A stretch of 64,000 bases of DNA. Source: an uncultured virus (IMG/VR IMGVR_UViG_3300005080_000002). Lineage: Duplodnaviria > Heunggongvirae > Uroviricota > Caudoviricetes. This document shows, piece after piece, positions 1-64,000 of this stretch. Under the pieces are notes generated by a model. The model made no database searches. It had not been told where the DNA came from and saw nothing but the letters and a program-made list of their open reading frames with translations. Made by a program: the position numbers and the translations under genes. Position 1 is the first letter of the stretch; every line of letters begins with the position of its first letter. The stretch is from the IMG/VR virus record IMGVR_UViG_3300005080_000002. One strand, written 5' to 3'.

Positions 1-1
1 C

Positions 2-2113
2 GGCGCGTTCAATCGTTCCCCGCAATGGAACTCCAACTATCGCACATTTACTAACAGCAAGATCGTTAGAAGTGGCGATGATATCGTTAACTTTATTACG
101 GAATATAACGAGTCGACTAAGAAACCCGGATACACGTTCGCTTATGTAAACGGATACCGCGTTAAAACACTTACGCTCGACAACGTAAAGGTTTGGGACT
201 ACGTGGAATACTTCCACGACGGTCTGGTTCGGGAAGTGGTGGAATTCAATGCACATCAACTCCCGTCGTTTACTTCCATCCTGGACAAGAAGAAGAAATA
301 TATTCTTCACCCGCCCAAAAAGCGTGAAACCCAGGACTTCATCAACGATGTGGAAATCTACGCCTTCCACCAGGCTGGCCAAGGTCGTTATTTCCATGTC
401 AATCAGGCCGATGCACTGCGCCAGCTGACGCACCGTGACTTCTCTATCGACTCATCCAAGATCGTTAAAATGATTACGGATGAAGGGTGGAGAAATATCA
501 ACGAGGTTAAGGTCCGGCTTTATATACGTCGTAGCGGTATCGATAAGCCTTTAATTTTTGAGGCTAATCGTATCCACGAGCTGTATAAGCTTAAGGACGC
601 TGAGATACTGGCGGCGATGACCGGCACCAATGCGGTGGTTAAGAACTGGCGGGCTGACGAACTGGAGAAGTGCGCCTATAGCCGACTGATGGCAGCAATG
701 CCTATCAACCTCACCAAAGAGCTGGCAACGGCAGCCTATGGCTATAACTCCATCAGTTCACTGGCAGCGATGACGCCGCAGGATGTAATCGAGAGTCCTG
801 CCGGCAACTACGTTATCCTCCCACCATTGTTGGCTCGAAATGCCACGGTGTACGAGTACGATGCGAATGGTCTGCTGCTCGGCTTCTATCATCATCTGGA
901 GCCTCTGGTAGACCAATACAAGTGTCGCCATGCTGCGGCCGTGCGGATAGAGGCGATCGAAGGTCGCGGTTCCAACCAGCTCGATATAGACTGGAATGCG
1001 GCGGACTACGTCGTAGAGCCTGGGTACAACTACCGCTTCTATGTCGAGAAATTGCTCTCTGGCAATGGGACTATGGAATTCGAGGACGTCACTGACACCG
1101 ATGCTTATCGCATCGACCTCGAAGGTAAGGTAATCTGGAATGTTGATCATACCAGACGTCGTCCGGTCATCTGGAAGGACTCACGCTTTACCGCGTACGA
1201 GTTCACTGAGGATGCGTACGACGGCACCTACAAGTTCTCCATGCAAACCTACAACCCGGTATTGAAGGCGAACGTTCCGCTCAGGTTCTGCCATGAGACA
1301 TTGGAAGTGTGGCTGAATGGTAAGTCACTGATTGCTGGATTGGACTTTGTTGTCAATTGGCCGCAGGTAGTGATTTGTAACAAGGAGTATCTGCATGATA
1401 TCTCCGAGTACCACAAGCCGAAGATCGTTGTGCGTGGTCGCAATATGGCCAAGGAATACACCCCACCGAAGTTTGGTTATGTCATCAATGGCATGCTGAG
1501 CAACAATACCCGTTTCGACGTTCGTGACGATAAAGTTGTTCGTATCAGTGTTGCCGGCGCTATGAAAGCGCGCAGTGACGTTATCTTCCGTGAGGATACT
1601 GCGATTACGCTCAAAGGCGTGGTCAACGGCCAGCCGTACGTTATTGATGATCCACTCATCCCACTGCGTACAATTCCATCCAGGGACACCTACCCGATGC
1701 GGGTAGAGGCGAAAGCCATCGATGTGAAAGTCGAGGACTATCTGTCGGTGAAAATCCCTCAACCGCCTGGACTGGTTCATAACCCGATTCCTAAGAAGCA
1801 TCAGCTCATTAGCCCACTGCTCAATAAGCTGGTACATGATCTCATCAACGAGATCCTGATTCCGACGGAAGACCCTGACCGTGATTTCATCTCTGCTGAA
1901 GAGATGGACGCACTGATGGAAAACTACAAGTACCTGATCGAATACGACCCTGTAATTCAGGGAGTCGATACCCGTTATGTGGAGATTCATCCGCACGATG
2001 GGGAAACGTTGGTTCTGTTGCGCCCATTGCACTACTCGATCATCGAGCGGGCTAACAAGACCTACCTGAACGAACAGGTCGTCATCAACAAGCTCATCAA
2101 CGTACAGGTGTAA
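2..2113 (+). CDS. Virion structural protein (phiKZ gp27-like), 5'-truncated by the window edge
   Basis: Frame is open from position 2 through the listed GTG at 203, so the gene starts outside the window. It lies in a tightly packed run ahead of terminase, as in phiKZ-like phages. Confidence 0.6.
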   Translation, partial: GAFNRSPQWNSNYRTFTNSKIVRSGDDIVNFITEYNESTKKPGYTFAYVNGYRVKTLTLDNVKVWDYVEYFHDGLVREVVEFNAHQLPSFTSILDKKKKYILHPPKKRETQDFINDVEIYAFHQAGQGRYFHVNQADALRQLTHRDFSIDSSKIVKMITDEGWRNINEVKVRLYIRRSGIDKPLIFEANRIHELYKLKDAEILAAMTGTNAVVKNWRADELEKCAYSRLMAAMPINLTKELATAAYGYNSISSLAAMTPQDVIESPAGNYVILPPLLARNATVYEYDANGLLLGFYHHLEPLVDQYKCRHAAAVRIEAIEGRGSNQLDIDWNAADYVVEPGYNYRFYVEKLLSGNGTMEFEDVTDTDAYRIDLEGKVIWNVDHTRRRPVIWKDSRFTAYEFTEDAYDGTYKFSMQTYNPVLKANVPLRFCHETLEVWLNGKSLIAGLDFVVNWPQVVICNKEYLHDISEYHKPKIVVRGRNMAKEYTPPKFGYVINGMLSNNTRFDVRDDKVVRISVAGAMKARSDVIFREDTAITLKGVVNGQPYVIDDPLIPLRTIPSRDTYPMRVEAKAIDVKVEDYLSVKIPQPPGLVHNPIPKKHQLISPLLNKLVHDLINEILIPTEDPDRDFISAEEMDALMENYKYLIEYDPVIQGVDTRYVEIHPHDGETLVLLRPLHYSIIERANKTYLNEQVVINKLINVQV

Positions 2114-2114
2114 T

Positions 2115-3788
2115 ATGAGTAATAATGAACATACGCATCCTGGCGGAGTAGGTGTGCCGGTCTATGAGCCGGCACGTCCGTGGCGTTGGATCCATGAGAG
2201 CGATCTCTACACTGGCCCTACCGGTAAGGGCCAGATCTTTCCAAACGTTCGCGACTACATCGCCTACGACAGCGGTTACGTAAAACGCTGTATTGAAGCC
2301 GACGGGACCAACTTTACTTACAAGCTGGTCGATTGGGTTCCGATTACCGTGGGTAACAAGAATCCTATCATCGGCGGATGTGCGCCGAGTAAGTCCGAAA
2401 CCTTCCGTGTTTTGATCGACCCCACCAAACACCCCTATACACTTCGTGTAGACCCGAGACTGGCCTGGGGTGGTGTTGACCTGGACTCGCTCGCGGTATT
2501 CCGTGGTAGTGATTACAGCGACAGCGGTGAGCGTATCTCGGCAGTTTATGAAAACGGCCAGGTCACGAGCGACAACATTCCACTCGTACTTCGTGAAGTC
2601 GATAACGTGGATAACATCTGTACCTACGTTGCCGGTAAAGGCATTGCTAAATCACTGCCTAAAAACGGCGAACGCGGTATCGTTGTTGTTTATGATGACA
2701 CGCATGAAGTTGCATCCTATTGCGAGATTATCTTCGTCCTGACCAATGTGATCATGGCCGCTGAGAATCCGTCCAAGCAGGTGCTCGACCTCAAGCTGAA
2801 ATCTCCGTTCATTTCGCCCGCCGATGAGAACGTGCTGATGCTCCCCATCAACATTCCGCTGGATGACATCCCGTTGTCTGTCGAAGTGGTTTACAACGAT
2901 GGTCGTCGCATTATGCCGGTGGATGGTAACCGTGTGCGGCTGACCGGCCTTCGTAACTCCGGTGCTCACGATACCTTCTTCATCAGTACCCAGCTCGGCC
3001 AGACGCTACCTCTTCAGCTGGCCTACACGCTCGCTAAAGGCGAGTCGTACGTGGGCGCTGATTTGATTGACGGTGTCATCTGTCGCGATTACGAGGCAGT
3101 TACCGAGGCAGTTAAGGGTGCATACAGCCTCAAGCTGTTTGTGGTACCTCGTTGGCTCGACGCTGGTCGCGGTTATCGTCTCGAGTATTATCTGCTGAAC
3201 CTGGATCGTGGTACCGCCATTCTGGCGACCAACTACGTGAAGCCGGCAGTCAATGCACCAATCTTTGACCCGACGCTGTACGGTACTCGTCAGCGCTTGC
3301 AAGTCAATATCGATGCAAGTAAGGCCAGCTCCATCTATGTCCCGCACATCCACAGTCAATCGTTCGCGATTACACTGCTGGCACCGGGCACGGATAAGCG
3401 CGATAACTTCCTGATTGAATACCATCAGAACCAGCCTGAATTTGGCGCGGGCTGCTTTGCCAAGTTCCGCTTTGACAACGTCACCTTCTGGATGCTCGAC
3501 ATCCGTTGCGGTGCGACCAGCAAAGCAGAGTGGCTGGAGAAGCTCTATCGTAAAGTCTATCCGCTGTTTGACCAACGTACCGAAGATAAAGCGCCTGACC
3601 CGACCCATATGGAAATCGTGACAGGTACTAAGTCGTACATCATGTCCGTTGATCAATGGGTGGCCCCGTTCCACATTGACTTCCAAGTCAATGAAGGGGA
3701 GACCATTCAGATCAAGTGGATCAAACGTACGCCGACGGATGACCTCATTCTCGGTATTACGCCGCTGGTCTGCCATCAGATGGCATAA
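2115..3788 (+). CDS. Virion structural protein (phiKZ gp26-like), 557 aa
   Basis: Long beta-rich ORF starting 1 nt after the previous stop. Function inferred from synteny with terminase only. Confidence 0.55.
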   Translation: MSNNEHTHPGGVGVPVYEPARPWRWIHESDLYTGPTGKGQIFPNVRDYIAYDSGYVKRCIEADGTNFTYKLVDWVPITVGNKNPIIGGCAPSKSETFRVLIDPTKHPYTLRVDPRLAWGGVDLDSLAVFRGSDYSDSGERISAVYENGQVTSDNIPLVLREVDNVDNICTYVAGKGIAKSLPKNGERGIVVVYDDTHEVASYCEIIFVLTNVIMAAENPSKQVLDLKLKSPFISPADENVLMLPINIPLDDIPLSVEVVYNDGRRIMPVDGNRVRLTGLRNSGAHDTFFISTQLGQTLPLQLAYTLAKGESYVGADLIDGVICRDYEAVTEAVKGAYSLKLFVVPRWLDAGRGYRLEYYLLNLDRGTAILATNYVKPAVNAPIFDPTLYGTRQRLQVNIDASKASSIYVPHIHSQSFAITLLAPGTDKRDNFLIEYHQNQPEFGAGCFAKFRFDNVTFWMLDIRCGATSKAEWLEKLYRKVYPLFDQRTEDKAPDPTHMEIVTGTKSYIMSVDQWVAPFHIDFQVNEGETIQIKWIKRTPTDDLILGITPLVCHQMA

Positions 3789-3819
3789 GCTAAGGGGCCT
3801 CGTGCCCCTTACGCTTTTT
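3789..3819 (+). terminator. Rho-independent terminator-like hairpin
   Basis: taaggggc-ctcgt-gcccctta followed by cgctttttt. Confidence 0.6.
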
Positions 3820-3839
3820 ATATAGGAGTAGAAAAAACT

Positions 3840-5951
3840 ATGATCCTAAGACGATCAGACTGGGCTTTCTACCCCGACGCAGTCTATGACCTCAATACCA
3901 ACAATGAAAGCTTTCTAAAGCTTGCATTTATCCATAGAGAGCTCGGGGTTAAAGAATGGTATTTGTGTCTTGCATTGACACTCCCCGAACTTTCTGGGGT
4001 TAATCCGCACAGTTCCGGTTTGGACTTTGAAACCAAGACCAAGATCTCCTATGAGATGATTGACAACTTCTGGTATTACTTCCGTGAGGTAGCCAGAGTT
4101 CCGCAAGACGGTGGCGACCCAACACCATTTGGCATACATCGTGGTTCGTTTGCTCTTTACTGGGCATTCTTCAACAACATCGACGTGGCGCTACTTCTTA
4201 TCCGTCAGCAAGGTAAGACAGTGGCCGTTGCTGAGCTGTTAGTTTATCTAAAACGAACCCTACGCGGTGCGCGTACGATTCTTATGACACGTGGTTCGGA
4301 TCTGCGTATTGAAACCATTTCGAAGATGAAACAGATACGGGATGAGCTCCCTCAATATCTGTGGAAACATTCAAGAGATGATGCCGACAATACGGAGTCA
4401 TTTACCTATGTAGCACGCGACACTAAACTGATCACGTGTATTGCGCAGAACAGTGCTGAAGCGGCATTGTCTGCTGGCCGGGGACTAACCACTCCCAGAC
4501 TCTTTAGTGATGAAACGGCCTTTACTAAATTCATTCGTATCATGCTGCCAGCGGCATTGGGTGCGGGTACTACTGCACGCCGTAATGCCGAATCTGCCGG
4601 TATTCCATATGGGAACGTGTTCACTACAACGCCTGGTAAACGGGATGAGCCTGACGGCAAATTTGTTTATGACATGTTCCACGGAGGCTACTTCTGGGAC
4701 GAGAAGCTTATTGACATACCAACGCGTCAGGAGCTGATCGATTACATCAACCGAAACTCTACGGGTGACCGTACACTTCTTCATGCGCCGTTTACGCACC
4801 GTCAATTAGGCATGACTGACCATGAGCTGTATAAGGCCATGGCTAACGCCGGTGGTACTTATGAAGAAAAGCTCCGTGACTACGGTCTTCAATGGACTGC
4901 TGGTAGTCTGATGTCTCCTCTCACCGTAGAGGAAGCAGAGACTATTCGTAAGAGTCTTGAGGTGCCGAAGTACCTGGAGATTTGCAAGGGTAACTATATC
5001 ATCAAATGGTATTACCCTGAACACGAAATTGCAGAAAGGCTTAAGGTAAAACATATCATCGGTCTGGATACATCAGATGCAGTAGGCCGCGATGCTATCT
5101 CGTTTGTCATGATCAACTCTGAAACGTTGGAAACAGCGGCGACGTGTGTGGTGAACGAGAGTAACCTCGTGGTCTATGCTAACTGGTTAGCCGACGTGAT
5201 GATTCGTTATACGGATACAATCTTGGTTATCGAACGTAAGTCGAGTGCCCCTACCATGATTGACACCTTACTGCTGAAGCTTCCGGCTAAGGGTATTGAC
5301 CCATGCCGTAGGCTTTACAATGCCATTGTACAGAAACGTGACGATGGTGATGGCGACCTCATTACTTGGCAACGCATGCGCAAGCCCGGTAATGATAGTT
5401 TTTACGATATCTATCGTAAACACTTCGGCTTTGTCACTACTGGGGCTTTACGTGACAATCTTTACTCAGACACCCTAAAGAACGCGGTGAAAATCGCGGG
5501 CAAGAATCTGCGGGACAAAACGCTGGGTAATGAACTGCTGGCGCTCGTCATTAAGAATGACCGTATTGACCACAAGGCCAGCGGCCACGATGACTGTGTT
5601 ATCGCATGGCTAATGGCGTGTTGGTTCATGTTTTACGGGAGGCGCTTGGACTTTTACGGCGTGTCAAATAAGATCCTCATGAAGAGGCAGTGGATTCATG
5701 CTGAAGGTGGGGATTTTGACGAAGCCGAACTTCTCAGGGAAGAGGAAGAACAGAGGGAGATCGCATCTGAAATCGACGTGCTCTGTACTGCGATTGCTGG
5801 AACACGATCACCTTATCTTAAAACAACTTTGGAGCGACAGTTACGTGTTAAACTCAGCCAGCTCCGGCTTGATACCAGTCAAGCCTCGACTATCGCTGAG
5901 TTACAGGAACTGATACGTAACGAGAAGATCAAAACGAGGTATCTCTCATGA
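3840..5951 (+). CDS. terL: Terminase large subunit
   Basis: Walker A LIRQQGKT, Walker B LFSDE, motif III FTTTP, nuclease motifs IIGLDTSD and GHDDCVIA. AGGAG ribosome-binding site upstream. Confidence 0.93.
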   Translation: MILRRSDWAFYPDAVYDLNTNNESFLKLAFIHRELGVKEWYLCLALTLPELSGVNPHSSGLDFETKTKISYEMIDNFWYYFREVARVPQDGGDPTPFGIHRGSFALYWAFFNNIDVALLLIRQQGKTVAVAELLVYLKRTLRGARTILMTRGSDLRIETISKMKQIRDELPQYLWKHSRDDADNTESFTYVARDTKLITCIAQNSAEAALSAGRGLTTPRLFSDETAFTKFIRIMLPAALGAGTTARRNAESAGIPYGNVFTTTPGKRDEPDGKFVYDMFHGGYFWDEKLIDIPTRQELIDYINRNSTGDRTLLHAPFTHRQLGMTDHELYKAMANAGGTYEEKLRDYGLQWTAGSLMSPLTVEEAETIRKSLEVPKYLEICKGNYIIKWYYPEHEIAERLKVKHIIGLDTSDAVGRDAISFVMINSETLETAATCVVNESNLVVYANWLADVMIRYTDTILVIERKSSAPTMIDTLLLKLPAKGIDPCRRLYNAIVQKRDDGDGDLITWQRMRKPGNDSFYDIYRKHFGFVTTGALRDNLYSDTLKNAVKIAGKNLRDKTLGNELLALVIKNDRIDHKASGHDDCVIAWLMACWFMFYGRRLDFYGVSNKILMKRQWIHAEGGDFDEAELLREEEEQREIASEIDVLCTAIAGTRSPYLKTTLERQLRVKLSQLRLDTSQASTIAELQELIRNEKIKTRYLS

Positions 5952-6160
5952 GTACACAGCTTGTAGTTATGATTGCAATAGTCATAAATGCACTGTTGTT
6001 GTTACTGTGTGTACACTCAACTATGGGTGTTCGCAAAATGGTGATTGCGCATTTCGGACAGGTAAGTCGCTATATTACACCAAGTCTGTCTGTAGGTTTC
6101 GTGCTCATCGCAGGTTTCATCAACAGCTACATTCACAGTGTGTACGCTATTCTCCAATAA
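5948..6160 (+). CDS. Small two-transmembrane-helix protein, 70 aa
   Basis: ATGA overlap with the terminase stop, two long hydrophobic stretches, followed by a terminator. Confidence 0.6.
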   Translation: MSTQLVVMIAIVINALLLLLCVHSTMGVRKMVIAHFGQVSRYITPSLSVGFVLIAGFINSYIHSVYAILQ

Positions 6161-6170
6161 TAGCCCCAAG

Positions 6171-6202
6171 AGCTAGTAGGCGAAAGCCTACTAGCCTTTT
6201 TG
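6171..6202 (+). terminator. Rho-independent terminator
   Basis: gctagtaggc-gaaa-gcctactagc with a GNRA loop, then a T run. Confidence 0.85.
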
Positions 6203-6215
6203 CTCCAACTTTGAA

Positions 6216-6247
6216 TAAAAAAGATTTCAGACATATATTACCTTGGT
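6216..6247 (+). promoter_or_regulatory. Phage early (virion-RNAP) promoter
   Basis: aaaaaagatttcagacaTATATTAC; exact match to the phiKZ early core TATATTAC (6234-6241). Related copies occur at five other intergenic sites. Confidence 0.75.
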
Positions 6248-6298
6248 GAGATTAGATACTAATCTTAGTACCTTCTAACGATCGCTAAGGAGATAGCT

Positions 6299-6577
6299 AT
6301 GATCCCGTCCTATGATAAAGCAATTGAATGCGGCATCAAAGACCAATCTGTTCGCATTCCTGGACTGGGTGTAGTACCGTCCTATAAGGGCAGTGCCTAC
6401 ATCCACATTGATGGTCGTGTATACCACGCCATCGGTTTTCCTGCCGTAGTAGTCGGCAACAAACTGGTATCGAATGGTTATATCGATATCCAACGTATCA
6501 AACATCCCGCCGCTGCCACGGCTAAGAAGGAGACCTCCGGCTTTAGCCTGGGCAGGTTTCTTGGGTTTGCATTCTAA
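6299..6577 (+). CDS. Hypothetical early protein, 92 aa
   Basis: AGGGAG RBS, directly downstream of an early promoter motif. Confidence 0.7.
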   Translation: MIPSYDKAIECGIKDQSVRIPGLGVVPSYKGSAYIHIDGRVYHAIGFPAVVVGNKLVSNGYIDIQRIKHPAAATAKKETSGFSLGRFLGFAF

Positions 6578-6594
6578 CAATGAGGAAGAGTAAT

Positions 6595-6717
6595 ATGTCT
6601 AATCGTGAACTGCTCAAACGAGTTAAGTCTGATCTCTCAAATCAGTCCCAGGGAGCTGCTAACTGGAAACTTCAGCAGCAAAGAGAACGCACTAAGAGTA
6701 AGCCTAAGCTGCCATGA
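6595..6717 (+). CDS. Small basic hypothetical protein, 40 aa (not in the ORF track)
   Basis: GAGG RBS, ATG at 6595. Translates MSNRELLKRVKSDLSNQSQGAANWKLQQQRERTKSKPKLP. Confidence 0.55.
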   Translation: MSNRELLKRVKSDLSNQSQGAANWKLQQQRERTKSKPKLP

Positions 6718-6808
6718 TGGCTTATGGCTTCCTAAGTATACCCTTAAGTGCGTTTAGGAAGTGTTAATCCCGTGGCCGTAATGGCTTAATCTAGTGATGG
6801 AGTAAATA

Positions 6809-7612
6809 ATGATTACAATCGATTTGAATTCCTACAATGTGGATGGATTCGTGCCCGGTGAACTGGCCCTGCAAATGCATGGCGATGGCGGATACCTTAA
6901 CGTAAAGTTAGTCAAGGGTATGTTCGTGGGAAGTTGTCGGATCTACTTCCCTGGCGAAGATAATCCTATCGCCATAGTAGTCCCCACCGCCGGCGTTTTC
7001 ACGCAGGCAGACTTGCACATTCCGATATACAACGCCCTGAACTGGATGCTGAGCGCGTTGTCTGTAAAGATCAGCTACGCCACTAACGTGGTAGGTACCT
7101 ACCTCCTCCAGCGCTTCAAAGACGAAACCGGCATCGATTTTGAAAACGCACTGATCATGGAGGAGCTCACACGACTGCGTGAAGAACTCCTCCTGGCCGA
7201 GCCCATCGCTCACCGACTGCCGGAGGCTGGGACCGCCATCTCCCTGCCCGGTCTCGTTATCAAGTATAACGACATGCGCTTCCTCGTAAACGAGCGCTGG
7301 GGTGTGATCGGGGATTTGGGTGCCATCGGTAGCCATCGGGGTGGACGGACGATCGGTACGTTCTTCCGACCGAACGTAGTGCTGACTCTGAAATCGCTGG
7401 CATACGACGTGGACTTGTCGGCAATCGCACCGTACGACTTGATCGGACTGATCGACAACTACGCCGAAATGGCTCGTAGCATCGAAAACGACGTCCTCGG
7501 TGACCGTCGTGGCAGACGCGAGCGCAGTCGCGAACGCGAGCGTGGCTCACGTAGTCTCAGTGACGATCGTGATGACCATGAGCGTCCTGGTCGCGGTACT
7601 CGCGGCCGGTAA
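6809..7612 (+). CDS. Hypothetical protein with Arg/Glu/Asp-rich C-terminal tail, 267 aa
   Basis: GGAG RBS; tail DRRGRRERSRERERGSRSLSDDRDDHERPGRGTRGR; ends at a terminator. Confidence 0.8.
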   Translation: MITIDLNSYNVDGFVPGELALQMHGDGGYLNVKLVKGMFVGSCRIYFPGEDNPIAIVVPTAGVFTQADLHIPIYNALNWMLSALSVKISYATNVVGTYLLQRFKDETGIDFENALIMEELTRLREELLLAEPIAHRLPEAGTAISLPGLVIKYNDMRFLVNERWGVIGDLGAIGSHRGGRTIGTFFRPNVVLTLKSLAYDVDLSAIAPYDLIGLIDNYAEMARSIENDVLGDRRGRRERSRERERGSRSLSDDRDDHERPGRGTRGR

Positions 7613-7618
7613 AACAAA

Positions 7619-7653
7619 TAAAAAGCAGGGGCCCGAAGGCCCCTCTTTTTTTT
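7619..7653. terminator. Bidirectional terminator between convergent genes
   Basis: A run, aggggcc-cgaa-ggcccct, T run. Confidence 0.8.
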
Positions 7654-7657
7654 GCCT

Positions 7658-8980
7658 TTATTTGTACTGGTTTGATGCCAAAGCCCGCAGGAGGAAATAA
7701 AGCATCAGGGAACTTCTCGCAGAAGCCAATGCGGCAGATGAACGCAGGTGGCTATTCTTTTTAACGAACTTCTCAATGCGTGAACGCAATTCCAAAAGCA
7801 GTGGGTCGGATGTTTTAGACGACATATACAGCGCTTTCATCTTGATGAGGATAGCACCGACGTCGTTAAAACGCACGCGGTTCTTGGCGATATAATCGAA
7901 TGCATGCAGGAGGGTATTCTCCATCATCCACTCAATCTCCCGCCGTTCTTTACCTTCCGGCGCCCGAGCGATGGTTTGCAGCAAACTGATAAACGCGTTC
8001 TCGGATACCGACGTCATCAGTTTAAGCACAACATCAATCAGATCGCGTTTGATGAAACTGGCTTCGTTACCGGAAACATCAAACAAGTAATAGCGGGCTG
8101 TGTTGTAAGCACTCACCTGATCTTTGATGATCTTATCCCCATCCATCGACAACATGGTTGATGAAGTGGACTGGATACGCAGGTTACCTCGACGGACGTT
8201 ATCGAGCACACCGTACATATCAATGATCGTACCTTTGGAACGTGTCTGAAGGTCGGTGATAATACGAGTTACTGCCATGTCGTCGGCGAACTGTTTGAGC
8301 GGTTTATAGCGAATGCTGTCAGGCGCAATCAAACGCTCTCCACGGTCGCGCATCAGTGCGCCCCAGCTACCTAGTTGCTTAAGAGCAAACTTAAGCGTAA
8401 GGGCCGCATAGGTGGCTTCTGCGGCATCTTGGTCTACAGGCTTAGCAAAGAAGTTGTACCAGATAGAGGTGTAGAACTTGAACTGGAGTACCACAGCTGC
8501 TTCGATCATTGCCTCTTGTGCCAGCTTGTCATTGGCGATAGACGATACGAGCAGGCGATGGATTACCCAGATACAACTCAAGTTGAAGGGATCCGAGGCT
8601 ACTTTCCAGTCCGTGTTCAGATAGTTGGTAGAGTGAACACACTCGCGGAGATATTCTTCATCAATGCCAAGGACCTCATCAAACCAACGATTCCGATCGG
8701 CATCTAAGAACTTGATGCGTTCTACGCCAAGAAGGTTACCGCCAAAGAAACGGATATGGTCATCGTTTTTGGTGGCGAGGTTCTTGCTGTAGGAAATAAC
8801 CGCCTTAGCGAGTTTAGCGTTACCTACGACATCCCCTGCGGCTTCCTCGAAAGCTTCGCGAAGGGTGGCATACTTAACACCAGAAGGTTGGTCTATCGCT
8901 TCTAAACCTGGACTCTTGGGACTGAACCCACCAGCAAAGGCTGAGAATGCGGCTAACGTCTTTTCAAACGGCATTGTCAA
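7658..8980 (-). CDS. Conserved head-associated protein (phiKZ gp32-like), about 440 aa
   Basis: Long ORF with an N-terminal G-L-E prohead-protease-type site (PGLEA). Assignment mainly by size and synteny. Confidence 0.5.
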   Translation of the reverse strand: MTMPFEKTLAAFSAFAGGFSPKSPGLEAIDQPSGVKYATLREAFEEAAGDVVGNAKLAKAVISYSKNLATKNDDHIRFFGGNLLGVERIKFLDADRNRWFDEVLGIDEEYLRECVHSTNYLNTDWKVASDPFNLSCIWVIHRLLVSSIANDKLAQEAMIEAAVVLQFKFYTSIWYNFFAKPVDQDAAEATYAALTLKFALKQLGSWGALMRDRGERLIAPDSIRYKPLKQFADDMAVTRIITDLQTRSKGTIIDMYGVLDNVRRGNLRIQSTSSTMLSMDGDKIIKDQVSAYNTARYYLFDVSGNEASFIKRDLIDVVLKLMTSVSENAFISLLQTIARAPEGKERREIEWMMENTLLHAFDYIAKNRVRFNDVGAILIKMKALYMSSKTSDPLLLELRSRIEKFVKKNSHLRSSAALASARSSLMLYFLLRALASNQYK

Positions 8981-8991
8981 TTCCTCATAGT

Positions 8992-9023
8992 TAAAAACTT
9001 TTCAGGCATATGTTATCTGAGTG
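8992..9023 (+). promoter_or_regulatory. Phage early promoter
   Basis: aaaaacttttcaggcaTATGTTATc-tgagtg, matching the repeated motif. Confidence 0.65.
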
Positions 9024-9061
9024 AAGTTAACGTTGTAATTCAATTAATTGGAGCCCTAACC

Positions 9062-9838
9062 ATGAATTTCATCGCGTCCAACCGTGCTGCTTTTAACCGT
9101 GATTTCGAGAACGGTTATATTAGCAACATCAGAGTTATGGTAAAACCGACCGGAGTCATTTGCTACGTCGACAGTATCAACGGCGTAACAAACCTGCACA
9201 ACGGATCGACGCATCTAGTAAACGATGCGCTATCATCAGCGCTGGCGAGAGCCGGGATATATGGTTGGGTACTCGTGCATGCCCGCGACGTACCTCGTGT
9301 CACCAGCAAATGGCTGACATACAACCTCAACAAACTCCCGCTTGAGGAGTGGGCAAGTAGTCTTGTCGTGTATACCTTTGGGCAGGACCTCAGCGATTAT
9401 GATTTAACGTCATTACCGTTCGAGGTTAAACCACTGGAACTGGAAAATATAGATGACGGGATATCATCTATCCTTTCAAAGTACAGCCACGACATGGCTT
9501 TTGACGGACTGATAATTTCAGCCCTCAATAAAATCAAGGGTGAGGTCTTCTATAAGATTCTCCCCAATCGGGTAACTCCAGCCAAAATCGTTGCCGTTGG
9601 CACCGGACGAGGCGGTAAAATAACAAGTCTGATCGTGGAAACAAACCACGACGGTAAAGATTACGTAGTGAACGTGGCGTCGATTCCCAGCTGGATTAAG
9701 GAGACCGCTGTCTACCGATATCGAAATAAGTTTATCGGTGGTGAGGTTGAGCTCTCATATACCTCTTTTAATCCTGGGGATCGAATTAAGAATTTCAGTA
9801 GTCCGGCCATCACATCGGTTCCGGCAGTAGACCTCTAA
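9062..9838 (+). CDS. Divergent ATP-dependent DNA ligase-like / covalent nucleotidyltransferase-fold protein, 258 aa
   Basis: Ordered motif remnants: I VKPTG (KxDG), III IYGWV, IIIa VVYTFG, IV FDGLII, V FYKILP. These are followed by an OB-like region AKIVAVGTGRGGKITSLIVE...IGGEVELSY...FSSP. Confidence 0.55.
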   Translation: MNFIASNRAAFNRDFENGYISNIRVMVKPTGVICYVDSINGVTNLHNGSTHLVNDALSSALARAGIYGWVLVHARDVPRVTSKWLTYNLNKLPLEEWASSLVVYTFGQDLSDYDLTSLPFEVKPLELENIDDGISSILSKYSHDMAFDGLIISALNKIKGEVFYKILPNRVTPAKIVAVGTGRGGKITSLIVETNHDGKDYVVNVASIPSWIKETAVYRYRNKFIGGEVELSYTSFNPGDRIKNFSSPAITSVPAVDL

Positions 9839-9847
9839 GGAGGGAAT

Positions 9848-10219
9848 ATGGATTTACCTGTAGCACGCATTGCCAAAACGAACGTACGTATCGTTGATGG
9901 CGCTATTGAACTGGTCGACGGTGTATATGACGACACACTGCTCGGTCTTCATTCCACCTACGTGTACAGCGGTTGCAACGTAGCCGTAGTACGTGAAAAG
10001 AACCGCTTTGCGATTTATCGCGTGGCAAGCAACTATGACTACGAAACGATGAATCGTCGGATCGTCATGGTCAAGCTGCGTGAGAAGCTCGCAGATGCTG
10101 GTATCGAACTCGTTGACTTCGGCCTGCTCTATCAAAAGGTAGATGGCTGGTATGTGAACGGTGTACCTATCAGCATGTACATCGAAAACAACAAGCGCTA
10201 CTGCGCGCTTAAACACTGA
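9848..10219 (+). CDS. Hypothetical protein, 123 aa
   Basis: AAGGAGG RBS; co-oriented with the upstream gene; hairpin at 10226-10243. Confidence 0.75.
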   Translation: MDLPVARIAKTNVRIVDGAIELVDGVYDDTLLGLHSTYVYSGCNVAVVREKNRFAIYRVASNYDYETMNRRIVMVKLREKLADAGIELVDFGLLYQKVDGWYVNGVPISMYIENNKRYCALKH

Positions 10220-10329
10220 TATATCAGGCCTCGAAAGAGGCCTGCCTTATTCATGCCATAACGGCATAAAGCCCCTAGGTGCATTTCGCACCTAGGGTTA
10301 TACGAAGCTATTGGTTTTATGGAGTAACA

Positions 10330-10758
10330 ATGAAAGCTTTGATATTCGCTATTTTGACTGTACTGTCTTTTGGGGCCGTAGCCGATAACACTTATACCGA
10401 AGTGTTGAAGGTGTGGAACAAGTCCATTATTCAGAATGATCAGGATAACACATTGTGGTGTAATGAGTGCAATACTCAGCCTGATAAATATACAAAGTTT
10501 ACCGGTGATGCGCTCACCGGGCCGATTAACCCGTGGTACATGGCAGGGCCGACGTTGATAGCCCGTGTAGATACAGGTGTTATGTGCCCGAGCGGAGATT
10601 GGTTTGCAATCGATACTTACTCGCATCGAATCGTGCAAATCAAGCTGGCTAGCTGCAAAGAGATTTCGCCCGTGGTTATTGCGAACCCTCACAGCATTGA
10701 ATTCAAGTTCTCCCAGGACGGGAAGAACTATCGAGTCGTCTTCACAGACGAGTCGTAA
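10330..10758 (+). CDS. Exported/periplasmic hypothetical protein, 142 aa
   Basis: GGAG RBS before ATG 10330; signal peptide MKALIFAILTVLSFGAVA; four Cys in the mature part. Confidence 0.7.
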   Translation: MKALIFAILTVLSFGAVADNTYTEVLKVWNKSIIQNDQDNTLWCNECNTQPDKYTKFTGDALTGPINPWYMAGPTLIARVDTGVMCPSGDWFAIDTYSHRIVQIKLASCKEISPVVIANPHSIEFKFSQDGKNYRVVFTDES

Positions 10759-10792
10759 AAGCTAGGGGCTCAGGCCCCTAGTTCTTTTTTTT
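10757..10792. terminator. Bidirectional terminator
   Basis: aaaa-g-ctaggggc-tcag-gcccctag-ttctttttttt. It would end both the + strand gene and the - strand RNA. Confidence 0.8.
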
Positions 10793-11390
10793 GTGTCCGG
10801 TGGTTTGGGATGAGGCCACTACTTTCGCGCTGCGCATCGGCTGCCGTATTTCGTGACCCCATCCCTCGCCGGATGTAGATTGTGTTTTATGCCCCAAGCC
10901 TAGTACCTGTCGTAACTTGCTAGCGTGTCCAATCAGCGGGACGGTACCCTTTCCGAGGACCTGATAGCCAGCGAAGAGGCGGCGACGGCCGCTTTGACTT
11001 TCCAATGACTTGTTACAGACATGACCACCTGCAACGGTCAGAACCGGGCGCAAGGTGTTTTACAAGTTACCGTCGGTGCCAATCGGAATCCACCGTCTTG
11101 GCTTGTTGTACCCCTCTGGGGCCGATAACCGTGTCCACAATCCACAGCACCGCTGAGGCGACTAATCTGCCTGACCGAGGCTACCAATCGCGGGAGGGCG
11201 ATACGGAGGCTGCCTGAATGTTCCAAGGCTTGCCGAACTGATCTATTCCATCCCACCCCTCTAGACCCACTTCACCGTGCGGTTTGAATGCAGGGGAAGA
11301 CTAGGGGGCATGGCCGACGCTTCCATTCAGCGACTGCCTACGGTTCTCGATCTGTGTTCGGTTTGATTTTTGTCGACACAACGTTTCTGC
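10760..11390 (-). ncRNA. Putative large structured non-coding RNA (~600 nt), family not recognised
   Basis: GC-rich gap with no credible ORF, many nested helices whose mismatches become G-U pairs only on the minus strand, complementary 5' and 3' ends, and flanking promoter motifs and terminator. Confidence 0.7.
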
Positions 11391-11419
11391 ATAGTATACA
11401 CACACAAATGTAATTTTTT
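11390..11419 (-). promoter_or_regulatory. Putative middle/late promoter of the ncRNA
   Basis: Minus-strand TATG at 11393-11390 (phiKZ late start motif) and AAAAATTAC at 11418-11410, centred 24 nt upstream (phiKZ middle motif AAanntTAC). Confidence 0.55.
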
Positions 11420-11446
11420 ACATGGTTTGTATTTTATATAGTTTCT

Positions 11447-11710
11447 CGATACAGGGTTTTGATACCCTGATCGGTTGTTTCGTGTATTGTTTCAATTAGT
11501 GCGTGTGTACGCGTGCGCGTGTTATTATTATTTTTACTATCCGTAAGGATAAGTAAAAATTAAAGATTAAAAGAAGTAAGGAAATAAATATATAAATATA
11601 TTTATTATTTTTATACGCGTTGCGTAGGCACGCACGCGGAATAGAGAAGGGGATTATTTTTGATCTCCGATAAGATAATTTAAATCTATCGGGAGATTCA
11701 AAATTAATCC
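11447..11710. repeat. AT-rich cluster of nested inverted repeats (candidate origin or cis-acting site)
   Basis: Inverted repeats at 11447-11473, 11499-11520/11615-11635, 11530-11560, 11583-11606 and 11651-11710. Confidence 0.75.
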
Positions 11711-11735
11711 TTGGATATTCTTCGGATCAGACAGT

Positions 11736-12314
11736 TTGGACAGTACGGAAAATACTAAACCAAAATTTCGTGAGATTAAACCTCACGAAAAATCTTTGAT
11801 GATAATCCGAACGCGCGAGGGCCGGCCGGTTTTTTTTAACATGGGTGGGTTATATTTTGCAAGAACCCACAAGCGAGGATCCGAGATGCGAACACTCACC
11901 CCCAGTGCGTTCGTCTTGGAATGCCTTGGTGGCATGGTCTCAGGACGGAACCTGAAACCGAATTCCAATTTGATTGCCCATGTTATGCGCAAAATATTCA
12001 CAGCCCCCTCAGCCACTCCGAACGACGAATACGTGGTCGTAGGCGTGCCGTTTTACAATCTCGATTACGGAATCGATGCGACCGGCATTGCCGTCGAGGA
12101 ACTGTTCAACGGCGAAGCGGATCTAGTCAACGGTCAGAGCGCTGAAGCGATCGTCGGTGATATTCTCCAGATGTACTTGCTCCCCATAGCCAGACCTGGG
12201 GTTAGTCAAGCACAGATCAGATTGAACACCGCGTTTTGTGATACCATGATAAACCACCTGATCTACTTCGGGTACTGGTATCGGATGGATCACTACTCGA
12301 ACGAGCTCCACTGA
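11736..12314 (+). CDS. Hypothetical protein, up to 192 aa (start uncertain)
   Basis: Long ORF with a TTG start and no clear RBS; no recognisable motif. Confidence 0.55.
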   Translation: MDSTENTKPKFREIKPHEKSLMIIRTREGRPVFFNMGGLYFARTHKRGSEMRTLTPSAFVLECLGGMVSGRNLKPNSNLIAHVMRKIFTAPSATPNDEYVVVGVPFYNLDYGIDATGIAVEELFNGEADLVNGQSAEAIVGDILQMYLLPIARPGVSQAQIRLNTAFCDTMINHLIYFGYWYRMDHYSNELH

Positions 12315-12327
12315 TCGGGGGTGGAAC

Positions 12328-12738
12328 ATGAGACAAATCAATTTGGTCGCTATGCTATGTGAAAATCCCAAATCGCTGGCTTCGATGGCTAACCTCGATC
12401 CTACGGATCAGAGAACACGCTGTTACAAACGGGCAGTAGCTACCCATGTCGCTGTAGAGGAAGCTTGTGGTCGCATAGCAGAGCTCGGCAAGCTTAGCGG
12501 CACCGTAGAACTCGATTGGGATACGCCGTATTGTGATCGGCTCGGTAAACGCCGGGAAGATCGCGTCACTAAGATCATCGAAGAGTCCATCGAGAGCGGT
12601 GGAAACGATCCGATCTTTGCAGTGACACATGCCGTAAGACACTTCGTAGTCAAAGATGTATCGAAGATGTCCGATGACAAGTCTAATGAATACATTCGGA
12701 AGATTGTCAACGGTATTGTAACCAGAACACGCTCGTAG
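12328..12738 (+). CDS. Hypothetical protein, 136 aa
   Basis: Follows the previous ORF closely; ends before the terminator hairpin at 12779-12818. Confidence 0.6.
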   Translation: MRQINLVAMLCENPKSLASMANLDPTDQRTRCYKRAVATHVAVEEACGRIAELGKLSGTVELDWDTPYCDRLGKRREDRVTKIIEESIESGGNDPIFAVTHAVRHFVVKDVSKMSDDKSNEYIRKIVNGIVTRTRS

Positions 12739-12822
12739 TACGCGCTGTGTGCAGATGTCAGTTTACTCTGTTTATTAAGCTCTAGGGGCTTGTCCCCTAG
12801 AGCCTTTTTTCTTTTTTTGTTT

Positions 12823-13638
12823 TTATACGCCAGAACGGCCAGCACGTTTGGTATGGATCATACCACGTTGCGGATCCATGAGGATCAAGATCTTCGACCA
12901 TTTCTCATTGAGCAGGGTGTTATAGACCTCGAATGCATCGCGGTATTCATCTACACGTTCACGGTAGCGTCCGAGTTCACGACCGCCATCGAGTTTGAAC
13001 TGTTCGATCTCCAAATCCAGCTTTCTGAAAATAACGACCTTAGTGGCCGCCAGAACGAGTTGACAGAAATCCTGGTAGTAGGGTCGAGTAAGTTCGCTAA
13101 AGTCGCTAGAATAAGCAACCAGGCACGATAGCGTGGTGTCCGAGGTGAAGTTCTGGAAGTCACGGATCTTGATCACGTTATCGTTCAAAACTTCGATCTG
13201 AGCGTTAGCAATATTAGGCACAGGGCGCCAGCTATTGATAACACGTTGACCGGAACGTTCGATAGGCGCTACGAAGTTGGTGTTGTTCGTAAGGCCGGGT
13301 TGTCGCTCGGCAAAGTTACTGGTTACGTTCAGCGTAGACTTAAGAACCTGCACGATCTCACGATTGAATGTAAGGGCGTACGGGATCTTGTAGATACGCT
13401 CGTAGTTGGGGCGCATCTCCCACTTAAGGCCTGAGAGATTGACGTCTACAAGCACACCACCGATAGTGGCGATATCGGGCATTACTTTCTTTTCAATTAC
13501 CTCCTCGCGGATAGCTTGTTCGATAGAACGACTTACCCGACGCAGTCGATCTGATTTAGGGATGAACGCATCCATGAGGATACGGTCAGGTATATCTTGA
13601 TTCAGAACGTGTCTGATCGCGAATGAAAAGGCGTCCAT
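12823..13638 (-). CDS. Conserved phiKZ-like hypothetical (possibly virion) protein, 271 aa
   Basis: AGGAGG RBS before ATG 13638 (MDAFSF); converges on a bidirectional terminator. Confidence 0.7.
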   Translation of the reverse strand: MDAFSFAIRHVLNQDIPDRILMDAFIPKSDRLRRVSRSIEQAIREEVIEKKVMPDIATIGGVLVDVNLSGLKWEMRPNYERIYKIPYALTFNREIVQVLKSTLNVTSNFAERQPGLTNNTNFVAPIERSGQRVINSWRPVPNIANAQIEVLNDNVIKIRDFQNFTSDTTLSCLVAYSSDFSELTRPYYQDFCQLVLAATKVVIFRKLDLEIEQFKLDGGRELGRYRERVDEYRDAFEVYNTLLNEKWSKILILMDPQRGMIHTKRAGRSGV

Positions 13639-13734
13639 GGGATCCTCCTGTATGGTACATAGAATCGGCCACAAAGCTTCCTATGCGTTAATAATTACAT
13701 AAATGAAATCATATGTGGAACAGGGGTAGGGGTT

Positions 13735-13766
13735 TAAAAATGATTTAGCAATATATTATCTAGATG
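13735..13766 (+). promoter_or_regulatory. Phage early promoter
   Basis: aaaaatgatttagcaaTATATTATc-tagatg, heading the AT-rich gene array. Confidence 0.7.
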
Positions 13767-13791
13767 GTAACCAATCTTAAGAGGCTTTAAC

Positions 13792-14145
13792 GTGGATAGC
13801 CAGACATCATTGTTGTCTTTCAATAGCAAAGAATATTCAGTTCCATTCATGGAATACGTAAAAGAGCATGAGATGGATTTTGAATGTAGTCGACAAGAAC
13901 TGTTTATGGCTGTCATTATCTTAGCCGTAACCGAATACTGTAACCTTACCATCTCCGCAAAGCTATACGGTAAGATTTTCTCTGTACGTGACTACAATCG
14001 ATACCTACTAAGAAAGTGGGTTATTAATTGCTTTCTCCCCGTCGAATACCATAAGTTAAGAAGAACCTTTTCTAACTGTGATAGTATCGAAGACATTCAG
14101 TTTCTAGGAGGATCGCTATATGCGGTCACCTCAACCTTAAGGTAG
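13792..14145 (+). CDS. Hypothetical early protein, 117 aa (array member 1)
   Basis: GAGG RBS, GTG start, first gene after the promoter. Confidence 0.65.
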   Translation: MDSQTSLLSFNSKEYSVPFMEYVKEHEMDFECSRQELFMAVIILAVTEYCNLTISAKLYGKIFSVRDYNRYLLRKWVINCFLPVEYHKLRRTFSNCDSIEDIQFLGGSLYAVTSTLR

Positions 14146-14150
14146 ATCTA

Positions 14151-14861
14151 ATGAGAGTCGCTTTTGACGTCCAGCATATTTACGACCATGTAGTAGCAGA
14201 TCTCAGAAACTCTAAGTGCTTGTTAAATATACCTTTTATCGATAGAGTTATGACTTATCGGGAGTATGAAAACCTCGAATATATAGATGCAGGTAAGGAT
14301 CTTTCTACTCGCGAGCTGACCGCCACTAAACGTACCATGGACCGATTAGTAAAAGAGCTAAGCCGCGAGATCCTGGTCTACTGCTGTTATAGCCACTTCC
14401 TTTCAATACCACCTGGGATAGAGCGCATGCTCATCAAGCTATTTGATGATCTGTTTATCCCGACCAAGGATAGGCAACGGCGTACTATCGATAACTCACA
14501 GGCTTTAGGTTTTTACGCGTTGTCTAATTCTGTTGCCGAGGGCATGGCCGCTATAGACCAGCACAACTTTGATCGTTGGGCTATTGCCAACTTAGAATTT
14601 AAAGGTAATTCTGCTATCCTTACCGTCGGTAGGAATCTTAAGGATTATCTCTTTGAAGAAGCCCATGGCAAGGGTCGTTGGCGGGGAGTGCAATATTTCC
14701 CTACTGGCCGAGCTGAAGTTATTGAAGATGAAGAACGTGTAGCAGACGATCTTCTGTCATCGCTGAGTAAGGTCACAGACTACGATGCAAGACCTAAAGG
14801 AAGACCAGCCACAAAACCATGGCGTATACGTCGCCGCCCCCGTCGTAAGAATCTACTATGA
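14151..14861 (+). CDS. Hypothetical early protein, 236 aa, basic C-terminal tail (array member 2)
   Basis: AAGGT RBS; ends PWRIRRRPRRKNLL. Confidence 0.75.
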   Translation: MRVAFDVQHIYDHVVADLRNSKCLLNIPFIDRVMTYREYENLEYIDAGKDLSTRELTATKRTMDRLVKELSREILVYCCYSHFLSIPPGIERMLIKLFDDLFIPTKDRQRRTIDNSQALGFYALSNSVAEGMAAIDQHNFDRWAIANLEFKGNSAILTVGRNLKDYLFEEAHGKGRWRGVQYFPTGRAEVIEDEERVADDLLSSLSKVTDYDARPKGRPATKPWRIRRRPRRKNLL

Positions 14862-15174
14862 GCCATTAGACATACTCGAACGTTTCAGTAGCGTCGTAGA
14901 GTCATTGGGATTCTTTCTAGACAATGAGACGACTATTGAGTTGTTCATGGTTTTGTTTGAGCTCTACGTTGACTATTTCAACCTAGAGGGGCGTCCCGAT
15001 ATTAATCTGGCGGCTAGATGTTATCTGCCAGATATCGAAGATGCGGAGGTGTTAGTTATCTCTGCCTTTGTTCGGGACTTCCTAAATAGAATGATAAGTC
15101 GTGAGTCAGTCACGCAGATAATAGACTTTAAATTTACATATAGCTGCTTTTCTATTTTAGCACGTGTGGAGTAA
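14785..15174 (+). CDS. Hypothetical early protein, about 129 aa (array member 3)
   Basis: Overlaps the tail of the previous gene; start uncertain. Confidence 0.6.
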   Translation: MQDLKEDQPQNHGVYVAAPVVRIYYEPLDILERFSSVVESLGFFLDNETTIELFMVLFELYVDYFNLEGRPDINLAARCYLPDIEDAEVLVISAFVRDFLNRMISRESVTQIIDFKFTYSCFSILARVE

Positions 15175-15177
15175 ACG

Positions 15178-15630
15178 ATGAAAAATAAACTAATACGGCT
15201 GATGTTTGACCGGGAGTATACCGGCGAACTCAGCTTTGACCTCAATGAGTATGACCTCTATGAGGATTACAAAGTAAACAACTTCGAAGTTATGACTGCC
15301 ATCATCATGGCTATCTTGCACGACCTCAGCACTGTAGACCAGCGTCTGCATATCAGTACCTTTAGCCACAACGCCATCCAGTCAGAGCTTATAGATTTGT
15401 TTACGAACTCTGTCGGTCCCAAAGACGATGATTGCGAACCGGATGGTATTCAGCGCCTGGCCAATATCGATTATCGGAAGATTCGCGAGTTGGCCGTAGA
15501 GCTTAGCCAGCTACCTTCCATTGAACCGCTCTACATGGCGTTGAAGCGTGGTACGCGCGGTCTCAGATACCATCCCCATTCGGTCAGATATGTTCATGAC
15601 AACATAATCGTCTATATCACTGAAAAATAA
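15178..15630 (+). CDS. Hypothetical early protein, 150 aa (array member 4)
   Basis: GGAG RBS, tight packing. Confidence 0.75.
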   Translation: MKNKLIRLMFDREYTGELSFDLNEYDLYEDYKVNNFEVMTAIIMAILHDLSTVDQRLHISTFSHNAIQSELIDLFTNSVGPKDDDCEPDGIQRLANIDYRKIRELAVELSQLPSIEPLYMALKRGTRGLRYHPHSVRYVHDNIIVYITEK

Positions 15631-15668
15631 CTAGCAGTGGCATTTGCCACTGCTTTTATGGTGTAACT

Positions 15669-16091
15669 ATGCAAACATACATAATCGAAGTCTTTGATGA
15701 CATGACTTGTCTCATGGAAGAAGTATCTGCAATGTTGAGCGACATTTATGATGCAGAAGACATCATACTGTCTAAAGAAGACTGGGACGGCCACGTAGCT
15801 TATGCACTGGGCAGCCTTATATTTGCACTAACTCATATTGACGGAATGTCGTACCATCAATTTGTAGCCGATATGCTTAAGTTCTATCGAGGTAACGTCA
15901 ACCTTAAGAACAAACAACCGAAGTATAATCAGGTGACAGAGTTTGCAGACCTCCTAATACAGTCCCCTCCATCCGTCTCTATCCAACGGCGTCTAACCAA
16001 AGCCATCGGTAATTTCCTACAGAACCGGGCATCCATAGAGACAGAGATATCAATAACACGACGCCAACTGATCGTGAGGATTTTTGAATGA
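15669..16091 (+). CDS. Hypothetical early protein, 140 aa (array member 5)
   Basis: ORF in operon; preceded by a small hairpin at 15633-15655. Confidence 0.7.
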   Translation: MQTYIIEVFDDMTCLMEEVSAMLSDIYDAEDIILSKEDWDGHVAYALGSLIFALTHIDGMSYHQFVADMLKFYRGNVNLKNKQPKYNQVTEFADLLIQSPPSVSIQRRLTKAIGNFLQNRASIETEISITRRQLIVRIFE

Positions 16092-16570
16092 GGATTTATT
16101 TAGACATCCCAAACTTTGATGAGAATTATGAGGATCTAATCCCTTATATGGTTAATGGCAATCCCTCCGGGTTGATCGCCGCCATTATTGAAGACATCAA
16201 TATTCTTCGTGACAATGTCTTTGGATTTATCAAAGGCAACTATAGCATCGAAGCCCCACGCATGGTGGAATACATTATCCGTGCCTCCACCGATCATAGC
16301 TTGCCCAGGCTCGATAGTCGGGCAATAAAAGTAATCTCGAACATCTGTTATGAGATATTCAGTACGGTCTTTAATCGGATAAGCCGTAATCAGGATTGGT
16401 ATAACCACGCCTATTCGATGGAAAGCTTCTCGTATGGTAATGTCAGAAGTTATGGGGTGATTTCGCTTTTGTTATGTGGCACCCCTATCTCCTCTCATCA
16501 GCCGGAGTTGCAACCAAGAATCAATTTAGTTGCAAAAGACATTATGAAGGCCATGTTCGGCAGGTCTTAA
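16088..16570 (+). CDS. Hypothetical early protein, 160 aa (array member 6)
   Basis: ATGA coupling with the previous stop; GAGG RBS. Confidence 0.75.
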   Translation: MRIYLDIPNFDENYEDLIPYMVNGNPSGLIAAIIEDINILRDNVFGFIKGNYSIEAPRMVEYIIRASTDHSLPRLDSRAIKVISNICYEIFSTVFNRISRNQDWYNHAYSMESFSYGNVRSYGVISLLLCGTPISSHQPELQPRINLVAKDIMKAMFGRS

Positions 16571-16579
16571 GGAAAGACT

Positions 16580-17212
16580 ATGTATGTTTTTGATTATTCC
16601 GAATACAATGAACAAATAAATGAAATTCTGACGGCGATTGAAGGTGACTTTGTTTTTGGAGTAATCGAAGAACTCACGGTGGAGGGACTCTATACCAAGA
16701 ACACAACACCTTCTGAAATGAACCGGTTCTGTCGTAAGGTGCTGACGGTTTGCATTGCAACCACTATCGCCTACCAGAGCTGGCGAGAGCGCGAAGAGTA
16801 TTATTCGAAGATAATGGATACGACGGCCAATGCTATCGAAGAATACTTGAAGGATATGGTTGAGATGGACGTCCTGTATGAAGAAGATGGTATCGCATAC
16901 GACTCCTCGTGGGCATCGTTTGTACCAGACAGCATCCCTTTCAACATCCGGTCGCTAGATGACATCAATGATATCGCCGATATCGTAAGTGGTATTGCCG
17001 TAGATAATGTCCATGAAGTACCGCTGCATGAAGACCAGCAATATAAATCAATGTTGAGGCGTGTAAAGCGCGCACAGGACAGAACAGTTCCTGACTTGAG
17101 CGAGATACCAGACATTGAAGTGGATGTATCTATGCGTACCTATACGCTGTATGAAAAGCAACCGCGCAGAATTAATCTTATCGGCGAAATTGAACGAGGC
17201 CTTCGGCATTAG
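16580..17212 (+). CDS. Hypothetical acidic early protein, 210 aa (array member 7)
   Basis: AAGGA RBS, tight packing. Confidence 0.75.
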   Translation: MYVFDYSEYNEQINEILTAIEGDFVFGVIEELTVEGLYTKNTTPSEMNRFCRKVLTVCIATTIAYQSWREREEYYSKIMDTTANAIEEYLKDMVEMDVLYEEDGIAYDSSWASFVPDSIPFNIRSLDDINDIADIVSGIAVDNVHEVPLHEDQQYKSMLRRVKRAQDRTVPDLSEIPDIEVDVSMRTYTLYEKQPRRINLIGEIERGLRH

Positions 17213-17220
17213 GAGTAAAC

Positions 17221-17811
17221 ATGAAAATCATGTATGGATTGCCGGTGTCTCATCGCGACCATGTCCGGCGACTATGGGAGGAAGTAAAGGAAGAGTTCGG
17301 CATTTCCTATCTTCCCGAAACCCTCCAGTTAGCATTTAAAATGTGCTTTCGGGAATTGCTCAACGATTCTCTTCGAGTGGCGCTATTCGACGGTTCGGTG
17401 GCCGTCCATGTAAACAACGCTCTGATTGAAGCCCACGTCACTGCCACTGTAGAGAATATGGATGAGGATGCATGCATTGATCTGCTGACAGATGCCAGAA
17501 ACTATGTGCATATTGCGGAAGAAGCATTTCCCACGCACATTCTGGTTATTATGTCGGAGGTAGCACGCGAAGGTGAGGACGAGGATGACCCGGCTAACTA
17601 CCTGGAACCGTGGACAACGATGGTAGAAATGATTGTTACGACATTCAGCTACGTTCTCACGGCCATCGTCCCAAGGTTAGACCCGGAGCATACCGTGGCG
17701 GAAGAAATAGGTGTAGACCGCCTTAAACGCGCCGTACAGTTAGTTACTGGCGATACTTCCAATATCACTGTATCCCAGGACTATGGCTTTATTGTAATCG
17801 AGGCTGATTAA
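17221..17811 (+). CDS. Hypothetical acidic early protein, 196 aa (array member 8)
   Basis: AGGAG RBS; followed by a hairpin and T run (17800-17825). Confidence 0.75.
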   Translation: MKIMYGLPVSHRDHVRRLWEEVKEEFGISYLPETLQLAFKMCFRELLNDSLRVALFDGSVAVHVNNALIEAHVTATVENMDEDACIDLLTDARNYVHIAEEAFPTHILVIMSEVAREGEDEDDPANYLEPWTTMVEMIVTTFSYVLTAIVPRLDPEHTVAEEIGVDRLKRAVQLVTGDTSNITVSQDYGFIVIEAD

Positions 17812-17839
17812 CGGCCTCTTTTTTTGTAAGGAGAATATC

Positions 17840-18253
17840 GTGGCAAATGTTAGTTCTCTTAAGCCTGGGCAGGTTCTGTCGTTTGAACTGCTTACTAACC
17901 TCCTCTCCAACGAATACCGTAATGTGGTACTCGAAGGCGTGGTCGGTTATAAACAGGCCAAACGTATCGAGGATGTTGACGCTACCCATGCCAACATTAT
18001 CGGTTCCCTTCCCCAAGGTACTCCCAAGAATGCACGGGAGTATAACTACCTCCACATCACGATGCCGGACGGCTCTGAACGTGCGGTCGGTATTCCGTGG
18101 ATCAAAGACCCTATCAACGTGGTCACTAAACAAATCATTGTCGCCCGCATTAATGGCTCGTCCATTGAAGATGGTGATGTAGTTGCCAAGGCATTGCGTG
18201 CCTACGGCTTTACCGATTTCCAGCTGGAGGTTAACGGCGATGTCCGAAATTAA
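17840..18253 (+). CDS. Conserved small beta-rich protein (phiKZ gp49-like), 137 aa
   Basis: GGGAG RBS, GTG start; position just upstream of the DNA polymerase gene. Confidence 0.6.
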   Translation: MANVSSLKPGQVLSFELLTNLLSNEYRNVVLEGVVGYKQAKRIEDVDATHANIIGSLPQGTPKNAREYNYLHITMPDGSERAVGIPWIKDPINVVTKQIIVARINGSSIEDGDVVAKALRAYGFTDFQLEVNGDVRN

Positions 18254-18704
18254 TGACGTCATGAAGATTCAGGCAGCCAAGACAGCCCATGAAGTTAACT
18301 TGGCCCTGAAGCTTTTCCTCGGCGAAGAAGCCATGCCATGCTGGGACAAGCTCCCGGCAGAAATTAAGCACCGGAACATCATTGGGGTTAATGCGGTTAT
18401 CGACAACCCCAACATCACTCCGGCTGAAATCCACCAGACCTGGGTCGACGTCATGCTTAAAGAAGGCTGGCGTGTAGGTCCCAAGATCGATACCATCAAG
18501 AAGGCACATCCTTCCTTGGTACCGTACATGGAGCTGGAGGATAACCAGAAGTTGAAAGACGTGCTCTATCTGGCCGCAGTTAAATCTATCCTGCCGCTGG
18601 ATTACTCTGCCGCGCCTCAGCAACAGAAACAGCCGCAGAAACCTATCAACTTCGAAAACCAATCGCCTGTAAACCGCCAAGGTGCATCGTTCGACGAAGA
18701 ATAA
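18240..18704 (+). CDS. RyR (ryanodine receptor repeat)-domain protein, 154 aa
   Basis: Signature H..W...LKEGWRVGPKIDTIKKAHPSLVPYMEL...QKLKD; GGAGG RBS before ATG 18240. Confidence 0.8.
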   Translation: MSEINDVMKIQAAKTAHEVNLALKLFLGEEAMPCWDKLPAEIKHRNIIGVNAVIDNPNITPAEIHQTWVDVMLKEGWRVGPKIDTIKKAHPSLVPYMELEDNQKLKDVLYLAAVKSILPLDYSAAPQQQKQPQKPINFENQSPVNRQGASFDEE

Positions 18705-18783
18705 TCAGGAGTGGGGAAACCCACTCCTCTGTTATTTTTGACTCGTGCGGGAATTATTTGTACAAACAGGCCGGTATTACAAA

Positions 18784-20946
18784 ATGTCCAAATTCCTTAG
18801 ACCTTCTGCCGAATATGTTCGCGAGATAGATGTAATTGGTGGTTACTTCGAACAGGCCGCCCTTTACCTCCATCGCTCTACAGGCAAGCCAATTGCTGTT
18901 GTAGAAGAGTGGCTCAAAGTTCAGTTCGCCAAAGGCGGACGTTTTGAGTTGATCCCTCCTACAGTCCAGATTACGGTACGCGATCCCGAAACCGGCGATC
19001 GACGTGCAAGCTCTACCAACGTAGCCAGACTACTTAAGTTGGTAGCTGATAAGAAGTTGATCATATCGCCATCAATGACGGTCTATCTGCCACCGTCGGT
19101 GAAACGTTCTTTACTTTCCGAATTCATCGATGAGAACATCACGAAACGCGGTAAGGTAAAGAAAGAGATGCTGGCGGCTAAAGCAGCCGGTAACCATATC
19201 CTGGAACAGAACAAGTCCAACGAGCAGAACTCCCTGAAGACACGTAACAACGGTCTGTCGGGTGCCCACTCCTCACCGTTCACTATTCTGTTCAACAAGT
19301 CCACTCACTCTTCTCTCACGTCTACGTGTCGTTCTGCTACCAGTTACGGGAATGCTAATAATGAGAAGGTGTTGGCGGGGTCACGACACTATTGGGCCCC
19401 AGGGATAGTTATTAACAACATGTTGTCTATTTCTACACTAACCGACTTTGAAGAGTTTGGTGCGTGCATCCGTGACAACAACATGTATATCCCGACCGTC
19501 GATGACGTCATGGATGTAGTTGAATACTCCGCCAAGCTGTTCTGGCGTAATGGTAAAGCAATGCGACGTATCCGTGAGTTCGCTGAAAAACTCGAGCCTA
19601 TGGAACGTGCTGCTTTCGTCTACATTGGTGATCTGTACCACGTTGCCAAGTATAACGATGGTTTGATGCGCGGCATTATCACTGACTTTATTCAGCTGGT
19701 TGATGAGCCTGCTACCGAAGAAGAGATCGGTGAGATTCGCCAGACGTTGGATGGCGATACCACGGTCGTGCTTTCCCTGCTTTATTCTCATATCGTAGGC
19801 TCGCGTAACCTGTATAAGGTTAACGAAGAGAACCCGGAACAGTACGCAGTTATCATGAAGGGCGCACAGCGCATCTACGCATTGATTGACAAGTACCTGA
19901 AGTTCTTCCAGGCTATCCTAGTTACTCGCAATGTGCCAGCATCCATCGCCAAAATCCCTGAGACAATCCGTCGGGTATCTCTGGTATCTGATACTGACTC
20001 CACTATGGCAACCGCTATGTGGTGGTCGGATTGGTATTGTGGTGAGAACGCTATCGGTCAAGAGGCCGATGCAGTAGCTGATGTGGTATCGTATCTGGCC
20101 GTGCAGAATATCGCACACATGATGGCTAGAATGTCTACCAACATCGGCGTAGACGAGATGCATAAGTTCCGCTATGCCATGAAGAACGAGTATAAGTTTG
20201 CAAGCTTTGCTCTGACGAACAAGGCGAAGCATTACTTCTCGCTCATCACATCTCAGGAAGGGACGTTGTCTGAAGAACCGGAACTGGAAGTTAAGGGTGT
20301 AGCACTTCGTACCTCAAACATTCCACCGGTTGTAATGAAGGAGTTCCGTGCCACGATTAAACATCTGAGTACGGAAGTGATGGAGGGTCGTAATATCGAA
20401 CTATATCCTCTCCTTCGTAAAGTGGCCGCTATCGAGGAAAGCATTATCCAGTCGGTACGTGATGGTGACTATATGTACCTGAAGACTGGCCAAGTGAAGA
20501 CCAAAGAAGGTTACAGTAAACCTGAGTCGTCCAACTACCACTATTACGAGATGTGGGAGGAGGTATTCGCAGGTAAGTACGGTAACGTAGGGTTGCCGCC
20601 TTATGACGTGGTGAAGGTTTCAGTAGACTTGGATAACAAGACTCTGATGAGACGTTGGATAGATACGATGGAAGACCGTTCGCTGGCAGCTCGTTTGGCA
20701 GCATGGCTTCTGAAGAAAGGTCGTACCTATAACCAGCTGCTCTTGCCAGAGGCATTGTTGGGCAATGGTATACCGAAAGAAATCCTGGATGTAGTAGACT
20801 ATCGTCGAATCATCTTTGCATCGGTAGAGCCGTATTACCACATCCTTGAATCACTGGGTGTTTATACCATCGATAAGAACCGAACCAGACTTCTGTCTGA
20901 CTACTATGGCCAGTCCGTACTGGACAAATACAAGGAAGCTGCATAA
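18784..20946 (+). CDS. Family B DNA polymerase, subunit carrying motifs B and C (phiKZ gp50-like)
   Basis: Motif B KTRNNGLSGA, motif C VSDTDST, KNEY and ELEVKGV. No exonuclease or motif A, consistent with a split polymerase. Confidence 0.88.
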   Translation: MSKFLRPSAEYVREIDVIGGYFEQAALYLHRSTGKPIAVVEEWLKVQFAKGGRFELIPPTVQITVRDPETGDRRASSTNVARLLKLVADKKLIISPSMTVYLPPSVKRSLLSEFIDENITKRGKVKKEMLAAKAAGNHILEQNKSNEQNSLKTRNNGLSGAHSSPFTILFNKSTHSSLTSTCRSATSYGNANNEKVLAGSRHYWAPGIVINNMLSISTLTDFEEFGACIRDNNMYIPTVDDVMDVVEYSAKLFWRNGKAMRRIREFAEKLEPMERAAFVYIGDLYHVAKYNDGLMRGIITDFIQLVDEPATEEEIGEIRQTLDGDTTVVLSLLYSHIVGSRNLYKVNEENPEQYAVIMKGAQRIYALIDKYLKFFQAILVTRNVPASIAKIPETIRRVSLVSDTDSTMATAMWWSDWYCGENAIGQEADAVADVVSYLAVQNIAHMMARMSTNIGVDEMHKFRYAMKNEYKFASFALTNKAKHYFSLITSQEGTLSEEPELEVKGVALRTSNIPPVVMKEFRATIKHLSTEVMEGRNIELYPLLRKVAAIEESIIQSVRDGDYMYLKTGQVKTKEGYSKPESSNYHYYEMWEEVFAGKYGNVGLPPYDVVKVSVDLDNKTLMRRWIDTMEDRSLAARLAAWLLKKGRTYNQLLLPEALLGNGIPKEILDVVDYRRIIFASVEPYYHILESLGVYTIDKNRTRLLSDYYGQSVLDKYKEAA

Positions 20947-20966
20947 CAAAAAACTAGAGGAGGCCA

Positions 20967-22028
20967 TCAGGCCTCCTCTATTAGTTGATATATGTTTTCC
21001 TCAAATGTGCGGTATATATATGTGGAGAACTGCGTGGGCAGCTTCTCTAAAACTCGTGTGTCTTTCATCTGTTCATGATGCCGGACCCACGTCGACAACT
21101 TACCACTGTCAATTGACGAATCAGTCAACTTGGCAGCCAGCAGACCTAAGTGGATAAGCGGCAGCTGGAAAATATCCATAGTCCATTGGCACTGTCGAGT
21201 TTTGACCAAATCTGGTTCAGTCGTTAACTCGAAGGCGCTATCGGCAAATGGCAGTTGTATCTGATAGAGGTATTGTGAGATTGCTCGTGCACCGCTACCC
21301 ATGCGGTTAATGACATATCCAACATTATCTGCTATCTTGCCGTCAACATTAGCAAGAGGGAATTCGCGAAATGGTGCGTATTTAATCTCCGGTAATCCCG
21401 CCAGCTGGCGGTAGATACGATTGAAGTAACTGATATTCATGTAGGACTGAATAGCATTGAACATCGCGTACTTTGCTACGAAGTTCAAAGTGTTCTCCGA
21501 CGATTCGGAACGTCGTACGGCTTTTGCCCACATGATGTACTGGTACGCCAACATGGGTACGTTAATCGCGATTACCGCAATGGTATCAGTTGACTTATTT
21601 CCACCTAGACAAGTGTCCAGGTTTGTTTCACAATGGTATAAAAACTTGACAGGGGCCAGATGTTCCCACGGACCGGGTTCAAACTCAGTGTTGTGGAATA
21701 CTATGACTTCCTGTGCTCCGTCGAGCATGACGTTCTTGTGGGTCGTACCGTAGTTAGTACCAGACGTGACATTCATCGCGTTGGACAATTGGTACATCCG
21801 CTCCGTCATTGCATAGTGGAGTTCGTCCAAAGACATGCGTCGATTAAGTCCAAGGCTCTGTAAAATCCTCACTAAGAAGTGATTAGGTTTAACAAAGTCG
21901 GACGAAGCAATTACGCGGGCTCTACGGCGAAACAAGTTTTTATTAACAGTATCGCGTATATATTTGAAGGACGGGTCAATCGACCTTCCGCGCTGTACTG
22001 CGAGTGGACGATTTAGTAGTACGTTCAT
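20967..22028 (-). CDS. Conserved hypothetical protein (phiKZ gp52-like), 353 aa
   Basis: Reverse-strand gene between the DNA polymerase and the chimallin candidate, as in phiKZ-like genomes. Confidence 0.6.
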   Translation of the reverse strand: MNVLLNRPLAVQRGRSIDPSFKYIRDTVNKNLFRRRARVIASSDFVKPNHFLVRILQSLGLNRRMSLDELHYAMTERMYQLSNAMNVTSGTNYGTTHKNVMLDGAQEVIVFHNTEFEPGPWEHLAPVKFLYHCETNLDTCLGGNKSTDTIAVIAINVPMLAYQYIMWAKAVRRSESSENTLNFVAKYAMFNAIQSYMNISYFNRIYRQLAGLPEIKYAPFREFPLANVDGKIADNVGYVINRMGSGARAISQYLYQIQLPFADSAFELTTEPDLVKTRQCQWTMDIFQLPLIHLGLLAAKLTDSSIDSGKLSTWVRHHEQMKDTRVLEKLPTQFSTYIYRTFEENIYQLIEEA

Positions 22029-22042
22029 TCTGCCCCCATTCC

Positions 22043-22072
22043 AAAAAAAATCAGATATATTTTATCAGAGTG
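22043..22072 (+). promoter_or_regulatory. Phage early promoter of the chimallin candidate
   Basis: aaaaaaaatcagataTATTTTATc-agagtg, a variant of the repeated motif. Confidence 0.6.
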
Positions 22073-22140
22073 CAAGTTAGGAGTAAACACTAATCTCTGC
22101 ACGCGTGTACAAAAGATGATCTACCTATAAGGAAACGAGT

Positions 22141-24006
22141 ATGTCCTTCACTACTGGTGAAAACGAAAACAAAACCATCAACGACGTTCAAGCTGCTGAC
22201 AAGGGCAGTGAGCGTAAGCCGCGCAAACCTCGTGATGAACGCGATGCACCGATCCGTCAGAATACCGGCCGCATGGCCAGTTTCCGTAACATCGGCGAGT
22301 ACGGCCGCGCCGAAGAAATGCACAAGACCTACCAAGAGATCGTCAAGACTCAAGGTGGTATCGCTGGTGAACTGCTGCCGGTAATCGGCGACGTCCGCCG
22401 TGAACTTTCCGATGAGTTCGGCTACCTCATCTACCTGACCCAGCACGCCGGTGAAACCTTCTGGCACCTGCTGGTTCTGGAATCCCAGAAGTGCCCGGTC
22501 ATCAAGCGTCCGGTGAACGACCGTGGTGCTCGTCGTCGCGATGAAGACGTGTACGAGTTCTTCACCACCACCGATGGTATCACCGTCGAGCTCAACGAGC
22601 TGATGGAAGACTACATCAAGACCGCCGTCGAAAATGCCGGCAACCTGGTTGCGACTTCCGTAACCGTTGTTCCCTGCGAAATCGACGTCACTGATCCGCT
22701 GGCTATCCGTCCGTTCCTCATGTCTGCTGACGAAGCCAACTGGACCATCGCCGGTATCGACGATCCGTTCAACGGCGACTACCTGCCCGAAGGCGGTTCC
22801 GTACGCGGTAGCCTGAACTTCCAAGTCGGTGCCACTGCAAAAGACCTGTCCGGTCAGCCGCTGCGTGCCGACTTCGTCGGTTCCATCCGTGAACATCTGG
22901 AGCGTACCAACCCGAACCTGCTGATGGCCAACGACAAGGGCGACACCTTCGTAACCTTCGCCGGTTACGTTGATGCCCGCTACGTCGGTGTGCGTGACGA
23001 TGGCGATCGTCGTCGTCGTCGTGACGAGGAAGTCGAGACTGCCTGCTTCGCCCCCGAAGTAGTCATGACCGAAGTCGACCTGTACCACGAAACCAAGAAC
23101 GGCCCGCTGGCCCGCCTGGCTCTGGCACTGTCCTTCCTGCCGCAACTGAACACCAACTTCCGTTGGGTTCAGCAGTTCGCTCCTTCCACCGCGAAGAACC
23201 AACTGCGCGACATCACCGGTTTCGGCTACGGTTTCGACCCGGATGGTCCGATCGCCCCCGATCGCATCCTGGCCACTGCCGAAGATCTGCACGATGACAA
23301 GACCTTCAACCGCCTGCTCGACAAGATCTTCGACACCGAAGATGGCGTCGACTTCGCATACCTGATTCGCGAAGGTGGTGTTGGTTACGCAACCGCCAAG
23401 GTTCTGATCGACCTCTACAACGGCTCCGATGCCGCCGAAGATGCTCTGATCCAGGCCCTGGATGATCTGACCGACAACGAGTTCTCCCGTCTGTGGAACA
23501 AGGTCGAAGACCAGACCATCGTCGCTGATGTGCTGCGTCTGCCCAACGGCTACTACACCGCCGAAGACGGTATCCGTCCGATCGAAGACATCGACATGCT
23601 GGCAGTGCTCAACCGCCTGACCAACAAGAACGATGACTACCTGGACGACTACCTGGCCTGTACCACTCCTGGTGACGACTGCCCGTACGACTACAACGAG
23701 CGTATGACCCGCCTGGTCGCGATCTACGACTACGTTACCGGTCGTACCTTCGTCCAGAAGGGTGTGTCCACCAAGGTCTGGTTCGGTTCCGACTTCCTCG
23801 AGTGCGTCTTCGCAGCCGTGGAGCGTTCCGATCTGGCCCTGACCATGGACGTGGATGGCGATTCTTCCTTCGGTCGTCGTTCCCGTGCGGTCTCCCGTCG
23901 TCACGGCGTCGCCAACAACCTGGCCCGCCGCGAATCCCGTCGTCACAACTCCCGGACCCGCTCCGGTGGCTACGTTAACACCAGCTACCGTCGTGGTGCC
24001 CGCTAA
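22141..24006 (+). CDS. chmA: Chimallin, major phage nuclear shell protein (phiKZ gp54-like), 621 aa
   Basis: Size about 620 aa; immediately upstream of the nvRNAP beta' N-terminal gene; strong C-ending codon bias suggesting very high expression; own early promoter and terminator. No catalytic motif to check, so the call rests on synteny. Confidence 0.8.
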   Translation: MSFTTGENENKTINDVQAADKGSERKPRKPRDERDAPIRQNTGRMASFRNIGEYGRAEEMHKTYQEIVKTQGGIAGELLPVIGDVRRELSDEFGYLIYLTQHAGETFWHLLVLESQKCPVIKRPVNDRGARRRDEDVYEFFTTTDGITVELNELMEDYIKTAVENAGNLVATSVTVVPCEIDVTDPLAIRPFLMSADEANWTIAGIDDPFNGDYLPEGGSVRGSLNFQVGATAKDLSGQPLRADFVGSIREHLERTNPNLLMANDKGDTFVTFAGYVDARYVGVRDDGDRRRRRDEEVETACFAPEVVMTEVDLYHETKNGPLARLALALSFLPQLNTNFRWVQQFAPSTAKNQLRDITGFGYGFDPDGPIAPDRILATAEDLHDDKTFNRLLDKIFDTEDGVDFAYLIREGGVGYATAKVLIDLYNGSDAAEDALIQALDDLTDNEFSRLWNKVEDQTIVADVLRLPNGYYTAEDGIRPIEDIDMLAVLNRLTNKNDDYLDDYLACTTPGDDCPYDYNERMTRLVAIYDYVTGRTFVQKGVSTKVWFGSDFLECVFAAVERSDLALTMDVDGDSSFGRRSRAVSRRHGVANNLARRESRRHNSRTRSGGYVNTSYRRGAR

Positions 24007-24027
24007 CCTACAAGTTAGCTATTAAAC

Positions 24028-24060
24028 CGAAGAGGGCCTCGCGCCCTCTTCTTTTTTTCT
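24028..24060 (+). terminator. Rho-independent terminator
   Basis: gaagagggc-ctc-gccctcttc followed by a T run. Confidence 0.8.
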
Positions 24061-24082
24061 TAGTACGTACTCGGAAAAAATA

Positions 24083-25591
24083 ATGCTGACTAAAAAAAGA
24101 AATGGCATAAGTCTCGTACTTAAGAGCCACGAGTTAATCTTTCGTAAGCTGAAGATCAAACCGATCATCATCAACGACATCGCCACACAGTACAGTAGCA
24201 TCCAAGCTGCTGAAATGATCAACGAGCTTATTCGTACGCACTATGCTGACGATAAACTGAATACCCTGCCGTCCTGCGGCTGTGGTGCGTTGACCGGTGG
24301 ATTCAATGAAGGTCTGGATTGCGTTCAACCTGATTGTCCGTCACCTCGTGTGGAGCGGATTATCGACAGGCCACTTGAAGCTCAAATCTGGCTGCGAGTA
24401 CCTGAAGGCATTCCGGCGTTTGTAAGTCCACGTTTCTGGGCATTCTTTAATGCCAACTTCAGCGTTACCAAGCTGGACTTGATGGAATGGTTAACCAACC
24501 CGTCATACCAGCCGCCAACGCCGTACTCCGATAACGTACAAGCGGTCATTGATTGCTTGCAGGATAACGGCATTGAACGAGGTCTCTCGTTCTTCTATTA
24601 CAACTTCGATAAGATCATGGACGTGGTCTTAAATCCGAATCCGTTCTTGAAACACAAGACGGGTAAGGAAGGTCGAGCATGGGCTAAGGAGCAGACGTGT
24701 ATCAAAATGCGTCGCTTTGTGCGGATGTATCGCAATTGCATCTTCACGAGACTCCTCCCGTTCCCGTCTAAGTTGGTTATGGTGACCGAGCAATCAGGCA
24801 ATACGACGTACGTGGATCCGACCATGACGCCGGCATTCGACGCAGTCAAAACGCTGTGTTCGATTGAGAATAGCCCGACTCGGTTATCAGCCACAACAGT
24901 CAATGGCCGTACGGTGCGCATCATTAAGCAGTTGGTGCAATACTATTCAGGCTTTAAGACTGAGACCTGTGGTGGTAAGAAAGGTATCTTCCGACGTCAG
25001 TTGGGATCTACCCGTTCACCATTTACCGGTCGTGCAGTAATCGCCCCGCTCTCAATGGATCATGAGTATGATGAAATTCATACGCCGTGGTCGTGGACGG
25101 TTTCGCTATTGCGCGTACATATTGCCGGGCAGCTCCTCAAAGCACCCTACAACATGACTCCGCCGCAAATCCTCAAGAAGATTGACCAAGGGACGGTGGC
25201 CTATTGCCCCATCATCCATGAAGTCATCAACAAGATGATTGCAGATTCACCCGAGGGCGGTATTCCTCTGGCTCTGCTGCGTAATCCGACATTGGAGCGC
25301 CTCTCCGACCAACCCTTCCGTATTACGAAGGTACTGACCAACACTGCCGTGCATGCAATCCTGATTTCCGTATTGGCCATTAAAGGTTCCAATGCTGACT
25401 TTGACGGTGACATGCTCCAAGGTAAGTTGCTCATCGACAACCGTGAGAAAGCCCAGTTCAAACGGCTGGCTGCTCATAACGGTTTGATTGATAGCGATAA
25501 GGCACGGACTATTAAAGGGGTTATCACGCTCCACCCCGAGGTCATCTCTATGACCAATAAGTTCTTCGATACTTATCGCGTAGCTGTATAA
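24083..25591 (+). CDS. Non-virion RNA polymerase beta' N-terminal catalytic subunit (phiKZ gp55-like)
   Basis: Zn motif CGCG...C...C, GKKGIFRRQL, FTGRAVI, RNPTL and catalytic NADFDGD. Confidence 0.92.
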   Translation: MLTKKRNGISLVLKSHELIFRKLKIKPIIINDIATQYSSIQAAEMINELIRTHYADDKLNTLPSCGCGALTGGFNEGLDCVQPDCPSPRVERIIDRPLEAQIWLRVPEGIPAFVSPRFWAFFNANFSVTKLDLMEWLTNPSYQPPTPYSDNVQAVIDCLQDNGIERGLSFFYYNFDKIMDVVLNPNPFLKHKTGKEGRAWAKEQTCIKMRRFVRMYRNCIFTRLLPFPSKLVMVTEQSGNTTYVDPTMTPAFDAVKTLCSIENSPTRLSATTVNGRTVRIIKQLVQYYSGFKTETCGGKKGIFRRQLGSTRSPFTGRAVIAPLSMDHEYDEIHTPWSWTVSLLRVHIAGQLLKAPYNMTPPQILKKIDQGTVAYCPIIHEVINKMIADSPEGGIPLALLRNPTLERLSDQPFRITKVLTNTAVHAILISVLAIKGSNADFDGDMLQGKLLIDNREKAQFKRLAAHNGLIDSDKARTIKGVITLHPEVISMTNKFFDTYRVAV

Positions 25592-25600
25592 GGAGAATCC

Positions 25601-26203
25601 ATGGCAACTCGTATAAGCGGATATGACAACAGGTCTGTGCGTGACCTGATGTACTACCGCCCGGACCGCGAGATAGAAAACTATCACCAGTCTCGAGCTA
25701 GCTCTAGACGGGTTTCTGACGCATTTCGTGAGCGGACTAACAACCTGATCTCCAAGGTGCGGGAAAGTAACGCATATCGTGCTACACTGGCTTCTGTTCG
25801 ACGTTTGAAGAACCGTGGCCGTATAGATGTAATCAGCCAACTGACCGACATTGGCGCAATGCAAAATGCGACGCCGGTTATGCAGCGGATTATCATGGCC
25901 AACCCCAGGGTGCGCAATCGCTACCGTAAACGCATGGTCGAAGGTTACCACGGTGAATACGTCGAACCTAACAAGTTCGAATATAAGCACAGTGATTACA
26001 CCTATCGCCAAATCATGCATGGTGTTGCCGAACTGAACGAAGCCGAAGTAACTGCCACTACCTACCACTTGGACATCGATGAACAAGACATCATGACCGA
26101 GTTCGACCGTAGTGAGGCACGTATAACTTGGGCTGCAATCGAACGTGCGCTGGAGCGCGGAGAAGATGACCCGACTTCTATCTTCAATGCCCGCCTTCGC
26201 TAA
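25601..26203 (+). CDS. Conserved hypothetical protein, 200 aa
   Basis: AAGGAG RBS; within the nuclear-shell gene block. Confidence 0.75.
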   Translation: MATRISGYDNRSVRDLMYYRPDREIENYHQSRASSRRVSDAFRERTNNLISKVRESNAYRATLASVRRLKNRGRIDVISQLTDIGAMQNATPVMQRIIMANPRVRNRYRKRMVEGYHGEYVEPNKFEYKHSDYTYRQIMHGVAELNEAEVTATTYHLDIDEQDIMTEFDRSEARITWAAIERALERGEDDPTSIFNARLR

Positions 26204-26468
26204 CTACCTCAAGTTAACCATCAAACGCTACAAAGTGGCTTGGCCGTTTATCAGAAAGGTGGCTGGCCAGGCCACGATATCCTATGTACATCGAGACAGA
26301 TTCCAATTGGTATATCTGGACAGACAACCTGATGAGTTGGATTCAATTGCCCATGTGATTGGATTCAATAACTTCGGGATGCCTGTAACACTCGACGGGG
26401 AGAGTATCGAGTATTTGTATGGTTGGCCAAACGTATTATGGCTGGCTTGGGCTTTACGCAATATATAA
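26187..26468 (+). CDS. Hypothetical protein, 93 aa
   Basis: Fills the gap before the terminator at 26469-26497; start uncertain. Confidence 0.45.
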   Translation: MPAFANYLKLTIKRYKVAWPFIRKVAGQATISYVHRDRFQLVYLDRQPDELDSIAHVIGFNNFGMPVTLDGESIEYLYGWPNVLWLAWALRNI

Positions 26469-26514
26469 AGGAGGGGCTTCGGCCCTTTCTTTTTTTGCAT
26501 TTGGGGCAATAGCT

Positions 26515-26928
26515 ATGGCTGAACGAGTGAAGGGTACGTTGTCCACATTAGGGTGGGCGAGGACGCCTGAGAGTAGAATGGACCGTGTGTTGACAGATTA
26601 TCTGAGCGCTAACCCGTCACAGACTATCTTCTATCGCGGTAATGTCAATTCGCTACAGAGTGACATATTCTCCTGCGGCGGTAATGTTGACCAGCTGATC
26701 CAGTACATCAAGCGTAGTCTTGGTTTGGCGTACAGCCGTCAGTTCCCAGAGAACTCTACGGTGGAAGTTACGTATACGCCAGATACGATACGGCCCGACA
26801 AAGTGGACATCCACATTTCGGTTCTGGTGTACGAAAATGGGGTAGCTTATGACCTCTCGCGAGTGATTAACGCTATCGATTCCGTATTTGTCTCTTCGCA
26901 AAATGCGGTAGAGCTAGTTAAAAATTAA
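26515..26928 (+). CDS. Putative baseplate wedge / sheath-initiation (T4 gp25-like) protein, 137 aa
   Basis: Size and helix-then-beta pattern (IKRSLG...STVEVTY...VDIHISVLV) resemble gp25-like proteins; weak call. Confidence 0.4.
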   Translation: MAERVKGTLSTLGWARTPESRMDRVLTDYLSANPSQTIFYRGNVNSLQSDIFSCGGNVDQLIQYIKRSLGLAYSRQFPENSTVEVTYTPDTIRPDKVDIHISVLVYENGVAYDLSRVINAIDSVFVSSQNAVELVKN

Positions 26929-26959
26929 TTCCACGGTTATCGTTTGAAAGGAGAACATC

Positions 26960-27553
26960 ATGGAAAATATCGAGCATATCGAATACGATCCCGACGTCAA
27001 AATGGCGCCGATGGAACTGCACGAACTGAACAACGTAGAGGCAATCCTCAAAACTGTTCAGCTCAACCCCATCAGTAACTACACCTATTCGCAGTTCCGA
27101 CAAAAGCTCCTGCCTATCATTGCCACGGCATCCACCGGCGAGTTTAATATCACTGCCTGGCTGGAGGAAGTAGAACACCCGTTCGTAGAAGTACATATCT
27201 ACGATGGCGACACCCTACGCTACAAAATCCCGCCGTTGCTCGATCAGCAAGAAACAGTTGTTCCGGCCGACGGCTCCCGCATTGGCGACCACATCCAGGA
27301 GCTGCTGTCTATCCGTTCCGGCAGTGTGCAGCAGGCTAACCGTGTGATGCTCAATGCATTGTCGCGTACTAGCGATGCTTCCTACGATCGCCTGGAGCGG
27401 GCCAATGCCGTGCTCAAAGCACTCAATGTAATTCTCACCGACCACAACTACCCGCCTGTACCGCTGGGCGAAGTTCGTGCTACTGACCAAATTGACGCTC
27501 CTAACGCGGTAAGTGAGGATGTCGTCGTTGTAACCGGATACGACCCACTGTGA
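26960..27553 (+). CDS. Conserved hypothetical protein, 197 aa
   Basis: AAGGAG RBS; GTGA overlap with the next gene. Confidence 0.75.
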   Translation: MENIEHIEYDPDVKMAPMELHELNNVEAILKTVQLNPISNYTYSQFRQKLLPIIATASTGEFNITAWLEEVEHPFVEVHIYDGDTLRYKIPPLLDQQETVVPADGSRIGDHIQELLSIRSGSVQQANRVMLNALSRTSDASYDRLERANAVLKALNVILTDHNYPPVPLGEVRATDQIDAPNAVSEDVVVVTGYDPL

Positions 27554-28683
27554 AACGTTTGCCTGTAGTGCCGTCAAAACCGAGCGGCGCTTTCCGCTCC
27601 CTTACCATCTCTGACCTGCACTGGGGGCATCGTAATACATTTACTGCACATGCACTGGACAATCTTAGGAACAACGTCATTAATGTGGCGGTACTGTCTT
27701 CGGTAGATGTCCTGTTTATCACAGGAGACGTGTTTGATCGTCTCCTCACTATTCCCCAAGGCGGCGAGATATACTCGTTCGTTGTCGAACTGTTGACCCT
27801 TTGCAAGAAAACCAACACGCCGATTCGTTTATTGGAAGGTACACCATCCCACGATTGGAAGCAGAGTAAGATCTTTGTTACCATCAACGAATCCAATGGC
27901 ATTGGTGCTGATCTGCTTTATGTAGATACGCTCGCTATTGTAAAGGATCCTACGCTGCCTTATGTTATCGGCTACATTCCTGACGAAATCCGGGCTACGC
28001 CAGAAATAGCCACACGAGATTTCAAGGAGCTCATGGTTACCAATGGTTATCAGCAACTAGATTTCATCTTGATGCATGGTCTATTCGAGTTCCAACTGCC
28101 GATAGAGTTACCCTCCTATAGTTCCGAAGAGTTCATGCCGCTGGCCAAGTACATGATCTTTATTGGACACGACCACAATCGAAAGGAGAAAGGTAATATT
28201 ATTATACCTGGCTCCCATGACCGTAATGCACATGGTGAAGAAGGTGAGAAAGGTGCGATCATCACCGACATCGTCGATGAGAAGTGCTACAACTACTTTA
28301 TACCCAACGTCGGCGCTATGCCTTACATTACGCTTTCCTGTCAGGAAATGACAGACGAGGCGGTAGTAGCGTTGGTAGAAAAAACGGTCAGTGAAATGTC
28401 AGGTGGGTATTTGTCCATTAAACTCAATGGCGATACCAATCTCAAGACACAAGCTAAGCAGTGGGTTAAACGTACCGTACCGACGATCAAAGTGGACTAT
28501 GTGTCCAATGCGATAACGCGGGAAATTACAACCGAGATGTTCAAAACACGCCACCTCGGCGTAAATATAAGCAGCGATACTGTATCCCAACTTATCTGTG
28601 ACGAAGTTTGTGAAAGTGCAACCGATGATGAGTTGGCGCAAATTAAACGGACTATCGAACAGATAAAGTCCAAGGTTAAGTAG
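27550..28683 (+). CDS. Mre11/SbcD-like metallophosphoesterase nuclease
   Basis: Motifs SDLH, GDVFD, GTPSHD, MHG and GHDH in the canonical order. Confidence 0.88.
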   Translation: MKRLPVVPSKPSGAFRSLTISDLHWGHRNTFTAHALDNLRNNVINVAVLSSVDVLFITGDVFDRLLTIPQGGEIYSFVVELLTLCKKTNTPIRLLEGTPSHDWKQSKIFVTINESNGIGADLLYVDTLAIVKDPTLPYVIGYIPDEIRATPEIATRDFKELMVTNGYQQLDFILMHGLFEFQLPIELPSYSSEEFMPLAKYMIFIGHDHNRKEKGNIIIPGSHDRNAHGEEGEKGAIITDIVDEKCYNYFIPNVGAMPYITLSCQEMTDEAVVALVEKTVSEMSGGYLSIKLNGDTNLKTQAKQWVKRTVPTIKVDYVSNAITREITTEMFKTRHLGVNISSDTVSQLICDEVCESATDDELAQIKRTIEQIKSKVK

Positions 28684-28690
28684 AGGGTTT

Positions 28691-29518
28691 ATGGAATCTT
28701 TAGATAGGACGTTAGGCTTCTTCCCGATGTCTATCGGGACGTCGCTGGCATTCGAAGGGCTGTTTCGTGTAGGCGATCATGCAGATATGCCCGGTAAGGT
28801 CAATCATGATTCTTACGAGGCTGTCTACATCAACATGCGCACTTTGGTGCGCAATGTCATTCAGGCCTATGAGTCTGATGCTATCAACTACATTAAGAAC
28901 GAGTCGATCATCGAAGGGGTGGAGCAAGATCAAGGACAGATCATCTCCACGATGGCAGAGATGGCACCTAACAAAAAGGTAGTGTTCTATATCTGCACTC
29001 ATGAAAGTTTGAACCGCAAATACCCTAATGCACGGTTTAAAGTGGCCGAGACTCCCAAGCAGCTCCTTTTGGAAGCGCTGGAGACTGGGGTGCTTACTTA
29101 CTTCCATGATCTGATGAAAGAATCCGAACCGGATAATATTTTCGATTTGGATATTTCCAGCACGCTTCGTACGCTGATACTGACACATCAGCCGTTGGAC
29201 CTTTTGTCCAACTATAAGTTCCCCGACCTGTACTTGCTGGAATCGCATACCGGCAAAATCAAGTCAAAGCGGGACTGGTACACGAAGCTGAATATCAAAA
29301 AAGAAATCATGTGCATTCCGTTCACAAAGGCGATGCTGCAAATCTTTGGCGATGGCGCTATGTTCCTTGCGCAAGACCTCAAGGTTAGGCGTGAGCTGGT
29401 AGTTATCGGCAATAAACGCAAGTGGAACGGTATGACCACCCATAGCCGAATGATCGAAGACATTAAGTTGGAGTATGAGCCCCATCTCTATGACTTCGTG
29501 GTAAAAATGGGTCGCTAA
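28691..29518 (+). CDS. Conserved hypothetical protein, possible PIN/5'-nuclease-like fold, 275 aa
   Basis: YINMRTLVRN, THQPLDL, LLESHTG and QIFGD resemble a degenerate flap-nuclease pattern; function uncertain. Confidence 0.5.
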   Translation: MESLDRTLGFFPMSIGTSLAFEGLFRVGDHADMPGKVNHDSYEAVYINMRTLVRNVIQAYESDAINYIKNESIIEGVEQDQGQIISTMAEMAPNKKVVFYICTHESLNRKYPNARFKVAETPKQLLLEALETGVLTYFHDLMKESEPDNIFDLDISSTLRTLILTHQPLDLLSNYKFPDLYLLESHTGKIKSKRDWYTKLNIKKEIMCIPFTKAMLQIFGDGAMFLAQDLKVRRELVVIGNKRKWNGMTTHSRMIEDIKLEYEPHLYDFVVKMGR

Positions 29519-29573
29519 CTTTAATTTTAACTAGGACGTCTATCATTTAGACGTCAACAATGGACATTTTAAA

Positions 29574-30407
29574 ATGAGTGAACAATACAGCGCAGCTAAA
29601 CCGACTCCGAAACTTCTCGGTGATCGTACCTTCTCCCCGGCCTCCATCCAAGGTGGTAACGTAAGTCGTGCCCGTGTTTCTATCACCAACAACTGTATCG
29701 CCATCGCTGCTGATACCGGCGGCGAGCGTTGGACCAACGCCTACCTTCCGATCGTAGAGTGGGAAATGTTCGCTATGGCCGTTCAGCAAGCCGTGGTGTC
29801 CAAGGAACCCATCCATCTGACCGTAGACATTTCCAAGGGTCGTCAGGGCCAGGCTGTTCTGGATGCCATCCTGGGCGTAGGTCGTGATGAAGAAGGTATC
29901 CTGTTCCTGTCCGTGGCAGCGCCCAATGCCCGTGAGGTTCGCTTCACCTTCATGCCTAACCACAACTACCGCTGGAAGGCTAATGGTCAGGAGATGACCT
30001 CCAACGAGATCTCTCGCCGCAATGCCCAAGCCTGGGTCAATGGCGTTAACCGTGTACTGCCTCTGGACTTCCAGGCCCACTTTGCTGCCTATGAAGGTGG
30101 TAACGGCCGTCAAGGCGGCGGCGGCAACAACTTCGGCGGCCAGAAGAAACAATGGGGCGGTCAGAAGAAGCAGTGGGGTGGTAATGGTGGCGGCGGCTAT
30201 AACGGCGGCGGCAACAACAACTATCCGAAGAAGCAGTACAATAACCAGGGTGGTGGCAACAATAACTACAATGGCGGCGGTAACAACGGCTACAATGGCG
30301 GTGGTCAGCAGAACTACCAACAGCAAGCTCCGCAGCAACAGCAGCAATACACTCCGCCGGCCCCGGCCAGTGTTAACTTCGAAGAGTACGTCGGGCAGCT
30401 CCCTTAA
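29574..30407 (+). CDS. chmC: ChmC-like nucleus-associated RNA-binding protein, 277 aa
   Basis: Folded N-terminal ~165 aa plus a long Gly/Asn/Gln/Tyr low-complexity tail; immediately upstream of the sigma-like nvRNAP subunit. Confidence 0.7.
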   Translation: MSEQYSAAKPTPKLLGDRTFSPASIQGGNVSRARVSITNNCIAIAADTGGERWTNAYLPIVEWEMFAMAVQQAVVSKEPIHLTVDISKGRQGQAVLDAILGVGRDEEGILFLSVAAPNAREVRFTFMPNHNYRWKANGQEMTSNEISRRNAQAWVNGVNRVLPLDFQAHFAAYEGGNGRQGGGGNNFGGQKKQWGGQKKQWGGNGGGGYNGGGNNNYPKKQYNNQGGGNNNYNGGGNNGYNGGGQQNYQQQAPQQQQQYTPPAPASVNFEEYVGQLP

Positions 30408-30452
30408 TCAAATGGCAGGCGAGGAAACTCGCCTGCTTGTATGCCTCGCCCC

Positions 30453-30482
30453 AAAACTTTTTGGGCATATATTATCAGTGTG
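30453..30482 (+). promoter_or_regulatory. Phage early promoter
   Basis: aaaactttttgggcaTATATTATc-agtgtg. Confidence 0.7.
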
Positions 30483-30505
30483 ACGTTGTTGACTAAGGAG
30501 TTCTA

Positions 30506-32083
30506 ATGAAGCTCGTAGTAGAAATGCCGAAGGACGATGCAGATCGTAAACGCAAAAAGGATTGCGGTGATCTAAAGGTAGTTCATAATGGCAAAGAGTT
30601 GCACTTCGGCGTATTTATTGCGCCAAACGGTTGGGGCCATACCCCTACTGAACTGTTTGTAGAAATCAACATGTTCTGGGCAGCGCAATCTGCGGCGCGC
30701 CAAGACGAGATCTTCAAATGCTACGAGGAGATTGAGCAGCTGTTCAGCCGCGAGTCTAACTCCGGCAAAATCTGCATTGCATTGCAGCAGATGGTTATCC
30801 CGTTACTGGATGTTTATCATTCTACCGAACTCGTTAGTGCATTTGCTAACAAGATCGATATCGAATATCCAACTAACGCGGAAGATGAGTTCAATAGTAA
30901 TGATGCCCGCAAGCATCGTGAAATGACTTATCTGCGTCATGAGTATTTTGATCTTGCAGTAATTGCCATTATCCTGCGGACGCTGTTGCCGGTATGGAAC
31001 ATGTTCCGTGAATGTTTGGAAGGCGATGCCAGTAAGAAGGCCTCTGCCTACATCGATCTGGAAATCCTGCGCACGATCAAGTACACCGAGTTCGGTGCAT
31101 GCCATCAGATGATGCGCCTGCTCAGTTATACCACGGCCACCTATAAATGCCAGGACAGTAGCGGTGAGCTGAGCTCCATCGTATCTGGTCTCGGGTCTGT
31201 ATCTATTCCCGATTACATCTTTGCAAGTGCTCTGTCAAATAAGTTGATCACGACGCCGCTGTCTGCTAATAAAGCAGGTACGACGCTCATCAGCGCCATC
31301 TTCAATAAGGTGAAGCAGGACTGTAACCACCTGGGTGAAAAGTTCCCGCAGCGCGTTAGACACCGTCTGGATAACCGGATGGGCGATGAAGATGATAAGA
31401 TCGGTTATCTGGAATCTTACGCAGTGCGTCAAGAAGCCAGTAACGACGTCTATCTATTGTCCCAGATTTATCTGTACGACTACAGAAAAGCACGTGCCGA
31501 TCTTGACCCTACCATCCCTCCAAAGTTGGTGGCCGAATGTCTGAAATCGTTCAGTAGCGTTAATTTTAACAAGCACGTCCCTATTATGGGAGGTAACAAC
31601 CTGCTCCCAGTCCACCAGACTGTAGTGCAGTGGGTTCTGTCTCCGATAGTCAGTCCGAGAACGATTCCGTTCATCGACAGACGTGCAATGATTAACGCGA
31701 TGGCGATTACACAAGCTGCGCTCATCCATTGGGAGCTGCACGGTCTGGCCCGTACGCTCTGCTATATGCTGGAGCCGTCCGACGAAGACGACATGATCAC
31801 GCCAATGCTGCCGGTTGATACGGCGTTGAAGGCAAAGATTGAAAAGGCTTATCCCTACTGGCGTAAGGAGAAAAATAAGGATACTGCAAAGAACATGTAT
31901 CCAGCACTTATTTCTATCGAAGAGTATTGTCTGCTGCTCATCGGGAGAAAGTGGAATGTTGTTGCAACGGATGAAGTTAAAGAGCTTCTGAAGTTCAAAG
32001 ATGGCGATCGTGTCATTGATATGCATATCAAGTCAGAGATCGCGTCCCTGTTTATCATGCATCAATCTAGAAACGATAAATAA
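30506..32083 (+). CDS. Non-virion RNAP sigma-like subunit (phiKZ gp68-like), 525 aa
   Basis: Size, helical composition and position between the ChmC-like and PicA-like genes; synteny-based. Confidence 0.7.
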   Translation: MKLVVEMPKDDADRKRKKDCGDLKVVHNGKELHFGVFIAPNGWGHTPTELFVEINMFWAAQSAARQDEIFKCYEEIEQLFSRESNSGKICIALQQMVIPLLDVYHSTELVSAFANKIDIEYPTNAEDEFNSNDARKHREMTYLRHEYFDLAVIAIILRTLLPVWNMFRECLEGDASKKASAYIDLEILRTIKYTEFGACHQMMRLLSYTTATYKCQDSSGELSSIVSGLGSVSIPDYIFASALSNKLITTPLSANKAGTTLISAIFNKVKQDCNHLGEKFPQRVRHRLDNRMGDEDDKIGYLESYAVRQEASNDVYLLSQIYLYDYRKARADLDPTIPPKLVAECLKSFSSVNFNKHVPIMGGNNLLPVHQTVVQWVLSPIVSPRTIPFIDRRAMINAMAITQAALIHWELHGLARTLCYMLEPSDEDDMITPMLPVDTALKAKIEKAYPYWRKEKNKDTAKNMYPALISIEEYCLLLIGRKWNVVATDEVKELLKFKDGDRVIDMHIKSEIASLFIMHQSRNDK

Positions 32084-32101
32084 TAAAGTCCAGGAGTAAA
32101 C

Positions 32102-33685
32102 ATGTATATCCAGAAACTGATGATGGTAGAAGTTGCGAACCTTGAAGAGGTTTATCGCCGTCCGTTCGAACTGACGGTCGATGGCGATATTATTCGCCTT
32201 CTCGAAGATGCCATCTCTCGAGATGCGGGGCAGTTTCGTCCACAGCTGGTACTCGATGCCGTAGGGCGCGGATTGACCCTTTCGAGTGACCGTGAAAAGG
32301 TATCGCTTGGCGCTGGTAAGTTTAGCGACTCGCGCTTCCGCTTCATACTCGAAGTAGTGGTGGATCAAGTAGATGGTTCCATGCCCGGTTCCCGTCTGAT
32401 CGTCTGTGGCTACACTGACCGTGTGGATATGTCTCATAACGACCGGATGGCGCCCGATATGCGCTTCTACGTTAACAACGTGGTTGGTATTCGCGACATC
32501 CCTCGCGTAGTGCGTGGTCGTAAATACATCGACTCCCAAGTAGTCGATAACTTCCAGATTCTGTTGGGTGAGTACAATTCTCCCAGTAATACCCGCCGTG
32601 GTCAGAATGAGTATCTGATGCGTCCACGTGACGTATTCCGTACCATTGAAAAGCACACGTCCATGGGTGACCTGGAAGACGATAGCCCCATCATCGACAC
32701 CCGCACTATGTTCTGTAGTGGTGTGGAAACCAACCGTGGTCGTAATAACCAGCGCGCACGTTATCTGTCTACCCTGATGGAAGCGGACCGTGCCGGTAAG
32801 TCCGAGCAAGCAGTTTACGGCAATGATCTGTTCGAGGCTACTCGCGACAGCGCAGCGTCCGATGTAGTAAGCGAACCTCGCATTATTCGTAACCCGTTCC
32901 TCCAGATCCTGTCCCAGCGTTCTGCCTTCCAAGACGAAGGTTGTTTTGAATACCGCGACTTGGTCGAGTTCACGCATCTGCGGAGCATGACTGATCTGGA
33001 TAAGCTGACTAAGTTCAGCCTGATCCAGGATAACCAGTTTAACTTCGAGTCTGAGCGTTGGAACGACAATAGTGCTGAAGTAATCACTGTTGCTACCTTC
33101 TGCCAAGAAATCCCGGCATTGATGGTAGACTGCCTGTTCTCTTACCTGAACTTCAAGGTAAGTAACCTGTCCCTGATCGACGGCCAGCCCGAGTTCGAGT
33201 ATATCGAGTGGGGTAACTTTGTCGAACTCCACAACAACGAACGGATGATGGAAGCATTCAAGAACCGTTTCATCCGTGAAATCTTCAACCTCGTTACCAA
33301 CGACGACCAGCTCGTTATCGACCTGGAGATCGAGGCCGAGGTAGGTGGTATGACTGGAATCGAAGTATCGTTTGACGGTGGCCGTTTCGAACGCTACACC
33401 TTCCCGTCGTTCTGCGACGGCATTGTAGCGCCGGTAGTGACCGATGACGCAAATAAGCTGGAAAACATTGCCCGTAAATACGGCAGCATCCGTAAGGACA
33501 TTGTAGACCCGCTGATGCTCAACGAGCTCATTCTGCCGGAAACCGGTCTCGACCGCCGCCTGCGTGGTGATGACAACCAGTCACGCCGTGATACCGACCG
33601 TGGTAATAAGAAGGTAGAAATCTTTACCGGTTCGGACGTACCATCTTCCCGCCGCGACAGCAGTCGTGTAATCAAATTGATCTAA
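32102..33685 (+). CDS. picA: Phage nuclear protein importer PicA/Imp1 (phiKZ gp69-like), 527 aa
   Basis: Size and position directly after the sigma-like subunit; AGGAG RBS; synteny-based. Confidence 0.68.
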   Translation: MYIQKLMMVEVANLEEVYRRPFELTVDGDIIRLLEDAISRDAGQFRPQLVLDAVGRGLTLSSDREKVSLGAGKFSDSRFRFILEVVVDQVDGSMPGSRLIVCGYTDRVDMSHNDRMAPDMRFYVNNVVGIRDIPRVVRGRKYIDSQVVDNFQILLGEYNSPSNTRRGQNEYLMRPRDVFRTIEKHTSMGDLEDDSPIIDTRTMFCSGVETNRGRNNQRARYLSTLMEADRAGKSEQAVYGNDLFEATRDSAASDVVSEPRIIRNPFLQILSQRSAFQDEGCFEYRDLVEFTHLRSMTDLDKLTKFSLIQDNQFNFESERWNDNSAEVITVATFCQEIPALMVDCLFSYLNFKVSNLSLIDGQPEFEYIEWGNFVELHNNERMMEAFKNRFIREIFNLVTNDDQLVIDLEIEAEVGGMTGIEVSFDGGRFERYTFPSFCDGIVAPVVTDDANKLENIARKYGSIRKDIVDPLMLNELILPETGLDRRLRGDDNQSRRDTDRGNKKVEIFTGSDVPSSRRDSSRVIKLI

Positions 33686-33697
33686 TTGGAGAAAACA

Positions 33698-34984
33698 ATG
33701 AGTAAGGAATCGTTGGCCACTCCGGTAACGGAGCTTTACACCAGCATCATCAAAGCGATGTATCTGGACGTTAACGAGGACGGGGTGGTGATCTCACCCC
33801 TTTCCGACAATAAGCCGATGCAAATCGGTGAGAACATCGTAGTAGTACCGACGACCGAGCGCATCAAAGATGATGACTGGGAAGGATGCCACGCATTCCA
33901 TCCGCTCTGTGAAGACTCCGTAATGGGTCAGTCTGAAACCATCCACTGGCTGGTATCCCGTGCGACCGCTGCGATTACGCTGCGTATCGTAACGCTGATG
34001 TCCAACCTACTGGAAGTCGCGTACAAAACTGAACTGCAAGCCCAGGCCGGTAATCCTGCCATCGAAACCATCCTGGCCCCCATCGCCAAGTTGGCCAAAG
34101 ATACCACCTATAAGAGCTGGAAGAAGATCACTGGCAAAGTGGCTACCAAGCCGCTGCTGAACTTCTACATCTCCCGCGGTGTGGAGCTGGACGGTGTTGC
34201 CTACCAACGTGTAGGTACCCTGGAAATTCCCATCCTGGAAGATGTGGAAGCCAATGCGGTTCTGACCGGCGTCCCGGTGAACTCGAAGAACGACAAGCAA
34301 GCCATTCGTCTGTTGCTCGAGAAGATCCTGGAAGGTGTCCCGATGGAATACGGCACCAACCATACTACGCCGTACTTCTACGCGGTGCTGATGATGTATC
34401 ATGCGGTTAACAAGCGCCTGAACAAAGTCAGCAAGATCTTCAAGAAGGTCACCGCTGATGAAGTAGTCGACCTGAAATGGTGGGATACGGTTAAGGACGA
34501 TGGGCTCAAGCAGTTCATGAAGCGCATTCCCCGCCTGCCCGGTAATGAAGGGGTCAAGGAACTCTCCAAACGTGCCAAGTCCATGGCCGATGAAGAGTTG
34601 GCTATCATGGAAGATAAAGGTATCAAGCTGCGGACTGTTTCCGCTGCCAATACCCCGCCGTGGAACGACGACGATAATGCTCCGGCCGCGCCGGCTCCTG
34701 AGCCCCGCGCTTCTGGCGGTATCTCTCTGACCAGCCTGATCTCGTCCCCGGCATCTACCGGCGCACTGCGTGATCGCTACGGCAATGACCGCGAATATGA
34801 AGATGATATTCGTGATCGTGACCGTCGCTATGACCGCAATGATCGTGACCGTGGTCGTGGACGTCGTGAAGTTGACCTGCTGGGCCATCGTGGTCGGGAT
34901 GACCGCCGTGATGACCGTAGAGACGATCGTCGTGATGAACGTCGCGGGGGTATTTCTCTGAACGATCTGATCGGGCGGCGATAA
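33698..34984 (+). CDS. Conserved hypothetical protein (phiKZ gp70-like) with Arg/Asp repeat tail
   Basis: GGAG RBS; FHPLCED motif; tail RDDRRDDRRDDRRDERR. Confidence 0.7.
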   Translation: MSKESLATPVTELYTSIIKAMYLDVNEDGVVISPLSDNKPMQIGENIVVVPTTERIKDDDWEGCHAFHPLCEDSVMGQSETIHWLVSRATAAITLRIVTLMSNLLEVAYKTELQAQAGNPAIETILAPIAKLAKDTTYKSWKKITGKVATKPLLNFYISRGVELDGVAYQRVGTLEIPILEDVEANAVLTGVPVNSKNDKQAIRLLLEKILEGVPMEYGTNHTTPYFYAVLMMYHAVNKRLNKVSKIFKKVTADEVVDLKWWDTVKDDGLKQFMKRIPRLPGNEGVKELSKRAKSMADEELAIMEDKGIKLRTVSAANTPPWNDDDNAPAAPAPEPRASGGISLTSLISSPASTGALRDRYGNDREYEDDIRDRDRRYDRNDRDRGRGRREVDLLGHRGRDDRRDDRRDDRRDERRGGISLNDLIGRR

Positions 34985-34985
34985 A

Positions 34986-35025
34986 TAAAAAGAGAAGAGG
35001 GCTTTCGCCCTCTTTTTTTCTCTCT
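34986..35025. terminator. Bidirectional terminator
   Basis: aagagaagagggc-tttc-gccctctttttt; the same 23-nt core recurs at about 41482. Confidence 0.8.
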
Positions 35026-35026
35026 T

Positions 35027-35353
35027 TTATAGCTTTGCTATGGAGATGATTTCATCAATAGTAGCGATGCTAGGTATATGCAGTGCCTTCACCGTGGTAT
35101 CAAAGTCCTCCGGTGAATTCATATCTGATAGCATCAGGATAATCCAGTGGAGCTGTGATGGTATTTTGACGGTTGTCAGGTAGCCATATAGGTTGTAGAG
35201 ATACGGCCTTGCTACTTTAAGGTCTACTGCCATCGAAGTGGTAGACTCATGCTCACGCAAGTATTTGCGGTGCGTAATAAGTACGTTGCGTAAACGCGGG
35301 TTGGCAGCATAATGCGGCAGCGTATACGTGACAAGTTCATTAACTGAAGCCAT
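35027..35353 (-). CDS. Small protein resembling a T4 gp53/LysM-like baseplate wedge subunit, 108 aa
   Basis: LYGYL...LHWIILMLSDMNSPEDF...LHIPS pattern; AGGGGG RBS. Confidence 0.45.
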   Translation of the reverse strand: MASVNELVTYTLPHYAANPRLRNVLITHRKYLREHESTTSMAVDLKVARPYLYNLYGYLTTVKIPSQLHWIILMLSDMNSPEDFDTTVKALHIPSIATIDEIISIAKL

Positions 35354-35362
35354 GCTTCCCCC

Positions 35363-35393
35363 TAAATAAATTCAAGCATATATTATCATAGGG
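35363..35393 (+). promoter_or_regulatory. Phage early promoter
   Basis: aaataaattcaagcaTATATTATc-ataggg. Confidence 0.7.
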
Positions 35394-35425
35394 ATGGTAT
35401 GTAGTTAGTGCGATCAGGAGTAAAC

Positions 35426-37498
35426 ATGATAGCTTATCGGCCAGACGAGCATTCAGTTCCGTTAAGGACTGAACTGATGGGTGCTGTAACTGAATACATG
35501 TTAGCCCCGGATGGAAGTTCCGGTGCACGTGTTCAGATGCAGGGTGGCCACATGGGCCAAGCTCCCTGCATAGTTGGTAATGAAAAACGCCATCTGTTCA
35601 CAGGCGTGGAGTTCGAATACGCCAAATACACGTTTAATGTGAAGGTGCCCGAGACCTGTAAGGTAGAGGCTGTAATAAGCCGTTACCCTGCCGGTGGTAT
35701 TGGTATTGCACGACCGCTGGAAACAGTAGCGTTCGTACGCCATATCGATAATCCAAGACACATTGACGTAATCCACATTCCGATGTTCCAGTCTAACCAC
35801 CAGTATTTCGGTTATGACATGGTGCTGTCGGAAACCGGCCGTAACATCAAGAAGGGGATGATTCTCAAGAAAGGAACCATACTGGCAGATACCCCAGGTA
35901 ATATCGACGGGGAGTATTGTAACGGAACGCACGCCGCGACAATCCTCGTGTCGCATCCTGGCTGTATTGAAGACGCGGTAGTGGTCTCACAAGACCTGGC
36001 AGACGCAATGATGTCTTACGGCTACAAAACCGTAACGATGTCTTTCGGCGCCCAAGACTATCCGCTGTTCCCGTACGGTACCGAAGAAAACCCGCGTATC
36101 CATCCTGCTATCGGTGACCGTGTTCGCGCCGATGGTATTCTGATGGCTAAGCGTTCCTGGGATCCGCTCCTTGCCGGTGTAGAGACATCTGTCAAAGCAC
36201 TGCGCGATATCTGTGGTCATTTCGATGATGTCGTATTCGTCGATCCCGATGCGGAAGTTGTTGACGTCCGAACCTATAAGGACGACATCCAACGTGGGGT
36301 GATGAAGACTTCTGAGAAGATTCAGGAGATGTGTAAAGGGGATGTAGAATCCCTGGCCACATTTTACGAACGCATCCGTTCCTATTATGCGTCAATTCGC
36401 CGCGAACTGAAAAGCAAGACCAATGCTGCAACGTTGTCGCCTGCTGCTCACGTTCTGATTCGTACGGCGATTGCACACAAGCCCGATGAGTATACTTCCG
36501 ATGCAATGGCTAAGAAGAAGATCTTCGGGTATGAGCAGATGGATGACTACCGTATCGAAGTTACGGTGAAGTTCAAGATTCCATTTGACGTAGCCAGTAA
36601 GATGACTGACCTCTTCGGCGGTAAGGGTGTTACTGGTGAGGTTCGGCCAACGGAAGAGATGCCAATCGATGAGTATGGCAACCGCGTTCACCTGATTATG
36701 TCCGGTAACGCAATGCTTCGCCGTACCAACTATAACCGGAAGTTTGAACACTTTGTCAACGCTGCAAGGCGTGATGTGCAAAGTAAGATCGTTGAGATGA
36801 TCGATCGCGATCGCTATGATGAAGCGTGGGAGTATCTCACTAACTTCTTCAAAGGTTCAAGCTCTCTGTGGTTGGACGCAATCGAGGTATCCCACCAGAC
36901 CAAGAAGGAGCAATATGCCTTCCTAGACGAGCTGAGACATAAGCCGTTGAGAATGCAAATCCCACACGAACGTCCTGAGATGATGTGTGAGATTGAAGAT
37001 TGGATTGAGAAACATTTCCCACCCAATCGTAGTAAGCTTACGCTTACCATGCCCGACGGCAGCAAGAAGCAGACGATTGATGATTTCATCGTAGGCGACC
37101 TGTATGTCATACGTCTGGACAAAACTGGCCGAGACGCTTCCGCAATCTCTGCCGGTAAGTTCCAGCATTTCGGTACGATCAGTAAGCAACATTCTCGTGA
37201 TCGTAATCGTCGTCCCGTTCGTGAACACCCGATCAAGTTCATGGGCGAATCCGAAGCGCGTCATCTGGAGGCATATGTTGGTGACAACATCACCGCCGAG
37301 ATTCATGACCGTAGTAATAACCCGATTGTAGCCGATGAGGTGGTTAAGTCTATTCTGATGACTGATACGCCTACAAACATCGTAGAGGCGGTAGACCGGA
37401 AACGGTTCCCGCTTGGCAACAACCGCGCTATGGCAATCCTGTATCACGTTCTCGAATGTGAGGGTTGTGGGTTCACTACGGAGATGATTGACGGATGA
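35426..37498 (+). CDS. Non-virion RNA polymerase beta C-terminal subunit (phiKZ gp71-73-like), uninterrupted
   Basis: SGARVQMQGGH, IEDAVVVS, SKMTDLFGGKG and KFMGESE correspond to conserved beta motifs. Confidence 0.9.
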   Translation: MIAYRPDEHSVPLRTELMGAVTEYMLAPDGSSGARVQMQGGHMGQAPCIVGNEKRHLFTGVEFEYAKYTFNVKVPETCKVEAVISRYPAGGIGIARPLETVAFVRHIDNPRHIDVIHIPMFQSNHQYFGYDMVLSETGRNIKKGMILKKGTILADTPGNIDGEYCNGTHAATILVSHPGCIEDAVVVSQDLADAMMSYGYKTVTMSFGAQDYPLFPYGTEENPRIHPAIGDRVRADGILMAKRSWDPLLAGVETSVKALRDICGHFDDVVFVDPDAEVVDVRTYKDDIQRGVMKTSEKIQEMCKGDVESLATFYERIRSYYASIRRELKSKTNAATLSPAAHVLIRTAIAHKPDEYTSDAMAKKKIFGYEQMDDYRIEVTVKFKIPFDVASKMTDLFGGKGVTGEVRPTEEMPIDEYGNRVHLIMSGNAMLRRTNYNRKFEHFVNAARRDVQSKIVEMIDRDRYDEAWEYLTNFFKGSSSLWLDAIEVSHQTKKEQYAFLDELRHKPLRMQIPHERPEMMCEIEDWIEKHFPPNRSKLTLTMPDGSKKQTIDDFIVGDLYVIRLDKTGRDASAISAGKFQHFGTISKQHSRDRNRRPVREHPIKFMGESEARHLEAYVGDNITAEIHDRSNNPIVADEVVKSILMTDTPTNIVEAVDRKRFPLGNNRAMAILYHVLECEGCGFTTEMIDG

Positions 37499-39528
37499 TT
37501 AATAAAACTGTACCACGTATGTCCTATCACGTCCGTGATCTGTTGGATTTTGATGAGGATGAAATCTGGGACCTTCCACGTCCAGGGATAGTCGCCCTGA
37601 CTTATGACGATGGTCAGCTGATTCACACCAATACTGTAGACATTTGCTTTAGTTGGTATCTTTGGCAAATCGTAGACAGCTATCGTGAACTCCAGATCAC
37701 TCCGAAACTGTGTACTAACGGCCGGCCCCTTACAGACAAACTCTATCGTGAGATGTTGTGGGCTGCCATTGAAGACACGGTCGATATGGACATCAACAAA
37801 GAAGACGTCTGGCTGCTGGCGTATAAGCGTTGCTACAACGAACTGTATGTTGCGCTGTCTACACGTCTCCTTCCTTATATTGACACGATCTCTGCCCCTG
37901 AGGTATTGGAGATCCTTAATGATGAGGAGATCACCGCTGCTAACGAAGCAGTAACTGACGCGATGCCGACTATCGACAACGCGTACGCGGTTATCAAGAA
38001 AGTGTTCAACTCAGGAAAGTATAAGAACAACCCGATTGTTCGTGCTGCTCTGAACCGCACCGTACCGATGCCGCAGATACTCCAGTCCTTCGGCCCTAAA
38101 GGCCTGAGTACGGATATCGACTCGGTTATGTATGTCAAGCCAATCCGTCGTGGCTTTGCAATGGGTCTGGGTGATACCAACTCGTTTGCAAAAGAAACGC
38201 GGTCAGCTTCTAAGGCGCTACTCTTTAACAAGGATCCGGTAGCAGATGCGGAATATTTTAACCGTAAGCTGCAATTGGTATGTAGCGTGCTGGAGCGCGT
38301 TGTCAAAGGCGACTGTGGTACTCGTGATGCTCACGAAGCCATGATCCCTGAAGGCAGTGCAGGCGAAGCATTAATCCGTTCCATGGCAGGTCTGTATCAA
38401 GTCCTGCCGTCTGGCAAACTCCATGAAATCTTACCAACAGACACCCATCTGTTGGGGCAACGCATACGCTTCCGTACGACGAACTGCTGTCAGTATCTGC
38501 ACGAGCAGGAAGTGTGTGAAGTCTGCTACGGTAAGACATCTTATGCATTGCCGCATGACACTAACCCAGGACACGTTAGTTCGACCTCGTTGAACAAGCG
38601 GTTCACTCAGATCATTATTTCCACAAAACACTTGGACTTCATCGTCCACAAGTTTATCGTGGCATTGCGTGGTACTGAGGGTCGTTACTTGGCCATCAAA
38701 GAAGGTGACAAGGAATCCCTCTACCTGAATAGCGTTCTGAAGGGTAAGTCAGTCAAGCTGCGTATCTCTGCACAAGAGGCCGCTCATCTCGTAGACATCA
38801 ACTACGTGAAGAACCTGGCCAACATGGATATCAGCCGTGCAAGTCAGCTGACCTCCGCTGAGTTCTATACAGTGGATGAGAATCAGGTCTACCAAGACCA
38901 GCTCCAGGTCAACTTGGTGAAGCAAGCCACCAAAGCTTCGCTCTCCACCGAGATGCTGCGTTATTTGCAGACTGAGAAATGGATTGCCAACGGCAGTTCC
39001 TACTGGATCGATCTGGCCAACTGGGACGTCAAGAAACCGTTGTTTGTATATCCGCTCAAACACGAAAACATGTCTGAGTTTGCGAGTAAAGCGGAAACGT
39101 TGTTCCGCTCGGCCCGCTCTGCGTCCGAACACGATGAAACTTACACTGCTGAGACATCGAAGAAGACGGTGAAGAATAAAGCTGCCATGCTGGTAAGCTA
39201 CCGTGATGTGGATGACGCTCTTATGGATGCGTACTACCTCATCTCCGAGAAACTGGACGATATTCACCTCGGCCATATCTCCACGGTAATTGCCACGTCT
39301 CGTGTCACTGATACGAGAATCGGTGATTGTGCAATGCCAAACGGTCTGTACTCTGGTGTATTCCGTTCACACGATGAAATCATTCGTCGTCGGTCATTGT
39401 CTGTTGCCATGCTCTACCAGAGACAGAATGAAGTCTTTGAAGACGTAACTGCGTATATCGATCACGATCGTTGTACCAGTATCATGGATAGCTTGGTCTA
39501 TATCGAGCCCGCAAACGCCAGACGCTAA
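37495..39528 (+). CDS. Non-virion RNA polymerase beta' C-terminal subunit (phiKZ gp74-like)
   Basis: Bridge-helix-like DAEYFNRKL, DCGT, and Zn site RTTNCC...VCEVCYG. Confidence 0.88.
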   Translation: MINKTVPRMSYHVRDLLDFDEDEIWDLPRPGIVALTYDDGQLIHTNTVDICFSWYLWQIVDSYRELQITPKLCTNGRPLTDKLYREMLWAAIEDTVDMDINKEDVWLLAYKRCYNELYVALSTRLLPYIDTISAPEVLEILNDEEITAANEAVTDAMPTIDNAYAVIKKVFNSGKYKNNPIVRAALNRTVPMPQILQSFGPKGLSTDIDSVMYVKPIRRGFAMGLGDTNSFAKETRSASKALLFNKDPVADAEYFNRKLQLVCSVLERVVKGDCGTRDAHEAMIPEGSAGEALIRSMAGLYQVLPSGKLHEILPTDTHLLGQRIRFRTTNCCQYLHEQEVCEVCYGKTSYALPHDTNPGHVSSTSLNKRFTQIIISTKHLDFIVHKFIVALRGTEGRYLAIKEGDKESLYLNSVLKGKSVKLRISAQEAAHLVDINYVKNLANMDISRASQLTSAEFYTVDENQVYQDQLQVNLVKQATKASLSTEMLRYLQTEKWIANGSSYWIDLANWDVKKPLFVYPLKHENMSEFASKAETLFRSARSASEHDETYTAETSKKTVKNKAAMLVSYRDVDDALMDAYYLISEKLDDIHLGHISTVIATSRVTDTRIGDCAMPNGLYSGVFRSHDEIIRRRSLSVAMLYQRQNEVFEDVTAYIDHDRCTSIMDSLVYIEPANARR

Positions 39529-39572
39529 CTAAGGTACGGGGAGGATTCTCCCCGTATTTTTTTGGAGCATAA

Positions 39573-41129
39573 ATGGCTATTGTAGACATTGTGCGCCACA
39601 GGACGGGGTTCTGCGTACGCACAACTGAAGTTGCATTACATCATGCGTTAGAGGCATATAACGAATCATTAACCCAACCAAAGATCCAGAGACAGCGTGG
39701 TAAGGTATTCACGATTCCTGGTGATAAATACGCAGTACGAGTTGATAAAGAAAACGCCTTCTACTACATCGATGCGCTGTATGAGCCTGTTCTAACGCTC
39801 CTCAAGGAGCGTATAAGCAGACTTATGCGTCGTGACATAACCATCAACGAGACGCGACTGAACACGCCTGAAGGGGCGTCTGTCTCGTTTAAAGGGCATG
39901 TCCTCAATATGGTAGAGCCAGAAGGAGATTTCTTTTGGCAAAACGCCTGTGTGGAACGTTGTTCTCAAGTAGACCCTTGGCATAACGTTCTTGAAATCGC
40001 AACCGGGGAAGGTAAGACAAAGACTGCGCTGAAGATTGCAGTTACGATGGGTAAGCGCTTCATGGTGTTGACCAAAGCAGCTTATTTGGATAAGTGGGTA
40101 GGGGATCTTAAAGAGAACCTTAAACTGCGTCCGGGTGAACTGTATAAGGTTAAGGACACGAAGGAGCTAGAGATATTGCTACGTGACGGCGACGCGCGCT
40201 TAGGCGGCGGTCGCGGCCACAAGGAATGTAAAGCGATTGTTATTTCGTCGCACTGTATCGAAAACTATATCAAGGAGTATCTCGGCCGTTATGATAATGC
40301 CGTGTCTCCTACTGAACTACTCGAGCGGCTTGGCATCGGTCTTCTACTTTACGATGAGTCTCATCAGTTCTTCCGAATGAACTATACGTCATTCGTTATG
40401 CTCAACCCTCCCCGCGTCATTGATCTGTCGGCCACATTGGAACCTGACGACGCCTTCATGAAAGCACGGTACTTGGAACGTTTCCCGCTGCCTACACGGT
40501 ATACCGGTAATCCCTACGTCCCATTCATCGATGCAATCGGCCTAAGGTATAGCATCAAAGACCATAAAGTCACATCACGCATGAATAGACTGAGCATGTA
40601 TAATCATCCAGAGTTAGAAAAGATGATTATGCGCAATAAACAAATGCTTAACAACTACATGCATATGTGCGCTGAGATTTTGAAGGTGTGGTATATAAAT
40701 GAAAAGAAAGATGGTCAGAAAGCACTGATTATCTTTGCCACCAAGGCGATGTGTACCACGTTTACTGAATACATGAAAAAGAAGTATCCGACGTTCAATG
40801 TCTATCGCTACATCGAAGGCGATATTTACAAGAAGGCTACCGAAGCTGACATCATTGTGTCAACGCCTGGTAAGTCTGGCACTGCCGTGGACTATGTAGG
40901 TCTGGTATTGGCAATCATCACTGTTGCAGTAGATGCCACCCAAGCCAACCTGCAAATGTTAGGCCGTACGCGTAAGTCGACATTGAAACTCTGGAACATT
41001 AACCCAAAGGTGGTCTATCCGATATGTAACCAAATCAAGAAACATCATATGTACTGGAATAAGAAAGCTACCAAGTTTAATGGTCGCGTTCGCAAACTCG
41101 TGACTATGGGAAGTGCCTTTACTGTCTAG
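39573..41129 (+). CDS. Superfamily 2 (DExH) helicase (phiKZ gp75-like)
   Basis: ATGEGKT, YDESH, LSAT and QMLGRTR. Confidence 0.9.
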   Translation: MAIVDIVRHRTGFCVRTTEVALHHALEAYNESLTQPKIQRQRGKVFTIPGDKYAVRVDKENAFYYIDALYEPVLTLLKERISRLMRRDITINETRLNTPEGASVSFKGHVLNMVEPEGDFFWQNACVERCSQVDPWHNVLEIATGEGKTKTALKIAVTMGKRFMVLTKAAYLDKWVGDLKENLKLRPGELYKVKDTKELEILLRDGDARLGGGRGHKECKAIVISSHCIENYIKEYLGRYDNAVSPTELLERLGIGLLLYDESHQFFRMNYTSFVMLNPPRVIDLSATLEPDDAFMKARYLERFPLPTRYTGNPYVPFIDAIGLRYSIKDHKVTSRMNRLSMYNHPELEKMIMRNKQMLNNYMHMCAEILKVWYINEKKDGQKALIIFATKAMCTTFTEYMKKKYPTFNVYRYIEGDIYKKATEADIIVSTPGKSGTAVDYVGLVLAIITVAVDATQANLQMLGRTRKSTLKLWNINPKVVYPICNQIKKHHMYWNKKATKFNGRVRKLVTMGSAFTV

Positions 41130-41134
41130 GAGGT

Positions 41135-41482
41135 ATGATGGCTAATTATAACGGGTATAACTTGGCACAGCTTTTGGAGTCTGTGCTTAAAGCGTACCCT
41201 GGCGTAGTTCCTGCGCTTGATCTGTTGACCGATGGTTTGTCACCGGAGTATGTGGCATTCCATCGTGAGTCTGTTAAGGCCCATACCGGCCTTATCCACT
41301 TCAAGCACCGTGGTGTGGTGTACCAGCTTACCCGCGTGTCCAACATTCGTAATACGAACGGTTACGAGCGTTACACGTACGCTATCTGGGACGATGAACA
41401 CCAACAGGCAGATGATCCCAACATTGCATACTCGATCTACATAGACGAGTTCCTGCCGTGGGTAACAATACCGCTGACATAA
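41135..41482 (+). CDS. Hypothetical protein, 115 aa
   Basis: AGGAGG RBS; ends at a bidirectional terminator. Confidence 0.7.
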   Translation: MMANYNGYNLAQLLESVLKAYPGVVPALDLLTDGLSPEYVAFHRESVKAHTGLIHFKHRGVVYQLTRVSNIRNTNGYERYTYAIWDDEHQQADDPNIAYSIYIDEFLPWVTIPLT

Positions 41483-41519
41483 AGAGAAGAGGGCTTTCGC
41501 CCTCCTCTCTTTTTTTTTG

Positions 41520-41888
41520 TCAGTTGGTCAAATTTTTCTTTACTTCACCAGACAGAGATATCTCCGACTTCAAGGCCCGTTCGGCCTCGGCTTTCAGTTC
41601 TTCAATGAATGGACGCGGCATGTCGATATACTGCAAGAGCGATATACCGTACTTAGCAATGTCATAATCTCGGAACTCTTTAGCTCGATGAGTAAACAAA
41701 GAACCGTTGGATACACGCTCCTCCTCCGCAATACCAATGAGATTCGGACCATAGTCCAGATCATAGGTTTCGGCGTAGGCTTCGACCAACATCATCTTAG
41801 CCTCAATGTAAGTGGGCTTCACTGAGAGCTTGGTGGTGTCGGTTCTTAGAAGATCGTCTACCGCAGTAAGGTTCCCCGAATCCGTCAT
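41520..41888 (-). CDS. Hypothetical 122 aa ORF; probable -1 frameshift extension of the upstream gene
   Basis: No RBS before ATG 41888; its frame stays open upstream to the T8 run at 41978-41985. Confidence 0.65.
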   Translation of the reverse strand: MTDSGNLTAVDDLLRTDTTKLSVKPTYIEAKMMLVEAYAETYDLDYGPNLIGIAEEERVSNGSLFTHRAKEFRDYDIAKYGISLLQYIDMPRPFIEELKAEAERALKSEISLSGEVKKNLTN

Positions 41889-41923
41889 GTAGTGCTTTCG
41901 CCGGTCGGAGAACAGGCCAGACC

Positions 41924-43576
41924 TTATTGACCCTGTTCCAACATAGCCAGCATGCTGGTTTTCTGTCTGGTAAGTGTAAAAAAAATCCGGTCAATGGGCA
42001 TGGGGACGATAGAGCGGAAGCGACCGGTGTCGGTCTCATCCACAGTGCCACAGGCTTTGCAGCGCGATGCGGCATAGCCTACAACCACGATAGTGCTGGC
42101 TTCGATGAACTCAACAACCTGATCTTGGAACTTGACAAAGAAGCCGTCGTTCGCAGAGAGGATATCGAGAGACTCGACGATAGTCGCACGATCGACGATG
42201 GTCAGCGGGTTGGCAGTATCGGTGTTGAAGATGATCTTCTCAACGAAGTGGCCGTATTTACGCATGGCACGTGCCTGGATATGGCTGTCCAGGAAGGCCT
42301 TCCGCTCCGCATCGGTATTGTAGCTGGACAACGCAACGGCTTGTTGCTTCTCGATGTCCTCAACCCACTGACGGCCGCTCTCGGCGTATTCAGACAGGCT
42401 ACCGGTACGCAGATGGATTTCCACGTTGTCGTTGAACTTGACGACGCGCTTATCGGACAGCTTGAACTCGGCCTTGTACTCGGCGATCTCAGCATCGGTG
42501 ATGCTGTTACGCTTCTTAACCAGCATGTCCATCTGTTTCTTGTTCAGGCAGGTCTTATCGACCCAGGCCATGCGGCTGAAGTGCATGCGAGTCTCATGCT
42601 TGTGACCACACTTGGGATTGGCACATTCGATCAGCCACGGGTAACCGTTCGGATACATCGTCGCCAACATGGTGTTGATCAGGGTCGGATAGTCCATCGG
42701 ATCAATGCGATCCATCAGTGACTGAACCATGCCGTCGGACAGGTTGGCCACGTTGGTGGAGGTGACATAGCTCAACGCAAATGTTGCCAGCTCACGTACA
42801 AAGATAGAGCTAGTCGCAGACAGCAGCAGACCAGAGGTAGACATGCCGACCGCAGCACGCTCCATGGCCAGACGGTAGTCGAGGTTGATCAGGTCGGTGT
42901 CCGGCGGACAGGACATCTCGATATAGATACCGGAGTGATAGAGCGGTTGCAACAAAGAAGTGCCCAGGTTGGATGCACGACGCAGCAGGGTCAGTGCAGC
43001 GCTACCCTTAACGATATTACCGCTAGCCTCGAGCCGAGGCTGTGCAGTACCAACACGCTCACCGCCGTTATCCAGGCTCTGTACCCACTGGCTGTCTTTC
43101 TCGGCCAGACGCATGGAATGCAGTGCATGCGGAGTATAGTTGGCAATCAGTCGGGTTTCGTGATCACCAAACTGACCACCGTTGCGAACTTGGGTGTACA
43201 TCATGTCCGCAAAGGGGAGGTTGAAAGAATGGCCAGGCAAACCAAATACCGGCTTGGTATTGGAGTTGTCCAGGGTCTTACGCTCCTCGACGTAATTGAT
43301 GGAGACGCCGACCAGACCACGGTCTTCCAGCTCCAGCGCCAGTCCCTCACGTTCTTCGATGGTGGAAGGAACGGTCGGACCGTCCTGGTCGCCAGTATTG
43401 CCAGCGTCAACTTTAGCAGTTGTCGCATCGGTCGCTACTTCTGTAGTTACCGCAGCCGCCGGCTCAGCTACTACTGTCGGTTCTACTTCAACAGTTGCTT
43501 CCGGCATGGTCTCGACGACCGGCTCAGTTGCAGAGATAGGATCCACGGTAGGGAGGTCATCAAATTGATCAGACAT
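41924..43576 (-). CDS. Conserved protein with two Cys pairs (phiKZ gp77-like), candidate tail/baseplate assembly chaperone, 550 aa
   Basis: AGGAG RBS; acidic disordered N-terminus; CANPKC and CKAC; slippery site near the 3' end. Confidence 0.6.
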   Translation of the reverse strand: MSDQFDDLPTVDPISATEPVVETMPEATVEVEPTVVAEPAAAVTTEVATDATTAKVDAGNTGDQDGPTVPSTIEEREGLALELEDRGLVGVSINYVEERKTLDNSNTKPVFGLPGHSFNLPFADMMYTQVRNGGQFGDHETRLIANYTPHALHSMRLAEKDSQWVQSLDNGGERVGTAQPRLEASGNIVKGSAALTLLRRASNLGTSLLQPLYHSGIYIEMSCPPDTDLINLDYRLAMERAAVGMSTSGLLLSATSSIFVRELATFALSYVTSTNVANLSDGMVQSLMDRIDPMDYPTLINTMLATMYPNGYPWLIECANPKCGHKHETRMHFSRMAWVDKTCLNKKQMDMLVKKRNSITDAEIAEYKAEFKLSDKRVVKFNDNVEIHLRTGSLSEYAESGRQWVEDIEKQQAVALSSYNTDAERKAFLDSHIQARAMRKYGHFVEKIIFNTDTANPLTIVDRATIVESLDILSANDGFFVKFQDQVVEFIEASTIVVVGYAASRCKACGTVDETDTGRFRSIVPMPIDRIFFTLTRQKTSMLAMLEQGQ

Positions 43577-43632
43577 TGTCTTACTCCTGACATAAATGAA
43601 TGGGCGGTTTCCCGCCCACTTACGGTTAGCGA

Positions 43633-44097
43633 TTAGGATTTAATGTCGAGCATCAGCTCGTTTACGGACATCATGTTGAGGCTGTAGCGATGGGCGTGAT
43701 CGTCACGCATGCGCTCGAGGCCTTCGCAGATACCGATGGACTTCTGAGTCCAGGCGATGTAGTCGCCGCTCTTGTCATTGACAAAAGCTTCGCCTTCATC
43801 TTTGAGCTGTTTGAAGCCGGCTTTGAGCTCGTCGCTATCGCTCTTGATCTTGTCCAGTACGTTAACCAGGCTATCCACGACTTCCTTCGGACCTTGTACG
43901 AGGTCATTACCAAACATGTTGGTGTATTGCTGGAGGACAGCGTCGGCCATACCGGTCAGCGGTTCGGTGACGCGGATTTGTTTCAAGACCTCGCGGTCGT
44001 GGTTAGCTTTGATAGTCAAATCCATCCCCTTATTGCGTGCACGGTTAGCCGCTTTCTTTTTCATTTTTGCCCGAAGGGCACGTTTAGATTGTTGCAT
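43633..44097 (-). CDS. Hypothetical helical protein with basic N-terminus, 154 aa
   Basis: AAGGA RBS; biased codon usage; terminator hairpin at 43600-43620. Confidence 0.7.
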   Translation of the reverse strand: MQQSKRALRAKMKKKAANRARNKGMDLTIKANHDREVLKQIRVTEPLTGMADAVLQQYTNMFGNDLVQGPKEVVDSLVNVLDKIKSDSDELKAGFKQLKDEGEAFVNDKSGDYIAWTQKSIGICEGLERMRDDHAHRYSLNMMSVNELMLDIKS

Positions 44098-44182
44098 GAC
44101 TCGTCCTTATTGATAGAACATATTCTATGGAGCCTTCGTAATATGGCAAGGCGTATAAAAAATAACCTGAAAGAGAGAAACC

Positions 44183-45052
44183 ATGAACGACTTATTAGTC
44201 AGTGTCTTGCATGAAGCACGCCATGAAAGTCGGGCAAACTCCATCATTGGCCTGACCCAGTGTCTTTACGATACTGGATATGGAGATGGTCTCGAATTAG
44301 GCATCACCAGCATCGTCGCGAAATATGATTCGTCGGCAGAAGCACTGCTCGAATTGGAGGGATACATCTATAAGAATATAATGGACTTAGTTGCAACGCT
44401 TGGTCTCGAGGTCGACTTTGATGAGTGCTATCGTCGCCCTGACCATCTCTTGGACATCATCACCGTAATCCTCGAAGAGATCGAGACTTATGACGACTTC
44501 GATTCTCTGCTGACTATCGTAGATAGCGGTGAGCCGAGAAACATTATCGTCGGAAATTTGACAGCGTTCATCAAATCCACCTCCGCTGCTAATTACCATG
44601 CGTTGATCAACGATGCTTCTGAAAAGCTGCACAAGACTATTCGCGGTGCTCTTGTAGCGCGCCAAATGATAGACGACAGTTACGAGCTTGACTATAAGCC
44701 CGAGATTGTCCGTAACGTCGTGGCGTTCTGTAGAAAGTTCCCGACCAGTCCAGTCCTTGCACTATTTGAGAACTACGGCTATACCAAAACCGTCGACGAA
44801 TTGGTCGCCCAAGCCTCAGTGGAATTTGACAGCAACAGGCCAGATAAGTATCCGGCCGACGTGGGTCAAGTTGTAGCTGGTATCTTGCTCACCAAATATA
44901 CCGACTATGACGAAGCCTATGAAGCGAAGGATGCGCTCGTTGCACAGATCATGGATGACGAACACAAGGCCGGTTACGAGGTGGCATTGCGTTATGCCAA
45001 CGCTGCATTGGAAACGATCTTTGAACAGGTGAAGAACGATGAAGAAGCTTGA
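44183..45052 (+). CDS. Conserved acidic protein (phiKZ gp79-like), 289 aa
   Basis: Overlaps the start of the vRNAP subunit gene; synteny. Confidence 0.65.
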   Translation: MNDLLVSVLHEARHESRANSIIGLTQCLYDTGYGDGLELGITSIVAKYDSSAEALLELEGYIYKNIMDLVATLGLEVDFDECYRRPDHLLDIITVILEEIETYDDFDSLLTIVDSGEPRNIIVGNLTAFIKSTSAANYHALINDASEKLHKTIRGALVARQMIDDSYELDYKPEIVRNVVAFCRKFPTSPVLALFENYGYTKTVDELVAQASVEFDSNRPDKYPADVGQVVAGILLTKYTDYDEAYEAKDALVAQIMDDEHKAGYEVALRYANAALETIFEQVKNDEEA

Positions 45053-46361
45053 TCTGTTTATCGCTGGCTGTAAGGCTGGCCGATGGAAGTGGAGATCATG
45101 GCGCATCAGCCTGTTCTCCGTGGCCGAACTGCCCTTAGCCGGCAGTGAGATGGCGGTTGATGTAGAGTTCACTCCACATGAACCTGAGCCATTTGATATC
45201 AACTATACCGAGGAAGGTACGTTTTGGTATAACGGCGAGAGCGGCCAGTGGGAACCGGTGGAAGATGCCGTCGCTGGCGAGGCTCTTTACGATAACCGCG
45301 GTCTGGCTGATTTCCCAGCCGACAGCATTCCCAATCACCCTGAACCCATCACTACTACCTATGGCCGGATGCTCTTTAACTGGCTGGTGATGGTCTACGC
45401 CTTTGGTAACAAACTGCCATTCCAAGAGAAGGCTACGTCTAAAGGTATCGTTAAGCTGTTCTGTGAACGCGTCCTGGATGATGACGAGGAACCGCCCAAG
45501 GACGGCAAGACGTATTTTACGGCCACCGAGGTACAGCGCTTTGTAAAGGCTATGTACGAGCTACCAAGCCTTTGCCAGTACATCACACCTACTGGTACCG
45601 AGAAGACGCTCACAACGCATCCTGACATGGTTAAGCGACGTACTGAGTTGCTTGAGAAGTATAAGGACAATCTGACGCCGGCAAATATTGCTGCCATACA
45701 GAACGAACTTATTGCTCTTGATAAAGAGTGGCTCAAAGACGACGAGGCCATGGACTATTACCTGAGCGGCAAAGCATTCTCGGTTAAGCGTAAGAAGATG
45801 TTTGTTATGCACGGCATCGAAGCCTCCTTCCAAGAGGACGGGAAGTTCACACTTATCCCGACTTCCTTGAATGAAGGTGGCGACCTTAAGAACATGGTTG
45901 CCAAAAACAACTCCATTCGTGAAGGTTCTTACGACCGTGGTGCTGACACGGCAAAGGGCGGTGAAAAGGTTACGTTCCTCCAGCGGGTTTATCAGAACAC
46001 GAAGATTATTCCCGGTGATTGCGGAACTAAACTCACCTACAAGTTTATCATCACAGAACACAATGCTCACGCCTACCTCGGCCTCAACATGGTCGATGCT
46101 GGCAAGCTGGTTGTTCTTACCCCGGATTTGGCCAAGGCCAACTACGGTAAGATGATTGCAATACGGCGTCCATTACTATGTCAGGCCAGCCACACCGACT
46201 ACTGTGAGTGCTGTACAGGCCCTTCACTGGCAAAATCTCCTCGCGGCGTAGCCTCTGAGATAGCCGCTGTAGGTTCTGACATCATGTATGCGTTCATGCA
46301 GTCAATGCACGGTACTGAACTGGCCGTTGCCCATTTCGACTTCAACACCCATCTGAACTAA
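45039..46361 (+). CDS. Virion RNA polymerase beta' C-terminal subunit (phiKZ gp80-like)
   Basis: DTAKGGE, DCGT, IRRPLLC...YCECC and trigger-loop-like FMQSMHG. Confidence 0.87.
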   Translation: MKKLDLFIAGCKAGRWKWRSWRISLFSVAELPLAGSEMAVDVEFTPHEPEPFDINYTEEGTFWYNGESGQWEPVEDAVAGEALYDNRGLADFPADSIPNHPEPITTTYGRMLFNWLVMVYAFGNKLPFQEKATSKGIVKLFCERVLDDDEEPPKDGKTYFTATEVQRFVKAMYELPSLCQYITPTGTEKTLTTHPDMVKRRTELLEKYKDNLTPANIAAIQNELIALDKEWLKDDEAMDYYLSGKAFSVKRKKMFVMHGIEASFQEDGKFTLIPTSLNEGGDLKNMVAKNNSIREGSYDRGADTAKGGEKVTFLQRVYQNTKIIPGDCGTKLTYKFIITEHNAHAYLGLNMVDAGKLVVLTPDLAKANYGKMIAIRRPLLCQASHTDYCECCTGPSLAKSPRGVASEIAAVGSDIMYAFMQSMHGTELAVAHFDFNTHLN

Positions 46362-46370
46362 GGAAACAAC

Positions 46371-46964
46371 ATGTCTACTGAAAAAAACACCGCCCCTATT
46401 ACCGAGAAGCCGGCTACCGAAGTTAAGGTAGACGTTTCTGGTGCAGCAGATAAGCCGACCGTTGCTGAAAAGCTGGTTGCTGAACTCGACGCCGCTCCGG
46501 CCGACCTCTTTGCCAAGCAGGGTGACACCTCTTCCAACCCGACGCGTGTGAACGTCTGTATTGCTCACGTCAAGGCCTTTGCCGAGACCGTAGTTCCCGG
46601 TCAAACCAACGACGAAGCCGTCGCAACTGCCACCAACAACATGTCCACCATGTTCGGTCTGCTGGAGACCCTGAACACTGCCGACGTGACCAAGGTGCTG
46701 GACGCCGTCATGGAAACCGTTACCGGTGGTGAAAGCCGCAACTTCTGCAAGGCCTTCGACAAAGCCTACGCCTTCATCGGCCTGGCCGCTATCAAGTCCT
46801 CTGCCGAGCGTGAGCGTTTCGTACGCATGATGAACCTGATCTCCACCTACGCCAAGCTGCGTGACAAGTCCAAGCTGGAAACCCGTGTATCGGTCTCCTA
46901 CTCTCTGGACCTGGTGAAGAACGAAGCTGGTCGCAAAGCGATCCATGCTTACTTCTCCAAGTAA
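46371..46964 (+). CDS. Hypothetical protein, probably highly expressed, 197 aa
   Basis: AAGGA RBS; strong C-ending codon bias; ends at a bidirectional terminator (46977-47005). Confidence 0.8.
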   Translation: MSTEKNTAPITEKPATEVKVDVSGAADKPTVAEKLVAELDAAPADLFAKQGDTSSNPTRVNVCIAHVKAFAETVVPGQTNDEAVATATNNMSTMFGLLETLNTADVTKVLDAVMETVTGGESRNFCKAFDKAYAFIGLAAIKSSAERERFVRMMNLISTYAKLRDKSKLETRVSVSYSLDLVKNEAGRKAIHAYFSK

Positions 46965-47003
46965 CAAATAAAGTATTAGGCTGGGGGCAATGCCCCCAGC
47001 CTT

Positions 47004-47825
47004 TTATGCCTTTCCGTCAAGGAAGGACATGTCGTGCGCAATCATGTTGTAATGGACTTCGTAGAGCGACTGGATCAGCTTACGCTGAGCCGGGTCTTGG
47101 GTATCGCTGTACAGCAGCTCGTCATATTCAAACGGAATCTTACTGACAACATCATCGTCTTCCAAGGCTGCGTTAGTTACTTCCAGCTCAACCTTGGCCC
47201 ACGGATGGAAACCTTCGACAGAGGGGCTGAAGTACAGATCGAGCTCCCAGCATAGAAACCCAGTTCCACGGCGAGGGATCTTCTTACCGTCACGGTTAAG
47301 CAGCGGGATCTTGATCCGAACGCGCGAAGTGATCGACGTAGAACCCCAAGCCATCGAGATGAAGTTTTCATTCGATATTTCGGAATTGTACTCGCGCTTC
47401 TTTTTTTCTCCGATGTGAACTTTTGTGGTCAGCTCACAACGAGTGACTCGACCGTCATTGTAGTATTGTCTGGCCCGTACTTTACGCTCCTTATTGGCGC
47501 AAGGGATCTTAACTTCGATGAAAGCATAGTTATCGCAGTCGTGGAATTTCTCCATGATTGCTTTAATCTGCTCAGGACTGAGTTTAACGAAGAAGCTATA
47601 CTCAATCTCATCTTCCCCATTATCACTCAGGTTAAGACCACTGAAGATATCACCGAAGATCTTACCGAACGGAGTGTTGCCACCAACCTCCGTCTGGCCA
47701 AGGTCTTCCTTAAGGTTACGGTGGAAGTCTTCAGCTGTCCCCCACTGCTTACCCTCCGACTCCATCCCCACGCTTTGCTGATGTTTTTCAGCTATCTCCT
47801 GCGCTACTCGTTTCAGTAATGACAT
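47004..47825 (-). CDS. CYTH / triphosphate-tunnel metalloenzyme-like protein, 273 aa
   Basis: EIEYS, KVRAR, ELTTK, KREYN, SRVR, WELD and VELEV follow the CYTH strand order; N-terminal G-M-E site. Confidence 0.7.
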   Translation of the reverse strand: MSLLKRVAQEIAEKHQQSVGMESEGKQWGTAEDFHRNLKEDLGQTEVGGNTPFGKIFGDIFSGLNLSDNGEDEIEYSFFVKLSPEQIKAIMEKFHDCDNYAFIEVKIPCANKERKVRARQYYNDGRVTRCELTTKVHIGEKKKREYNSEISNENFISMAWGSTSITSRVRIKIPLLNRDGKKIPRRGTGFLCWELDLYFSPSVEGFHPWAKVELEVTNAALEDDDVVSKIPFEYDELLYSDTQDPAQRKLIQSLYEVHYNMIAHDMSFLDGKA

Positions 47826-49589
47826 TTATACTCTCCCGGCAGCAATATCCTCGTTGAATGCATCGAGCAGTTCGTCGATGTAAGGCATCTTGAGAATATC
47901 GTTGCATATTTCAATGGCGTTAGTCTTACCACCCGTCAGGTTAATGCCAGCACGACGTCTCGCATCCTCAGATACGCCCTCGATGCTACATACCTCAATG
48001 AAGGTGGTCTCTTTGGAGATGTTAAGAACGACTTCACCAGAAGGATATGCTTGGAGAATGTCCGCGTCGATTGTCTGACGTCTGAACATAGTTCGCTGTT
48101 CTGGAATCTCAGCGATACAGCGCAAGCCGTTATCTTCTACGGCATATGCCGGAAGAGTAACAATCCAACCAGTCATGTCGATAACATCGTCATCTAGCTC
48201 TGACGTGATATCACTGCCAACACAGCCGGCAATTTTCCCACGTTCTTCATAGAAAAAGTGCAAGATGTCGACAAGACGTTTTGGCAAGCTCGGGAATATC
48301 GCGTAATCACTGATGTCAGCCAACGAAGACATGGTCATGCCCAAATCATTCGTTTTCTCATCAAGCAGCTCAATCGAGATACAGTCAAACAAGTTATAGA
48401 TCACATATTCAGCAGGATAGTTCTTCTGCATGAACACGTGCCATTTCAGACGCTTGAGATGGTCAGCTTCTTTGAACTTAAGCTTACCAATACCCAGGTG
48501 ACGATGGAGTACACCATCCAAGTTGTAGTCTGGCTCGTTACCCTTAGCAACACGAATCTTCTTAAAGAGACACATTGCGTCTACAACGTAGAAGCCCGCC
48601 ATGCAGTAGAGTACATGCCAAAGGTCAGCAGGGTGCTGTGAGATTGTCTTGGAGTTCGTCTCACGCTGCGCCTTGGCTTGCTTATAGCGAACTTTACGGT
48701 ATTTTTGTGGGACGGATGGATCACAGAACACGTCTTCGGCAGGAATGCCGGCTTTGTCCAATGCAGCTAAGATTTGTGGAATATCGTAGTCCATGTTCCA
48801 GATAGTCAAGAAGTCTGGCTGTAGTTCATGAACGCGTTTCATCACCGCTGCAATTGCGAGACCGGGATTGTCACAGATATGTATTTCGATGTCACCGCCC
48901 CGCTCTTTAATAAGGTCGGTGTTAACGATTATGTTCTCATACTTACCGGTGACTTCATTCTTCTTACTTTTCTTTAGGTCAACGCTACTGAGATACTCCG
49001 CATACTTGCGATGGATAGTCTCATGGAAATCAGGGATTCGATCAGCCCACCACTTAACGACACCTACGATTCTGGTCTTACCCATTGTCACGGAAGTCAG
49101 GATAGTTTCGTTGGTACCGAACGTAACGTCCCGCTCCGTATCGAGTACGGCTACGCGACTACGAGATACCAGACCTGGCCACTTCTCTTTATAGCGGTGT
49201 TTGAGCAGTGCCTGAGGCCCCATGTCCGCATAGTAGACGTAGGGACTCTGACATACATCACGCAACTGCTTCTTGGGATCAGGATAAGTACGGCCGAGCG
49301 CTTGCTGTATTTTCATCGACAGCTCGACCTGAGTACATTCAAACTTTTGCAGCTTTTCTAACTCTTCGTATTCTTTTTTATCTTGGTGGTTACGGTAGTT
49401 TTCCCGAGTAATGTAGAAAGGCCGTTTGAAGTTCTCAACTAAGCGGATGCGCGGAAAGTGTCCGCCATCTTTTGTATGAATGACCTCTTTAATTAGCAAC
49501 ATGTCGTTAAAAGAACGATCGGTTGCTTCTTGGTATGAGATATTTTTACACTCAACGCCAAGGACGTCATCAGCAGAAATTTTTACCAT
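47826..49589 (-). CDS. Family B DNA polymerase, exonuclease plus motif A subunit (phiKZ gp82-like)
   Basis: ExoI VLDTE, ExoII WNMDYDI, ExoIII YNLFD and motif A DADILQAYPS; start taken at ATG 49589. Confidence 0.88.
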   Translation of the reverse strand: MVKISADDVLGVECKNISYQEATDRSFNDMLLIKEVIHTKDGGHFPRIRLVENFKRPFYITRENYRNHQDKKEYEELEKLQKFECTQVELSMKIQQALGRTYPDPKKQLRDVCQSPYVYYADMGPQALLKHRYKEKWPGLVSRSRVAVLDTERDVTFGTNETILTSVTMGKTRIVGVVKWWADRIPDFHETIHRKYAEYLSSVDLKKSKKNEVTGKYENIIVNTDLIKERGGDIEIHICDNPGLAIAAVMKRVHELQPDFLTIWNMDYDIPQILAALDKAGIPAEDVFCDPSVPQKYRKVRYKQAKAQRETNSKTISQHPADLWHVLYCMAGFYVVDAMCLFKKIRVAKGNEPDYNLDGVLHRHLGIGKLKFKEADHLKRLKWHVFMQKNYPAEYVIYNLFDCISIELLDEKTNDLGMTMSSLADISDYAIFPSLPKRLVDILHFFYEERGKIAGCVGSDITSELDDDVIDMTGWIVTLPAYAVEDNGLRCIAEIPEQRTMFRRQTIDADILQAYPSGEVVLNISKETTFIEVCSIEGVSEDARRRAGINLTGGKTNAIEICNDILKMPYIDELLDAFNEDIAAGRV

Positions 49590-49663
49590 GTCTAGTTTAC
49601 CACGAGTTAGTAAATGACTTAACACATAATGGTCACATGTGTCTTTATTAAGCGGAGTCGAAT

Positions 49664-50929
49664 ATGTCCGAATTTGATTTTGATCCTGCTGCTCCAATAG
49701 GATTTGAGAGCTTCGATGACAGCGCCACCAAACAGGTAGGGTTGGAGTCACTGAAGGTACATATCCGTCGAGTAGGGATGAACCAAACTGCTTATTATGC
49801 AGGTGAGGCTATTGAGCCCGGCCTTTTCAGTAAACTGTCGGTTAAAGCATTAACCAAAAACCCATCCAAGACCAAACAGTCTATCGCTATGGAGGTGATC
49901 ACTGAAAAGCAAATGGCATTGGGTGGTGCGGTAGCCGTCGCTACCGGCGGTTTGGGTTATATGCTCTACCGTTTCTGGAAATGGATTAAGAGCAAGTTCT
50001 CATCAGGCGAACTCAGCGATGCCGACATCAGTAATAACGAGCTGAAAATACCGACGGCTGATGAAGCATTGGCTAAAGGCGAAAAGATTGCAAAGAAGGT
50101 GGCTAGCGACGAAGAGTTAGCCGAGAGTCTTAAGCCTTATGCCTCGTATATCGGGAAACCGGAATACGTCGCCATCGCAATGGGTATCCATGGTGCCAAG
50201 AAAGCCGGTCTGTCCAAGAACGAACTGGAGACGCTACTCAAGAAACTGTCTACGTCCAAACTGGTCAAAGACAAACCCGAGCATGCTATCCCGTTAATTC
50301 TTACACGCCACGGAATCGTCCCGATTTATAAAATTGCCAAGTATGGTAAATTTAACCGGGATTTTGTAAGGCAGCTGACACATTACGCTGATGACCTTGC
50401 TAAGCAAGTTATCCTGCTGACTTCCACCGATGGTTCTACCAAGGACATAAACGAGCTCAAGAATGCCGTTAAACGTCTCGACAGTGCATTCGGCGCCTCT
50501 CCAAATATACGAGATGCCGTAAGTGCTTTCGATTCGACTACGGAGCTTGGGAAGCTTCTGGCGAGTATTCGCAGTCAGCGGATTGGCTACTTCACTTCCA
50601 AGCAGGGAGTGACGATGCTTGACCCTGACGCTGAGGCTAGCTATTTTGACCTCGTAGCAACCTCACGTCTGTTCGAAGATACCGCCTCGGACACCAAAGA
50701 GTTTAACCGCGTCATTGAGAAGATCAATGATAAGTTAAAACGTGACAGCATTAAAGAATCTGAAATCTCTCGCTTTAATTCGCTGCCAGCGGAAAACCGT
50801 AAAGATCTCAATGAGATCTCCAAGAAAATACAAGAGCATACTGGTAACGTTCTGCGTGCCAAGAAGTTCTTCCAATACTGCTACCGCCAGGTCGGCCTTT
50901 ATAAACAACAAGTAAACGAGGTGGTGTAA
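49664..50929 (+). CDS. Internal head protein with propeptide and hydrophobic segment, 421 aa
   Basis: S/A/G-x-E sites GFE, GLE and AME, followed by MALGGAVAVATGGLGYMLYRFWKW. Confidence 0.7.
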   Translation: MSEFDFDPAAPIGFESFDDSATKQVGLESLKVHIRRVGMNQTAYYAGEAIEPGLFSKLSVKALTKNPSKTKQSIAMEVITEKQMALGGAVAVATGGLGYMLYRFWKWIKSKFSSGELSDADISNNELKIPTADEALAKGEKIAKKVASDEELAESLKPYASYIGKPEYVAIAMGIHGAKKAGLSKNELETLLKKLSTSKLVKDKPEHAIPLILTRHGIVPIYKIAKYGKFNRDFVRQLTHYADDLAKQVILLTSTDGSTKDINELKNAVKRLDSAFGASPNIRDAVSAFDSTTELGKLLASIRSQRIGYFTSKQGVTMLDPDAEASYFDLVATSRLFEDTASDTKEFNRVIEKINDKLKRDSIKESEISRFNSLPAENRKDLNEISKKIQEHTGNVLRAKKFFQYCYRQVGLYKQQVNEVV

Positions 50930-52191
50930 TGATGAATATAGGTTTTGAGGCGATTGCGTACCAGGGTAAATCAAAACTGGCCGATCGTCTCACCCAACTG
51001 ATTGATGACTGGCGTGCAAGCCGAATCTTCAATAGCGAAGAAGCGGCCAGACGGGGGCTGGCAGCTACCGTATTTGAACTGACTGGTATTTCGATCCGTG
51101 TGGATGTTGTTGACGTTCCCTACTCCAATGCCTCTGTGGAGTTGCCGAGCATCGATAAAAACCATCCGCTGGTCAACAACTACCAGCGTGGTTGGTTGGC
51201 TAACCGCGACCTGCATAAAGTCCTGAACTTTGTAGGTGGCACGTTCTCTGGCATGGTTGATCGCAAAGAAGCCCGTGTATATGGCGACTTCTCCAAGCTC
51301 AACTGCCCGACTACTCTCACCACTGGCCTCCTGATGAACCCGCTGATCGGTAGCCGTGGCGTGGCTGCAATCTTGCTGCATGAACTCGGACACGTATTCA
51401 CGTTCTTTGAATATATCCTCGATATGTTCAATATGAACTATGCAGCCGCTAACGTCTCTCATCGCGTCCTCAAGACCGAGACCGACCAACAACGCATCGA
51501 AATCATCAGCGAGTACGAGAAGGCCACCGGCACCGTTATCGAAGATAAGGAACTGCTGATCCGTCAGGACAAGGCAGACACCATCTTTGTTAAGCTGGTT
51601 ACCGAAACCGTCAAGAAGCGTCGTAACGTTGAAGGTAATGAAGTCTACTCCTATCGTGGCTTTGAATCGGTCTCTGACCAATTCGCAGTTCGCCATGGTG
51701 TAGGTCGTGACCTGCAACTGGCTCTGGCAGTCATCGAGCGTGAGAACGGCTCTACTTCCCACTATGGCTGGGTTGTGCATATCTGCGTCGAATACCTGAA
51801 GCTTATCGGCTTCATGTTTATGACTGGTATGACCGCTGGCATGTTTGCAATCATCATCCTGCTGTGCAGCCGTCCGCTGAACAAGATCTACGATGACCCC
51901 AAAGAGCGTGCTGTCCGTATTCGTAATGAAATGCTCGGCGAGCTCAAAGGTAAACTTACCGACGGACGTCGTAAGGAAATCGTAGCGGACATCCATGCTA
52001 TTGATGTTTGCATTAAGGAGATGAGCGACAAGAAGACAATCATGGAGGCCATCTGGGCTTACCTGATCCCGTCTGGTCGTCAGTCCGAAGCCAAGCGTAA
52101 ATTCGAGCAACAGCTCGAGGCCCTGGGCAACAACAACTTGTTCTATGCGAGCTCCATGTTGGAGACCGTAGAGATCCCCAAACACGTATAA
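50929..52191 (+). CDS. Virion-associated zinc metalloprotease-like protein, 420 aa
   Basis: N-terminal GFE site; HExxH (LLHELGH); downstream E..SDQFA; hydrophobic stretch LIGFMFMTGMTAGMFAIIILL. Confidence 0.7.
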   Translation: MMNIGFEAIAYQGKSKLADRLTQLIDDWRASRIFNSEEAARRGLAATVFELTGISIRVDVVDVPYSNASVELPSIDKNHPLVNNYQRGWLANRDLHKVLNFVGGTFSGMVDRKEARVYGDFSKLNCPTTLTTGLLMNPLIGSRGVAAILLHELGHVFTFFEYILDMFNMNYAAANVSHRVLKTETDQQRIEIISEYEKATGTVIEDKELLIRQDKADTIFVKLVTETVKKRRNVEGNEVYSYRGFESVSDQFAVRHGVGRDLQLALAVIERENGSTSHYGWVVHICVEYLKLIGFMFMTGMTAGMFAIIILLCSRPLNKIYDDPKERAVRIRNEMLGELKGKLTDGRRKEIVADIHAIDVCIKEMSDKKTIMEAIWAYLIPSGRQSEAKRKFEQQLEALGNNNLFYASSMLETVEIPKHV

Positions 52192-52205
52192 GTGAGACAT
52201 CCGCC

Positions 52206-52616
52206 ATGTATGAACTTCTCCGTAACTTCCAATCTCGTGCCGCTGTGGAGTCCGGTGATCGCAACCTGCTCCTGCGGAAGCTGGTAGCCGCCGGCATTGC
52301 GTACTCCTCTCCCCTCCCCGTGGGCGAGATGACTGACGCTGGCGCCTATTTCCGTCAGATGGTCTACAAAGATGCCTGCAAGGTAATCGACGTAGTCAAC
52401 AGCAAGATCGTCATCGATACCGACGGCGTCCTCGATGACGTACGTAGCATCTGGATGGCTCGCTATGAGCTGGTTAACAGCCCGATCATCCCGATCCAGA
52501 TCTATGACTTCCACGGGAGTCTTTCTACCGCCACGGGTTCCATCGTTAACCATTTCAACGCATGGATCACCCCGTTCTCCCAAAGCATCAAAACTTTCAT
52601 TGAGGGGCAGGACTAA
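52206..52616 (+). CDS. Small virion protein, 136 aa
   Basis: In the head-protein operon; coupled to the next gene. Confidence 0.6.
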   Translation: MYELLRNFQSRAAVESGDRNLLLRKLVAAGIAYSSPLPVGEMTDAGAYFRQMVYKDACKVIDVVNSKIVIDTDGVLDDVRSIWMARYELVNSPIIPIQIYDFHGSLSTATGSIVNHFNAWITPFSQSIKTFIEGQD

Positions 52617-54232
52617 TGATCACTTTGCCTGACTTTCCCGACTTCGCTGCTGAAGAGAAAGAACTCTTCAAACTGAACTCTGTTATGACGTCCTTGGTGT
52701 CTTACGAGAATCAGATACGTGAGACCGGTATGTCGCGGGCAATTGGTGTTGGTCTGGAATCTGCCTCTCCGGGTATCCTCGGCGGCCTTAACGTAAACAT
52801 GCTGACTGAGCTTGGTTCCACCACCAAGCTCTCAGTGGGACTTGAGGCCATCGAGTGGCGTAAGATTGCACTGGCCGTATCTGGCACCAGTATTATCGTC
52901 GGCTTGCTCATTAAGCTTTACCAATGGCTTAAGGATCGCTGGGGTGGTTCTGGTGGTGGCTCGTCCTCTGCTATCGCCGCCAAGCAGCGGCAGGTCGATA
53001 ATCTCAAGCGGGATATGGAAGATGTTAAGAAAGAGATTCAGGCACGTTTGAAAAAGCATGCCGAGACTCCTATTTCTGAACAGGCTTTCATGAATATCTT
53101 CCCGGATGAAGATACGCCGTTCAACCTGCCGTACAAGCTCAACCTCGTCGAGCATATCCGCAGTAAGAAAATCAACACCAACCAAGCCATCATTGCGATG
53201 GCCCGCATTACCACCATCTCGCGTCATTATAACCTGTACGACCCTGCCCAGATCGGCTCCCTGATTCTTTATCAGGCCACCAAAGATCTGACGAAGCCGG
53301 TTGATCTATCGTGGGTTGTGTTCTGTGACGAACTGCGCTACTGGCCAGCTTTCTTTGGAAAGGAAGGCTACAATCGCGGTGCTCGCATGGAAACTATCTT
53401 TAACGGCATCACGATGCACTACGTTCAGGGTATGATGTCTGCAACGACAATGATGACCGAAGAGTTCAGCCGGTTGATGAAGATGAACAACGCCCGGATG
53501 AATTCCAAAGAGCCAATCACCGAGCATGAGCGCGATGAGTTCCACGCATATACCACGAACATGCTCGAACGCGTCCACGCTCTCATCAATGACGCTGGGT
53601 TCATGGCTGATAATAAAGTATTCGGGACTTTGTACAAAAACAGCGCCCCGAGTCCGACGATTATCAATCGGAAACATCAACGCTATCTTCCGCCGGCGAT
53701 CATCCTGACGGAATATATCAAGCTGTTCCCGGCTATCGTTAAAGAGCTCTCGTTGGGACTTAGCGTCTATAACCCACGTGCTGAAAACCGCGAGAACGAA
53801 GAAGAGTGGATCTCCCTGCTCAATATTCGCCTCACTCCGCTGAAGCATATCCTTAGCCGCTTCGATCTCGATGACGTCATTACGAACCACCGCGCTGTAT
53901 TCAGCTCGTCTACCGACAAAGCTGTTACTGCACAAGCGGATGAGATTCTTAGCCGTCTGAAAGATATGAAGAAGGAACTGGACACGGTCGAGGCTAGCTT
54001 GCAGTCCGGTAAGGAAATGCTGTTTTCTGGCGTAGAAGGTGCTCGCAAGTATAAGTTGAAAAATCATGTGTTGGATATCGACGGTGAAAACATCGACCAT
54101 CTGTACATGATCAATGGCTGGATTCGTTATATCAGCGACGTCTCCAAAGCCCTCCAGCTTTACTATAGCACCGGCACGCGTGCAGAGCTCGGTCTGTTCC
54201 GTTTGCAAGAACTGATGAAGAAACATAAATAA
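52616..54232 (+). CDS. Internal head protein with propeptide and hydrophobic segment, 538 aa
   Basis: SYE, GLE and GLE sites, then IALAVSGTSIIVGLLIKLYQWL; N-terminus resembles 49664..50929. Confidence 0.7.
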   Translation: MITLPDFPDFAAEEKELFKLNSVMTSLVSYENQIRETGMSRAIGVGLESASPGILGGLNVNMLTELGSTTKLSVGLEAIEWRKIALAVSGTSIIVGLLIKLYQWLKDRWGGSGGGSSSAIAAKQRQVDNLKRDMEDVKKEIQARLKKHAETPISEQAFMNIFPDEDTPFNLPYKLNLVEHIRSKKINTNQAIIAMARITTISRHYNLYDPAQIGSLILYQATKDLTKPVDLSWVVFCDELRYWPAFFGKEGYNRGARMETIFNGITMHYVQGMMSATTMMTEEFSRLMKMNNARMNSKEPITEHERDEFHAYTTNMLERVHALINDAGFMADNKVFGTLYKNSAPSPTIINRKHQRYLPPAIILTEYIKLFPAIVKELSLGLSVYNPRAENRENEEEWISLLNIRLTPLKHILSRFDLDDVITNHRAVFSSSTDKAVTAQADEILSRLKDMKKELDTVEASLQSGKEMLFSGVEGARKYKLKNHVLDIDGENIDHLYMINGWIRYISDVSKALQLYYSTGTRAELGLFRLQELMKKHK

Positions 54233-54264
54233 AGTCTAGGGGCCCGAAGGCCCCTAGCTTTTTA
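54229..54264. terminator. Bidirectional terminator
   Basis: ctaggggcc-cgaa-ggcccctag flanked by A and T runs. Confidence 0.8.
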
Positions 54265-57183
54265 TTTGTCATGCTTGGTAAATGTGGTAATGATGTCGTC
54301 AACGATCGAGATAGTATTGTCGGGGTTAACCCGAGCTTTCTTCTTGAGCGTCAACTTATCACTGTTGTCCAGAACACTATAAATGTACTGGTCTTGATTA
54401 ACTCCCCAGCCGGCCATCTCAACGTCAATGACATCGTCGCCGATCCGCGCCCGCAGGTCAGCCAAGATAGAAGACGCGGACAGTGTCTTCTTACCGAGGT
54501 TTGCTACGATAACTTCACGAGTGATGTTGTTGATGTTAGACAGCAAGTTCGTATTGCGTCGCACTTCATTGGTGACGTAGTAACGAACTGTGAAGCCAAC
54601 TTCCGAATCAACTTTGGCAATCGTGCTATCGGCAAGACGTACGCGAACCAACCCGAACGTGTTCTTCGGATAGACGAACAGTTCGGTCTTATCACGCAGC
54701 TGACCACCGATAGCTGGAATGTCAGACAGGATCGCCTTAGTCAACGCGGCGGTAACAGTTTCAACATGCGGTGCGATTTCCACAGCATCAGCAATCGCAT
54801 AGCGTCCGTCGAACAGGAACATCTCAATACGTCGCAGAACACTACGCGGATTCTTAATGATCGGTTCACGGTCTTCACCGTAAATGATCGAACCGGCTTC
54901 GTGCTCGATGTAGGGAGTTCCATCAGGGTTCTTCATCTGCTCACCGCGATAATGCGCTATCTTGAGCTGTGGCTTACCATTAACCACCTCAATGACCGGC
55001 ATGTTATCGACCGGGTTAACCGCATAGACGTTACGATCATAGACGCCAATGACATCTTTTTCGTAACGCATGTAATCAACACTTCCGACGACCGACCTGG
55101 CATTAGCCCAAAGGGCTGGCAGATAGTTACCGAGGTTGAAACGCAAACGTTCGTGAGTTATACCTTTACTGGTACGGTTTTGTCCAGCAGCAACCTTATC
55201 AATGCTAGACGGTCGGTATTCAGGTGTGGTGTAATTGTTGACCAGGAAGATGACCTCAATATCGGCATTGAGCTGCATTGGAATCGGCGTAGGCTTATCC
55301 CCAAAGAGGATGAAGCTTTCCACGATGATATCGTGGTTACGGTCGACGTCCATGTTGCAACTGATAAAGAACTCGTAGAGACGCTCCTTATCGTCATTTC
55401 TACTGATCAGCTTGCCGTCGAGACGAGCATAGTCCTCGCTATAACCACGCGGTGTGAAACAGATCTGTGCTTCACACTGATCGTCACGCAATGAACGATA
55501 CGTCTCACCCGAGCGAGTCAGTACCAGCAATCGGTAACCGCCATCCACCTTTTCCAAAGCGTAGTCGCCTACACCGACATCCAGATTGAGTTTGGTGTTG
55601 GTGTGGACAAACCGCTTGTTATCTACCGTCGGCTTACTCAGGTAGTAAGGCCTGGCTTCAAACACGTTCGCGTTGTTGTCCAAGACGTAATGGAACGGCG
55701 TGAACAGCAAACGGCGACTGTTGATAATACGCGCTCTTTCGCCCGGAGAGAGCATCTTGTAATAATCCACATTACCGAGCGTGTCGAGGTAAACTCTGCC
55801 GTCACGCTCCTCGTAGAGTGTTTTAGGAGTGATCGTGAGACGGTTGCCGTTGTCATGAACGCTGGGCAGTTTAGCCAGTTCATTGTACGACGTCTGGAAG
55901 ATACCGTTAATAGTACCGATCGGCGTCGACAATTCAGGAATGGTGGATGGCAACAGCTCAGACGAAGCGTGATAGATACGGTCGGTAACAAAGTCAACCG
56001 ACTTGGTCACATCGTAGCCCATATCGTTCAATGTCGACTTAAGCTGCTCGTCACTGATTGGTAACAGGCGACCGCCAAGAGCGTTGTCAATAACACGCCG
56101 GCGAAGATCAGCAAAGCTAAGCTCGTTACGGCCACCAGACACCACATTATTACAGAAGACCTGTTTAAACGTAATGACTTCCAATGGTGATACGTATTCT
56201 GACGGCGTCTCGCCATTAAGGTCGCGGAATTTGATTTCATACTCGGAAGCATTGGTATATGCCCTCAAGTCAAGATCAAGTTTACCTTTAGTGAAATAGA
56301 TGTCGGTTCTGATTTCACCGGAGGCAAGTCCATTGCGAACATAGATGTCTGGGATATAGACATCCATAACGTTATCGCGTACACGAAGCTGCGCAGTTAC
56401 TTCATTAGCGTCGATGACTTCCTGACTGTGGGTAGTTTTCAATTCCACCCATTTCAGTCCCTTACGCATCCAGACACGAGCATAGAAGAACTTATCGGGG
56501 TAAGCGTAGGTTTGTCGGAAGCTGGTGCCGGCAACAATCTGACTGCTATTGGTGACGATGTCGTATTGCATCGTCGGAATCTCGATCTGGATGAACTCCA
56601 GCGGGATGCCGTCTTTAGGCACCGTTCGAACGGTCCATTGCAACGTATTGGAAGACAGCGTAGCGATCGGGGACGGTACGTCGGTATTATAGATTATCTG
56701 AATACCGCCATAGGGCAGTACACGTAATTCAATTGCATACTGGAGTGTGAATGGATAACCTCCGATAGTGATGCGCGAATCGCGAGAGATAACCAGCCGC
56801 CTGGTTTCACGGGATACCAGTGGGACCGCTTTGTTCTTGAGTTCGTCTAGACCAATTACAAAAGTAAACGGTACGGTAGACGGAAGCGCAAAACGGTCAA
56901 GATAGTCGACGTCCGACATATGACCATAAAGATCGTTATAGTCTTCAGCCGCCTGAGGGTAGGCTTTACGAAGACAAGCGTAGTCGTGCTCTATCGCCGC
57001 AGCGGCGGTAACTACCGACGCCTCCAGACTGAATACGACCGGATCACTGGGATCAAGAATCTCGATATCGTCAGGACTACCCATCGCCGTCTTCAAACCG
57101 TCGAGCATCCGCTCTTGAATTGCCAGCGGGTTATAACGGTAAGTAGCCAACTCACCCAATATCTCTTTAAGGGTATTAGCCAT
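54262..57183 (-). CDS. Large virion structural protein, probably baseplate wedge (phiKZ gp87-like), 973 aa
   Basis: Size, beta-rich composition, SGGRNELSFADLRRR resembling a baseplate J/gp6-like motif, and synteny. Confidence 0.65.
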   Translation of the reverse strand: MANTLKEILGELATYRYNPLAIQERMLDGLKTAMGSPDDIEILDPSDPVVFSLEASVVTAAAAIEHDYACLRKAYPQAAEDYNDLYGHMSDVDYLDRFALPSTVPFTFVIGLDELKNKAVPLVSRETRRLVISRDSRITIGGYPFTLQYAIELRVLPYGGIQIIYNTDVPSPIATLSSNTLQWTVRTVPKDGIPLEFIQIEIPTMQYDIVTNSSQIVAGTSFRQTYAYPDKFFYARVWMRKGLKWVELKTTHSQEVIDANEVTAQLRVRDNVMDVYIPDIYVRNGLASGEIRTDIYFTKGKLDLDLRAYTNASEYEIKFRDLNGETPSEYVSPLEVITFKQVFCNNVVSGGRNELSFADLRRRVIDNALGGRLLPISDEQLKSTLNDMGYDVTKSVDFVTDRIYHASSELLPSTIPELSTPIGTINGIFQTSYNELAKLPSVHDNGNRLTITPKTLYEERDGRVYLDTLGNVDYYKMLSPGERARIINSRRLLFTPFHYVLDNNANVFEARPYYLSKPTVDNKRFVHTNTKLNLDVGVGDYALEKVDGGYRLLVLTRSGETYRSLRDDQCEAQICFTPRGYSEDYARLDGKLISRNDDKERLYEFFISCNMDVDRNHDIIVESFILFGDKPTPIPMQLNADIEVIFLVNNYTTPEYRPSSIDKVAAGQNRTSKGITHERLRFNLGNYLPALWANARSVVGSVDYMRYEKDVIGVYDRNVYAVNPVDNMPVIEVVNGKPQLKIAHYRGEQMKNPDGTPYIEHEAGSIIYGEDREPIIKNPRSVLRRIEMFLFDGRYAIADAVEIAPHVETVTAALTKAILSDIPAIGGQLRDKTELFVYPKNTFGLVRVRLADSTIAKVDSEVGFTVRYYVTNEVRRNTNLLSNINNITREVIVANLGKKTLSASSILADLRARIGDDVIDVEMAGWGVNQDQYIYSVLDNSDKLTLKKKARVNPDNTISIVDDIITTFTKHDK

Positions 57184-58321
57184 TCATAAGCTCCTTATAA
57201 CGACGGTTATAGTCGTCAGCATAAACCCACCACTGGAATTCATAAGTGTTAGGGTCGATTTGCGGATAACCGTTGAAGTTCATCATGCCTGCAATCTCAG
57301 GTGTGAGCATCACCATCGAGTTATACGCTCGCGGCAGATACTCAAAACCAGTTGGATCGTAGGGCTGCATATCTGGGTTAAAGATACGAACGAGGTCATT
57401 GAACTCCTGAATAATGATCGGATCATTATAGGAGGCCACGTTCGCCTGGAACTGGATGCTAAGCTGGTCGTTGTCCGTAATGAGGGGTTGTGAACCAGAG
57501 ATGTTCATAATCATCCCCATCGAGTCGTTGGTCGGGAAGAGGGCATTGGCGATACCATACTTACGCACATAACGACGTGTCGGATCGAGGATGAAGCGAT
57601 AACAACGCATCTGGTAATCGATAGTGTTAGTGAACATGTTAATCGGACGTGGCAAGAACAGGCCCGTACGCACCCCAGCAGCGTATTCTAACATTAAGCC
57701 AATCAATGACGTGATAACGTCGCCATCAACGTTACGGAATGTAGCGTTGAGGTTAAACGCGGAGTTAGGTTGGTAGGTGGAGTCGACCATACTCCATTGT
57801 TCGCGCACCATGCCTTCTTCGGAAGTATAGACGTCAAGGGTACTGTCGGGGAACCCGCTCAGCGATACAAGCAGATTCGACAGAACTGGAATAAAAGCAC
57901 AGCGATTGTCAAACCCTACTTCGTGATGGAACGTGTTGCCAAAACCGACTAGACCCTTAGACGCTGAAAGCATCTCACAGAAAGGATCCAACATGCCAAT
58001 CAATGCAGCCATCTGAGAATTACGTTTACCTCGGAGCATCTCCAACATCCGTCTGGATTGGTTGACGTTATCCTCATTAAAGTTCATATCGGGTCGGGTC
58101 CAAAATACATACCCTGTACCGTCAACGTTCTTCGGCGCATAAAGAGGCGCCATTCTATGATTAAACCCAGTGAGCAGGTTTGACGTGGATTCTTGCGGAC
58201 TTCCGCGCCCATTTCTTATGTTGGCGTTCTGTACCCGAGTCTTAAATAGCGAAAGCGTTTGCTCGTCTACTGATGTCTCGTAAGGCACATCGACACCTTG
58301 CTTCGGTGTATCATTTGACAT
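57176..58321 (-). CDS. Virion structural protein (phiKZ gp88-like), 381 aa
   Basis: GAGG RBS before ATG 58321; overlaps the start of the baseplate gene. Confidence 0.65.
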   Translation of the reverse strand: MSNDTPKQGVDVPYETSVDEQTLSLFKTRVQNANIRNGRGSPQESTSNLLTGFNHRMAPLYAPKNVDGTGYVFWTRPDMNFNEDNVNQSRRMLEMLRGKRNSQMAALIGMLDPFCEMLSASKGLVGFGNTFHHEVGFDNRCAFIPVLSNLLVSLSGFPDSTLDVYTSEEGMVREQWSMVDSTYQPNSAFNLNATFRNVDGDVITSLIGLMLEYAAGVRTGLFLPRPINMFTNTIDYQMRCYRFILDPTRRYVRKYGIANALFPTNDSMGMIMNISGSQPLITDNDQLSIQFQANVASYNDPIIIQEFNDLVRIFNPDMQPYDPTGFEYLPRAYNSMVMLTPEIAGMMNFNGYPQIDPNTYEFQWWVYADDYNRRYKELMNG

Positions 58322-58347
58322 AAAGACCTCTGTTCTGGAGAAGCGAC

Positions 58348-59466
58348 ATGATAATTGACAACGCAGGACCACTCCTTACTGGTGTGGTTTCTAAGCTGCC
58401 AGAATTATATCGCGGAGGGAAAAGCGACTCACTCATCGAGTTCTCTCGTCCCGCCCGTAATGAATTTCTGACGCTCGTTGAGAGTAAACTCGTTCCACTA
58501 CCTTTCATGAGTGATGTTGTCCAGTCGGCACTTACTCTGGTATCGGGTTACTACCTCAGCGCCCTCACTCTGTTGATCGACGTTCCTGGCCTTGAAGTGG
58601 TCAAGACCCTGGACCAGCTCAACACCAAACGTGATCCCATCGAATCCATGCTGGGTACTGGCGCCTCTATCTACAAGTTTGTAGGTACCGAGAGCTACCA
58701 GCATGGTCTGCCGAAACCCGAGCACTCTCTGTTTGGTTTCGAAGCCGACGGCGATGAGACCACCATCCTCGACGAGAATGGCAACGCGACCAGCGGTCGT
58801 CTCGGCCGTGAAATCCAGTCGTCCATCAAAGAGCTGTCCAACCTCTCGGTCGGTAAACAGTTTGAAGTCATCTTTGCCCGCGACGGCAACGAGCAGCCGG
58901 TACAGCTTCAGATTCGCCTGATGGTAACTGATACCGACAGCAAGTCCATGATGACCATTCTGTCCATGGGTTCTATCAAGAACACCTTCAAGGAGCGCTT
59001 CTTCCGTGCCAAGGCCGGAGAACTTTCCTACATCAAAGATCTGGTACTCTGCCAGGATCTGATCGATGAAGCTCGTGCTACTCGCATACGCGATAAATCC
59101 GGCTTCTTTGAACATATAATGCGCAAGCGCTCCGGGAACTTCCTGTCCGGGTTGTTCACGCTGCGTCCGTCCATCAACAACGCTTCCGCAGTCATCATTA
59201 TCAGTAAAGAGACTGCCAAACAGCTGGAGTTGGAACTGGGTGGTAAGCTCAGTCAATTCGCTGTGCGTGAGCAGGTGTTCAAGTCCACCTACGCCATGTT
59301 GTTGATCGTAATCGACGAGTGGGAAATGGTAACCTTCTACCACCGCTCCATCGATACACCGACTGAAATGCGCGCCTCTGAGCTTAAGCGTGCCAACAAG
59401 TCCACCGGTTCTGACGTCGAAGATATCCTGCGGGCATACTCTTCCTTCAGTGCGCCGACCTTGTAA
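58348..59466 (+). CDS. Internal head / inner-body protein (phiKZ gp89-like), 372 aa
   Basis: GGAG RBS; internal GTE and GFE processing-type sites; synteny. Confidence 0.65.
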   Translation: MIIDNAGPLLTGVVSKLPELYRGGKSDSLIEFSRPARNEFLTLVESKLVPLPFMSDVVQSALTLVSGYYLSALTLLIDVPGLEVVKTLDQLNTKRDPIESMLGTGASIYKFVGTESYQHGLPKPEHSLFGFEADGDETTILDENGNATSGRLGREIQSSIKELSNLSVGKQFEVIFARDGNEQPVQLQIRLMVTDTDSKSMMTILSMGSIKNTFKERFFRAKAGELSYIKDLVLCQDLIDEARATRIRDKSGFFEHIMRKRSGNFLSGLFTLRPSINNASAVIIISKETAKQLELELGGKLSQFAVREQVFKSTYAMLLIVIDEWEMVTFYHRSIDTPTEMRASELKRANKSTGSDVEDILRAYSSFSAPTL

Positions 59467-59477
59467 TTGGGGGCAAG

Positions 59478-60395
59478 ATGAAATTCCATAGCTACGTCAA
59501 GTCACTCGTGCCGTCATTGGAGACGGCGGATCTGAAGGAGAACATCGTCGTAACCAGCGAGCGTATTTCGGAGAGCATTCTCCCGTCGCTGGAAAGTATG
59601 ATGGTCGTCTTTGATCACAAATACGCCTGGCGGGATGACGCACTCAAAGCCATATCGAAGCAGTACCTTCAAAGCATGAAGGGTAACGGGTTTAAACTCC
59701 CGCTCGACTCCTCGATGTTGGAACTGGTGCAGCATGTTATGAAAAACATGCTTGTGACTCTTCCGTTCATCAAAGGTGAAGTTGACAAGACCTTTGGTAA
59801 AGTGATCTTCAATGAAGGCCTGACATTTAGTAAGGCTAACATTATGAAGTATTGCGAGACGGTAGAGTTCACTGTCAACTATACCAGGATCCTGCTCAAC
59901 TACATCACGCATGCCGAACTGCAAAAGCTCGACAATCGCCACAGTTCCAATAACCTTCCTCCGAAGGACGTTGAGTACCTGCGTGCGAACGTTATGATCT
60001 TTGCATCGGCCTGCCGTATCATGGGTATCCCCACCGCACAACTGAAGTCGCAACTGAACTCTGTGCCTGACATGCTTATCGAAGCCGGTACTGAAGAAGA
60101 AGCCACTCTGTTGATCGGCGGCGGTAAACTCGACCCGGTCGGTTTTGCCGCGCTGCCTTTCCCTATTTCGGTGATCTACCACGCCCGCCTTCGCTTTGCC
60201 AATAAGCAAGTCGAAGAGTACGAGCGGCTGAAAGCCGAAGAAGCGGTGATCAAGTATCGTCTCATTCTCATCCAGCAAAAGCTGGACGGTGGTGAAGGCG
60301 ATGCTGCGGCTGAGAAGCTGTTAGGGATCCAGGAAGATCGTCTGTTCAAGACGCGGCGTAAACTCGCCGAGCTGGAGGAAGAGTATGGGGTCTAA
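59478..60395 (+). CDS. Internal head protein (phiKZ gp90-like), 305 aa
   Basis: SLE sites, C-terminal coiled coil, synteny. Confidence 0.6.
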   Translation: MKFHSYVKSLVPSLETADLKENIVVTSERISESILPSLESMMVVFDHKYAWRDDALKAISKQYLQSMKGNGFKLPLDSSMLELVQHVMKNMLVTLPFIKGEVDKTFGKVIFNEGLTFSKANIMKYCETVEFTVNYTRILLNYITHAELQKLDNRHSSNNLPPKDVEYLRANVMIFASACRIMGIPTAQLKSQLNSVPDMLIEAGTEEEATLLIGGGKLDPVGFAALPFPISVIYHARLRFANKQVEEYERLKAEEAVIKYRLILIQQKLDGGEGDAAAEKLLGIQEDRLFKTRRKLAELEEEYGV

Positions 60396-60942
60396 ACGTC
60401 AGCTCTCGAAGAATGACGTTGAGATGTTGCGGCGTTTGGCCGACCTTGCCAAGGGTAGCAGTATTCGCACACGACACTTTGAATTCCTGGATGCGTGTCT
60501 GACGACCGCTGCCCGGAACGTCTGGTTGCTGCGCGAACTGTCCAAGGGCGATTGGGCCAAATATACTATCGGCTCTGCTGATACTATAGTCCGCTATGTC
60601 AATGAGACCATTGGCTTCATTCTCGGCGAACCTCGCGTCATTTCCGCCCATTCGTGGGAGGCCATCATTGCGGAAGCCATCGCGACCGATGTCGTGGGGC
60701 ATGAGAAAGTCCTGTCCGGTAATATCGGCGCGGCCATTATCACCGCCAATGATATGGGAAAATATAACAACGGCCAGCGTGGCACTTCAAGTGGCCATGT
60801 AGTCCGTCGCGACCTCCTGTCGCACACTGAAAGTAGCATTATATCTATGTGGACTATGCGTCCGAATGGTGTAGACGACATGATCATCTCGCTTGCGCGT
60901 TGTGCTGAGGTCATTTACACGTTCCAAGAGAAAGACGACTAA
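60385..60942 (+). CDS. Hypothetical (probably virion) protein, 185 aa
   Basis: GGAGG RBS; overlaps the previous stop. Confidence 0.6.
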   Translation: MGSKRQLSKNDVEMLRRLADLAKGSSIRTRHFEFLDACLTTAARNVWLLRELSKGDWAKYTIGSADTIVRYVNETIGFILGEPRVISAHSWEAIIAEAIATDVVGHEKVLSGNIGAAIITANDMGKYNNGQRGTSSGHVVRRDLLSHTESSIISMWTMRPNGVDDMIISLARCAEVIYTFQEKDD

Positions 60943-61066
60943 GTCAGCATGATGTAGTGTCCCCCTTTTGCGTATTACGCTCGTCGACGAGTAGCGCAAA
61001 TCATGTCTATATACTTTGAGAGTATTAGGCATGCAACCTTTGGTTAACCGAAACAAGGAAATACAC

Positions 61067-62317
61067 ATGAATAAGCACATGTTCAAACTGGGTCTGGAGT
61101 CTCTGGACGATGCAGAAGCCGTAGACGTCTCCGCTCTGGAAAAGCCGGAAGAAGGCGTTGAAGCGCATCTGGTAGAAGTTGAAGGCCAAGACGCCGACCT
61201 GGGCGAAGCTGAGATGGTCGGTGACCAGCTGGCTGCCGATACCGAAACCCTGGAAAACCTGGGTGACGTGGTTGAAGATGCCGTTGAGTCCGGCGAAGGC
61301 ATGGACGAGACTGCTGCTCGTGCCGTAGAAGTGGGCGTTGAGTCCATTGCTAACCGCTGGGGCTTCAAGGTCCAGAAGCTGGGTGCCGAATCCTTCAACG
61401 GTGCCAACCGCGCTCAAGCCACCCGCGTTGCCTACGAAGGCGTCATGGACGCCGTGAAGGACGCCTGGGACACCTTCCTGAAGTGGCTGCAAGAGATGAT
61501 CAACAAGCTGCGTGACTTCTGGGTCAAGTACGTGAACGCTGGTAAAGCCATGCAGAAGCGTGCCGACAAGCTGTCCGATCGTCTGGACAACCTGGGCTCC
61601 AAGGTCAAGAACGGCAAAGACAAGATCGGCGGCGGCTGGACTGCCAAGCTGCTGCTCGACGGCAAGATCGACCCCGAAGGCGTCATCGCTCTGGCTGGTC
61701 CGATCACCTCCGACATCAAGAAGGCTGCCATTGCCGGTCGTATGAAGCTGACCTCCGCCGAAGGCTCCATCAAGTCCGGTTCCCGTTCCGGTTCCGATAC
61801 CCCCGTGGAATTCGGTAAGAAGACCTCCAAGGCCCTGTCCAAACTGGTTCCGAACAACGCCATCAGTCCGAAAGGTTTCGCTCTGCCGGGCGGCGCCTAC
61901 TGGGTCGGCTACGAGATGTCCGTCAGTGACAACTCCCCGAAGGTCCTCGTAGGTGCGTTCGCAGCTGTCCCGGAAAATACCGGCGACAAGAAGATCAGCA
62001 CTCCGAACTCCAACCAGATGAAGACCGCCATCGGCGCGATCAACACCTACGGTGCCGCTCTGGAGAAGTCAATCACCGAGTTCCGTCCGGCTCAGGAAGA
62101 AATGTCCAAGCTGAACGAAGCCGTTAAGTCTGCCATCTCCAAGCTGAAAGACGGCAAGGCCGAAGAGAAAGAAGCCAACAAGGCCGCACTGAAAGAAGCT
62201 CGCTTCGCGGTCCAGACCAACGTCGCCATGACCCGCGCCGTTTCCGCTGCCCTGCGCAACGGTGGCTTCGGTCTGATCGGCTACGTCCAAGCCGGTATCG
62301 ATGCTTACGAGAAGTAA
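61067..62317 (+). CDS. Abundant internal head protein (phiKZ gp93-family-like), 416 aa
   Basis: Acidic propeptide with many S/A/G-x-E sites (GLE, GVE, GAE, AYE), then an amphipathic WDTFLKWLQEM helix; strong codon bias; terminator at 62357-62392. Confidence 0.75.
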   Translation: MNKHMFKLGLESLDDAEAVDVSALEKPEEGVEAHLVEVEGQDADLGEAEMVGDQLAADTETLENLGDVVEDAVESGEGMDETAARAVEVGVESIANRWGFKVQKLGAESFNGANRAQATRVAYEGVMDAVKDAWDTFLKWLQEMINKLRDFWVKYVNAGKAMQKRADKLSDRLDNLGSKVKNGKDKIGGGWTAKLLLDGKIDPEGVIALAGPITSDIKKAAIAGRMKLTSAEGSIKSGSRSGSDTPVEFGKKTSKALSKLVPNNAISPKGFALPGGAYWVGYEMSVSDNSPKVLVGAFAAVPENTGDKKISTPNSNQMKTAIGAINTYGAALEKSITEFRPAQEEMSKLNEAVKSAISKLKDGKAEEKEANKAALKEARFAVQTNVAMTRAVSAALRNGGFGLIGYVQAGIDAYEK

Positions 62318-62431
62318 GCACCGGTAGGCTAAGTTGGTAATCCAATAAAGCCGATTTAGTGAGGAGGGGAAACCCTCCTCACTTTATTTTTATTTGTTTT
62401 TAGTCTGCGGTCATTTTGTGGAGGTGTACCT

Positions 62432-64000
62432 ATGCCAATGTTCACAGAAGAGATCCATGACCACGATGGGACGGTAAGAGAACAGTCGATCATTTCAGCG
62501 ATTAATAACATCCTGAAGATAATCGGCTTGAAAGATACTGACTACAGCTTTAGCGAGCCGTACAGTAACTCGAGTCAGCCCGAAGGTACCGTCGGGGTAA
62601 AGACGCCCGTCAAAATGGGCGTTAGTCGTCGCGTTTTTATTGATGTAGATGATATACGCGATCCCGACAACTTGACAGATCGTGGCGTGGGTTATGATTT
62701 CCAACCTGCGTTCTTCCATCACCCAGTAACCAAGGTACAGCTGTGCCCAGCACATGCTAGACATGACCTTAACTTCTCAATGCGTTTTCGTCACGAGTCT
62801 CGCGCTGCGTGCCGTAAGTTCCTGAATGAAATACATCGCCGTGCGTCGCTCCAAGGCGACGTATACGAGATTTCGGTAGACTACCACTACCTTATCCCGC
62901 CGACGGCACTATCGTTGCTTAAAGCTACGCAGGAGGCCCACAATGCTAAGCTTCCTGAAGCAGAACATATTAGCCTACTTGATTACTTCGTAGCTGGCTT
63001 TTCCCCAGCGGTTACGGTGCTAACAAATAACGTAGGTGGTGGTTCTCAGTACGCCGTACGTAATACCCTCAATCGTGTCATATGTCAGATGGAGGGTCCC
63101 GGAGACATTAACCAGGAGAAACAGGTCGAAACTGGACCGTGGGAAGCGACCATTCGTTTCAAGATCCAGGTTGATTGGCCAGAGGCTGTCTCGGTACATT
63201 ACCCTGCGATGTATAACAATACATTGATTGGTGATTTCTGGTGGCAGGAAACTGAAGTACCTGGCGTATCGGATGATGTGGCACTGCGCAACGTCTACGT
63301 AACCGCACAGGATAAAATCTCCCAACGCCGCCCCACTCTCAATTTGCCTATCTTCATGCCGCCAGTAGACGCGCCAGAAGTTAAGGCTGGTACGAGAGAC
63401 CCAGGTGAGTTCTCGATGATCATTGGCTATTTGGAAATGGATGGTGACCGGCCGTCGCCAGTTCATCTGTTTAGCTTAGCCAATCTCGGTGAGGTATCGT
63501 TTGCACCGAAGCATCTGGAATACTTGAAAGCCGCATACGCAGAGAACCAAGACGGTCGTGACTCAATCTACCGGGTCTATGTGTATGACAACTACAACCA
63601 GTTCGACCCACAGTACGTCGGCGTAACGCCAGATCTGGACGCATACCTTATCCGTGAGGTATTCCTGGAGAAGACGTATCGCTTTGCCATCTCGGTTCGC
63701 ACTGACTGGAGATACCTGACCGACAAAGGTAAGGAGATCCTCGGTAAATTCCCAGATGTCATCAAGGACGTCATTGTCGAGTTCCGACCAGACCTCATCC
63801 CTAAATACCCAGAGCTATTTGTGCCGCGCATTGACTGGCCTGGGAGCGAAGGTTTCCCATGGCCGACGCAACCTGGTGACGGTGCCGGTGCCGGTGTTGA
63901 CTGGGATGATTTGGAACCTGACGATATTGACCGCATCATTGACGATTTGACCAGTCCGGGTGAAGGGGATGACGGTAAAAACTACTACCGTTCGATGTTC
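62432..64000 (+). CDS. Virion structural protein, 3'-truncated by the window edge (not in the ORF track)
   Basis: GGAGG RBS before ATG 62432 (MPMFTEEIHD). The frame reads as open where checked and is in register with the last codons of the window. Confidence 0.65.
   Translation, partial: MPMFTEEIHDHDGTVREQSIISAINNILKIIGLKDTDYSFSEPYSNSSQPEGTVGVKTPVKMGVSRRVFIDVDDIRDPDNLTDRGVGYDFQPAFFHHPVTKVQLCPAHARHDLNFSMRFRHESRAACRKFLNEIHRRASLQGDVYEISVDYHYLIPPTALSLLKATQEAHNAKLPEAEHISLLDYFVAGFSPAVTVLTNNVGGGSQYAVRNTLNRVICQMEGPGDINQEKQVETGPWEATIRFKIQVDWPEAVSVHYPAMYNNTLIGDFWWQETEVPGVSDDVALRNVYVTAQDKISQRRPTLNLPIFMPPVDAPEVKAGTRDPGEFSMIIGYLEMDGDRPSPVHLFSLANLGEVSFAPKHLEYLKAAYAENQDGRDSIYRVYVYDNYNQFDPQYVGVTPDLDAYLIREVFLEKTYRFAISVRTDWRYLTDKGKEILGKFPDVIKDVIVEFRPDLIPKYPELFVPRIDWPGSEGFPWPTQPGDGAGAGVDWDDLEPDDIDRIIDDLTSPGEGDDGKNYYRSMF

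What the first reader, a model, noticed from the sequence alone, without database searches (positions are those of the whole stretch)
10760..11419. Large structured non-coding RNA (~600 nt) encoded on the minus strand
Seen: the genome is otherwise wall-to-wall coding, but this GC-rich stretch has no ORF with an RBS and is full of nested helices. Examples: 13 bp 10807-10819/10853-10865, 10979-10992, 11022-11040, 11074-11078/11091-11095, 11187-11202, 11256-11264/11301-11308 and 11233-11238/11356-11361. Mismatches in several helices (two in the 13-bp stem) are A-C on the plus strand but G-U on the minus strand, which points to selection on a minus-strand RNA. The putative 5' end (TTGTGTC, 11381-11375) is complementary to the 3' end (GACACAA, 10797-10791), closing the whole molecule. 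It begins at a TATG motif (11393-11390) with AAAAATTAC 24 nt upstream, both matching recalled phiKZ promoter consensus, and ends at a terminator. Inference: a stand-alone RNA gene that I cannot assign to tmRNA, RNase P, SRP or an intron. Possible roles are a scaffold for the phage nucleus or ChmC condensates, a packaging RNA, a protein sponge against host defence, or a ribozyme.
Basis: partly seen in the sequence, partly recalled or inferred. Interest (0 to 1): 0.88.

Follow-up and report, generated by a model that had tools for sequence, protein, structure and literature searches.

The report
Abundant orphan non-coding RNA, jumbo phage
A nucleus-forming giant phage carries a stand-alone gene for a roughly 600-base RNA that codes for no protein and turns up in environmental RNA libraries, but it does not fold better than random sequence, so it is a real new RNA of unknown role, not a proven ornate structured RNA.

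Summary
The ORF-free, GC-rich stretch is real. It lies in the largest ORF-poor gap of a 219,689-bp phiKZ-like phage that encodes chimallin and nvRNAP gp68 homologues. A minus-strand promoter matches the published phiKZ middle-promoter layout: AAAAATTAC centred at -24 and TATG with +1 G at 11390. Relative L031 has it too. In two independent metatranscriptome studies, RNA contigs cover only 10823-11372 of the 4.5 kb laid; a third study shows only the flanks. The longest ORFs have no homologues, and natural variants carry 1-nt insertions in them.

The "large structured" claim is not supported. The body folds no better than dinucleotide shuffles (z -0.37 minus, -0.46 plus). Only two hairpins are stable, both more so on the minus strand. 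Rfam gives nothing.

Relatives (Vibrio phages pVa-21 and pVp-JHP1101, Erwinia phages Asesino and EarlPhillipIV, IMG/VR contigs) have promoter, ORF-free stretch and terminator at the same locus, 130-400 nt long. They share no detectable sequence or covariance-model similarity with this RNA. The Vibrio pair shows compensatory changes.

Verdict: a genuine stand-alone ncRNA gene, probably acting in trans. An origin-linked cis role is a serious rival. The function is unknown.

The parts
10760..10792 (+). Intrinsic terminator of the convergent gene 10279-10758: hairpin 10760-10783 plus T8 at 10785-10792. It is the probable stop for the minus-strand RNA too, read there as a hairpin followed by only CUUUU.
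   Evidence: terminator scan; z -3.4 plus, -3.2 minus; 6 other partial copies in the genome.
10793..11390 (-). Predicted non-coding RNA body of about 600 nt, or about 630 nt if it runs through the hairpin to 10757. GC 0.55.
   Evidence: Promoter at its 5' side. ORF-free. No homologues of its ORFs. Composition.
10823..11372 (.). The part recovered as contigs from RNA libraries. X16 gives one 550-nt contig, 10823-11372. X18 gives 10914-11226 and 11199-11367.
   Evidence: tables 2 and 8. The contigs do not show the strand.
10803..10870 (-). 3' hairpin domain: a 13-bp helix (10808-10820/10853-10865, two G-U pairs) capped by a small hairpin.
   Evidence: minus -30.7 kcal/mol, z -4.35, 0 of 200 shuffles; plus -24.3, z -2.27.
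11155..11195 (-). Internal hairpin that carries the two linked natural variants 11163 and 11183.
   Evidence: minus z -2.79, plus z -0.79.
11390..11393 (-). TATG motif. The predicted +1 is the G at 11390.
   Evidence: Sequence. In phiKZ, TATG has its last G as the start site (PMC4666361). Aligned with relatives.
11410..11418 (-). AAAAATTAC, centred 24 nt upstream of the predicted +1. It matches the phiKZ middle-promoter motif AAanTTACc centred at about -24.
11409..11422 (.). Palindrome TGTAAAAAATTACA. Read on the plus strand it gives TTTTTTAC-N15-TATAG, pointing towards the operon that starts at 11736, so this may be a divergent promoter pair.
   Evidence: Sequence and comparison with L010, L012 and L074. 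Inference; not tested.
11497..11636 (.). About 90 nt of almost pure A+T flanked by GC-rich inverted repeats of alternating purine and pyrimidine. It lies just upstream of the RNA promoter, and the same layout occurs in L031 and phage Asesino.
   Evidence: long hairpin alignment; z -4 to -6.8.

Best explanation
This is a stand-alone gene for a non-coding RNA of about 600-630 nt. It is transcribed on the minus strand by the phage's own RNA polymerase from a phiKZ-type middle promoter (AAAAATTAC centred at -24; TATG with +1 G at 11390). It runs into the bidirectional terminator at 10760-10792. The RNA accumulates far above the neighbouring mRNAs.

It is not a globally ornate fold. It carries a few stable minus-strand hairpins on an otherwise unremarkable GC-rich body.

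I infer that it works in trans as RNA, most likely as a protein-binding decoy or scaffold during middle to late infection. I infer also that it is one of a set of fast-evolving ncRNA genes that phiKZ-like phages keep at this position, beside a conserved AT-rich and inverted-repeat element.

Shown: the ORF-free unit, the promoter match, presence in RNA libraries, no coding homology, and the same kind of unit in relatives.
Inferred: the strand, the ends, trans action and any binding partner.
For: Host context: the genome encodes homologues of the phiKZ nuclear shell protein gp54 (E 1.8e-11, 628-aa frame) and of nvRNAP subunit gp68 (E 1.7e-32).

Promoter: AAAAATTAC (11418-11410) and TATG (11393-11390) fit the motifs and spacing stated in PMC4666361. 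L031, at 66% aa identity on the neighbouring 440-aa gene, has two tandem copies. In an alignment of 8 promoter regions from 7 loci, TTAC and the T.T.T of the start motif are invariant.

RNA: in X16 (study P9) a 550-nt contig at depth 14.5 equals 10823-11372. In X18 (study P10) two contigs lie inside the same span. Neither run covers anything else in 9000-13500, while the DNA-type run X1 covers all 30 bins. The RNA contigs share 4 variants with X1's phage contig.

Non-coding: no PHROG or Pfam hit for its ORFs. tblastn of the 93-aa and 77-aa frames against phages finds none. The 91-aa ORF has no relative among 5.8 billion proteins. No translated similarity to the syntenic regions reaches E below 0.003. 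Natural 1-nt insertions fall in the two longest frames: after 10832 in X1 at depth 13.3, and after 11110 in X18 at depth 3.

Strand: two hairpins are clearly more stable on the minus strand.

Relatives: units of promoter, ORF-free stretch and intrinsic terminator occur at the syntenic locus in pVa-21, pVp-JHP1101, L012, L031, Asesino and EarlPhillipIV. They are GC-enriched over their locus in 6 of 8 rows. The RNA-strand z of the body is -2 or lower in 4 of 6. pVa-21 against pVp-JHP1101 gives 61 predicted pairs: 4 compensatory, 9 one-sided, 0 broken, with indels of 1, 2 and 3 nt.
Against: Folding energy of the body is no better than shuffles on either strand.

Nothing ties this RNA to the syntenic RNAs of relatives. 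No shared k-mer exceeds shuffled controls. nhmmer and blastn align only the promoter and AT-rich part. A covariance model built from the two Vibrio-phage RNAs hits only L012, at E 0.0045, out of 12 sources searched.

One of three RNA studies (X20) shows the two flanks (10587-10757, 11647-11817) but not the gap.

All RNA evidence is from assembled contigs. It gives no strand, ends or level, and DNA carry-over in RNA libraries cannot be ruled out.

Divergence from X1's strain is about the same inside the RNA (7 differences in about 580 nt) as in the flanks.

On the minus strand the terminator has only four U's.

The zero broken pairs is partly built into RNAalifold.
Confidence: 0.5

Rival explanations
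1. Transcription here matters in cis, not through the RNA product. The promoter fires next to an origin-like or supercoil-sensitive element (an AT-rich core between alternating purine-pyrimidine inverted repeats). It would activate unwinding or provide a primer or R-loop. Recalled analogues are ColE1 RNA II, the T4 origin transcripts and the T7 phi1.1A/B origin promoters. The GC-rich stretch is then just the transcribed spacer that ends at a terminator before the convergent gene.
For: The promoter always sits beside the AT-rich and inverted-repeat element in the window, L031 and Asesino, and in Asesino the whole module is inverted as one unit. L031 and L010 have tandem promoters. This is the largest non-coding region of the genome. 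Across relatives the RNA body has no conserved sequence and its length varies from 130 to 600 nt. The body folds like random sequence.
Against: The RNA is the only part of 4.5 kb assembled in two RNA studies, at depth 14.5 in one of them; primer or R-loop RNAs are, from recall, usually scarce. Relatives end the unit with strong dedicated intrinsic terminators. Stems in the Vibrio-phage pair show compensatory changes. Cumulative GC skew shows no turning point here. No origin has been mapped in these phages, as far as my searches show.
Confidence: 0.2
2. It is a transcribed remnant. A decayed gene or acquired DNA still sits behind a live promoter, and the RNA has no function of its own.
For: The body has no fold signal. 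There is no conservation with the nearest relative beyond the promoter. Divergence is about the same as in flanking DNA. Local gene content is fluid: the 159-aa gene 10279-10758 has no counterpart in L031, and pVp-JHP1101 has a 1.18-kb insertion in its gap.
Against: No trace of a protein in any frame. GC is raised by 6 points over the genome, where neutral phage DNA usually drifts towards A+T (recalled). The same kind of unit is kept in several genera with its own terminator. In the Vibrio pair the RNA is about 84-85% identical, against 0.59-0.84 at third codon positions of five flanking genes of equal length.
Confidence: 0.13
3. It is an mRNA for one or more very small proteins. Candidates are the 21-aa frame that starts at the TATG's ATG and the 29-aa frame behind AGGUGG near 11024.
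For: Short frames exist. The first residues after TATG look alike in the window and L031 (MQKRC against MRRC, read by eye).
Against: That similarity is explained by the conserved start region of the promoter. L012 has a stop codon right after its ATG and pVa-21 has no ATG there. I saw no Shine-Dalgarno at normal spacing when reading the sequence by eye; this was not scanned. Most of the 600 nt would stay untranslated.
Confidence: 0.05
4. It is not an RNA gene at all. The RNA-library contigs are DNA carry-over, and the stretch works as DNA, for example as binding sites.
For: The contigs cannot prove transcription, as the tool's own caveat says. X20 lacks the gap. Short words recur (GATTGG three times, GGACAC three times).
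Against: Two independent studies recover the same roughly 550 nt and nothing else of the 4.5 kb laid. The k-mer repeats are not above shuffled controls once the maximum count is considered: 91% of shuffles reach it for 6-mers. The promoter and terminator layout is conserved.
Confidence: 0.07

Closest known systems
Small ncRNAs of phiKZ and 201phi2-1 found by ONT-cappable-seq and Grad-seq (PMC10914365, PMC11512511; passages read)
   Same: Phage-encoded, promoter- and terminator-defined non-coding transcripts in nucleus-forming jumbo phages. Some keep their position next to homologous genes. Their function is unknown.
   Different: Those were filtered to under 250 nt (89-196 nt named) and are mostly derived from 5' or 3' UTRs. 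This one is about 600 nt, stands alone between convergent and divergent genes, and lies at another locus. No sequence relation was tested, because I did not have those RNA sequences.
Large ornate RNAs GOLLD and ROOL, found in phages and prophages (Rfam; PMC12286853, listing and abstract only)
   Same: Several hundred nucleotides, non-coding, phage-associated, and abundant in metatranscriptomes (the last point is recalled).
   Different: No Rfam match even at E up to 10. There is no excess folding energy and no covariation data for this RNA, so there is no evidence of an ornate fold.
Syntenic ncRNA units of Vibrio phages pVa-21 and pVp-JHP1101, contig L012, and Erwinia phages Asesino and EarlPhillipIV (unannotated in the records)
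   Same: Same locus (between the phrog_3179 and phrog_2921 genes), the same promoter type (WWWTTAC, 13-16 nt, T[A/G]TG), ORF-free, terminator-bounded, and mostly GC-enriched.
   Different: They are 130-400 nt long, with dedicated strong terminators. The covariance model R1 and the k-mer tests find no similarity to the window's RNA. Homology is therefore unproven; only position and organisation are shared.
ColE1 RNA II and phage origin transcripts (T4 oriF/oriG, T7 phi1.1A/B) - recalled, not looked up
   Same: A non-coding transcript of a few hundred nucleotides that starts at a strong promoter beside an AT-rich unwinding region.
   Different: Here the AT-rich element lies upstream of the promoter, not downstream. 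The RNA seems abundant and ends at a terminator. No origin is mapped.
Earlier scan note e1-5797681: 'swappable early ncRNA cassette' in an AR9-like giant phage (AI note, unchecked)
   Same: A promoter, hairpins and terminator cassette making an RNA of a few hundred nucleotides. It differs between close relatives.
   Different: Another phage group, an early promoter, about 245 nt, and dominated by two long hairpins.

Membership tests
Any Rfam 15 family (tmRNA, RNase P, 6S, SRP, group I/II introns, GOLLD, ROOL, OLE, HEARO and others) | A covariance-model match at or above the family's gathering score | tested here: not met
   There were 0 matches in the whole window at gathering score. At E up to 10 on 10600-11750, the only hits inside the GC-rich body are mir-K12-10 (17.7 bits against 70) and a snoRNA model (17.1 against 70). 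ARAGORN finds no tRNA or tmRNA.
phiKZ-type middle promoter (PMC4666361) | Motif AAanTTACc centred at about -24 from the start site | tested here: met
   AAAAATTACa lies at 11418-11409. Its centre at 11414 is 24 nt from 11390.
phiKZ-type middle promoter (PMC4666361) | TATG at the start site with the last G as +1 (present in some middle promoters and in all late ones) | tested here: met
   TATG lies at 11393-11390 on the minus strand. It aligns with T[A/G]TG in 8 promoter regions.
phiKZ-type middle promoter (PMC4666361) | Transcription actually starts there, by the phage polymerase, at middle times | not testable with these tools
   RNA contigs end at 11372 and 11367, 18-23 nt short of 11390. 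Contigs cannot show a start.
Syntenic Vibrio-phage ncRNA (model R1 from pVa-21 and pVp-JHP1101) | A significant covariance-model match | tested here: not met
   cmsearch over the window and 11 loci gave only L012 1084-1222 (E 0.0045) and a terminator-sized hit in L024 (E 3.1). Power is low, because the model has 2 sequences.
Structured ncRNA in general | Folding energy below dinucleotide shuffles | tested here: not met
   z is -0.37 (minus) and -0.46 (plus) with 150 shuffles each. Two hairpins are exceptions.
Structured ncRNA in general | Compensatory base changes among homologues | tested here: inconclusive
   For this RNA only 8 substitutions are known from 3 runs. Six lie at positions unpaired in the MFE, one gives A-U to G-U, and one breaks a terminal pair. 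For the positional counterpart in Vibrio phages, 4 compensatory and 9 one-sided changes fall in 61 pairs.
Protein-coding gene | An open frame with homologues or codon-like conservation | tested here: not met
   The longest frame is 91-93 aa, with no family hit and no homologue. There is no translated similarity to syntenic regions. Natural variants carry 1-nt insertions in the two longest frames. A codon-usage score for that frame of 0 to 0.14 is no lower than for the small neighbouring gene, so that measure alone does not exclude coding.
Intrinsic (rho-independent) terminator at the RNA's 3' end | A GC-rich hairpin followed by a U-run on the RNA strand | tested here: inconclusive
   The hairpin is good on both strands. 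On the minus strand it is followed only by CUUUUA. The scan lists it on the plus strand only.

The most novel reading that the evidence does not exclude
Nucleus-forming jumbo phages of several genera keep, beside a conserved AT-rich and Z-DNA-prone element, a slot for a highly expressed middle-class non-coding RNA. Its sequence and length turn over quickly (130 to 600 nt). The window's RNA is the largest known example. It would act as an arms-race molecule, for example a decoy for RNA-targeting host immunity or RNases, or as an RNA component of the phage nucleus or of mRNA export. That would be a new class of viral long ncRNA.
Probability: 0.15. Interest if true: 0.85.

Novelty: new variant of a known kind. 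Interest (0 to 1): 0.55.

Why it matters
Phage-encoded ncRNAs in phiKZ-like phages are so far short, mostly UTR-derived, and of unknown function. This is a stand-alone RNA of about 600 nt with a recognisable phage promoter. It appears to be the dominant transcript of this phage in two environmental RNA data sets, and positional counterparts occur in cultured Vibrio and Erwinia phages, so it can be tested at the bench. These phages hide their DNA in a protein nucleus, which leaves RNA as the main target of host immunity. An abundant non-coding RNA is therefore a plausible player in that conflict, in nuclear RNA traffic or in replication control. The adjacent conserved AT-rich and inverted-repeat element is also a candidate for the still unmapped origin or a regulatory hub. 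The finding also shows that many plausible helices in GC-rich sequence are not evidence of structure.

Tried and rejected
Known RNA families: rejected.

Similar DNA in phages and plasmids: none. An exact 21-mer from the RNA found nothing in bacterial genomes or IMG/VR. Records near the window's own may be hidden by the tools.

Close relatives through flanking proteins: none in IMG/VR or in metagenomes. An alignment query gave 23 IMG/VR loci, the best at 66%, and 4 metagenome loci, none of which helped for this RNA.

A promoter pattern scan of IMG/VR gave 40 loci. All were chance hits, with none related by blastn or tblastx. My gap range also missed L031.

Sponge idea: GGA count is 12 against 11.2 expected, and repeated 5-7-mers are no more frequent than in shuffles. 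Rejected as unsupported.

Antisense regulator of phage genes: the longest complementarity to the rest of the genome is 13 nt, against 12-15 nt for shuffles. Rejected as unsupported.

Internal duplication to explain the double length: none.

Origin by GC skew: no turning point.

phiKZ itself: no comparable gap in its first 30 kb around the terminase gene, and the gene order differs. Not pursued further.

X20 covers the flanks but not the gap; contigs cannot prove absence.

The earlier-findings index had nothing on this genome or on look-alike stretches.
Full report
WHAT THE GENOME IS. The window is bases 61960-125959 of a 219,689-bp IMG/VR virus record, estimated 92% complete. Its genes match jumbo-phage families: terminase, virion proteins and DNA polymerase. 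The nearest named relatives of the neighbouring 440-aa gene (7658-8980, minus strand) are Vibrio phages pVp-JHP1101 and pVa-21 at about 54% aa identity, then Erwinia, Salmonella and Cronobacter jumbo phages at about 44%. The genome encodes homologues of the phiKZ nuclear shell protein gp54 (E 1.8e-11, inside a 628-aa frame) and of the nvRNAP subunit gp68 (E 1.7e-32). It is therefore a nucleus-forming, phiKZ-like phage with its own RNA polymerases.

THE OBSERVATION. The stretch is ORF-poor. Its longest frames are 91-93 aa and 72-77 aa on the minus strand and 70 aa (97 aa stop to stop) on the plus strand. With an 80-aa ORF mask, 11054-11735 is the largest of six uncovered gaps in the genome. The region has two parts. 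The GC-rich part runs from about 10790 to 11390, at 0.53-0.585 GC against 0.495 for the genome. The A+T-rich part, 11400-11735, has 0.29-0.35 GC.

IS IT STRUCTURED? Mostly this cannot be shown.
- My first folds gave z of about -2 on both strands. They included the terminator hairpin and used only 20 shuffles.
- For 10798-11390 with 150 dinucleotide shuffles, z is -0.37 (minus) and -0.46 (plus).
- 120-nt windows within 10820-11360 scatter around zero.
- 60-nt windows average -0.17 and -0.05, with 2 of 37 below -2 on each strand.

Two local elements stand out, and both favour the minus strand. The 13-bp hairpin domain 10803-10870 folds at -30.7 kcal/mol (z -4.35, 0 of 200 shuffles) on minus, against -24.3 (z -2.27) on plus. 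The hairpin 11155-11195 gives z -2.79 against -0.79. The 5'/3' closing helix is not evidence, because its 3' half lies in a terminator unit that recurs six more times in the genome.

IS IT AN RNA? Three lines say yes.

(a) Promoter. On the minus strand AAAAATTAC (11418-11410) is centred 24 nt upstream of the G of TATG (11393-11390). Yakunina et al. (PMC4666361, passages read) state three things: phiKZ late promoters have TATG with the last G as +1; middle promoters have AAanTTACc centred at about -24; and some middle promoters also carry the TATG. The exact long form of this promoter (TTAC..GTGTATACTATGC) occurs only once in the genome. The closest relative found, L031 (66% aa on the 440-aa gene), has it twice in tandem. 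An alignment of eight such regions from seven loci keeps TTAC and the start motif invariant. Looser matches (WWTTAC, 13-17 nt, TATG) occur at 10 places in the genome. By eye several precede genes; I did not test this against shuffles.

(b) RNA libraries. A search of public runs found 20 of 24 listed rows holding part of 10300-12300, from 11 studies. I laid four runs on 9000-13500; all were available as contigs only.
- In metatranscriptome X16, one 550-nt contig at depth 14.5 maps to 10823-11372.
- In X18, from another study, two contigs map to 10914-11226 and 11199-11367.
- Neither run covers any other part of the 4.5 kb.
- Run X1 (kind not on record, DNA-like) covers all 30 bins.
- The RNA contigs carry the same four differences from the window as X1's phage contig (11163, 11183, 11244, 11265), so they come from this phage lineage.
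- The two RNA studies stop within 5 nt of each other, at 11372 and 11367, which is 18-23 nt from the predicted start. The tool rates this kind of agreement a weak hint.
- Against this, the third RNA study (X20) has contigs on both flanks (10587-10757, 11647-11817) but none in the gap.
Contigs cannot give strand, ends or level, and DNA carry-over cannot be excluded.

(c) No coding signal. The frames have no PHROG or Pfam hit, no tblastn hit in 50,697 phage records, and no relative among 5.8 billion clustered proteins for the 91-aa ORF. There is no translated similarity to the syntenic regions of relatives; the best E is 0.003 in a database of nine short sequences. Natural variants carry single-base insertions inside the two longest frames: after 10832 in X1 at depth 13.3, and after 11110 in X18 at depth 3. 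A codon-usage score for the 91-aa frame is about zero, no worse than for the small neighbouring gene, so that measure alone does not decide.

RELATIVES. Synteny is kept between the phrog_3179 gene and the phrog_2921 gene, while the small genes between them diverge fast, at 25-35% aa identity. In that interval every relative I looked at has an unannotated gap. Inside it lies a unit with the same layout of T/A-rich TTAC, 13-16 nt and T[A/G]TG, then an ORF-free stretch, then an intrinsic terminator:
- pVa-21 and pVp-JHP1101, about 290 nt.
- L012, about 290 nt.
- L031, 300-400 nt with two promoters.
- Asesino, about 230 nt, with the whole module inverted.
- EarlPhillipIV, about 130 nt.

These stretches are GC-enriched over their locus in 6 of 8 rows. 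The RNA-strand z-scores of their bodies are 0.15, -2.1, -2.5, -1.0, -3.2 and -3.35. The two Vibrio phages can be aligned at about 84-85% identity, against 0.59-0.84 at third codon positions of five flanking genes of equal length. Of 61 predicted pairs, 4 change on both sides and 9 on one side while staying paired; none breaks, which RNAalifold partly ensures. Indels of 1, 2 and 3 nt rule out a long conserved frame.

Nothing links these RNAs to the window's RNA in sequence or structure. No shared k-mer exceeds shuffled sets. nhmmer aligns only the promoter and AT-rich part of L031 (E 0.0016). A covariance model of the Vibrio pair finds only the 3' part of L012 (E 0.0045) among the window and 11 loci. 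The family is therefore defined by position and organisation, not by demonstrable homology.

VARIATION IN THIS RNA. Eight substitutions and two insertions are known from three runs. On the MFE, six substitutions fall at unpaired positions. One turns A-U into G-U. One breaks a terminal pair of the same hairpin. This fits a structure but is far too little to test one. Divergence inside the RNA (7 differences in about 580 nt in X1) is about the same as in the flanks.

SURROUNDINGS. Just upstream of the promoter lies the palindrome TGTAAAAAATTACA (11409-11422). Read on the plus strand it makes a second promoter-like site pointing to the operon at 11736. Next comes about 90 nt of nearly pure A+T between GC-rich inverted repeats of alternating purine and pyrimidine (11497-11636; z -4 to -6.8). 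L031 and Asesino have the same element. This looks like a divergent promoter hub, and possibly an unwinding element or origin. That is an inference; GC skew gives no support.

MECHANISM. I commit to a stand-alone middle-class ncRNA that acts in trans, probably by binding protein (confidence 0.5 for the whole statement; about 0.8 that it is a real non-coding transcript). The reasons are discrete units with their own terminators in relatives, apparent high abundance, raised GC, strand-specific hairpins and compensatory changes in the Vibrio pair.

I found no support for a GGA-type sponge or for antisense pairing to phage genes.

The main rival (0.2) is that transcription itself serves the adjacent AT-rich element, by origin activation or priming. 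That would explain the free-running sequence and length. Lesser rivals are a transcribed remnant (0.13), a small-protein mRNA (0.05) and DNA carry-over with a DNA-level role (0.07).

WHAT IS KNOWN. Full-text searches found no report of a large ncRNA in these phages (jumbo phage + non-coding RNA + phiKZ; Chimalliviridae + ncRNA; phage nucleus + structured RNA; large noncoding RNA + bacteriophage + GOLLD + ROOL). In the passages I read, phiKZ and 201phi2-1 ncRNAs are 75-196 nt or were filtered to under 250 nt, and are mostly UTR-derived. A 2026 review mentions only that phiKZ expresses ncRNAs. The supplementary tables of those papers were not opened and might list longer transcripts.

VERDICT. 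A real and apparently undescribed ncRNA gene, a new variant of the known kind 'jumbo-phage ncRNA'. It is not shown to be a large structured RNA. Interest is 0.55.

Noticed in passing
window 11497-11636; L031 3880-4150; L073 918-1085: About 90-230 nt of nearly pure A+T is bracketed by GC-rich inverted repeats made of alternating purines and pyrimidines (for example GTGCGTGTGTACGCGTGCGCGTG). The element is conserved in layout in the window, L031 and Erwinia phage Asesino, always next to the ncRNA promoter. It is a candidate unwinding element, origin or regulatory hub.
   Followed up: partly
window 11409-11440: The palindrome TGTAAAAAATTACA gives a second promoter-like site on the plus strand (TTTTTTAC, 15 nt, TATAG). 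It points through the AT-rich element to the operon starting at 11736. RNA run X20 has a contig at 11647-11817 that bridges the leader and the gene start.
   Followed up: partly
window 10760-10798 and G000 7509, 53445, 141349, 167622, 175758, 202778: The terminator hairpin with its T-run is a repeated unit with six other copies at 89-97% identity over 31-38 nt across the genome.
   Followed up: partly
L009 3469-4647 (Vibrio phage pVp-JHP1101): Relative to pVa-21, the syntenic non-coding gap carries a 1.18-kb insertion. It holds a 380-aa ORF on the ncRNA strand (annotated hypothetical) with no Pfam family above threshold.
   Followed up: partly
L010 3340-3430 and 4030-4130; L074 1195-1255: C-tracts, read as GGAAGGGGGGAT..GGGGGG on the other strand, sit just downstream of a TTTTTTAC..TATG-type promoter. 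They are shared between an IMG/VR contig (two tandem copies) and Erwinia phage EarlPhillipIV. On the RNA they would be G-quadruplex-prone.
   Followed up: no
L008 3790-3920 and 4460-4620 (pVa-21): A long polypyrimidine tract and a matching polypurine tract flank the central part of the 1.5-kb unannotated gap, upstream of the ncRNA promoter.
   Followed up: no
L031 3490-3700: Three spaced copies of AGGATGGG(C/T)AGGT-like words (iteron-like) lie on the far side of the AT-rich element. GGGATGG also occurs twice in the window's RNA (10859-10870 and 11248-11259 on the plus strand).
   Followed up: no
window 10279-10758: The 159-aa gene that converges on the RNA has no counterpart in any of the 8 related loci compared by tblastn, so gene content around the RNA is fluid.
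   Followed up: partly
window 10300-12300: Near-identical DNA (share of sampled words 0.38-0.74) is held by runs from several studies. These are labelled freshwater, food, groundwater, biofilm and wastewater, so the phage lineage seems widespread. Only one such run was laid.
   Followed up: partly
window 22141-24006 and about 30578-31873: Homologues of the phiKZ nuclear shell protein gp54 (24% identity, E 1.8e-11) and of nvRNAP subunit gp68 (24% identity, E 1.7e-32) lie in the window.
   Followed up: partly
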